Shown here: one piece after another, positions 1-43,055 of the stretch | Numbering within the stretch: position 1 is the first letter of the stretch | How the letters are laid out: the number at the start of each line of letters is the position of its first letter | Source of the DNA: Halocafeteria seosinensis | Lineage: Eukaryota | NCBI GenBank assembly: GCA_001687465.1 | Contig: LVLI01000206.1 | Span: 62,001 to 105,055 of the forward strand | Length of the DNA: 43,055 bases | Reading direction: 5' to 3' | Made by a program: the position numbers and the translations under genes | Notes under the pieces: generated by a model | Told to the model about the DNA's origin: nothing | What the model saw: the letters and a program-made list of their open reading frames with translations, nothing else | Databases searched by the model: none

Positions 1-459
1 AACCGCCAATTGCTCTATCTACAGTTGCGGGACCCCTCACTTATCTATATAAGCATGATAAGGAGAAAGTGAACCTGCGCATTGGAAATACTGGATCAAC
101 TTGCGTTAGGGATTCAGATCTGCATGGTTCCGTGTTCTGCTTTCAAGAACTTCCGGGAGTCAACGTACTCTGTTCGCCGACGCGACACCCTTGGCTCTTA
201 CTACGGCAAATATGACGAGAGTTGTAACATACAATACTAAGTATGCATCTTGGCTACATACTTAATGCAATGCCTCTTTATTCAACTGGTCACAAGAGAG
301 AAATCGCCCGCAATTCGTACATGTGGTACTGTACATGCCCATATGTATTCCGAGAGGGTAGACAGTTCCTGACTCAGCTACACTTTCGCTTAGATAAGCG
401 CCAATAGCTCTAGAGGTTGGATAGCTGCCTTTCAGGGCACATCGGTAACTCTGGGGGCA

Positions 460-1192
460 ATGTCTGACCACCTCGACGCGTCAGCGGACCTAAGTGAGCG
501 AGGCCGAAGTAGCTCAGACGTTACTGCTACGAAACGGGTTAAAAGAGCCTGTGTACCTTGCTCGAAGAGTAAAACGAAATGCGATGATGGTCGTCCTTGC
601 CAGGTTGGTGAATAATTACTTCTTGAACTGGAACTATACCTATATTGTTCGCTGTGTTGTGTGCTTCTGATACCTGGTACAGAGATGCCTCAGGAAGGGC
701 ATTTCCGCACAGTGCGTGGATCGAGTAACATCAAGAGATAAGAGGGAAGTGTGCCAGCAGAATACACCGGTTCTCCCTGATAACTCTTTTGGCAACATAT
801 TTTCTTTAGTGGACTGGATGCTTGCTTCAAATAATCGCCAGGTTCCGTCATGGCCAGCGTCTCAGATACAGCATCGAATTGAATGCGGTGGCTCTCAAGC
901 GCCTACTCCATCGCTAGGCGAAAGGTCAACACCAAGATATGCATCCTCCTCTAAACGCAAGTACGAGATGGGTGCGGATGATTTATTTCAGAAGGATGAG
1001 CTTCAGGATTCAGATGGAGCACAATACCCTGATTCGGCTCTTGCGGTCACTTCCTCCGAGGGCTCCCGTAGGCTGTTCACAGGTCCTGAATGCGAATCTG
1101 AAACTGGATGCACCGATTTCTATGGCGTACCATTTGCTGAATCATCTGATGACAGCGATTTCGCAATCGCTCTGCGCGACGATGATTCGTAG
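460..1192 (+). CDS. Zn(II)2Cys6 binuclear-cluster (GAL4-type) transcription factor, 2 exons (460-603, 683-1192), ~217 aa
   Basis: Splicing the GT(604)-AG(682) intron joins KRVKRACVPCSKSKTKCDDGRPCQ to RCLRKGISAQCVDR, giving Cx2Cx6Cx5Cx2Cx8C preceded by a basic stretch. It is in frame with ORF 716-1192, which has an acidic C-terminus. Confidence 0.88.
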
Positions 1193-1616
1193 TAAGGGAA
1201 AGTCCAATGTAATTTGCGGCGGCAACTAAAGAATGCATCATCAGGCTGAGCGAGCGCGGAGGTACGGGTACGGTGTGGTATACAGTTCCCAACAACTCTG
1301 ACGTCGCAAGTTAGGCTTCTTCCCTCTTTGAATTGTTGGGTCGAGGTTTTGTTGAGCCATATGCATTATCAACCAATACTGTACAGTGCATTTGTTGTCT
1401 CTTGTGTACTTCCAATTGTGTGCGTATGATTTGTGGCACAAATTGCCGCACACTGTGCCCAAAGTTGAAGTTGCTAAACTTCACACGGTGCAATGTTACA
1501 AGTATGTAGCATACAAGTATACTATGATATGATACACCTATGTCTCAATAGCAGGTTTCCTACAACGTTCTCGGCACACATTGTCGATACACGAGAAAGA
1601 TAGATAGAAAGGGTAC

Positions 1617-3575
1617 ATGAAGTGGAGAGGGAGTTGGATCCCGGTCATGATCCGGGGTCACAGATCGCTGCTGGGGCTATCGACTGCATTATGCTCTTAT
1701 TTTCATCTCCAGCAAACTCCTGTTCACTCGGAGGCTTATCCTCCGAATTTCCTAGGGGCTAGTCCTCACGCTACGCTCCATGAAATCGACACCGTGGAAT
1801 GGCGCATCGACAAGTGGTCGGCGTTCCATCCCCGTGCTGTCTGCACGGCTGCCATCCGTGGAACTGTGCAGGTTAAAGGCGATAGTCCCGTATTTGGTAA
1901 TGGCGTCTTAATCACTTCCCAAGGACACATACTGACGTGTGCACATCTTGTGCACACCAACAAGAACGTTTGTGTGGAATTCGCGGACAATCAGACGTAT
2001 CGGACTCGGCTCGTAGGAATTGACTGGGATGCTGACCTAGCCATCCTCCAAGTTGTGGGACAGCCAATTGGACGCTACTATGAATGGTTCAATGATCTCG
2101 CAGGTGTGGACTACCGTCGTGCCCAACAGGAGCAAAAATCAAGTGCAGAACAAGATGACCTTAAACAAAAAACCTCAAAACTCGCTGGTGGGAATCAGCT
2201 TGAAATTGGGCCAGCAGGAGTAGCTTTGCTCGATCATACCGTATCTAAGGCTGCGTTGGAGGCAACACATCGAGCCGAACGAAGGAGGTATCGAAGTGTC
2301 GCCGAGGTTAGCAGCTTTGTATACGACATCGAGTCTGATCGTGCAAGTGTACCTCAGAGTTTAGACCTGGCTCAGTGGCAGTACTGGTGGCGTTCCGTTC
2401 GAATTGGTGATCGTGTCTACCGTCTCTATCATAGGATCTTAGAGCGTAACTGGAGGCTGGGCGACGAAGATAGAATAGGTGGAGAACGCCTTCGAGCGGC
2501 GGCCTTCCGTGAAAGGCACGGGGAAAATGCAGGGCCTTCGGATGATGGGCGCCTCGAAGACACAGGGATCATCGCCAGGGTACGCTGGTTACTAAATAAA
2601 CTACGACGGTCTCATTCGTTTCTCCATCCGCTTGAATTGGCGACACACGAAGCGCTAAAGACTATTGATGGAAAACAGGACCCTTTTTTGGCTGCGAGGA
2701 GCTACTATCAAAGTGACAATGCTGACCAACAAGAACGCCTCATGACAGCGCGCATTCCTCTGTCATCTCGGCGTTCAATCCCACAAACCCTGTTTTGTGC
2801 TGGGATAAATCCTCCATCAATCGAGTATTCCACTGTAAACATTGTGCGCATGCTTCCAGATATAACTAATGCTGTTCCGCGTTGTAGGGATGCTATCTCG
2901 GAGTTACCTGGATGGAGGGGAAACGCGACACAGGGCTATTTTTTCGGCAGACGAATGGACGAGGCCCCTCTTTGGTCGGATGATTCTCATGACCCTTCTC
3001 TAGCAGTAATCCGGTTTGCACCATCAACCTTTATGTCCCGACCGGGATCACCTATACTGGATAGTGATGGCAATCTGGTAGGGCTTGTATTACGAGGTGA
3101 CACGAAGATACACGATGCTATTGATTTGACCGCTACAGATTCTGCTGCTCGAGTCAAAGTGATGCTTGAAGAGCAGGGTTCTAAGAAATGCTTGTCCAAA
3201 CCTGTATCGCCCTCAGATTTTGGATGCTTTTATCACTTCCGCCCTCATGAGCAAACGGCAGTAGTGGACGCAGTTTCTCGAGGTTCTGTGGCAGAAGCAA
3301 AAGGGATCCAACCGGGAGATAGAATTACTCACGTTGATGGAACTGCTGTTCGCTCATCGTACGAGTTGAGCAAGCGCCTAAAGGAATATCTCGTATCTAA
3401 GAGAAGGTGTAAATTACGCGTAGAACGTCTAAGTAACCCGGTTAATCCTCCATTGTGCTCGGTTGATTTTCATGCTATTGAACTGGCGCGGGACTCTGTT
3501 GATGCTGTTGTACAGCGGCGGGACGAGAGGCCCTCGTTCGATGCGGGCTATAAGAACAAGCTGGAACAATTGTAG
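1617..3575 (+). CDS. HtrA/DegP-like trypsin-fold protein with C-terminal PDZ; probably catalytically inactive
   Basis: GNGVLITSQGHILTCAH (His), DWDADLAIL (Asp), SRPGSPILDSDGNLVGL (aligns to GNSGGPL..dGevIGi), and PDZ VDAVSRGSVAEAKGIQPGDRITHVDG. The basic N-terminus resembles a mitochondrial presequence. Confidence 0.82.
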   Translation: MKWRGSWIPVMIRGHRSLLGLSTALCSYFHLQQTPVHSEAYPPNFLGASPHATLHEIDTVEWRIDKWSAFHPRAVCTAAIRGTVQVKGDSPVFGNGVLITSQGHILTCAHLVHTNKNVCVEFADNQTYRTRLVGIDWDADLAILQVVGQPIGRYYEWFNDLAGVDYRRAQQEQKSSAEQDDLKQKTSKLAGGNQLEIGPAGVALLDHTVSKAALEATHRAERRRYRSVAEVSSFVYDIESDRASVPQSLDLAQWQYWWRSVRIGDRVYRLYHRILERNWRLGDEDRIGGERLRAAAFRERHGENAGPSDDGRLEDTGIIARVRWLLNKLRRSHSFLHPLELATHEALKTIDGKQDPFLAARSYYQSDNADQQERLMTARIPLSSRRSIPQTLFCAGINPPSIEYSTVNIVRMLPDITNAVPRCRDAISELPGWRGNATQGYFFGRRMDEAPLWSDDSHDPSLAVIRFAPSTFMSRPGSPILDSDGNLVGLVLRGDTKIHDAIDLTATDSAARVKVMLEEQGSKKCLSKPVSPSDFGCFYHFRPHEQTAVVDAVSRGSVAEAKGIQPGDRITHVDGTAVRSSYELSKRLKEYLVSKRRCKLRVERLSNPVNPPLCSVDFHAIELARDSVDAVVQRRDERPSFDAGYKNKLEQL

Positions 3576-4642
3576 ATATATACGCTGTGGATTGAATGTC
3601 GGATCTTGCAGCGCTAGGACCACAGTTTTGGGTGGTACACCCCGTTATAGCACTGTAGTAGCTACCACCAACGTGTACAGATTGTGCACCAATTAGGTCT
3701 TCTTGGTTGCACGCGATTCCTATGCTCAGTAATGAAGCACTCTCTGAATAACATCAGCGTTCGGATCTAGTCGTAAGCACGCTTAGCACCGACTAAACTT
3801 CTACTCGGTTACTTCCAGGTTGACTCTACCTGCTGGCTGGGGGAAATATTCCGCCATCGACACTCCCGGTTCCTGGGCGGGGGCAGTGTCGGTGCCATCT
3901 GAGTCGATGGGTGACGCTTGCATCGGCTTCAGATGAGATTTCAGTTTTGTCTGAAGCGCCGAGCGAGACCGCTTCCTGCCGCTTGCGGCCTTGGACGGAA
4001 TCGACGACTCCCGTTTCTCTTTCTTTCCCTTGTTCGTTCCCTCATGTCCACAGCCGTAGTAGCTCCTCAAAACGAGTACTACCTGATAGTTCAGCATGAC
4101 GCTGCAAAGCAAAGGGACGGCACAACAATTCGAACAAACAAGCCGTCGTTCGCCAACTTGCTACCACCAACGTTGTCTCCTCTGACGCAATGCTAAAAGG
4201 AGTGGGTCTGTAGTTTCTCCTTATCAATCGGAAAGAGGCCTCGGGGAAGTATCCAAACAAAGAAGAGGGATGCTCCTGCTCTCTCTTGTTGAGCCTTCGA
4301 CCTCTTCGCTCATTGTGCCCAGGAGGTTTGTGTTGTGTTTACTCCCGTCCCAAACAAGCCATTTCAATAGGTTTTGCGTAGGGCAATTTGTCTCAAAACT
4401 CACGGCACTCCGTTGAGTGGCTTCACGTCCACAGATCGTCGTGATGTGAACCTGAAGGAGATACATAGGACGAAATACCACAAATTTGTTTTTGGGTGGG
4501 AAGCATACATGTACCGTGTGGTAGATCACCGCGTCTCTGTTGTGTGGTATTGAGGTTTGAAACCATGCCATTTCTGTGATCGTTCTTGGCTCACGTGGCA
4601 TCAAATGAATAAATGATGGTACCAATTACGTATTATTGAACG

Positions 4643-5908
4643 ATGATGTCGGCAGTCGAAGAACTTCTACGCTTGTACCTCATGTGGAATTCTGAAGTGT
4701 ATCGTTTTCCGCGACAGACCTTTCTTCCACAAACAGTAGTGTACTGGGAAACAGTGGCTGGCGTGACTTCTGGCTCCGAGGTGTCGTGGGTGGCGTGTTT
4801 ACCGTGGAGCACATGCACTCTTGTCGGCCATAGCGACGAGAATACGAGGAAAGACCTGCAGGTTCGGTATCCATTCTTCCGGGGGCATGGGAATATGAGA
4901 ACGATAGTCTTTACGGATACCATTTCGTGCTTCTCAAGGTTAACCTCATTGGACATCCAGTCCCTAGAGTGCATCAATCCTATCTCGGATCAAGATTTCT
5001 ACCACCTGTCAAACCTGCGTTGCCTTTTCATGAGCTGGGTTCCGAGCGAGAAAATTACGGATGGAGCGTTTGAGCACCTATCCAATTTGACAAAACTAGA
5101 TATGGATGGATGCAGGCAAACAACGATTTCAGATAGCGCTTTCAAACATTTGTCGGGGCTGGTCAATCTAAACATTCGGTATGATACTCAAACAACGCTC
5201 ACGAACGAAGCGTTTAAGCACCTACAGAAACTAACGTTTCTTGATATGAAGCAATGCCGTCAAAGTACGATAGGCAGTGACGCATTTAGTCACTTATCTA
5301 AGTTGGAAGGGTTAAATATATCAGGGTGTGATCAGACAACGCTCACGAGTCGTGCTTTCCAACACTTAGGGAATTTGACCTCGCTGGGTATGGCATCCTG
5401 CTTAGACTTAGTAGAACCCGACAGCACATTTCATTCGCTGCCGAAATTGTTGAGTCTCGATCTGAAGAGTATCAGGATCGTACAGCGAGTCAATGATGCC
5501 TTTGCAGGATTGTCAAAGCTGACGATGCTTGATTTGAGGTATGGCAGAACGTCAGGCCTATCGGATCGCGCCTTTCAACATTTGGCAACCTTAAAATGCC
5601 TTCTTATGAATGAGTGCAAGCAACCCTCAATTACTGACGAAGCATTTCGACATTTGTCGAACCTAACATACCTATCAATGGGAAGATGTGATCAACCAAC
5701 AATTACCAACGGCGCATTCCGGCACTTGGTAAACTTACGCAGATTGAATATGCAGATGTGCAATCAAGAAACGATAACGGGTGCAGCGTTTGCACCTTTG
5801 CTTAACTTAACATGGCTTTGCATTCAAGGATGCACTCAAAGCTCCATAGTGAATGAGTCGTTTCAACATTTGCCGTACCTCAAGCAGTCAAACATTTTGC
5901 GTTCGTAA
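4643..5908 (+). CDS. Intronless leucine-rich repeat protein, ~13 repeats of 24 aa
   Basis: Repeats of the type ITDGAFEHLSNLTKLDMDGCRQTT run across the C-terminal ~300 aa. The true start is uncertain. Confidence 0.85.
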   Translation: MMSAVEELLRLYLMWNSEVYRFPRQTFLPQTVVYWETVAGVTSGSEVSWVACLPWSTCTLVGHSDENTRKDLQVRYPFFRGHGNMRTIVFTDTISCFSRLTSLDIQSLECINPISDQDFYHLSNLRCLFMSWVPSEKITDGAFEHLSNLTKLDMDGCRQTTISDSAFKHLSGLVNLNIRYDTQTTLTNEAFKHLQKLTFLDMKQCRQSTIGSDAFSHLSKLEGLNISGCDQTTLTSRAFQHLGNLTSLGMASCLDLVEPDSTFHSLPKLLSLDLKSIRIVQRVNDAFAGLSKLTMLDLRYGRTSGLSDRAFQHLATLKCLLMNECKQPSITDEAFRHLSNLTYLSMGRCDQPTITNGAFRHLVNLRRLNMQMCNQETITGAAFAPLLNLTWLCIQGCTQSSIVNESFQHLPYLKQSNILRS

Positions 5909-6361
5909 GGAATGTAGAGGGGCCAATGATTCACTAGTTCGGTACCAACGCTGCATGTTTACCGGACAATTACTCGGTTCTCAATCTGATCCTTAAACGC
6001 CTTCTTAGCTGGAGCGCAAGTGACTAATGGTAGTGATATTTCGTTACCACGGAACGGGGCTAGCCCATTCGAGTGAGGGCTGCCCGCGATACGTTATAGT
6101 GACCATGAATTGCGTAAACTCTAAGGGAACTAGACCGTTATAAGGATTTCTATGGGACGTCTGGTCTCATTTGCTTGGAACATGTGACACAGCTACGGAG
6201 GAAGAGCGTATTATGGGGTAGGGCGGTAAGACTCAAAATACTTGAATTGAATGCATCGGAAGCACACACACATAGAAAGAGAATTCCACACAACAGGTGG
6301 CTGCAATTACTATCAAGCAAAGATCCGAGTCCTGCCAATTGATGAACCATTCGTAGACCTA

Positions 6362-8840
6362 CTATTCTAGTTCCGGGATGGGAACTTCCCGCATCCATAG
6401 TTCATGAATAAACTGGTATAATTCGACACTCACAGAAACCTTGTACGGAGTCGGGTTAAGCGGACGCAAGTGATCACTACGCATTAAATCGATTTGAGCT
6501 TCCACGTAATTTCTTAACTGTTGCAATGTTGGAAAGCCGGCTCTCAGTGAGTGTACACCTTTCCCATTCTTGATGTCTTCCAGTGGAGTGGAGGACGTAG
6601 ACACTTGCTGGTCGCTTCCGAAGAAGCTATTTGCAGCTTCTTGACGAGTCTTTTCGTCTTCAATATCCATCTCAGTAACATGTGCGTCCTTGCCAACCCA
6701 GACCAATCCAAGAAGGGGGAGTACCTTCTTTGGAGTGACGTAGACCCGTTTCTTCTCGTCGAAAGGGTGGCGGCAAAGGACTCTTTTGTCAGGACGGGGG
6801 CGTCCTTCCCCGGCCCGCAAAAGGAGGTCAGCTAGCGGAACGCCTTCAGCCCCGAAGAGACGAAATGCTTCCTTGGCGCCAGGTAACGTAACCTGCGTCG
6901 TACGAGATAATCAATTCCATCACCGAAATTCCGTATTTAACATATACAGTTCCATTTACCTTGGTGATATCTTGACTAAGTTTGATTCTCGCTTTCCCGT
7001 TAGTTTCAACAAGTTTATATACCATCCCTGCACAATCCCAGCGTGAAAAACCGTCGTACGCTTGACTCGAGACGCTGTACGACATCATACCTAAAGCGGG
7101 TTGAGCTTGGCAAGTGACTAGGTGCGTTCCGATTCCAAAGGCATCCACCTCATGGCCTTGATCGTCCAGAGAATGAAGCACCGGTTCATTTATGTCGTTG
7201 CTTGCTACAATGGTACTGTTCGCAATGCTAGTACCGTAGCGGGCGTCGGCCTGTAGAAGGGGAAATGAAAGAATGGGTATCAGGTTGACAACGGAAGTCA
7301 CTAAAACTACGGGCTATTATTACGTACTTTATGAAACATTTTGCGAATTTCCTTAGAAAGATAGGCCAAATCACCACTGCACAATATGAACCATAAGCCC
7401 CAATTACTTTCGGCATGCTTCATGTCGTGGATGACTTACCTGTCGATGCGGACACCGGCCGCAGTGTAGCCTACCTTATGCAGCACCAATGCTACACAAA
7501 TAAAGTTCGGTACTCCAGAAGAGAGAGTCTCATAGGTGTCTACCAATGCTAAGAAGTTGTTAGGAAACGCCTGTGGGTGCGGAGCGTCTGAATGTGTGGA
7601 TCCAAAACAGAGAGTTGCAGTAGCACCGTGGAACTCACCTTGGCATAAGCAACAAAGGCCGCAAGCTCTGAATCACTTGCATTTTGATAGTTCATTTCCT
7701 TCCGATAACGAAGAGCTTCTTCAACCAGATCTATTCCCTGGGATTTAGCAAGCGGGAAAATGTAAGTGAAGCAGTGCATCCATACGGCTAAGTACGTAGC
7801 ACGTACTTCGAGTTTACGATCAACAATGTCATCGAACGAAGTGTATGCGCTCACAAAAGCATGTGCGTGCGTCCCGCTTGTCTCAATGTTATACAGGTAA
7901 CCAGCTTGTACGTTCGAAGTTGCGTCAAACCCTCCCATGTAGGAATACCTGAGTAGCGACAAAGGGGAGGTGTCGTATGAGACATGGGGGCTCACGGGTA
8001 AAATACGAACGGCTGCATACTTACTTAGAAGCGGTCATTCCACCATCTGGCCCTTGGGCACGTCGTAACCCAAATTCTAGCAGCTTCTTATCCCGGCCTG
8101 CGGCCAGTCGGAATCGACAAGCATTTGTGGTCATCAACGATGCAAAGTTACAGAGATTTAAGAGAGTGGTTTCCAGTAATTGACAGATACCCAAGGGTCC
8201 TTCCACTCTGCATAAAGTAAAGCCAAAGCCGAGGCTTTGATAGTACCGTTTTGACACCAGGTACGAGCGCCAACCATACCTCAATACCGGGACTCGAGGG
8301 AATACAATAGTTCCCTCTGGAACTCCGTATACTTTAACTTGTGAGCAGTCCAGGCTTTGCAGATATTCGAAGAACTCTGGGTTCGCATCGGGGAGAATCG
8401 ACCTGCCGCAAATAGCAGAACATTGGCTCCATATTCGTTGCAGGAACCTGATGTAAGGTGGGCTTACTTGAGATACTCTACTTGATCCTCCGTAATTTTG
8501 TATGATTGGAGGAACTTTAGGCACTGCAATAAGCAGAACAATACCAGAGGCGTGCTAAATACGCATCATAAACGCGAAAAAGCATGGAAAACGAGTCCAT
8601 CCACGTGGCCTGCATAATACTTACATCTTCGAGGCCCCCAAAAATGGTGAATTCACCCTGAAACGGGTTTTTTCGAAAGAATGCGTCGAAGACAGCGTAG
8701 TCCTTATGGCGTCCCGACTTCCAGTAGGCGTAGCACATGGTCACCTGGTACATATCGGTCAATAAAGGCGTGATAAACCTGTTACTGGGGGTCTCTTCCG
8801 GCTTGGCCGGAAGCAAAGCCTGGGGGATTACAGTGTCCAT
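6362..8840 (-). CDS. NAPRT: Nicotinate phosphoribosyltransferase, multi-exon
   Basis: [85 protein letters not shown] and [13 protein letters not shown], spread over GT-AG spliced exons. Confidence 0.96.
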
Positions 8841-9245
8841 TGCGTCTTTTCTCCGGGGAACACAAGCTATAAAAACTGTGTAAAGTTTTTTCAACAGATA
8901 TGCCTTTGGATATACAATGATATCAGTAGAATCGGTCCAAATGAGCCATCAACTTCTTGACGTGGAGGGGACGTTGAAGTTGTTCCGACTTTGGAAGTTT
9001 AGGGGCCGCTTGTCCTGGGAAACTTGGCGCCTGAATGGTGGACCGAGAATCATACAACGAAAATTTCCCGAAACGAGTGCAGACTAATTTGACGAGTATG
9101 TCTTCTTCTATGGTGTGCGCGGATTACCGAGCTGTACGTACCGCCAAAATTCGTGCAACCCTATTGCACGTTGGATATACAGCACTGGCTCTACCGAGTA
9201 TAAGGAAATTGGTCTAAATTTTAACTAACTAAAGTAACTTCTCAA

Positions 9246-10392
9246 CTAACGTCCTTCTGGAGATGGTTTACGCATCCGGCGAAGACCTTCTTCGAAAATC
9301 GTCCATGTGACGGCCGTGGAGAAAGCCCGCTTCGCAACACGCACTGTGGCACCGCTGTACAATGAGGCGATGCCTTCGTGGCGTAAGATGTGCTTCAGTT
9401 CGTAAATAACTCCTGAGGACTTGTGCTTCACCGCTTGGAGAACACCAAGGCTCGAAGCAGAAGTGTCCATGCGCTGGTAGTAGTCCACCTGGAGACGGGT
9501 TTTCAACACGTCAGCAGGATGCGTGCATAACGTGGCAATTACACCACCTAATAACCCTGCTGAAAAGTTTCTTGTTGCCTGTTGCACAGCATTCGGATCC
9601 TGTATACTATGCCGTGCAATTAAAGACTTTAGGGTACTAAATGAAAGGAAATAGATACCCGAATATGGAGCGTCGCGGACGATAGTAGGCAATAATCCGG
9701 CGTAGAGACCTCGAATTCCTTCAGTCCTTGCAATATGAATAGCCGCCGGTATCGTATGTCTATAAGGGTTGCTGCTAGTGGCTACGCCATGGGTATACTT
9801 TTGTGAGCCCCATTCTACTCGCGTTTTCACTACCGACACTGGATTCATTACCGTCGCTGCAAACGATCGCGCGATAGCTCCGGCACTGAACGCTCTTGAA
9901 GAAGAAGGCTTCTTGTTTTCTCCACTCTTGTCATCTGCTCTTTTGAAATTGACTATTGTCTGGAGAGTGCAAAAGTATAGTCCAGCACCAAAGAATACAC
10001 GGACGACAGAGGCCTCAAGGCCTCTCCAGAAGGCTAGGATTCCACCATCTCGGTAGATAGCTTTGGCAGCCCCAAGAGGGCTTCTGCTCTTTTTTATCCA
10101 TTCGGCTGACTGTGCATCAGTAGCGACGCTCCGCTGTCCTTGTTGAACTGTCTTAATGACGTCCAGGGGCTGTAATAGGGCAGCTGCATAAGAACAAATC
10201 AGGTGTTGCTGTTTCAAAGCACATTGCTCTGCTTTGGAGCTTACCAGTGACTGTTCCAGCTGTAGCCCCTGACAGAAAATTGTTCCGTGCGCGTTTGAAC
10301 CAGCCTTCGCTCTTCTCCCTTTGCGAGTTTTGCTCAGTTGCAGAGGAAGATGATGCCGCTGACACGGTGGGGCGACTGCTGTCTTTGGACAT
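9246..10392 (-). CDS. SLC25A38: Mitochondrial carrier, SLC25A38/Hem25 (glycine carrier) type; 2 exons (10392-10245, 10183-9246)
   Basis: Three carrier repeats with Px[DE]xxK-type signatures (QPLDVIKT, NPVSVVKTR, HPADVLKTR). RDAPYSGIY and KRAFSTAVTWTIFE are typical of the SLC25A38 subfamily. Confidence 0.85.
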
Positions 10393-10686
10393 CCTATCTG
10401 CTGGCTTTAAGAGATTGTACCACCGGTGGCAATTGAATAAGACCAATCCGGCGGGATAGTACGTAGTTAATGGCATAACTTAATGCAGTAGCACATGGTG
10501 AATGGAGCAGGTAAACTTCGCGAAGGTAGGTAGCTTCTTGTGAATGTCGGGCGGCTTTTGAAAGTTTTGACTTTCATGGAGCGCATGGTCCTGCTTTTCC
10601 TACTGGAGATGATGAAGCATATAACGGTGTCTGAGAAAGATAAATGCAAGAGGGATTGGAGAATATGAGGAGCAAGAAGAAATCCC

Positions 10687-10694
10687 AAAAAAAA
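10687..10694 (-). terminator. RNA polymerase III oligo-T terminator of the tRNA-Gln gene
   Basis: T8 run on the minus strand a few bases 3' of the tRNA. Confidence 0.75.
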
Positions 10695-10698
10695 GGAA

Positions 10699-10770
10699 AG
10701 GCTCCACGGGGATTCGAACCCCGGCTTAGAGATTCAGAGTCTCTCGTCATAACCCCTAGACCATGGAGCC
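10699..10770 (-). tRNA. tRNA-Gln (anticodon CTG)
   Basis: The reverse complement GGCTCCATGGTCTAGGGGTTATGACGAGAGACTCTGAATCTCTAAGCCGGGGTTCGAATCCCCGTGGAGCCT folds as a 72-nt cloverleaf with anticodon stem AGAGA/TCTCT, loop CTCTGAA and a GTTCGAATC T-loop. Confidence 0.96.
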
Positions 10771-11172
10771 ATCGGTCAAAGGTCGACCCAATGTAGGACA
10801 AATGAGAGGCATTTTAAATATTTATACTACTGTAAACTTCAATTTCGTGGACCATGCTGGATGGGTTTCTTGGGTACGGTAATTGATAGAATATGAGTAT
10901 ATCATTTGACGGTGGATAATGCTCATGTTATTAGTAAGAACCATAGTGGAATTTATGGAAACGTAGGGATAGTACAACTCATAGTTTCCTCGTGGTTTCT
11001 TAGTCGGGAAGGACGGTCCCAGGGCTACATTAACTTCTTCGCGTGTTTACGGCATGATTTAGATGCATTTAGACTGTGGCTCTCGTTTCGTAAGTGTGCA
11101 CGCTATCCCGCCGTCGATAGACCGAGGGGAAATGGGAGATCACGGCCGCGATACTGACTGAATTCCAACACC

Positions 11173-14100
11173 ATGGCCGAGGCATGCGGAGGCTCCTCGT
11201 CGCACAAGCCTTCTAAGCTATACAGGACGGATAGTCCCCAGGAGATGACCACCAGGCAGCGGACGAATAGCGTAATGGAGCAGGAGCAACAGCCGCATCG
11301 TTTTAGCGACGAGGAAAGGGAGCTCTTGGGTAAACTACACACTGCTTGGATGCGACTGCAACACATTGACAACGAAAAGGTGGGATCAGAGCTGAGCAAG
11401 AGCCGACAAAGTCAGTATGACGGAAAATCTGTGCCACGTTCATTTGATGACACTTTACTGGTTCGGGACGCCGAGTACTCGACGCCGTCAAGGAAGTCCC
11501 GCCATCGGAACTCAGCAAAGCGCGTTGCTCCCGGTGATAGTTACAGGTCCACCTCATTCGATTGTTGGGTGCGAGATGGAGAAACTAGCTTTGATATTGA
11601 TCTAGATAACGACACGGAAGAACAATCGAAATCCAGGGCAGAGTCAAAAGATACTCTCGAGTCGTCGTTTGAGTTCCAAGAGTTTTTGAGTAAGATGGAA
11701 ACAGCGAAGTATGCATTGAGCGAAGACTGCTTTGACGCCGTTGACGTGCGTCGATTACCTTTTACTGCGTGGCAAATAGTGGCAGTTTGTATTTTGGAGG
11801 GGTGGGCACCGATAGATTCTTGCTCAGCAGTTTTACAATCGTATGTCTCTGGAGATCCCCTTGTTCGTTTCGATGATTGGAGTTGGTGTGCAATGTTGCG
11901 CTCCATGGACGACTTGGGTGTTCTGTTGCTCCCTGATCTTTCGTTACATCTACATCGCCATATGTCGTCTCCGTCCGAGTTATTCTTGAAAAACCTTGAT
12001 ACTTTTCTTGTCGACGTTGTTGGGCCGTTTGTCGTGCGACATATTGTTGGGAGGGCGCTCTGTAATCAGTCTCTTCAAGCACTAGTTTGGAATTGGATGG
12101 GAGTATTGAGCTGGAAACAGCAGGAGTTGCTTGATTCGTCAACAGAAACTGCGTTCCACATGACGCTTAGATTGAGCCAAGAGCACACTGTGGGGTACGC
12201 GACTCGTTTCCTGTTGAACAGTATGTCCGATAGAACCGTTACCTCGTCGAGGAGCCCGAAAATAACCCCGCAAAACAGGATAGATGAACAAGTAGGAGAA
12301 AATGTTACCGAGGCTCAATTTATGAATGTTTTCCTGACGCTGCCGAAAGTGTACTTGCCTATTCGGAAGGCGATGTGGGACTCAGATAAAAAGCGGTTTT
12401 TGTATTCCATTAATGATGTTAATCGCACCCGAATCCAGCGACGATTGAACCAAATGGATAAACAGGACGGTATTTCTTATTCTACGAAGCACAACGACAC
12501 AGCGGCGTATCTAGAAACTTTATTACGTGTACACTACTTTCTCCGTCGTTGTACTGGAAGAAGGAAAACAGAAACAGATCAATTGCTTCATTTTGGAGCC
12601 TATGATTGGGTGGGATTTGACATGGACCATACGTTGATAGACTATAAGACAGATGCTACAAGTGCGGTCATATGGGAAGCATCACTCACACATCTCGTTC
12701 AGACAACTAGTAGAGATTGTCGAGCTGGTCGCGAAAAGCACGCATCGCTAAACACTGTTCTAAACTATTTGGTGCAAGAGTATCCTGGTCTTGAAAGCTT
12801 GGCCGCACCCCCGCATGGTGAGTCGCCTTCTACCTTCGACACTCCGCCTTCAATTTTCCAATTCACCGGAAGGCAGTATCCGCCCTGCTGGTTGGAGCTG
12901 GCAAAGCCAGGATATATCGTCGACGCCCTAGAGGGAAACATTATTGTTGTGGATGCGTGTTACTATGTTAGACGAGTTTTCCATGGCGGTAGGATAACCA
13001 ACGGTGAAGAAGCGATGAGGCAATACGTACACCACACTCACAAGCAACCAAAGGAGGCCGATTGTTTCCTGTGTTTCCTTGACTCCCTTAAACAAAGGTG
13101 CTGTGATAGACCGTCTCCAGACAGCGCTACTGGTCGGTATGCTCCCATCTTATCCTATTTTGACGCTCCAGTACTACCCCTATACGCGCTGCTGGTTTCT
13201 GCGTGTGATGATTTCGTTCGGCTGCAAAATGGTACCTTTCAGAGCGGTGTATTTACTCAGTTATGGGTGGCTGCCCAGAAGTCGACTCGCTTTTCATATA
13301 GTAGATTTAGTGTTAACGGATGGTCCAGTATTTTACAAAATCCGTCGAAATTTCTTCGGTTGGAGAAATGTAGACATACAAAGAGATGGATCCGGGGATT
13401 AAGACGAGGTGGATCTGGAGTGAAAGCTAGCCGATGTTTTCTGCTGACAAACTCGGATTGGAAACAAACGAATACTCTAATGTCGTTTGCATTCGGTGCT
13501 GATTGGCTGTCACTATTCGACTTGGTCATAGTAAACGCAAAGAAGTCAAAATTCCGTCGAAGTCTTGCTGCACACACTAACGATGATGGCAATCAGCTTG
13601 GTCGTGTGAAGCAAGATTCAGAGAAGGGATCAAATGTTTCATCTCACTCTGCGGAGAAGCAGAAAGGTTTCTCTCTGCTGAATCCTGAAACCGGGAAAGT
13701 CCAGGCGCTGGATGATAGTTGGCTCCAGCACGAAAGCAAGCAGCAGCAACTTGTGGAAGAGTTAGCGACGCGATGGGGCGCCTTACCTGTGAACTTACAG
13801 GCCTTGGGATCTGGAGTTGGTTCAGCGTTTGGGACTACCGCTGTATTAAGCGGAGGTGGCATTCGTCAGTTTCTAGCTACAATCGAGCATGTTACTCGCT
13901 CCGAACTCCCGACTGGAACTCGAATGGAGGCCAAGTTCTCTGTGCTATATATTGGTGACCATGTATATAATGACATCGTTGCCCCGGAGATTGAGGGGGT
14001 GACGTGGCATACCGTTGCAATCAGTCCGGAAATGAGTCTCACTACATTGCCGTGTAAAGCACTCGAAAAGATCGACCCGTCAGATGCATTTTCGCACCAA

Positions 14101-14772
14101 TGGGTTCCTGTGAGGACGAGTTTCGGGAAATTAAAGAGCGAACACCCACATGATATACTCCCCGTTTCCATAAATGGAGCTTTTACAGCATCTAACTGGG
14201 AAAGTAGGCAAACTCCCACAGACATATCCTGCAGCGAGTTCTGGCTCGATCGATTATCTTTAGACAGTTCGGTCCTTCGTGTACCGTCGGTTTGTTGGCT
14301 GATGGAGATTTTGAGGACTCGGAAAAGCTATTCCAGTATTGCCTTATTGGTTGGTAGGTCGCTTTTATCGACCAACACCCACGGCGTGTATAGTAGTCAG
14401 TTTCGTGCCTGCATCGATGAGGGCGACCTTGTAGCTACTGTTATCCGGCTGCAGCGTTTGGATGAAGCCGAAAGTGTGCAGAAGGAAAACTTTTTCTCGC
14501 GACTCCTGGAATATCTGGGTTCTTCTTCGAGCAAGAAACTGTTAAATCCCTTCTTTACACTCAATCGTGACAATGATGGAACAAGCAAAGCGTCTAAAAT
14601 GAAGCATTCGCTGGCGTTGATTCCTGGCAGGTCTACATCAGTGTCTTACAATTCAGTGGCTACATTAAAAATGGTGGCGCACGCTGAAGCCAAGAAGCAG
14701 GAGTTCTCCAATGAAATCGAGAATGCGAGTCCGGTTCGACAATCGAATCGTGAGTACTCGAAAGTCATTTAA
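11173..14772 (+). CDS. Large intronless HAD-superfamily 5'-nucleotidase (cN-II/NT5DC family) with a long N-terminal extension
   Basis: Motif I YDWVGFDMDHTLIDY, motif II FLLTNSDW, FDLVIVNAKK, and motif IV VLYIGDHVYNDI, within a 1199-aa ORF. Confidence 0.85.
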   Translation: MAEACGGSSSHKPSKLYRTDSPQEMTTRQRTNSVMEQEQQPHRFSDEERELLGKLHTAWMRLQHIDNEKVGSELSKSRQSQYDGKSVPRSFDDTLLVRDAEYSTPSRKSRHRNSAKRVAPGDSYRSTSFDCWVRDGETSFDIDLDNDTEEQSKSRAESKDTLESSFEFQEFLSKMETAKYALSEDCFDAVDVRRLPFTAWQIVAVCILEGWAPIDSCSAVLQSYVSGDPLVRFDDWSWCAMLRSMDDLGVLLLPDLSLHLHRHMSSPSELFLKNLDTFLVDVVGPFVVRHIVGRALCNQSLQALVWNWMGVLSWKQQELLDSSTETAFHMTLRLSQEHTVGYATRFLLNSMSDRTVTSSRSPKITPQNRIDEQVGENVTEAQFMNVFLTLPKVYLPIRKAMWDSDKKRFLYSINDVNRTRIQRRLNQMDKQDGISYSTKHNDTAAYLETLLRVHYFLRRCTGRRKTETDQLLHFGAYDWVGFDMDHTLIDYKTDATSAVIWEASLTHLVQTTSRDCRAGREKHASLNTVLNYLVQEYPGLESLAAPPHGESPSTFDTPPSIFQFTGRQYPPCWLELAKPGYIVDALEGNIIVVDACYYVRRVFHGGRITNGEEAMRQYVHHTHKQPKEADCFLCFLDSLKQRCCDRPSPDSATGRYAPILSYFDAPVLPLYALLVSACDDFVRLQNGTFQSGVFTQLWVAAQKSTRFSYSRFSVNGWSSILQNPSKFLRLEKCRHTKRWIRGLRRGGSGVKASRCFLLTNSDWKQTNTLMSFAFGADWLSLFDLVIVNAKKSKFRRSLAAHTNDDGNQLGRVKQDSEKGSNVSSHSAEKQKGFSLLNPETGKVQALDDSWLQHESKQQQLVEELATRWGALPVNLQALGSGVGSAFGTTAVLSGGGIRQFLATIEHVTRSELPTGTRMEAKFSVLYIGDHVYNDIVAPEIEGVTWHTVAISPEMSLTTLPCKALEKIDPSDAFSHQWVPVRTSFGKLKSEHPHDILPVSINGAFTASNWESRQTPTDISCSEFWLDRLSLDSSVLRVPSVCWLMEILRTRKSYSSIALLVGRSLLSTNTHGVYSSQFRACIDEGDLVATVIRLQRLDEAESVQKENFFSRLLEYLGSSSSKKLLNPFFTLNRDNDGTSKASKMKHSLALIPGRSTSVSYNSVATLKMVAHAEAKKQEFSNEIENASPVRQSNREYSKVI

Positions 14773-15121
14773 TTACCAAACTTCTTTTTATTCACTCTGC
14801 ACGTACCTAGTTGAATTCTTGACCGCAAATTCCCGTGGCAATGCCACAGTTCTGTTCTGTGACCACAATATGACACCCACTTCCTCTACCAGCATATTGC
14901 AACTTTGGGTTGCGAACGAGCTGATCTTCACAAAAAACTTTTTGTTTGCCGTACCGTATACTGTATGTACACTAGATTTCTCAAGTGTTGGGAGGACCTC
15001 AACCACATGAGTGGATGGTCTAGGAACGAGGTACTTGGGCTCTGGACACTCCTTGTTGGCTTTTTTTCAGCAAAGAATACTAGGTGTAGATCCATACAGC
15101 AGCAGTCCATCGGGTCCATGA

Positions 15122-15790
15122 ATGATGATGAAGAGACAATGGCAAATACTGACTATCTTGGTTTTTATCAGCTCCTTCTTGTGTGTTTGTAGTGCGAATG
15201 TGGACTATTATCGCGTACTGGGTGTGCCGAAAGGAGCGTCCGAAGAGCAAGTGAAATCAGCGTACAGGAAGTTAGCGCGGCAGTACCACCCGGATAAGAA
15301 TGATAGCCCGGAAGCCAAGGAAAAATTTATGCAGATACGAGATGCGTACGAAGTGCTGACCGACCCGGAAAAGCGACGTGAATACGATGGCGTACGACAG
15401 TACCCTGGAGGCGGCCGAGGACCGTGGCCTCGACGTCGACGAACGCCAATGGACGATATGGAAGATCTGTTTGAAATGTTCGAAGAAGATGAAGATGATG
15501 AAGGCGGCTATGAGGAATATATTGAAATATTTGAAGACCAGTTCGGGAACCAGCACACACGACGGCATCGAGTTTATCGAGGAGGCAGAGCAGGGGGCTT
15601 CCACTGGAAATCGGGAGGAAGCCCCTTCTATCATGATGACTCAGAATTTACATCCTACTTGCCTTGGTGGGTCCAGTTTCTCCTTTCGATTATTGAAATC
15701 ATCCTGAATCTGCCGTTCGCCTTCTTCCTGTTCTTCATGATGGCATTCATTCATTGCTGTGGGGTCCTCATTCAGAAGGCCCTCCAGTGA
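15122..15790 (+). CDS. J-domain co-chaperone with signal peptide and C-terminal membrane anchor (ER-type)
   Basis: Hydrophobic signal peptide, then DYYRVLGV...[13 protein letters not shown]...[15 protein letters not shown], a G/R-rich and acidic region, and a hydrophobic C-terminus. Confidence 0.92.
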
Positions 15791-16451
15791 GGCAGCGAAT
15801 CAGAGTGAAAAATGTCTTTAATATCGTCACGTGGGATTCTCGAAGATTTCTCTCGTGGGATTTGAAACCGTACGGGAAGAAGGGGGTCTCACATACAAAT
15901 ACGAAATGTGCGGTTCTGCATACAGGTCGCGTGGAAGTGTGTGTGAATTAGCTGTCTGGCTTTCTCCGGAAAGCGGTAGCGGCATTGAATTCTGCTCGTT
16001 CTATGTTGTGCTACATTAACTTTCAATGACTCGCATATAACGGAGCTTTTTCATCAAAGGGCTTCTACCACAGTGAGTCACTGGTAATGTCACGGGAGTA
16101 GTGAAGTTAACCTCCGGCTGAGAGTAATACGTGGTAGATAAATGTGCCCGTCCAGGGTCATTTCGTTCACTGTAGTTGTTGTGTATATACTGCATGCTTA
16201 AAAATACAATTGAATACGAGTTTGAAGTCCGGCTGTACTGCTGTACGCTGAGTCAACTCCGTGACGCACGTTGCGTGTGGGGCTTCACAGCCCCACACGC
16301 AAGTCATCCATTGAATGCGTCATGCTGGATGGCGATCGGACGTGTTTCTGCTAATGTGTTGTGACGGATAGTCGTCGTTCGTTGCTATGCATGCGCTGCA
16401 AGGGTATGATTTGTGTATAATAAGTGCACCCGTCACAACGGCGAGGAAGTC

Positions 16452-18223
16452 ATGTATAACGACGTCCACGCTTCTCAAGTATTCGCTTCCCAGGACGCGC
16501 ACCAGACAGCAAAGTCGTTTTTGGAAGCGACACTAAGGGAATCAGTCGGACTGGATGGACGAACGCGAAAGCAGCGAGTGCCGACAGTGATACGCGATGC
16601 AGGAAAGTATATATTCCATTCACAATTCCTGGAGGAAGGAGTGTTTGGACAATTCCTCCACGGTAATTCAGCAGAGACGTCGCGAAGTATGTGCTTCATG
16701 CTATAGCAGGGTGGTCTTGTCTACTTGATTAGAATTGTATGGGCGTGTGCAGAAGTCTACGTAGCGTGTTCGGAATCTTCTCAGGACAACAGCCGCAGCT
16801 CCCAACGCGAATCAACCTTTTACGGAGACCATAACCAGTCTGTTATCGAAATGCCGTTTCGTAATTTTCTGGAACATTACTGCCAGTGTACTGGGATGAT
16901 GAGCAGTGGTGCTGCTCACGATTCCTCGTATTTGAATACCGGACTGAGCTTATATTTGATGCAATCATGTATTCGAAGTTCTAACCGGGTACCGCAGGAT
17001 GTCAATTCATCAGACATCCTCTTACCGGAATTGGCAGACTACGTTCAAGTGTACGTTTCAGTCCCAAATGTAGAAGTCTACGGTATTTCACAGCGTGGAG
17101 GGTGCGTTGTAATTGCAGTCCTCCGTTCTTGGATTCGACGAGACTTGCACTGGTGAAGCAGTGCCTTTGGATGAGTCCCCATGCAACTAAGGCTACTTTG
17201 CATTATGACGAGGATGACAACTTGATCTGTTTGTTTTCAGGGGAGAAACTATTCTATGTGGCCGATCCATCAATCTGTTTAAGTCGCACGGGTTTGTATC
17301 AGCCTGTGTATTCCGCTCATTTGCACCACTCAACTGCGCACGCTGCCCAGTCGGTCGAGGAATTGGCTGATACTAACAACGAGCAAGCTGCAAAGATTCG
17401 TCTCAAGCCGCCGGATGCCTTGTATCTGCCACAAGGATATTGGCATGCCGTTTCTTCCATCCCGGGAAGTATTGCAGTAAATTCATGGTTCTCGATATTT
17501 TCGGATGGATGGGAATATGAGGACCCGTGTACATCTTCGGTAAACACTACGATTGTGAACGTAAGACGACAAACTCACGCTCTGATAGCGCAAGAAATCA
17601 GCGCTACAAAGAAGCGGATGCGTCAAGATGCCCAGCAACAGCTTGAGTCAAAACCTTATCGAGAAGTATCCCTCCTGGGAAAAGAGGACGAGACCTGTTC
17701 TCCGGAAGAACGGAAATCGGCTATTGTAGAGTTGTGGGAGCTGGTCACTAGCGACTATAAGAGAGCTAACACTTGTTTAAGCCAGGGCGGGTGGTTGGCT
17801 ACAAGTGTACAATTTAACAATGCACTTCTTGGAAGCTCTCTAAGGAACGCTAATTCCGTTCTCTTATCCATGAAAAAACTGATTGAAACAGTTGTATCTT
17901 CCAGTGCTTCCATTGATTTCCTGCTAGAGCTAGTGCCGTGGCACGTGGAAATACTTTGCAGTAGATGGGAAGACAGTCGGGAATTGTGCGGTAAGACACT
18001 GTTCGTGTATAGGGACTCAAGGTTACAGCGATTTGTGTATGACTATAGTAGTGCGCTCTTTGATGAACTGTATTTGAATATCGGTGACGGTGATTCTGAA
18101 AGGATTAAGCAAAGGTGGGAGGCGTCTCGAAACCGTGCTCGCGAGGAGGTGGCAACCCGGGTAGCTGCTAGTGTGCTGGGCGCAGAGAGCATCGAATTCT
18201 CGCCGACCCAAATTTATTCTTAG
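16452..18223 (+). CDS. JmjC/cupin-8 2-oxoglutarate Fe(II) oxygenase, about 3 exons
   Basis: LWMSP...TLHYDEDDNLICLFSGEKLF and LKPPDALYLPQGYWHAVSS give an intact HxD...H triad. Introns lie near 16688-16752 and 17050-17118. The start is uncertain. Confidence 0.83.
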
Positions 18224-18484
18224 CGTCTTAGGAGTTCGTGTGAAGCTGATTACTCATTTTTCACTATGCCGGCGTCTGGTTGGGCTACAACGGCTCGACT
18301 GAACCAGCCAGTGTATGCGCAGATCCAGCAGGTTGGTGGCTAACGCTATGCTACCGATGTATGGAGTATATAAAAATAACATAGAGCAGAGCTTAAAACG
18401 GACGTGTTTACAGGTGAACAAAGAAACTGTTTCGCATCTGTTTACCTCAGAAAAAGATTTCACTAGAAGAAGTCAAGGAAGCGT

Positions 18485-20120
18485 TTAATTGGCACCAATC
18501 CATTGCCGAATATGATGGCGATGGATGTTTCGCGCAACTATTACAGACTCAGGATCGTCAGGGTTTGAGGAGCGCAAATCTAAGTGATGGGCGCCTCCTT
18601 GAATCATGACGGCTATCACTGATTCTGGCAGAGATGCATTTGTAGTAATTCCTCCTCCGCTCCATGGATCTCGGTTTCCATTGGAGAGCACGATGTTGGA
18701 TGCCCCGGAGAGGTCTGTCCCGCCATAGTTGATTTTGATCCAGTTTGCGTTGGGCGTGACGTTGAATTGTTGTTGGCATTGCTGTACCGTCGCAGTGTAA
18801 TTCCATGGTGCTTCGAAGAACATGTCATTGGGCATGCCGTATTGTCCAATGGGCATGACCATTTCAGTGCAGCTCTGGTAAGGCCATCCCTCGTTCTGTA
18901 GTCCTGGAGGATTTACTTGCTTGATGTTGAAACATCTCCCGGCTTGACCAGTGTAGTTGTAGAACAAATTGGCTGTCTTATAGGTGGCAGTCACCAATTC
19001 TTCATCAGAGGGAGAGTTGCCATTAAAGTTCCAGAATTTTGCAGTGACATTGATGGGATTACCAGGTAGATGGCCCAAGAAACTTGCCGGATAAGGGTAA
19101 TCAGCCATTGCTAGATAGCTGTATGCACTGCTCAGCCAATTAAAGAGTGTCTCAGTTACGTTTTGCTTGTTCTCTAGCGGAGGGCATACTCGCATCATGT
19201 TTGCCAATTTGTCCCGGGTTGATTGGTTTTGCGCCCACTTCTCCATTGTATTCCACGCTTTATAAATGTATTTACCAGACCCTTGAACAGCTTGTTCAAA
19301 GTCTTGCGTAACGATATGGTTGAACACCTTGGGCCCCGTGAGGCCTGGGAATTGTATTACAGGTGCTGATGCCGCAATCGCCCCTGCTACCGTAGACGGA
19401 TACTTCTGTCGGAACCAAGCTGAGAGCATACCTCCATAAGACCCTCCGAATGTAACGATCGGAGCACTGGTACTAAGGTTCGTCTTCAGGCTTTCTAACA
19501 GAACGGCATAATCAGCGAGAGCTTGCTCAGAGGAGAGGTAGCGCAATCTGTCGGAGGTAAGATTCGCCCAGGTTTTGCTTCCAAAGGGCAAAGTGTCTCC
19601 GTAGTAGCGATGTTCCGCAAAGACGAGCTGCACTCAAGGCCCACCAAAACCTAAGTCAATCCTTCATTACTTGCTAGTGCGGGAGTAGGAACACACATAC
19701 CAGAGCGTTGAATTCTGGAGCAATATCCCACATGAACCCCGTGTTCTGAGCAAAGAGCTCAATGGACCCTTCATTCCCGCTGTAAAAGAAAATCGGCCCT
19801 CCATTTTCCTTGTCCCACCACGTATCATTGATCAAATATTTCTGCATGGATTACACACACATACACGAGGGTGAAGAGGTTCTTGGGCCTTATTTTTCGC
19901 CGACTACAGTCTGACGTACCTGGGGGAACGTCAGAGGACTGTAGGAGAAATGGTCCAAGTTCTGCTGGAACCATTTCGTCTCGAAGTGGTACTCTTGTAG
20001 GCCATTATACCCCTCCTTTATGGGCATGCCATTTCCACGGAGCTGCGTAGCCTGGCTCGGGGCTGCATACAGGACAGCCACGAGTGCCACGAGCGCCGTA
20101 GTACATGGAAACGAGCGCAT
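18485..20120 (-). CDS. PRCP: Lysosomal Pro-X carboxypeptidase (peptidase S28), multi-exon
   Basis: Signal peptide, FQQNLDHF, GPIFFYSGNEG, AEHRYYG, GGSYGGML (Ser), NGNRDPWS (Asp) and GAHHLDLR (His). Confidence 0.93.
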
Positions 20121-20468
20121 ACTTGTTCTCTCTTTGATAATGATGACAAAAGGGATGTCTGGAAGACGAGGGACAACACTAAATAGAGGAATGGTTGTGG
20201 CTTGGCTCAGAGGATCCTAGGGTGTTTTGTGAAGTACTTTTAGATGCCTCTATTCGGGTTGATTTGGTACCATATGTTGCATATATGCACGTGTATGTGT
20301 AGTGAATTCACATGTGCTCTGGTACTGATGGGTGAATAGTCAATGTATGCGCTGAAACACTCGTGGAAAGGCAAGTTTCGACGAGTCGGTGGGCAGTCTC
20401 TCGGCATTACACGAGGAGGAGTCTATTTCATTCCCTGTCGGCCCTATCCGTGGATAATCGGACGTGTC

Positions 20469-22936
20469 ATGGCTTCTTCATCGACGAATGTTCATCATGT
20501 GGAGACAGTTGTGCCAGAGGACAACGCTACGGCACAGAAAATGGCAGCTTCGTCCCCGGAAGCAGCTTCTGAACACACCGTTCAAGAGCATAATAGGGTG
20601 GCAACAGAAGCGCAGCAGGGGGACGACGATGCATCTACGACTAAATCAGGAGGCGATTCTGTGCTCTACCGTCTCTGCATCTCCAATATGGGTAATTTTG
20701 TGAAAGCAACGTCGTTCAGCAACTTTTTGACCAAGGAAAAAGTACCTCATTTTGGGGTTCAGAAAGTGGTAAAAAGTGTGGCTGGTTTCTTGTTATTCGA
20801 AACAGAAGAACAGATGAAAGAAGCAGAGTCGAAACTGGGACAAAAACAGACAAAGTACAAGGGCAAGCCACTTCGCGTCAGAAATGCCAATCCGCTCAAG
20901 GGATCCAAACCTCGTAAGCTACTCAATTTTGCCCAACAGCCCCATGGAGATAAGCGAATTGAACGAGCAGGAGATGATGGAACCGACCTGGAGATTGCTA
21001 CGGAAGGAAGCTCAATGCACGATCTATTGTCTTCGTGGTATCGCTGGGAATATCCCACCCAACTATCAAAGAAGCACGATATGATCCGCGAATTGATGGA
21101 AACGCTATATGCGCGTACCAAAGAAGCGGTACGTGTGTCACTGCCTACGTGTAAGGACTTCACTCGTTGTTTTACTAGTCTGGCTATGCCTCCAGACAAT
21201 AAACGCATTCATCAATCCAAGTACTTCCAAGAAAAGAGGAAGAAACTCCCAAGCAGTCCCTACTCCAGATGCTGATGTCGAGGCAAAGATGGAGAAAACG
21301 TGGATAGCCACGGAAACAGCAGGTATGTCTTCAATGCAAGGATCACGGGATTTTGTACTCGTCATTTGTAGTCCCTCTGCAGACACGTTCAAGGAGAAAC
21401 TCCGTAATATCCAAGGCTCCCCCGAGATTATTTACTATCGAAATAAGGCAAAATTTACAATAGGAAAGAATAGTGAAGACGAAATTTCAGTAGGGTTTCT
21501 AACGAAACCATTTCGGGATGGCAGACGAGTTGAGAACCCGATCGGTTGCCTCAATGTCTCCCGTGCCTCAGCATCTATTGCGCACAGGTTAGAGTCGTTC
21601 TTTAAAAGCTCTGCTTTCGAGCCGTACGATTGCCTCACACATACTGGAGTCTGGAGGGCTGTAACAGTGCGTGAAGGTTGCAAAACGGGGGAAATCATGA
21701 TAATTGTAGAAGCAACTCCTCCCGGCTCTGCTGTAGGTGACCACCAAGCTGCCGCAGCTCTTGGCAACGAACTCCCTGTTTGGACACGTGGCGTCAAGGT
21801 AGACGAAACTGCAGTGCACTCTGCTATATCAGTAGATAGCGAATTTGCAATTTTATCGAATATGGAAAGAGACGCAAGTCAGAAACGCACCTCAGATAAA
21901 CATCCTGCCCCAGTTTCGAACCTGGAGGAGCTGAAGCGACAACAGTCCTTGTACGAACAGGAGCTACAGCAGCTTGATGAGTTGTTATCTCAAGACTTTG
22001 AAGTTACCAAACATCCTCCGTTGCCTTCTGACTGCCCTACTAGCACTGTCACATCGATATCAGAGAAGGTCCCTGCTACTGTAAAGATTCATTCGGCTTT
22101 CTTACAAGAATACTCTGCAATTTCTGGTCCTGGTAAGTTCTGGTTTAACACTCTTTGTATGGTCCCTGCTAAGAATAGTTGTGGCTCCTTGGTGTTCTAC
22201 AGACGAAAATACTCCCTTCAAGCATTTACGGGGACAAATGCATTTTACTGAAGAAGTCAATGGTCTCCGCTTTGCCATTAGCCCTGGTGCCTTCTTCCAG
22301 ACGAATACTACCGCGACGGAAGTACTGTACGAACAGGTCGCCAATTACGTTAAATCAGATAGCCTTGATACTATCATGGATGTTTGCTGTGGCACGGGGT
22401 CGATTGGTTTGTGCGTGTCCAAGTTAATCGGTCGGAATGATTTAAGAATTGTTGGTGTTGAATTGTCTGCTTCTGCGGTGGATAACGCGCGTTACAACGC
22501 TGAAATCAACAATATGTCTGAAGATAACGTCATATTTAAGGATGCCAAAGCAGAAGACGTGATGCCCGAGATAATCAAGCATGCTATTGATACTCACGAG
22601 ACTCCAGACAGCAAGGAGACAAAGGAAAATGGATTCTTAAGTAACCAGCAGGTAGTTGCAATATTGGATCCTCCTCGTGCAGGCGTTCATAAAAATGTAA
22701 TCCAGACTCTGCGAGCTTGTCATGGTCTCAACCGTATCGTTTACGTGTCATGCAATCCTACGGGCTCGTTTGTCAGAGACTGTGCCCTTCTTTGCAGCCC
22801 CCATGGAGGGCCTCGCAGCAAGGTCAAGGGAGCGCCCTTTAGGTTGACAAGTGCTACTCCAGTGGACTTATTTCCACAGACATCGCACATCGAAATGGTT
22901 GCTTTATTCGAGCGACACTTAGATGACATATCGTAA
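20469..22936 (+). CDS. TRMT2A: tRNA (uracil-54 C5)-methyltransferase with N-terminal RRM-like domain, multi-exon
   Basis: YRNKAKFTIG, AFFQTN, DVCCGTG, LDPPRAG, YVSCNP (catalytic Cys) and VDLFPQTSHIE. An alternative upstream in-frame ATG lies at 20343. Confidence 0.9.
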
Positions 22937-23066
22937 CTTTCAACAAGCTGAAATGGTATAATTCGAATCCGGGTCACCCGTTTTGACTAACTGAGGGTAC
23001 TTTAAACAACGACGTTGTCAGTGGCTCCAGGCAATATTCTGGGGATAGAATTACAGTGCGTACAGG

Positions 23067-25821
23067 CTAGGAGGGATCTTGAGACTGTATGTCGAGTAAC
23101 GTCTTTTGGGAGTAGAATCTATTTATCGTCTTCCTTTCCACTTCCCGGTGTACTTCTTCCCAAGAGGTCCATGTGGATTTGCTACCATCGACGTCCAAGT
23201 CCGCTTCAAAGTAGAATAATCCATGACATGGAGTAAATGATATTCTTACGTTAGACGTACCGCCTTCCAAAAACCTGTACGTTAACGTTATCGCTCCAGC
23301 AACGGAGCTACTCAATCGGTAAAAAAAATTACCTGGGGGAAATTCTTCCTCCTTAGTGTTGCAACCATATATCAACGGACGATGACCTGCTTGCCACCAC
23401 TCCGAGACACCGAACTTTATTAACCATAGCACTGGCATAAGAACCTCCACACAATACATGTATAACTTGAAAGTACCCTCCGGTGTTAGGTAGGGCTTTG
23501 TCCAAACTTTATCTACAAGGCTTTGACGCATATCCTCCAATCTCGGCTGTGTTAGCTCCTGAACGTAGTCAGACGCAAACTCGATGATTGCCGAGGTAAT
23601 CGAGTCTTCCTCCCAAGGTATCGGCTGATCTCGGTTATATCCAGTTAGTAAAGCCGCATGCGAAATTCTCTCCACTGCGTTGCTCGCCTCCAGGTATACC
23701 TCTTCTGCATTTTAAGAGCCAAAAATTCAATTGAGTAGTTCGAGTGGAACCAATTTCGCAAACGTACCATCACATAAGTTAGTGTCGTTTTTAGCATGCC
23801 AGCGGATTTCTTCGTTATTGAAATCGTACCCACACTTGGCAAGGCGTTCGCAACAACGAACCGCATTGGCCGGGCGCCCATGCAAACAAGAGGGAAGATC
23901 GGACTCCTCAAGCCGACGCACTATCTGCACAAGGACAAAGGGTTCAATAATTTCACCAACACAAGAAAACAATACCGACATTTTACAGTACTTCGTTTTG
24001 ATTTTCCCCTATGACCCTTGAAAGACGCTGTTTCAAGATAAGGGTGATCGCTTGTTCATCCAACTCCTTAATGGGTGGGAAAAACTGCGGGAAGCCAACG
24101 GAATCTGAGGCGCAGTTTTTACAGCCGTCGAATTAATTTGGTTACTAACCTCGATGCCTGTGTTACTGACATCATAAGCTGAATAATCGGCCACTGATAC
24201 CGTTACTATAGCATGTAGTATCGCGAAGCGCCGACATAACCGGGGAATATCGTTGATAGTATCCGCAATGCGTGGGTTGTACCTCCACTGGGTGCAAGCA
24301 GTATAAATATGCACCAGAAGCTGTAGTGGCTAGGAAACGCAAGCAGGTGTAATTCGTTGCATTCAAGGGATCGGAATCGAGAAGACACGAACCAGGGAGT
24401 TAGTTGTGGTCTTTTTTTGCAGCATTCCATCCATTTCCGCCCCCTGTAAGGGATATTACAGCAGTGTAACACCATAGCATCCAAGGACAGCTCAATAATC
24501 CCACTCACTGGTTCGACCGTTAGAGTTATGACGTTAGGGAAAGGGGTAAGTTGGTTCCGACTGTCGCTTCTTGCCAATATGAACCCAGTGACAGACCTTG
24601 CAATGGTAGACTTCCCCAGGCCTCGTCTTCCCCACAATACGAGTACCCCGGGACCTCGCCCAGCAATACCTTTCTGGGCTTTTCTACATATCTTCTGGTA
24701 TACACTCTGAATGCAACCATGACGACCAAGGATCCATTTGTGAGGTTGTTCATCCCACTCCAGCGGTTGTACTGAATTTTTCCAATTTGGGGACGACTCC
24801 GAGGCTTTCTTGGCAGGAAACGCTTGTAGATGCTGTTGTTCTGCTCAGCAAGTTAAATAAGGACGTTCAATTACATTTGGAAATCACGAGAATCAAGTGT
24901 GCAACCTGTACTTACTTATTTTATCCTTCGATTCCGGGACAAGGCGAAAAGGTTGTTCAGCATCAGCTGGAGTGCTCTTCTGGTGCGCCGTCGCTACGTC
25001 CACTCCTTTCTGCGCATAACAAAAACAAAGAGCCCAACAGAAAGTAAATCACCTCGAAATTGAAGAGCTTGGGTTTCGAACAATAACCCTTACCAGTAGA
25101 TTCTCATACAGCTTGGCCACATAAGCATTCGTTCGTTGCTGCGATAACCAAAATATTGTTTAGGACAACAATCTAGGTCACCGGTTAGCCCAGGGAACGT
25201 ACCCCTCCATCACCTCGATCATTCTCCTTGGGAACCGTGAGAACTATTTTTGCTGCGTCGTGTTTCCAATGATAGGAACGTCGGGCTTGGGTATCCAGTA
25301 GAGATACTTGACTTACCACCTGCTTGCATCAAAACTTTGGCTGCTATATCTGTTCCATACCCTGAAACAATGATGATCGAAGGTGGTGAATGAGTTTTTA
25401 AAATCCTTTCGATTTCATTCGCCGTCACCGTCTCCTCACATCCTAGGTCTCTGTCATGATCTTCCAGTGCAATTCCATACGTGTCACCAGCTGGTAACTG
25501 TCGTCCTCGCCCCACGTAGTGCAGAATGTCGATCCCATGGTCCAGGACCTTGTCAAATGTCTCACGGGTTGCGATAGCATCGTACCACGTGATGGCATAC
25601 ATGGACACTTGTTCGATTATGTAAGAGCGCTCTCTGGCGACATCGACCCGAGTTTGTCGGTGATCCAACTGCTCGTCGTCCGGACTGTACAGGGGATCCG
25701 CGTAGATATACGCGATATTGAGTCGACGTGGCGGGTGTTTGACTACCTGAGGGCCTTTGGGAGGATGGTTTGACTTCTTCCTGTGGCCCTTCTTCTTCCC
25801 TTTACTAGCACCAGCACCCAT
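23067..25821 (-). CDS. Paralog A: pseudo-CHAT (inactive caspase-like) + STAND/NB-ARC-like NTPase + STAT-like linker-SH2, predicted N-myristoylated, ~711 aa
   Basis: Manual GT-AG model with exons 25821-25317, 25252-25203, 25138-25094, 25009-24916, 24840-24509, 24443-24393, 24320-24150, 24084-23992, 23924-23768 and 23704-23067, giving one open frame of 2136 nt. Motifs: MGAGASK, AYIYADPL, DILHYVGRG, IIVSGYGT, ILGR...VLWGRRGLGKST, LHGRP, WWQAG..LIYG..GNFFYRLSSSVAGAITLTY. Confidence 0.8.
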
Positions 25822-26100
25822 TATACAGCACCGAGTTTGTGCCGCGTCGAGATGGCAGTCGAAGACGGAGGAACCTACACTATAATGCACCTCTACAGAA
25901 TCTTGCTGGTACCGGTAGCACCACACAATGTGTCCATTCACCCTAACAAGTCCGCGGATGACGTCGTACGTATATGCAATGGAGCAATTGCGGTCCGAGC
26001 TTCACAAACAAGGCTATATTACGCTAGTCTGCAGACTGCAACCAATTTACACAAGTTGTGTGTGGTACAACAACTTTTGTGTACGGTAGTAGCAGTGCTC

Positions 26101-26300
26101 CTACCGGAAGGCGAGTAGGCTACAGGTTACGCTACGCCGTGTGTGGGGTGAACTCTACCCAAAACCGCTCCAACATCTGTCATCAGCTTGCGATGCTGTA
26201 GTTCCTCCCCGCCTCCCGCTGGGGAACTCCCTGCTGGGAACCCCTGGACTCCCTTGTTCCCCAGAGGAGAGCCTGGTGGTTTCCTAAAGCAGAGAACGCA
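26101..26300 (-). repeat. Inverted, rearranged relative of the retroelement 3' end at 27160-27305 (SINE-like non-autonomous candidate)
   Basis: Shares blocks TGGGGAACAAGGGAG, TCGCAAGCTGATGAC, AGATGTTGGAGCGGTT and ACGGCGTAGCGTA(A/G)CCTGTAGCCT in the same order with the + strand element. Contains extra GC-rich stems such as CTGGGGAAC/GTTCCCCAG. Confidence 0.7.
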
Positions 26301-26899
26301 GTTAGACTTCATAATTGCCAATCTGCTGAATATCCAATGAGAAAGCACACAACAAAATACATGTATTGAAACGGCAGTCCAGACCATGAACTTCGAGTGA
26401 CCTCTTCCGTCACCAGTCACAGCAGAGGGATATCATAGAGGGATTTAGTCCTTCGGAAGTAATATATGCTGTTATCAATAATATCACTATACCTGTGATA
26501 TTTCACTGGTATTGGTAACTGCGAACTTCGTAACCCCGTTGAAGCCCGCGGTGATAATTGTCCGGAAATATCTACCGCCTGGGCCCTGGAGTTACCCCTG
26601 GGGGGAAACTTTTGAAATTCGGTTTTGTCTGGTCTTGTGACACGTACGAAATCAACATGTATAGAAGCTAAGAGGAACACCCACTTGGTCTATGCTGCGA
26701 CAACATGTGCGGCTGTTTCGCCCTAGACTCGATGCTCAAGCAGGACGGCACTACTGCGTCATCCTGATCCCTGAAAATTCCGTTGGCTCTTTTTTCCTGG
26801 GGAAGTCTTTCGGTCTTACGTAGATCTCCCTGGAGCCAGTTGCATGTACGCAGGAGCTGCACAATAAGCGCCGTTTGCCGCTTTGGGTTGTAATGCTGG

Positions 26900-27330
26900 A
26901 GGTTACACGACAAGGATCAGCTCGCGCTTTTGAACTGGAGTGGAGCGGAGCGTTTGGAGGGTACTATTTCATATCAAGCTTGTACAGTAGTGGCAACTGC
27001 ACGTGCCGATTTACTCTTGCAGCTGCTATTGGTCCCCACACCATCCTCCGGAAGCGCTCCCCACATGAAAATTATCCCGTTCGTGATAGAGGCGACGGGC
27101 GGTTTCGGGGAAGACGCGATCAAGTCCCTCAAGAGAATTGCCAAGAAAGCACCGCCTTTGTTGGGGAACAAGGGAGATGCGGAACTTTCGCAAGCTGATG
27201 ACGGCCAAACTGCCTATCATGTTGATGCACCACAACGTGAAGATGTTGGAGCGGTTACCCGTTATACGGCGTAGCGTAGCCTGTAGCCTGTTTGTCTTCC
27301 GGTTGTCACTTTGTCAAAGCACGCCGGGTC
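26900..27330 (+). mobile_element. Decayed 3' end of a non-LTR retrotransposon with a restriction-like endonuclease (CRE/R2-type)
   Basis: IIPFVIEATGGFGEDAIKSLKRIAKK, then after a frameshift near 27175 RNFRKLMTAKLPIMLMHHNVKML. This matches the C-terminal RLE pattern PfvvEtxGxxg...xxxlsxxlxrxNaxxl. No intact RT is seen and the 5' boundary is unclear. Confidence 0.7.
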
Positions 27331-28020
27331 ACTGAAGTCCACCTGCACGGTTGCAAATGCAACAAGAGGAGTCAGTGTGTTTGAAAGATAACACAATTTC
27401 AAAAGTGTTCATTGATATTTGAGTTGTCGATGCTCGATTACACAAACGTTACATAAACAAACGTGTGTCTGAGGCAGTGGGTCAGAATTGTCGACTCATC
27501 AACAGAACGGGAGAGCACATAATCGATGCATCCCATTAGCCCAAGTTAGTACTAACGACAGAATACTTTCATGGCGGAAGTATTTGGTTGTACACATATC
27601 TCGTGCATATAGACGCTATTTCCAAATAGTCCGCCAGCTGCATGTTACATTTTGCATCCCTTCGCCGGTCGACCTCACGGAGGAATTCGGCAGGATCGAT
27701 GGATCGTCCAGTCAGACGAGGAAAAACGTAATGGAAAAGCTTGCCAAAAAACTGAAAGACAAAGGTTTGGGAGACACTCTGGCGGATTCGTTGGCATCAT
27801 GTGCAGTTTAGACGGAACCTGACGGAGGCATCCATTTTAGGCCGGGTCGGGGCCAGTTTTAGTTGGCTCACCCAGCCAGGTCAGAATCGACTTCCCTCTC
27901 TCTTACCCATACTTGCCTGAAAGCCGGGGATCCACACAGTTAAATAATGTTCCTGTGTTAACACTGAGAGCAGAGAGTATGCACAGCCTGACGGTCAACA
28001 TAGCAATTCCATTTTGATAG

Positions 28021-28151
28021 AACCCACAAAGGAAGTGTCTCCTGCAGGAAACTGACGACAAATCAGTGAACCAATTAACGGAAAAGCGTTGACTAAGAGA
28101 CGTTTAAATTGTGTTAAATTATTAAATTTATTAAAATTCGCGGGCATTATA
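28021..28151 (+). repeat. Dispersed repeat, copy 1 (inverted copy at 41451-41560)
   Basis: 28047-28103 matches the reverse complement of 41480-41536 at 47/57 nt without gaps. Both copies then share AAATTTATTAAAA(A)TTCGCGGG. Confidence 0.75.
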
Positions 28152-29316
28152 GCGTCTTGTACGTCACCAACTTACAACATCATTGGTTAGAAGACGTCGA
28201 ATGACGTCTCCAGCTGCGTTCAATTTTGCTTTGGCCTCTTTTGTCACAGTATCTTGCCGTATTTCATGTTGGCCGATGTATCTGGACGGCTTAAAACTAA
28301 GACCAACAAGTTGTTGTGTTGATACACCTTTCCCAAAGCATCCACAACCGGACTTCCATCCCCATTACCATCAGGGAATTGGGGACGCATCACAATCAGC
28401 CTACGTGAGGCTCATTTATTACAAGGCCGCATATAACAAGGCGTGTCTGTAGCATCAGTAAAGGCGTCCGCACTATAATGACAGACTCTGCCAAGAAAAT
28501 AATCAGTAAGTAATGTGCTGTTGTCGTTTACAACAGTAAACATGTGAGAACTGTATTGAACCTAGTGGGAGTCGGAAGTCGAATTATTGGCTCAATCAAT
28601 GGCTCTTCTACAACACCAATCGATTCGTGGACGCAGAAGGTGTCTCTGCTGGATGCTTGAAAGTGACAGCTAGCATACAACCAGTGTGTGCTGGATAGTG
28701 CTGGTGCGAATCGGATTCAGCATCCTCACGTTGCACCAATGATGGCCACCGTCAGTCTCCGCAGTTTTTTCATCTTGTTTCATCTCCCAAATTCGCCAAA
28801 AAGAACCCTGTGCGTTCCTGGTTATCCCGTTCAGGAGGTGGATTGCGTCTCAAAACGAGCCACGCCCCTATTTCGTTCGTTTCGTTTTATCTGACTCCGT
28901 CCGTTTTGCGGGTGTACAGGCACCTCTCTCTGGCATCTGACCCGTAAGAACGCACTCACCACTTCCACGACTGCCTTTTGGTTCCTGCATATCATTTTGG
29001 CGGCATAAGCTTTGCGATAAGTTGACGGTGGATACGGGCCGATAGCAACAAAGGCGCGTTGTGAGCGAAAACGACTATCCTATAGACTGCTTGCCCCCTC
29101 CAACCTAGCGGCACCGGTAAAACAACCGATCCTCCAGAAGTCGTAAACAGGCTGGGTATGTTGCCGTGAATTCAGTAAAGGGTCCCTAGGTGTGTACCAC
29201 GGCGTCATATATCCGCTATCTGACATACAATGCACGATCCTAGCCGTGGAAGAACGTTTGCCTACAGTGTAAACTCTACTAAGGTGAACGAAGCGTAGCC
29301 CTTCCCGTCGACGCGA

Positions 29317-31982
29317 TTATCTTACCGTAGGATGGAAGACAATATCGCTTTCCCCCAAAGTGCGCGAGATATGCTCGTGAATGTCTTCCCATACCCGGAA
29401 CGGCGTGTTATCAATGTAGAACCTAAACTCAAAATTTTCTCGCTTTTGAATGATCCTCATATTCTCAATGCTCCAAGTGCCCGGGTCTTTCCAGGAGACC
29501 GTAACCCCTCGTGGATCACTGCCGCTCAGCCGATACAAAAATTCACCCTTCCCCAAAATCTCCCCTGGCCTACAGGCCCTGCCATGGATGAAAGGAACCG
29601 CTTCGTCTACGTCCCACCAGTCCTTTATTCCATAGGTCAACAGCCACAAGCATGGCATCAGAATGTGCCCACAGTATGAATATATGTTTAGTATCCCGTC
29701 AGTCACATAGTTAGACAGTTGCGTCGTCAATCCTTCTAAACCATCTAAACGATTTTGTCTCAGGTGCTGCAAGTACAGCTTGATAAACTCTAAGACAGCC
29801 GTTTCAGCCAGCTGAGGCTCCCATGTTGCCTTATACACATCACCATGAAACTGTTCTTGACGTTCTCTCGAGAGGTAATTCGCAATGTATCGGGAAGCTT
29901 CCGTTCGCTGATGAAGAATCTCATCTGTATTTAGCAGGGGTTACTACTTGGAATTGCAAGTAGCACTATACGAATACCATTCGTCGCACCTTCGCAATCC
30001 TCTCGTCTCCAAGCAACCTCCGTTGCAGACAGCCGGTCGGCTTCACCCGAGTGGCACAACTCCTTAGCAATATCGGTAATTACCCTAGCGTTTCCTAACA
30101 TTCCTTTGAACGCTTCATGCTGCTGCAACTGTTGCAGCAACTGCACAAGCAAACGTATCGCACGGGATGAGTAATATTCCAGTTCAATCCAGTACGCAGC
30201 AAAAGTACGTACATGCTCGTGTTGGGGACCCAAGCACTGGGCTAAGAGCTGCGTGGATGCGTCCTCGTTCAAGGGTTCCACCCGCACACACTGTGACGAG
30301 AAATAAATCAATTACGATTGGAATATTAAGCGTTATCTACTCCCTACGAACCTTAGCTTCACTGCAATCGGAGGACTTGATATAGGCAGATACACAAAGT
30401 ACCGCAGTACAATGAAATGACTTCGATAAGACTTGCAAACATTCGCTATAGAGGTTGACCAAATCACTAGTAAAACAAAGTTTGGTCGTTTCTAGATGCA
30501 CTTTGATAGTAAACTGCACCAAAGAGACTGCGTGTACACTTCCATAACTACGATGGGAGTCTGGGAGCGATTCCACTCACTAATGTATGGGGAGGCAAGG
30601 CCTCGTACGCGGGATCTGCACGGTTTCGTTTGCATGCAGCTGCAATTTTATCGGATAATGTATCTTCCTGTAAGGTTAAACGCGTACTGCTAATGCAAGT
30701 ATTTGAACTCCAGCTTTTATTGCTTACCTCATTCGCATTGATGCTGACAGAGAGAATATTTCGAAACCGATTGAGGGCATTGAACGCAGATCCATCTCTA
30801 GACCTTCTTAAGTTCACATAGCGATATAGGGAGTCGCATAGAGTGCGTTTTCCCAATCCACTTTGCCCATGTAGGACGATGCACCGTGAAGCGGACGCAT
30901 CGAAGCCATCATGACACACTGACTGATACAGTTCCTGTAGTAGCTTATCTCTGCCATATATAGATCGATGTGGTTGGTCAGGACATTCGTCGCAAATTCC
31001 ATCAAATTGGAGCCGTATTTTGTGATTACTACGGGATATGGATGTGTCCGCTGCATTTTTTTTTTGGTTGTCGTCGTAGATGCACGTTCTCGTTCTGCAC
31101 AGGAAAGATGATGCCATACTTACTGTCCTCAGGTTCACTACTAGGCGATAACAAAGTGAATGTGCTTTGGTGACGTGGGGAGCAAGCGATCCCTTGTGCT
31201 CGCTCAAACGCTTTACGGACTGTCTCTCCCCTCTGCAACCGTAATGACAACTTCAAGAGTATTTGATTTAGAGGTACCTGGACGGGATAACTGACGTACG
31301 AGTAGCCTTTCATAGAAGCATTTGGCGAAGGAAATCGCGGATATCTGCATTGTACCGTAGTATGTAAACGTGACTTTGCGTGCTTGAACTGGGTATGGGT
31401 AATGCATCTCACATCTTCCACCGACGAATCCTGCGGAACCGATACCACATACGGAACTGCAAGTAAGATAAGTGAATCTAACGACGATGGCAAGATCAAA
31501 ACAGAAGAGCACGTACTTCCTGCATCTGTGAATACTTGTGCGACAGCCTCACTGTGACATGCGCTCACGAGCACCAGTTTGGGGCGGTGGGTATCGTGCA
31601 GCAAGTTCCGCAGTTCCTCCGTATTGACTATTTTCTCCACACCTAATTGTTGCTGCTGCTTAACACTATCGTCCTCAACTACGCCCTGTTCGAACGAGAT
31701 ACCCTGAGGCGTGCCATGGCCTGAATAATGCAGGATGTCAATGCCTTTAGAGAGCAAGATCTTCATGTTCTCCAGGGTGGCGATGGCTTCCAGCCAACGC
31801 ACATCAATGGTCTCTGCGCGTTCTTTCCTTCGGACTGGTGCAAATGGGCCTACGGGAGGTGATATCTGCTGCAATTGTTGTCTAATCTTGCGCGATTCCA
31901 GGTGGAAATCAATGCGCTGGACGGGAGATCCATCTTCATGCAGAATGGGGTCCGCGTAGAGGTAGCCAATAGTAATCATCAT
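29317..31982 (-). CDS. Paralog B: CHAT caspase-like protease (His/Cys intact) + STAND/NB-ARC-like NTPase + STAT-like linker-SH2, ~694 aa
   Basis: Manual GT-AG model with exons 31982-31517, 31456-31413, 31344-31300, 31232-31124, 31050-30728, 30667-30581, 30513-30352, 30290-30213, 30140-29978 and 29924-29317, giving one open frame of 2085 nt. Motifs: GYLYADPI, DILHYSGHG, LVLVSACHS, AISFAKCFYERLLRGETVRKAFERA, IYGR...VLHGQSGLGKRT, VEPLNEDASTQLL, WWD...FIHG...GEFLYRLSGSDPRGVTVSW. Confidence 0.83.
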
Positions 31983-32340
31983 GAAAACTCACAGATACAG
32001 GCACAGCCGGAGCAAAAACGACACAACAAGACACAATTAGTAAAGTACGTGGCTTCGAGTGGTCGGATTATATATTTTGTGAAGGTCAAGGCAGCAATAC
32101 CCGCGGCGGGGTAACCCGCCTCGATTCGAAGTACACACGGGTACAACCGACCGTACCCAGCCGCTGTTGTGTTGTCTGTGGGGTGTTCCAGAACGAATAT
32201 AAAAGGCATCTGGACGTGCGCCACATTGACAAACGCACTTCAGCACATATTCTTTTTTGTACTGAAGGAGTTCAACGAAAACTCAAAAGATGTCAATTCG
32301 TTAGTAGTCAACGCTGTGTCCACTCACAGATCTGAATACT

Positions 32341-35300
32341 TCAACGTCCACGTTTTCCACCTTTGCTCTTACCACGTTTACCACCTTTACGTTTTTTGTT
32401 CTCGCCGCGCTTGTCAGCAAGCATTCGTTTGTCCACTCGCTTTACCTTGGCACCCTTCTGAACCTTTCCGTGTTGCCTACCATCCTTGCCCGAAACGACG
32501 GACACAGTTTCCGGCTTCTTCAGCTTAGCTTTCTTCATAGCTTTCTCGGCAGCCTTGGTCTTTGATACATTCGAAAGATCCTGGTCATTAGCAATGTTTG
32601 CAATGTGCCGGCGCGCTTTGTTCACTTTCTCCGCCAGCTTCCGTTTCTTACGCGCCCTGGCTTCGGCGACCTTGTGTACAGGTCGAGCAGAGATTTCCCG
32701 AAAACGCTCCTTGATTTTATCCACTTCGCTTTTATCCACGGGTAACTGTGGACGGAAGTGGGCAGCTTCGTCGGCAGCAAACCACGAAGGCAGCGCAGGG
32801 TCGTCGAATGAATATCGATTGTAGCTAGCATCTACTAGTGCTTTGGCTCTAGTGTGTTTCTTCATCATTTTGCCCAAAGCGAGGATTTCTGCATGCGTAT
32901 CGCTGTCGTATTCTTCATCTCGGGGATCAGGGCTCTCTTCTCCTTGATCAGGTTCCTGCGGTACAATTTCCATTTGTCCATCTTCCTTCCCTTTATTCTG
33001 AGCTTTCCGACCCATACCGGCTTCAATAAGCTTCTTTCTTTCTTTTGTCTTCTGATCATTGTTCTCAGCCTCAATATTTTTGCCTTCATTAGTATCATCT
33101 TCCTTCGCCGAAACTACTTCGAACCCCTGATCTTCGGTTTTCTTCGATCGTTGGTTTTCTTTCTCTCTCTTCTTTCTCAGTTTCTCTTTCCTTTTCTCAC
33201 GCTCACTCTTCGGTATGTTGGCCATTAAATCCATGCTCTCGTCCTCTTCCATTTCATTTTCCTCCCTACCGTTCGTTTCAGCGGATTCATCTTGAACTTC
33301 CCGACCACGCTTTTTTCCGCTAAGAGCCTGAATTTGTTGTGACGGAGGTTCAATTGATTCTTCAGCAGTTACATCGTCAAATAAACTTTGGCTAAACCAT
33401 CGAGAGGCACTCACGCCCTCATCGTTATCTTCATCATCTTCGGATGCTTCCTCGTCGTCTTCTTCCTCAATATCTTCATCGGAACTACTATCGTCATCTT
33501 CATCGTCATCGTCGTCTTTATCCTCCTTACGATCTTTGGGGGGAGCTGCCAACATCTTCAGGTACTGCTGATGTGTATAGTCTAACTTGTCTTCCTTCTG
33601 CTTTAGTTGAGCCTTTGCCTCAGCTTCCATGCGCTGGCGTCGGCTGAGTTTCTTACCACCTGCATGCACTCCTTCTTCTTGCCCTTTGAAAGCTTCCTTA
33701 CTGTTGCGCATGGCCAAGTATTGGTTATATTGATAGTCAAGCTGGTCTTCAAGAGCAGCGAGATATGCTTCACGATCGTCGTCTTCTTCCTCTTCATTTT
33801 CCCTATCCATTGAGTCATCGTTCTCATTCCCATTCTCTTCGTCACTATCCAAGCTGATCTCCCCAATACTTTTGTCATCCTCGTCCTCCTCTTGAATTCC
33901 TGTAGGACCAGCAGTTTGCGGGTTTATCCTGGAGAACTGTGTGTATCCTCCAATATCCGGATCTCCTCCCTCCAAGTTGTAGGTGTCCATGTCGACACTT
34001 TGGTTGTTGAGTCCCAATGCCGCCCGTCGCGCATCCTTCCGTTTTCTTTTGGCTTCCCGTTTAGATTCTCGTTTCTTTTTCTGGTATTCTTCGTGGAGTT
34101 CATTTTCCAATTCTTCGGTCTCATCTTCAGGTTCCTTGTCCCCTTGCTCAGTTTTGCCAGAGTCTTCATCATTTTCTGCTTCCTTGTCCTCCTTTTGCTT
34201 ATCTTTGATAGCCTTCTTGAGATCTTTACGGACCTGAAGTCGCCACTTGAGCAACTCCTTGAAATCCTTTCGCCCCAGCACTTTCAAGTCCGCACAAAAT
34301 GTTTTGATGTCCTCCGTAGTATGCTGTGAGTCGAGATACCCAGACTCTTTAGCTCGCGAATCGAATAAAAGGGATGTAGCCTCACTGATCACTCGAACAG
34401 GGTCGTTACTCTCTATAAAATCGGCTACAGACATGTTTTTCTTCACTAAGAGCGCTTCAGTATCTTCGTATCCTTGCCTTTGTCGGGGTTTCTTCGCCAC
34501 AAGCTGTTTATTCAGTGTTTCGACCGACATTCGCTGCTCTTGTTCTGCAGCTTCTTTGTTCGTGGTCGGGACATCATCGCGGAATACATGAATTGGGTCG
34601 AGCAATCTCGCGTCTATCTTGGAAGGCGCCAAATACTTCTTGCATACAACAAAAATTTCGGCGGACGCACCACGACTCGAATGCGGTTTGGTTGCGTCGA
34701 CTTTATTGAAAAGTTTGTTGAAGACCCATAGGAGCGCATTGTAATCCTTACTCCTGAAAATCTTGGTAACAAACATGCCTCCTTCTTTAAGGAAATCACA
34801 AGCAAGTTTTAAGGATTGTAAGGTTAGCACATTCTGATCATATGCGTCTTGCCTCCAGTCAGCACCAACATTGGGCGCACCATCGTGCAGTACCACATCA
34901 CACTGTAAAGCACGCGAGTCAATTCAATTGCCACCACCACCACCTCTGTGGATCTGCTAATAGCTTTGTCGCTTACCTTTTGCTGCCCCAAGTCTTTTTT
35001 CAAAAGTCTTCGGCAGTCCGTACTGTTAATGTCGGCTTGATGAGTAATCACATTCCGAATCGGTCGAATGGGGTTAATGTCGACTCCAATGACGGTACTC
35101 GACATTGGCATGTACTTTGAGCATACTTGGAGCCATCCTCCCGGCGCCGCACATAAGTCCAGGACCACGTTCGATTTCCCTAAGAAGTCATATTTCTTAT
35201 TCAGTTGAATTAATTTGAACGCCGAACGAGCACGATACCCCTGCAATACATAGGTACAGCAAATGCTGCACACAATATCACACTATGCACTCTGTATAGA

Positions 35301-35379
35301 GCATAAAACGCACCTGCTCCTTGGCATAGTGGTAGTATTTGTCCTTCTCACGGCGCGCTTTCTTGTTGATTTTTCCCAT
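32341..35379 (-). CDS. FTSJ3: Pre-rRNA 2'-O-methyltransferase Spb1/FTSJ3, 3 exons
   Basis: [77 protein letters not shown], an acidic middle region, and the Spb1 C-terminal [28 protein letters not shown]. Confidence 0.96.
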
Positions 35380-35740
35380 TGTACACAAGGATGGTTACTC
35401 TATAATATCTCGCCTGTGCTGTGCGTTTGTATACGCCTGTGTGTTTGTGTATACTATGTGGTAATAACCCTTGCTGCCGGCTTCAACTACAGAATTTTAG
35501 ACGGCTGCCTTGCTCGCCATACAGGTTGGATAGACACAGATCCAAACCTGTCTCGTCGTTTGTACAGAATTGTACTATATATCACAATACTGAGTGATTC
35601 CGTCGTGTATAGACACTGCATGGCGCCGCAAATGAGTCCCTGGTAGTGTCACTTCAACTTCATGTTGTGTCGAATATGTCATTTACCCGGCGTATTTACG
35701 GTTTGTTGGGAACATTTTAGCGATACTAAGTCTGCAAAGA

Positions 35741-37236
35741 ATGGCACACACAGAAGAACCTAACGGGATGCAGCAGCCGGAGGAAGAACCTGTCGTGTAC
35801 AAATACTTTGTACGTGACAGGCACCTCCCGGAGGAGGAGGACGCCGTGGATGATAGCTATACACTTTCTCCGTCCTTTAAGGACTCGGAGACAGTCCGTC
35901 AGGAGGCCAATTTGGCCATTCAGTTGTCGCCGTCGCATTCTGCGCGGATGCAGAAATACGTCCAGGAACTTTTCCCGAACCGTGCGGAAGTGGAGTTTCT
36001 CGCACGGGCCAAACCGCCTTTAACGCACACTAACAAATCCGAGGAAAGGTTCTTGCTCTACCGCTGCCGGGAACCTTTGCAGGTACTCAATCGACTCAGT
36101 GACGACGCACACGTATCCCACTGTATTCGGAGAATCTGCCTCATTGACGGCTGGAAACAGGACCTGACAGAAGCTGTTAACACGGCGGCATTACTGGCAA
36201 TTGAACGGGGTTATGGACCCAAACAACCTGACGTGGAACCATATCAAATTTGCCCGTCGTGTGGTGGTCGAGGGGAACTGATTGTTCGGTTCCAACAGTT
36301 TCCAAAGCACATATTATACGACCTGCTTCATCAGTTTCAAGATAGTGGAAGGTACGTTTGTTGCTTTTTGCATACCGTAAGAGTCTCGGGGTGTATATTT
36401 TTCTTACCCTTGTTGTGTACAGAATCCATTTATGCTCTCAGGGCTTTTCAGTGGTCATTAATGTTATAGAGTTACACGGCGGCTACTTCTACGGTGTGGG
36501 CGACCGCTCAACATTTTTGGGTCATATGGCTGGGAGGAACGTCGTCAATGACAATAAGTCCAAAGCGTTTTACAAAATAAGAGAAGCATTTCTTCGCGGA
36601 AACCTATGGAAACAACAGGATCCCCATCCTTCGAGTAACAAATTTGCAATAGATGTGGGGGCAGCACCCGGAGGCTGGTCAACATTTCTGGCTTCCGAAT
36701 TACAGTATGACAAAGTACTGGCTATAGACTCTGGAGACTTGAGTTCTCCCATCCATCCCAATATTGTGCATATTCGGCGCAAGGCGGAAGATGCTGCTGT
36801 CCCTATTCAGGAAGCACTAACTATGGAGGGTGACAGTGCAGCTGCTGATACGTATCTGTGTGATATGAACGTCAATCCCAAAAAGACTTTTCGCGTCTTC
36901 ATGGAGTTATCTCAGTTTTGCGGTGGTGGTTGTCGGGTCGTACTTACTTTGAAGAATTTTTGTGGGTCGAACTCTGTTTGGAGAGATCAAGTAAGGCAAT
37001 GCAAAGAGATTGCCAGGGACTACCTTTGCTACCCAGAAACCGTATCCATACTGCACTTGCTATGTAATGCACCAAAGGAAAAAACATTAAGCGGCGTTCT
37101 ACTGCCTTCTGGGGAACGTCAGATGGAGACGGCCTGGGCAATGCTCAACCAGAAGATAAAATATATAGAACGGGATTCTAGCAAGGCCATGGAGTCGTGC
37201 GAAGGACGCACATACAGTTTCGAGAGATCCCCATAA
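35741..37236 (+). CDS. FtsJ-fold RNA 2'-O-methyltransferase resembling RlmM-like proteins; intron ~36352-36422
   Basis: SKAFYKIREA, AIDVGAAPGGWS, VLAIDSG, LCDMN, VLTLKN and HLLCN..KE give a K-D-K-E tetrad. Confidence 0.8.
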
Positions 37237-37437
37237 TGGGTGGAGGGATGACGGAGCCAGTGTTTCAATATAAAGTTACATTCCAAGTTCGTGTTATTTA
37301 TAATTTTTTTTCGAGAAACCGATTGAAAACCCAATAGTATAGTCGAGAAGATCCAGCAGCCAAGAGAAACTTGAAGTTGCGGTGAATCTTCCTGAAACGA
37401 GACCTGTACGGCGATGTACATGGCGAGACTTTACTGC

Positions 37438-38699
37438 TTAGCGCTGCTCGTTAGAGTCTTCTCCAGAAAGCCCTTTGAAAAGATCCTGAGGTGGTAATCC
37501 TTCAAAGGCAACCTTGTGGATGGTGGTGAAAAGCGGGAAATCTTTTTCACACTTGTTGGCCTTGATGATTTTGTAGACCTCTTCGGAGGCCAGAGTTCCT
37601 TGGAGTTTCTGTCCTCCAAGCAGTTCTTGTTCCAATGTTTCCCAGTCTTTTCCACCTTTGGCGAAGGCTTCGGCGCATTTGCGATTACGGCCTCCGTAGC
37701 ATGTGGTGATCAAATCGGCAATACCACAGGATTCCAAGAAAGTTTCATCTTTGATTCCTTCAAAGAAACGATGGCAGAATGCCTTCATTTCGGCAAGTCC
37801 GATACGAATGATGGCCGATTTAGTGTTACCCCCATAGTTAAGGCCATCGACGAATCCAGCTCCTAATGCAACAATGTTCTTGAGAGCACCGCAGAGTTCC
37901 ACACCATTGGAGTCCTCCACGACATTGACCTTGAACGTCGGAGTGTCAAACAATTTGCGGAAGATTTCTCCTTGCTCTTTGTTGTGTGATCCAATAGTTG
38001 CTTCACAGAATTCATCCTTTGCAACTTCATTGGCAACGTTAGCTCCCATCAGAGAAGCAACTTCGCAATCCAGACCACTGCGAATGGTGTCACTGACCAA
38101 TTTGATGCCCTGTTCATCAAAGTCAATCCCCTGCAAGCGAGAGCGACACCCTCGTTCTTCTTCATTCATCTCTACGACACGTGCCGGACAGCCCACGTAC
38201 CTTGATCAAAGTGATGGCGGCGGCATCCTTGTGCATATTGCTCTTGATGGTGGGTAAGAGCCGTGGCAAAAATTGATGGGGAAGGACGAATACCAATAAC
38301 GTGGCGTCATTGACGGCCTTTTCCAATTCCGGTACGGCTTGGACGTTCTCTGGGAGCTTGACACCGGGGAGATACTTGACATTCTCGTGCTTTTCGTTAA
38401 TGATTTCGGTAAGATTTTTGCCTTCTACCTGTTCCTCGTAGACCCACATGCTCACTTTATCTTCGAAAGTAGGGTAGCGTTTGGCATTGCTCCCGACAAT
38501 CCGAGCAATAGCGGAGCCCCTGCAGTACGCACAATTGCACACACATCGTTATACCCCGTACAACCACTGTATATACCAACCACTCTTTTGGTTGGCTGGC
38601 TCTGGACAAGCCGCGGATTGTTCTTAAGAACAACAGATCCTCTACATACCAGTTGCCGGAGCCGATGATAGCCACACGTTGTGCAATGTTGGATGCCAT
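37438..38699 (-). CDS. GPD1: NAD-dependent glycerol-3-phosphate dehydrogenase, 3 exons
   Basis: VAIIGSGNW|GSAIA, HENVKYLPG, FVLPHQF, LMGANVANEVA, VELCGALKNIVA, ESCGIADLITTCYGGRNRK and LGGQKLQG. Confidence 0.96.
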
Positions 38700-38973
38700 C
38701 TTGCTTGACTGATTTCCTTCCTTCGCTTGTTTCTCTACGGACTGGCGGGCGTGCTACGGTCGGTCACAATCCTGTCCTGTCATTGAATTGAGCGGCTGTT
38801 CTGGCCCAGCAAGCAAGGCGAACTTCACAAACCAACACGACAGACAGGAAGTCAAGTTGAACCACTCTTACTATTCAGTGGTGCTGCTGTTATTGGTCAG
38901 AAGAGAGGATACACCTTACCTGCTATATATACAACCAGTGTAGTGTACTGTATGCATGTACTGTCCCGTCACA

Positions 38974-39546
38974 ATGAGTGAGCAAGAGGGAGCTTACGGG
39001 GATTTTACCAGCCAAAATGAGGACATGATGACGCTCGCAGAGATACGGGCGCGGTTCGATCCTAAACTGAGTATGTTTTAAATCTACCTGCTTGCTGGTG
39101 GTTATCTCGTAAGTAACCAGTGTGCCTGCAGGATACCATTCAATGAAACTAGAGGAGGGAATCGCCAATGTCGGACAATCCATTCTAGACCCATGCACAC
39201 AGTCCATTACGGCCACGAATTCTCAACTAGAAAGGTCGTTACGGGAGGCGAGAGTATGTAACCTTTCTGTGCGTATGTGTCGGCAGGACTTAAACTCTTG
39301 TCCCGCATGCAGACGCTAAAGCATGGAGTATCCTCTCTCGAGCAACATTGGGAGCAGTTAGCCAAGGAGGCAAGGGGTTGTCACTCCAAGGCGCGCTCAC
39401 TACTAATGTCCGGAGCTGTAAAGGGACAGTCAACTTCCAAGCAGAGTCATGCCGACCGCGAAGGGACTCAAGCGAGTGGAGCAGCCGCTGGAGCTGATAC
39501 GGCGAGTGAAGCTCTTGCACGTGAACCCGAGGACAAGCGTGCTTAG
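38974..39546 (+). CDS. Small coiled-coil hypothetical protein, about 3 exons
   Basis: ATG at 38974, GTATGT donors near 39071 and 39254, and CAG acceptors near 39131 and 39311 join one frame with heptad-like character. It is divergent from GPD1. No family could be assigned with confidence. Confidence 0.5.
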
Positions 39547-40394
39547 ATAGCGCTTCAAAGTTGATGGTCGGTGGTTTTGCATGTGGTACAAGTTGTACAG
39601 GAAGAGGCAGAGTGAGAGAAATGGTCTGGTCTGGCAGATTCAGACGGCAGTGCAAAGCTACCGTACCTATAAATCGGAATCTATCGCTCCTGTCGCTGGC
39701 CGGGCGAGGCTTTCGAACGAATTGTGTTGCAGCACACCATAGGAAGGAACACGTTGGATCGGTATTCAGGTTTACATCAGACTAATTACTGAGATCCCGG
39801 GTCCAGCAAGCAAAATTGAAGCAAGTGGAAGTACTTCCCTCCTTATTCGAGCTGCTCGACTCAAAAAGTACGACATATTTGGCCGGTGCACAAGAAGGGA
39901 TGACGCTGACCATAAGTCTACAATTGTCCGTAATGTAATCTCGTGGACTTGACCCCTAAGGGATGCAGTTAACCATCTGCCACAGCTGTCTGTAGCTTGA
40001 CATGTCTATTTTAGATAATAAGCGACGATCCCTCTTAACGCGCTCTAGTCTTCCTTCCTCGTTTCCACAATGATTGAACATCTTCGTCTGCGAACTACCA
40101 CAGCCTAGCACATGTCAGACTCTGACAGTCAGAGGTGTCTGGATCCCAGAGTCTGGGAAGTCCAAATTCAGATTGAAGTTACTTTGTTTCGTCAATTTGA
40201 GTCATTATTTGACCCACAGGCTGGCAGCCACAGCCAGGCTGAGTGAGTCTTGAAGTTGAGAGTCTACTTGAGACGACGTTTTCGAGTTTGTCATACGTTT
40301 ATGTAATCGAGACGCAAAACCAAATGTATGTATCTCTATCGAATTTACGCAATCTCTGCTCTCGTGCATGCTCGTATTTTGGCAATGCAGGACC

Positions 40395-40784
40395 ATGGAG
40401 TCCGAGGAAGAAGCGTGGCGATCGCTCAACGGCGTCTTTAACTCTCCCCAGGCAACCTTACCCATTGTACGTCGTTTGTTAGACCTGGAATGCTACAGTG
40501 TGGAGCCCACTCTCCAGAGAATACTCACCGATATCATTGTCGCCCAACCTGACAAGAGCGAGCTGAAGGACTTCATTAAGGCACGATTGGATGGCGCACA
40601 AAGTTCGAATACGACCATCCCCTCGGCGACGAATGATGAAGCATCCGTCAATCAATATCTAAATGACAGTGTCAACCCTATATTGACCCATATCATTGAA
40701 TACGTGGCGAAGCATAACCCAAGCACGGAAGATGAAGCCATACAGTACCTCCACGACGCAGTGGACGACTGTGTAAGCGAGTAG
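40395..40784 (+). CDS. Small protein with two Dpy-30/RIIa-like dimerisation-docking motifs
   Basis: YSVEPTLQRILTDIIVAQPD..LKDFI and VNQYLNDSVNPILTHIIEYVAKHNPS..AIQYL. A possible upstream exon is suggested by the acceptor-like TGCAG at 40386-40390. Confidence 0.62.
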   Translation: MESEEEAWRSLNGVFNSPQATLPIVRRLLDLECYSVEPTLQRILTDIIVAQPDKSELKDFIKARLDGAQSSNTTIPSATNDEASVNQYLNDSVNPILTHIIEYVAKHNPSTEDEAIQYLHDAVDDCVSE

Positions 40785-41450
40785 GAATTGGCGTTGCTAA
40801 GGATACTCAACGAAAACAGCTTAGCGAAAATACCAAAAGCATCTACAACTGATGGATGTAGGACATCCAATTTCCATTGCTCTTTCGTTCGGAAAGCAGA
40901 TGTCCAGAGCCATGGGCACTTGACTTAGTTGACTAAGGATTACAAAAAGATCAGTCTTACAACCTTACACCAGTGTTTGTTTAATTGACCAGTTGAGTTA
41001 CCGCAAGAATGGTGAAAATAAAACAACAGTTGGTACAAGTAGGTGAATTGTCCACTATGGAACTTATGGGTCAAAGAATCGCGAACTCGGCTTATTCTGC
41101 GATGACGCGCGTAAGGAATAAAACGTCCAACCTCATTCACCACTTTTCGGAGCTTGCGGAGAGTAAAAGACTTCATTTTACTATAAAAAGTTAAGTAACA
41201 GGAACTTTCAGCACCAATACCGTCATAGCCTGCTACTGGTATGACTCCCATGCAGATTGGGACATCACCAAGATTCAGACAGATATCAGGAAGGTATTTT
41301 CCCAATCCAAAGCATCTGAGCGAATAAATAGACTGAATTTGGTGAAATTCATCTGCAGGAGAATGGACTCTGTATCGCCATACATGTATTCGAGTGATCA
41401 CGGTGGGTCACTCTGGTAACTGGCTTAACAACACCTATCACGGTAAGTTT

Positions 41451-41560
41451 TATAACCCCGCGAATTTTTAATAAATTTTACGTATATTAATTAAAGCTTA
41501 TCCGTTAATTGATTCAGTGTTTTGTCGTTAGTTTCCAGTTCAGAAGACTTCCGAAGGGTT
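41451..41560 (-). repeat. Dispersed repeat, copy 2
   Basis: Reverse-complement match to 28021-28151 (see copy 1). Confidence 0.75.
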
Positions 41561-42046
41561 GGTCGTATTCGAACTCAGACACTCCTGCCAGCTCCCTTTT
41601 CTACACTTCCGAAGACTGGGAAATACTCAACCAAGGACCGTGCACCACTGGAGAAGACGAGTACAAAGAACGATGGTAAGATTAGCTCACTTGTATATTC
41701 AGTGATTCAAAGCAGTCACCCGATTCCTACCTTCGGCATGTTTCGGTTCCGGGGAGCTTTGCTGGACCATGCAGGAGGGCCCTGGGGAGATCTTCGACGG
41801 CGCGAAATCCCCCAACTACATTTCCACTTAGCCGGTAGGCCATATACTATACAAACAACTACTAGAATACTGAGAAAGACAACACAGCCTCTTTAGGAGC
41901 GACGCCCACCCGCCGGTTGGTGTTTCGGTACCGGTACCGTCTGAACAGCTGCCTGGAGAAGCGAGGGGCTGCTGTTTCCTCAGCCTCAGTGTGTACTAAC
42001 GAAGCAGTCTAGTCCACATAATGTGCTATCCCGTGAATAGTCAAAA

Positions 42047-43055
42047 TTAACTGTTGTGACCGTAGGATGACACGGTTCTTGAAGGATGTTGTGCCTTCAA
42101 TACCCGGCATGCTTCTCTACCCCAGCGAGGCTGTACCTCTAATGGACGGCACGATTGACAGTCTCGGTAACCGACCCTACTGTACGTTCCTGGGGGACAA
42201 GGATCACACTGTGTTTTGCTGAGGTTCGGCACGTGACCAGCCTTGCAGAGGTGGCAAACTGGATCCGTAGAATTTACCACCGATCCTTGTGGACACGGGA
42301 AGCAATGATCGCCGGACTCGGCAGGAACTTTTCCCTCTGCGCAACGTGTACAATTAGTATCGGTTTCGTTTGCCACATAAAAAGGTGGGCAGGGTACGCA
42401 TGCATTCCGTGCGGGGTTTGGGACGGCGCCTGTTCCGCATTCCTGGCAACCCACAGTCCCATTCGAAACAGTGTAGGATGGGCACTCATTTATCTTCAGT
42501 TCGAAGGAACAGATATTGCTTACAGTTACTGATGTATAAGTTCTTGGGGCATTCCGAACCCAAATAGAGCCGCTTGCCCAACCCCATCCTTCAGATTGTT
42601 TATCATTCTCGCCCCAATGGAGTCGAAACATATCAGATGGTAGCACCTGGAAGATATCACCATTTCCCGCAAATGTATGAGTACCACCCCGTGACATCAA
42701 ACTTTGGAGTCTCCCGTAACTCGTTACCGGCCCCTCTTCCCGTGGCGAACCAAAGGCAAAATCGCCAAAGTCACTCTGTGTCCAGCGAGTGTAATACTGT
42801 CCCTTGAAGATCTCACTCAAATGAGCAGAATGCCTGATATTCGAGGTAGCACGAATATTAAAATTCTCAAGAAAGAACTCCGTATACCCAAAAGGGATAG
42901 GAATATCGTAGTGTGCAAAGTGATCTGAGTGCGGACCAGTACCATCAACCGTGTATGGTCTTATTCCTTCCCAGAATCCAAAGTTTGCGACGTCTCCGTA
43001 TGTTGAAAGAGTAGCATTTAGAAGTTGTTTAGCTATAAGCGGGGTGATCTCGGTG
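42047..43055 (-). CDS. Partial Cys-rich surface/secreted protein with GCC2_GCC3 (ephrin-receptor-like) CxxC repeats; 5' end outside the window
   Basis: The frame is open from the window edge (TEITPLIAKQLLNATL...). A G/W-rich domain is followed by repeats such as CQECGTG, CVPCPPF, CTRCAEG, CFPCPQG, CHLCKAG and CDPCPPGTYS, with several NxS/T sequons. The 3' exon structure is unresolved. Confidence 0.75.
   Translation of the reverse strand, partial: TEITPLIAKQLLNATLSTYGDVANFGFWEGIRPYTVDGTGPHSDHFAHYDIPIPFGYTEFFLENFNIRATSNIRHSAHLSEIFKGQYYTRWTQSDFGDFAFGSPREEGPVTSYGRLQSLMSRGGTHTFAGNGDIFQVLPSDMFRLHWGENDKQSEGWGWASGSIWVRNAPRTYTSVTVSNICSFELKINECPSYTVSNGTVGCQECGTGAVPNPARNACVPCPPFYVANETDTNCTRCAEGKVPAESGDHCFPCPQGSVVNSTDPVCHLCKAGHVPNLSKTQCDPCPPGTYSRVGYRDCQSCRPLEVQPRWGREACRVLKAQHPSRTVSSYGHNS

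What the first reader, a model, noticed from the sequence alone, without database searches (positions are those of the whole stretch)
23067..31982. CHAT-STAND-SH2: NLR-like caspase proteins with an SH2 domain in the sensor position
Seen: two tandem genes each encode an N-terminal CHAT domain, a P-loop module with the NB-ARC-style order (xxGR, Walker A, a 'PL..E.A..LL' segment, GxP-like motif) and a C-terminal SH2. They share 10 exons with identical intron phases (1,0,0,1,0,0,0,0,1) despite strong sequence divergence. Known: STAND immune proteins have the order effector-NTPase-sensor, with TPR, LRR, WD40 or ANK repeats as sensor, and CHAT proteases act as death effectors (for example on gasdermins in bacteria). 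Inference: here a phosphotyrosine reader replaces the repeat sensor, coupling tyrosine-kinase signalling to oligomerisation-driven proteolysis. I do not know of a characterised protein with this architecture.
Basis: partly seen in the sequence, partly recalled or inferred. Interest (0 to 1): 0.92.

Follow-up and report, generated by a model that had tools for sequence, protein, structure and literature searches.

The report
Live-dead pair of SH2-bearing caspase-like proteins
Two neighbouring, spliced and transcribed genes of a eukaryote (likely a protist) each join a caspase-like protease domain, a worn-down NLR-type nucleotide-binding domain and a likely phosphotyrosine-reading SH2 domain; one keeps the cutting residues while the other has lost them and carries a predicted membrane anchor, so they would likely act as a phosphorylation-gated protease and its inactive partner.

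Summary
Gene A (31982-29317, 690 aa) and gene B (25821-23067, 711 aa) are minus-strand, 10-exon paralogues with identical intron phases. Spliced contigs show 15 of 18 junctions directly, and each gene is one transcript. CHAT is solid (Pfam above cut-off; Z 20.9 to SAVED-CHAT). The SH2 is divergent: it is supported through relatives and an invariant βB arginine, not by a Pfam cut-off or a fold match. Eight metagenome proteins share the layout (one is a fragment lacking CHAT), with intact enzyme motifs. B's protease dyad is dead (His→Arg, Cys→Tyr) and B starts with a myristoylation-type, basic N-terminus. Both P-loop domains lack the Walker B aspartate, A has GKR for GKS/T, and little room is left for winged-helix or superhelical domains, so a canonical NLR ATP switch is unlikely here. 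Best reading: SH2-driven clustering activates protease A, with B as membrane-anchored regulator. Binding, activity and substrate are untested. My literature searches found no description of the architecture. This scan noted it before in other genomes (two unchecked notes).

The parts
29317..31982 (-). Gene A, 690 aa (= P0001). Exons 31982-31517, 31456-31413, 31344-31300, 31232-31124, 31050-30728, 30667-30581, 30513-30352, 30290-30213, 30140-29990, 29924-29317
31125..31982 (-). Gene A CHAT domain (aa 1 to about 215) with intact dyad His89 (31718-31716) and Cys142 (31559-31557)
   Evidence: Pfam PF12770 39.7 bits; Z 20.9, rmsd 3.0, 192 aligned to 8tl0; dyad mapped through
30842..30868 (-). Gene A Walker A, GQSGLGKRT (Arg where Ser/Thr is canonical); no Walker B Asp downstream
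29320..29922 (-). Gene A last exon: helical STAT-linker-like segment and divergent SH2 (about aa 591-686; βB Arg620 at 29532-29530)
23067..25821 (-). Gene B, 711 aa. Exons 25821-25317, 25252-25203, 25138-25094, 25009-24916, 24840-24509, 24443-24393, 24320-24150, 24084-23992, 23924-23768, 23704-23067
25774..25821 (-). Gene B N-terminus, MGxxxS followed by a lysine-rich patch: predicted N-myristoylation plus polybasic membrane anchor, absent from A
   Evidence: Sequence; motif meaning recalled; first in-frame ATG of the transcribed region
25357..25509 (-). Gene B pseudo-CHAT active site: Arg105 for the catalytic His, Tyr155 for the catalytic Cys
24605..24631 (-). Gene B Walker A, GRRGLGKST (canonical); no Walker B Asp downstream
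23070..23702 (-). Gene B last exon: helical segment and divergent SH2 (βB Arg629 at 23318-23316); 68% identical to P0004, 42% to P0005
24321..24392 (-). Gene B intron 6 (72 nt, in-frame stop): spliced in the X2 contig by length arithmetic, retained in the X3 and X4 contigs (one sample)
   Evidence: tables 2, 5 and 8; translation

Best explanation
Genes A and B encode diverged CHAT / P-loop / SH2-like paralogues, and A is likely a caspase-like protease switched on when its SH2 domain clusters it on tyrosine-phosphorylated proteins, while B, which lacks the catalytic residues and carries a predicted lipid anchor, would act as its membrane-bound inactive partner. Shown: the gene structures, the transcripts, the domain order, A's intact and B's dead dyad, the loss of the Walker B aspartate in both. 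Inferred: (1) the SH2 binds a phosphorylated ligand through Arg620/Arg629; (2) the STAND-derived domain no longer cycles ATP and serves as an assembly surface; (3) clustering activates A's CHAT domain, as filament assembly does for SAVED-CHAT; (4) B recruits or tunes A at a membrane, as cFLIP does for caspase-8 (recalled). The substrate is unknown; no gasdermin-like gene was identified among the neighbouring ORFs scanned.
For: A's CHAT model matches SAVED-CHAT best (Z 20.9; Foldseek E 6e-11). A's His89/Cys142 align with the SAVED-CHAT dyad whose mutation abolishes activity. That paper shows ligand-induced oligomerisation activating a CHAT domain (passages). The βB arginine, central to pTyr binding, is invariant in 10 of 10 aligned proteins and in all 13 examined. 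A profile of the window-type last exons scores 8 of 8 SH2-bearing relatives above all 1100 shuffled decoys, at their SH2. 7 of its 8 PDB hits are proteins I recognise by name as SH2 proteins. B is kept intact, is transcribed, and its last exon has a 68% identical relative (P0004), while A's closest is P0003 at 36%, so both lineages persist elsewhere. The losses are complementary: A keeps the dyad, B keeps the canonical Walker A and has the anchor motif.
Against: The SH2 is below Pfam's cut-off in A and has no hit in B. The best PDB E-value for the profile is 0.66. B's C-terminal part scored no better than 115 of 1005 decoys against the relatives' profile. The language-model search of A 489-690 listed no SH2 cluster. 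The αA region is shorter than in the relatives and its basic residue is not conserved in P0003-P0005. The model's pLDDT is about 40-58 over the SH2 and under 50 over most of the P-loop domain. Tandem position is what duplication gives anyway and does not show a complex. No tyrosine kinase could be looked for, as no genome is held. Some SH2 domains bind phosphoserine (Spt6).
Confidence: 0.42

Rival explanations
1. A and B work separately. A is a protease that its SH2 carries to phosphorylated substrates without any higher-order assembly; B is a stand-alone membrane adaptor.
For: Only 28% identity, separate transcripts (no cover in X2-X4 at 27414-28115). The P-loop region is eroded in both (12-26% A/B identity). 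No contig was found showing the pair conserved side by side.
Against: The closest solved CHAT needs oligomerisation for activity. B keeps the whole CHAT fold region at 30% identity to A despite losing catalysis, which fits a retained contact role.
Confidence: 0.27
2. One reading: each protein is a canonical NLR-like switch that exchanges ADP for ATP when the SH2 is engaged, forms a wheel and activates its CHAT domain.
For: Motif order matches STAND proteins. The family profile hits plant NLR NB-ARC domains over about 200 positions (E 4e-4 to 8e-3). The 7 full-length relatives keep dyad, GK[T/S] and FD[EQ]AE, so this may hold better for them.
Against: Walker B Asp absent in A and B; A has GKR; B has no dyad. 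No NB-ARC or NACHT Pfam score reaches its cut-off. The space after GxP is too short for WH plus SH domains if the helical segment is the STAT-type linker.
Confidence: 0.15
3. The SH2-like domain has drifted to another ligand (phosphoserine, a phospholipid or an unmodified peptide), so the proteins are not tied to tyrosine kinases.
For: Weak profile scores, altered αA; precedent in Spt6.
Against: Invariant YRLS / LR[LV]S with the βB arginine across both clades; relatives match STAT SH2 domains best.
Confidence: 0.12
4. B is a decaying duplicate with no function.
For: Dead dyad; intron 6 retained, with a stop codon, in the contigs of one of two samples.
Against: 711-codon open frame across 10 exons at 28% identity to A, spliced transcripts, and a 68% identical relative of its last exon.
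Confidence: 0.04

Closest known systems
CHAT-bearing NLR-like proteins of fungi and bacteria (CHAT + NACHT/NB-ARC + TPR/WD/ANK; PMC10197012, passages; P0017)
   Same: N-terminal CHAT, central STAND-type P-loop domain, C-terminal recognition module; caspase built into the receptor.
   Different: SH2 module instead of repeats; Walker B lost and WH/SH apparently missing; one copy is a pseudo-protease; no gasdermin-like gene identified among the neighbouring ORFs scanned.
SAVED-CHAT (PDB 8tl0; bioRxiv 10.1101/2023.06.23.546230, abstract and passages)
   Same: Closest solved CHAT by sequence profile and by fold; same His-Cys dyad; sensor-fused protease.
   Different: Senses cyclic oligoadenylate through SAVED, has no P-loop domain, is bacterial.
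STAT proteins (Dictyostelium STATa 1uur, STAT1/2/3)
   Same: Relatives match the STATa segment before the SH2 (E 0.0057) and STAT2 SH2 is the top SH2 hit.
   Different: No DNA-binding domain; A ends a few residues after the motif that closes the SH2, and B's tail beyond it has no tyrosine, so STAT-type reciprocal dimers are unlikely.
Caspase-8 / cFLIP (recalled, not tested here)
   Same: Active protease beside a catalytically dead paralogue from a neighbouring duplication.
   Different: Death-fold recruitment rather than SH2; C14 caspase rather than CHAT; a complex is shown there, only inferred here.

Membership tests
CHAT protease (PF12770) | Profile score above the curated cut-off and caspase-like fold | tested here: met
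   A 39.7 bits against 24; Z 20.9, rmsd 3.0, 192 aligned to 8tl0. B's exon 1 alone scores E 0.23; it is placed by homology to A.
CHAT protease (PF12770), gene A | His-Cys catalytic dyad | tested here: met
   His89 and Cys142 align with SAVED-CHAT H375/C422
CHAT protease (PF12770), gene B | His-Cys catalytic dyad | tested here: not met
   Arg105 and Tyr155
STAND NTPase | N-terminal-helix motif (xxGR), strand-4 motif and a helical GxP bundle after the P-loop domain | tested here: met
   Collinear with the relatives in the profile alignment; B has GRP, P0005 GNP, A only GNA. Definition from PMC2323615 passages.
STAND NTPase | Walker A GxxxxGK[T/S] | tested here: inconclusive
   Met in B (GKS), not in A (GKR)
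STAND NTPase | Walker B hhhhD[D/E] | tested here: not met
   No Asp at the aligned strand in A or B; FD[EQ]AE in 8 of 8 relatives
NLR / Apaf-1 type | Winged-helix and superhelical domains after GxP | tested here: inconclusive
   No such Pfam family at E up to 1 in P0001 or P0002, but P0017 shows none either at 0.001. Length argues against them; the model is low-confidence there.
NLR / Apaf-1 type | C-terminal repeat sensor (LRR, WD40, TPR, ANK) | tested here: not met
   No repeat family on P0001 or on the B exons scanned
SH2 domain | Conserved arginine on strand βB | tested here: met
   Arg620 and Arg629; invariant
SH2 domain | Pfam PF00017 cut-off | tested here: not met
   A 14.9 against 21 bits, B no hit; P0002 reaches 26.4; 7 of 8 relatives hit at E up to 0.01
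SH2 domain | Helix / antiparallel sheet / helix fold | tested here: inconclusive
   Model gives H594-605, four strands 617-659, H670-677 at pLDDT about 40-58; fold searches were filled by the CHAT domain
SH2 domain | Binds phosphotyrosine peptides | not testable with these tools
   Needs a binding assay
STAT | DNA-binding domain and tail tyrosine after the SH2 | tested here: not met

The most novel reading that the evidence does not exclude
A protist has a paired, membrane-anchored 'phospho-inflammasome': myristoylated pseudo-protease B docks on tyrosine-phosphorylated proteins (its own receptors' or those of an invading microbe) and nucleates active protease A through their STAND-derived domains. 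This would be a sensor/executor NLR-like pair that reads phosphotyrosine instead of a pathogen pattern, from an old CHAT-STAND-SH2 family that couples tyrosine-kinase signalling to caspase-like cell death outside animals.
Probability: 0.25. Interest if true: 0.88.

Novelty: new variant of a known kind. Interest (0 to 1): 0.68.

Why it matters
NLR-like receptors are described with repeat sensors. An SH2 in that place would wire phosphotyrosine signalling directly to a caspase-like protease, in organisms where neither pathway is understood. The family is not a one-off: seven full-length relatives keep dyad and Walker motifs and are ready test cases. The pair here adds a natural live/dead, cytosolic/membrane contrast in two proteins of about 700 residues, which allows a direct test of whether pseudo-caspase regulation and paired receptors arose again in protists.

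Tried and rejected
Single-sequence fold of P0001: pLDDT 36.6, not used. Complex prediction of two copies of A 1-216: no answer, score 0.00, alignment not used; no evidence either way. A-B binding could not be modelled, as full-length B has no protein id. Two metagenome scans for related loci found nothing (56 and 516 pattern matches, 0 confirmed), so conservation of the tandem pair and of B's dead dyad in relatives is untested. A's last exon alone against PDB sequences gave one unrelated hit, E 0.46. P0006 and P0007 (2 of the 6 hits) are long repeat proteins matching about 30-60 residues and were dropped as unrelated. The run search listed no holder on record as RNA; the spliced joints are the evidence instead. 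A tree of 12 CHAT plus P-loop segments joins A with B (100/99) but leaves SH2-bearing against SH2-less proteins unresolved (61/56, long branches), so a single origin of the architecture is neither shown nor rejected. STAT-type reciprocal dimerisation was rejected for lack of a tail tyrosine. A read-through fusion of A and B was rejected: separate contigs in X2-X4. No whole genome is held. Earlier-finding look-ups by sequence, by place and by words for the pair were empty.
Full report
Observation. The window is eukaryotic, with short spliceosomal introns. Between a tRNA methyltransferase gene and Spb1 lie two minus-strand genes. Gene A (31982-29317) gives 690 aa and gene B (25821-23067) 711 aa, each from 10 exons with GT-AG introns and phases 1,0,0,1,0,0,0,0,1. 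They are 28% identical over 622 columns. Contigs of runs X2-X4 skip the predicted introns at 15 displayed joints (8 in B, 7 in A), while X1 skips none (3 further joints were not displayed). These are 2 samples of 1 study. Gene A's model is identical to the transcript-derived P0001. For B, contig lengths in X2 fit all nine introns, whereas the X3 and X4 contigs keep intron 6, which holds a stop. A and B lie on separate contigs in all three spliced runs, so each protein's domains are on one transcript and the two genes are not fused.

CHAT. P0001 scores 39.7 bits on PF12770 (cut-off 24). A model built on 11 sequences is confident only here and matches SAVED-CHAT best. Mapping the published dyad H375/C422 (passages) through the alignment gives His89 and Cys142 in A. 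B has Arg105 and Tyr155 there, so B is a pseudo-protease. B also begins MGxxxS with a lysine-rich patch, at the first in-frame ATG of its transcribed region. I recall this as the N-myristoylation plus polybasic membrane anchor of Src-type proteins; none of the other proteins listed starts this way.

P-loop domain. Pfam hits are to STAND-type families but all under their cut-offs (AAA_16 25.3 against 32.6). Aligned to the relatives, A and B show xxGR, Walker A, the strand-4 position, 'PL.E.A' and a GxP-like motif in order. B's Walker A is canonical, A's ends GKR. Neither has the Walker B aspartate that all 8 relatives have and that PMC2323615 calls crucial for Mg2+ binding and hydrolysis (passages). 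About 70 residues separate GxP from the helical segment that, in P0002, matches Dictyostelium STATa just before its SH2. Apaf-1 needs 85 + 136 residues for its WH and SH domains. I infer a shortened, probably hydrolysis-dead STAND-derived domain. Inactive STANDs are known in bacterial systems (PMC8195603 section 19).

SH2. Direct scores are weak: 14.9 bits for A's last exon, nothing for B, no SH2 cluster in the language-model atlas. Indirect support is consistent. A search of 1.84 billion representatives gave 6 hits, of which P0003-P0005 are true relatives of the last exon (P0018 added). Their profile hits 8 PDB sequences at E up to 10, 7 of them SH2 proteins by name, best E 0.66. It aligns to the SH2 of the P0002 family (E 5e-5, probability 67.5) and scores 8 of 8 of those proteins above 1100 decoys. 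In the reverse direction 3 of 5 window-type sequences beat all 1005 decoys; P0004 and B did not. The βB arginine, which binds the phosphate (PMC3507883 section 6), is invariant. I put about 0.9 on the fold and 0.7 on a phosphorylated ligand.

Family. P0001's only other hit among the 7994 candidates scored was P0002, which also carries CHAT and SH2. P0002 retrieved 11 proteins including itself. Eight form a clade of 49-58% identity; 6 show CHAT, P-loop and SH2 by Pfam, P0009 lacks only the SH2 hit and P0014 lacks the N-terminal part. All 7 full-length ones keep dyad, GK[T/S] and Walker B. The other three (P0015-P0017) have CHAT and P-loop without SH2. A tree does not settle whether the architecture arose once.

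Mechanism. The most economical reading is proximity activation: the SH2 concentrates A on phosphorylated proteins, the worn P-loop domain supplies contacts, and clustered CHAT domains become active, as for SAVED-CHAT. B keeps all three domains, loses catalysis and gains an anchor, which fits a membrane scaffold or brake. Confidence 0.42; independent action is the main rival (0.27), then a canonical ATP switch (0.15). Nothing here shows that A and B bind, what A cuts, or that the outcome is cell death. No gasdermin-like family was found among the neighbouring ORFs scanned (not every ORF was scanned).

Literature. Searches of the open library found 0 papers for 'CHAT domain' + 'SH2' + 'STAND', 0 for four of CHAT / SH2 domain / caspase-like / NB-ARC / stramenopile and 0 for 'CHAT domain' + 'SH2'. 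One search gave 1 paper, whose SH2 passages concern TRADD-N proteins. One search gave 6, of which I read passages of PMC10197012 on fungal CHAT-NLRs with repeat sensors; the others I saw as listings only. Searches gave nothing on this architecture in their listings (passages of PMC3942036 read; PMC3507883 passages and section 6). Subscription journals, InterPro and supplementary tables were not searched and could list the architecture. Two earlier notes of this scan report CHAT-STAND-SH2 proteins in other genomes; they are not independent evidence.

Verdict. A real, expressed, apparently undescribed variant of CHAT-bearing NLR-like proteins, here as a live/dead pair with an eroded nucleotide switch. 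It works like a sensor-fused caspase but fails the membership tests for canonical NLRs. Interest 0.68.

Noticed in passing
window 26100-26260 and 26894-27303: Multi-copy repeats between genes A and B (summed depth up to about 4800 in X1; inverted 54-nt arms at 26103-26156 and 27250-27303). The ORF 26894-27274 (+) resembles the endonuclease tail of a non-LTR retroelement (recalled motif; no Pfam hit).
   Followed up: partly
window 24321-24392: Retention of gene B intron 6 in the contigs of one sample would give a protein cut after the pseudo-CHAT and half the P-loop domain; it may be regulated or only an assembly choice.
   Followed up: partly
window 25937 and 32209-32248 (- strand): Out-of-frame upstream ATGs in the transcribed leaders: one of 14 codons before B, three (2, 46, 76 codons) before A.
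   Followed up: no
window 4640-5908 (+): Single-exon leucine-rich-repeat ORF with no NTPase or effector domain detected, about 17 kb from the pair.
   Followed up: no
window 1608-3575 (+): Trypsin-like protease plus PDZ (HtrA-like) with long insertions.
   Followed up: no
window 11158-14772 (+): 1204-codon ORF with a 5'-nucleotidase domain after about 580 residues without a Pfam match.
   Followed up: no
window 22085-23067: The contigs carrying gene B run on past its stop across the convergent tRNA methyltransferase gene, suggesting overlapping 3' ends.
   Followed up: no

Follow-up and report, generated by a model that had tools for sequence, protein, structure and literature searches.

Two old, tandem and spliced paralogs, A and B, were identified on sequence grounds on the minus strand at 23067-31982 of a 43,055-nt stretch of contig LVLI01000206.1 from Halocafeteria seosinensis (the window). 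Each joins a CHAT region and a degenerate STAND NTPase to a C-terminal module predicted to read phosphotyrosine, with B likely the protease and A a retained, spliced pseudoprotease rather than a decaying gene. With an SH2 domain as the sensor, a caspase-type protease would be linked directly to tyrosine phosphorylation, in a host lineage where immune signaling and SH2 function are little studied. The two genes would also provide a natural active/dead pair that makes pseudoprotease regulation testable outside animals. Even if their pairing fails, the CHAT-STAND-SH2 architecture seems to be undescribed in the literature searched.

23067..25821, minus strand: gene A, 711 aa, exons mapped exactly from P0003; likely N-terminal anchor and pseudo-CHAT, then degenerate STAND NTPase and STAT-type linker-SH2
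Gene A exons 1-5, minus strand: 25821-25317, 25252-25203, 25138-25094, 25009-24916, 24840-24509
Gene A exons 6-10, minus strand: 24443-24393, 24320-24150, 24084-23992, 23924-23768, 23704-23067
29317..31982, minus strand: gene B, 690 aa, exons mapped exactly from P0002; dyad-intact CHAT, then degenerate STAND NTPase and STAT-type linker-SH2
Gene B exons 1-5, minus strand: 31982-31517, 31456-31413, 31344-31300, 31232-31124, 31050-30728
Gene B exons 6-10, minus strand: 30667-30581, 30513-30352, 30290-30213, 30140-29990, 29924-29317
26096..27303, no strand assigned: high-copy repeat element with inverted ends, intergenic, outside genes A and B

The transcript-derived proteins P0003 (A) and P0002 (B) each map letter for letter onto the window through nine GT..AG introns. 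The limits of 24605-31730 given in an earlier sequence-only reading truncate both genes. Spliced joints were present in runs X2-X4 and none in X1; 15 are among those listed, eight from A and seven from B, and no X2-X4 contig among the pieces listed joined the two genes. A and B lie ~3.5 kb apart on the same strand. The repeat between them has inverted arms at 26103-26156/27250-27303 and 26163-26178/27241-27256, numerous look-alike contigs and loose ends, and is likely a mobile-element remnant. Within the window, tblastn detected A and B and no further family copy.

23067..23704, minus strand: last exon of A, STAT-type helical linker and SH2, betaB5 Arg629 at 23318-23316
29317..29924, minus strand: last exon of B, linker and SH2, betaB5 Arg620 at 29532-29530

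Both proteins are predicted to end in a STAT-type linker-SH2 module, a putative phosphotyrosine reader with the phosphotyrosine Arg intact. An AF2 model of the A last exon had a mean pLDDT of 74.5, with low confidence in the alphaA region (residues 100-116 below 50), where an alphaA2 Arg/Lys would lie. In VIA-align, this model matched Dictyostelium STAT 1uus with Z 8.7 (rmsd 4.2, 170 aligned, spanning model residues 1-203); the top Z was 8.8, six chains reached at least 8 and 49 of the 50 rows listed were SH2-bearing by their titles. Foldseek likewise gave SH2-bearing chains in 43 of the 44 rows listed, none at E ≤ 0.001, with 157-179 aligned columns for STAT rows and 66-97 for other SH2 rows. 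Pfam SH2 matched B at E 0.029. The betaB5 Arg and betaB7 Ser were invariant in all six alignment rows, matching the SH2 signature given in PMC6895964. An Atlas search with the last 212 residues of A returned nothing at ≥0.8. NCBIfam and PADLOC gave weak matches only.

A and B share the helical linker and SH2 with STATs (Dictyostelium STAT 1uus, STAT5 and STAT6) but lack the coiled-coil and DNA-binding domains, their N-terminal parts being CHAT and P-loop according to Pfam. The Tyr-bearing tail is also missing past the SH2-aligned part, which makes reciprocal STAT-type dimerisation unlikely. NLR-like proteins sense via repeat domains, and Pfam gave no repeat family for A or B. In PMC12881547, NLRs are defined as tripartite with C-terminal superstructure-forming repeats, and NLRs with CHAT are described in fungi; A and B fall outside this definition because their C terminus is an SH2 fold without repeats.

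31716..31718, minus strand: B catalytic His89, codon CAT, aligned with the His of 8tl0, a solved CHAT
31557..31559, minus strand: B catalytic Cys142, codon TGT, aligned to the Cys of 8tl0
25507..25509, minus strand: A Arg105 at the catalytic His position, codon CGA
25357..25359, minus strand: A Tyr155 at the catalytic Cys position, codon TAT

At the other end of the proteins, the sequence-only reading had reported an intact His/Cys dyad in B (HYSGHG, SACHS) and its loss in A (HYVGRG with Arg, SGYGT with Tyr). All these residues were found where it had placed them, His89 of B sharing an alignment column with Arg105 of A and Cys142 with Tyr155. Pfam CHAT matched B at 39.7 bits (cut-off 24) and gave no match for A; the best sequence match of the CHAT domain among solved structures was 8tl0, at a modest E of 6.4e-5. 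The A CHAT has diverged further than the B CHAT from the outgroup P0004 (z 10.7 versus 32.4) and still aligns end to end. Relative to 200 shuffles, A-B similarity reached z 35 for CHAT, 19 for the NTPase and 35 for the C-terminal part; since the A CHAT lacks the dyad yet is homologous to that of B, we classify it as a pseudo-CHAT. A complex predicted without alignments for the CHAT regions B 1-225 and A 30-235 scored 0.00 with its controls unfolded and has no bearing either way.

25717..25821, minus strand: A residues 1-35, Met-Gly start, Ser6/Lys7, 11 Lys/Arg and no acid

This N terminus of A is likely, from its composition, an N-myristoylation and polybasic membrane anchor; we take a Met-Gly start with Ser6/Lys7 to be the N-myristoylation motif. 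B has no anchor-like N terminus, and in-frame stop codons lie just upstream of its start. Neither the A extension nor the SH2 module of the two proteins was mentioned in the sequence-only reading.

Like CHAT-STAND proteins (NLR-like; Pfam CHAT PF12770 with AAA_16, NB-ARC or NACHT; bacteria, fungi and protists), A and B carry an N-terminal CHAT followed by a STAND-type P-loop. The top Atlas clusters for B were bacterial CHAT+AAA_16 proteins of ~660 aa (scores 0.94 and 0.93), and P0004 (1229 aa) is an intact CHAT-STAND example. A and B differ from this group in having an SH2 module as sensor instead of TPR, WD40, ANK or LRR repeats, in having lost Walker B in both members and in that one paralog, A, is a pseudoprotease. 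Similarity to SAVED-CHAT (8tl0) is confined to the CHAT part, as the 8tl0 sensor is SAVED and neither STAND nor SH2 is present. A further parallel is provided by caspase-8 and cFLIP-L, an active caspase-fold protease and its catalytically inactive paralog, as proposed for B and A. cFLIP has Arg and Tyr at its dyad positions, and the two genes are neighbors. At the codon level, His-to-Arg and Cys-to-Tyr take one transition each, so this likeness requires no common mechanism. PMC13233873 describes the caspase-8/cFLIP heterodimer and terms cFLIP a pseudo-protease. Unlike that pair, A and B carry CHAT instead of a classical caspase and lack death-effector domains; recruitment would run via SH2 and the STAND core, and their partnership is putative.

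The SH2 module and the likely lipid anchor of A change the mechanism to be proposed. We consider it plausible, if just short of probable, that A is a membrane-tethered pseudoprotease that serves as regulator or scaffold of protease B after phosphotyrosine docking. A would be held at a membrane through myristoylation and its basic patch. A receptor or adaptor that becomes phosphorylated on tyrosine would offer sites at which the SH2 modules of both proteins could dock. The STAND-derived cores could then drive co-assembly, probably without ATP hydrolysis because the Walker B Asp is missing in both; A may still bind nucleotide. By analogy to cFLIP-L and caspase-8, the dead CHAT of A would determine the threshold at which B becomes active, or where it acts. 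Possible but unlikely is the complete version, in which myristoylated pseudo-CHAT-STAND-SH2 protein A co-assembles with and gates B on a phosphotyrosine-triggered, membrane-tethered platform without ATP hydrolysis, representing a cFLIP/caspase-8 logic that evolved independently of animals and is connected to tyrosine-kinase signaling by a STAT-type SH2, which would replace the repeats of NLRs.

A credible, if somewhat doubtful, alternative is that A and B are independent paralogs in a larger CHAT-STAND-SH2 family, B being a lone phosphotyrosine-gated protease and A an SH2 adaptor that is anchored to a membrane and works with different partners, and tandem duplication alone explaining their adjacency. 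Because tandem duplication yields adjacency by default, the A-B neighborhood counts little for a functional pair, and the same-strand arrangement with a repeat in between is consistent with independence. So are the low protein identity (28%) and the saturated four-fold sites (52 of 72 differ). The age and paralogy of the genes are also apparent from their nine introns, all matching in phase and eight of nine aligned within two columns. A representatives search gave six matches, comprising B itself and P0005, P0006, P0007, P0008 and P0009; P0008 and P0009 are long repetitive proteins and were discarded as unrelated after inspection. The remainder fell into an A-type C-terminal group, in which identity to A is 68% for P0006 and 42% for P0007, and a B-type group containing P0005, with 36% identity to B. 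The groups were separated with support of 98/97 in an unrooted tree of five rows, three on long branches. As P0005-P0007 and P0010 are C-terminal fragments, this lineage split covers the C terminus and not the catalytic sites. The grouping suggests that both types are old. Given the low identity of P0007 to A and of P0005 to B, the family may comprise further lineages beyond these two, as the independent-paralog explanation would have it. An exact look-up of ten window ORFs found one, in EukProt only, which hints without proving it that P0005-P0007 derive from other organisms. The A1 profile search (best 7,994 candidates scored) returned B and P0004.

No linked A+B pair was detected in another genome among the scanned sets, which counts against a functional pair. 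With A as query, no second locus was confirmed in metagenomes among 60 pattern matches; with the C-terminal alignment as query, none was confirmed in metagenomes (56 pattern matches), viral contigs (47) or prokaryote genomes (14). Two observations argue against independence. The A CHAT is whole and as similar to its B counterpart (30% identity) as are the linker (33%) and SH2 (31%), which suggests that the dead domain still makes contacts, and the A-B linkage has outlasted silent-site saturation.

We regard it as improbable that neither protein is an active enzyme, the B dyad being a relic or used for self-cutting only and both proteins acting as SH2-bearing scaffolds. The degenerate NTPase sites of A and B, the modest match to a solved CHAT and a scan of 20 window ORFs in which no substrate or pore-former was evident would fit such a scenario, but the B dyad is complete in canonical motifs, the Pfam CHAT cut-off is passed and the z-score of B against the outgroup CHAT is three times that of A.

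24605..24631, minus strand: A Walker A, canonical GRRGLGKST, residues 302-310
23871..23882, minus strand: A GxP-type motif HGRP, residues 462-465
30842..30868, minus strand: B Walker A GQSGLGKRT, Arg290 at the Ser/Thr position

For the NTPase regions, the motifs named in the sequence-only reading were recovered. A conforms to the Walker A consensus GxxGxGK[ST] and B does not, with Lys289 and Arg290 of B aligned to Lys308 and Ser309 of A, and GNA occurs at B454 versus HGRP at A462. A Walker B (three to four hydrophobic residues, then Asp) was found in that region of neither protein; the outgroup P0004 has one at 656-660, and the exact register of the comparison is uncertain. A Gly-Arg motif upstream of Walker A is present in both, and a GxP-type motif occurs in A, P0007 and P0010 and is absent from B. 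The claim built on these motifs, a complementary division into nucleotide switch A and NTPase-dead B, proved weak: Walker A Ser and GxP do distinguish A from B, but the Walker B Asp is missing in both, similarity to P0004 is comparable (z 6.5 for A, 5.6 for B) and Pfam AAA_16 fits B better (E 2.4e-5 versus 0.044 for A). The NTPase asymmetry thus appears slight. It is very improbable that A works as a nucleotide switch and, in the manner of sensor/helper NLRs, activates in trans a B whose NTPase is dead; this would account for a canonical Walker A and GxP in A and neither in B, but A lacks the Walker B Asp, its NTPase region shows no greater similarity to the outgroup than the B region does and its Pfam fit is poor, also for NB-ARC (E 0.38). 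The stretch from the NTPase strands to the linker-SH2 exon is only ~75-85 residues long. An AF2 model of full-length B without alignment (pLDDT 36.6) was unusable for helical or winged-helix domains.

Paired plant NLRs are adjacent STAND paralogs with unequal motifs, a likeness to A and B, and sensor/helper pairs are encoded head to head with a sensor domain in one partner only. A and B differ in being a same-strand tandem with the same sensor domain in both and no LRR. Of the two analogies drawn earlier, cFLIP fits better, and the paired NLRs fit poorly. Eroded STAND partners (iSTAND) are described in bacterial systems in PMC8195603.

A transcribed, decaying pseudogene, as the two lost catalytic residues and missing Pfam CHAT match of A might suggest, is already largely refuted and has negligible probability, since the frame and all 18 splice dinucleotides are whole despite saturated silent sites (a simple model limited to substitutions gives a probability of ~1e-6 that they would withstand 0.1 neutral changes per site) and the last exon has a homolog at 68% identity. 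The sequence-only reading had likewise rejected decay from an intact 711-codon frame, which is indeed intact, but only once the nine introns are spliced out. Both variants seen within the A coding sequence were synonymous, a weak indication at n = 2.

A and B are CHAT-STAND proteins in which a predicted SH2 module replaces the repeats, and they form a pair of paralogs, one a pseudoprotease and the other with an intact active site. They lie among genes of eukaryotic type (GC ~47-48%, short GT..AG introns), as follows.

Features of the window
4643-5908, plus strand: LRR protein
11173-14772, plus strand: 1199-aa protein in one exon, with a 5' nucleotidase domain at residues 579-955 only and no Pfam match in the remainder
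directly downstream of A, convergent with it: tRNA methyltransferase
25821-23067, minus strand: A (protein P0003)
26096-27303: high-copy repeat element with imperfect inverted ends, between A and B
31982-29317, minus strand: B (protein P0002)
directly upstream of B: Spb1
other housekeeping neighbours: S28 peptidase, JmjC protein, DnaJ protein
42047-43054, minus strand: cysteine-rich repeat protein (ELAPOR1/NCD3G-like)

The EukProt counterparts of A (P0003, 711 aa, transcript GECG01016498) and B (P0002, 690 aa, transcript GECG01013124) match the window exactly when spliced across nine GT..AG introns each. These introns measure 60-84 nt, share the phase series 1,0,0,1,0,0,0,0,1 and, at eight of nine positions, coincide within two alignment columns. 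Among contigs from four sequencing runs of one study, the introns were spliced out in X2-X4, not in X1, with at least 15 joints recovered (among those listed, 8 in A and 7 in B). The duplication is old, to judge from a protein identity of 28% and four-fold sites near saturation (52 of 72 differ).

All residues named in the sequence-only reading are present. His89 and Cys142 of B line up with the dyad of a solved CHAT structure (8tl0, E 6.4e-5), and B lies above the Pfam CHAT cut-off; A carries Arg105 and Tyr155 at the dyad positions and has no Pfam CHAT match. The CHAT region of A nevertheless aligns with that of B over its length (30% identity, z 35), and scores against the intact CHAT-STAND outgroup P0004 are z 32.4 for B versus z 10.7 for A. 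This divergence is the pattern expected where catalytic constraint has been lost and the fold retained. As also proposed earlier, A is not decaying. Reading frame and splice sites are undamaged, and in a substitution-only model a neutral sequence would keep them with a probability of roughly 1e-6 after 0.1 changes per site. Both coding variants found in the runs are synonymous, and a homolog of the last exon has 68% identity.

For the NTPase, the proposed complementarity is weaker. Walker A is canonical and the GxP motif present in A, while B has Arg290 in Walker A and lacks the GxP proline; yet in neither protein does a hydrophobic stretch lead up to an Asp at the Walker B position of P0004, scores of the NTPase regions against P0004 are similar (A z 6.5, B z 5.6) and Pfam AAA_16 fits B better than A (E 2.4e-5 versus 0.044). 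Most likely neither protein still hydrolyses nucleotide, a loss that may predate the duplication; binding of nucleotide is the most that A may retain. The protease site has degenerated in one paralog only, the NTPase site to a large extent in both.

An SH2 fold is predicted for the last exons, where sequence searches gave weak indications. Pfam SH2 matched the B exon at E 0.029 and two of six members of the C-terminal alignment (best E 0.0025), and seven of eight rows of a PDB sequence search were SH2-bearing, every E exceeding 0.6. A model built from the six-row alignment (mean pLDDT 74.5, alphaA region poorly modelled) retrieved SH2-bearing structures in 43 of 44 listed Foldseek rows, none at E<=0.001, with 157-179 aligned columns for STAT rows versus 66-97 for others. 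VIA-align ranked the STAP-1 SH2 best (Z 8.8) and covered model residues 1-203 with Dictyostelium STAT (Z 8.7, rmsd 4.2, 170 residues). These values barely exceed the caution line of Z 8, but Foldseek, VIA-align and the sequence motif all point to the same fold. All six rows share an invariant betaB5 Arg and betaB7 Ser, described for phosphotyrosine binding in PMC6895964, and phosphotyrosine binding is predicted for both proteins. STAT-like reciprocal dimers are unlikely, since no Tyr occurs in the last 30 residues of B, and the last one of A (697) falls within the part aligned to the SH2 of STAT.

A also starts with a 31-residue extension bearing Met-Gly, Ser6 and Lys7; its first 35 residues include 11 Lys/Arg and no acidic residue. 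We take this to be a signal for N-myristoylation next to a polybasic patch, and a lipid anchor is predicted. B has no such extension, with stops in frame directly upstream of its start. The anchor would be a second asymmetry, independent of the dyad, and fits a scaffold role for A.

The B last exon gave six matches among 1.84 billion representatives; P0005, P0006 and P0007 were retained, and two repetitive proteins were dropped. The three retained proteins and P0010, which shares a cluster with P0007, are C-terminal fragments lacking genomic context. An unrooted five-row tree with three long branches placed A, P0006 and P0007 apart from B and P0005 (support 98/97), which suggests that lineages of both types, A and B, occur outside this genome. 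Searches of metagenomes, viral contigs and prokaryote genomes with A or the C-terminal alignment found no such locus. P0004 (1229 aa, ENA contig) was the closest full-length relative found; its CHAT dyad, Walker A and Walker B are all intact, and it has no SH2 match.

No description of a CHAT, STAND NTPase and SH2 architecture was found in the literature searched, which excluded most subscription papers. PMC8195603 describes SH2 on TRADD-N proteins and inactive STAND modules in bacteria, and PMC12881547 fungal NLRs carrying CHAT with repeat sensors; a term search of bioRxiv 10.64898/2026.09.21.753143 returned neither SH2 nor CHAT. By the features tested, A and B fall outside the NLR, STAT and paired-NLR families; that they work in the manner of cFLIP/caspase-8 is an inference.

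The sequence-only reading, with A as nucleotide switch, scaffold or inhibitor and B as executioner, stands for residue states and retention of A, is weak for the NTPase and was incomplete, mentioning neither the SH2 of both last exons nor the anchor-like N-terminus of A. A and B could dock on phosphotyrosine through SH2 and co-assemble through the STAND-derived core, with B controlled by A; we rate this combination as falling just short of probable. That they are independent paralogs is somewhat less likely, a weight it draws from three points: tandem duplication alone would leave them adjacent, they share a strand with a repeat element between them, and each catalytic change in A is one transition from an intact codon.

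Within that element, a short plus-strand frame (~26894-27271) has no Pfam match but resembles the C-terminus of retrotransposon proteins of the restriction-like-endonuclease kind. EukProt also lists another transcript of B, P0001, which retains intron 4 (31123-31029, minus strand) and encodes 324 aa with the CHAT domain, without NTPase or SH2; it has no exact match to the window, with an apparent one-base difference in a run of A bases, and may be a short isoform or unspliced message. The stop codons of A and the tRNA methyltransferase lie ~130 nt apart, and A-bearing X2-X4 contigs continue into the methyltransferase (22900-23066). At B, X2-X4 contigs reach 0.75-1.2 kb past the stop codon (28139-29316), suggesting a long 3' UTR.
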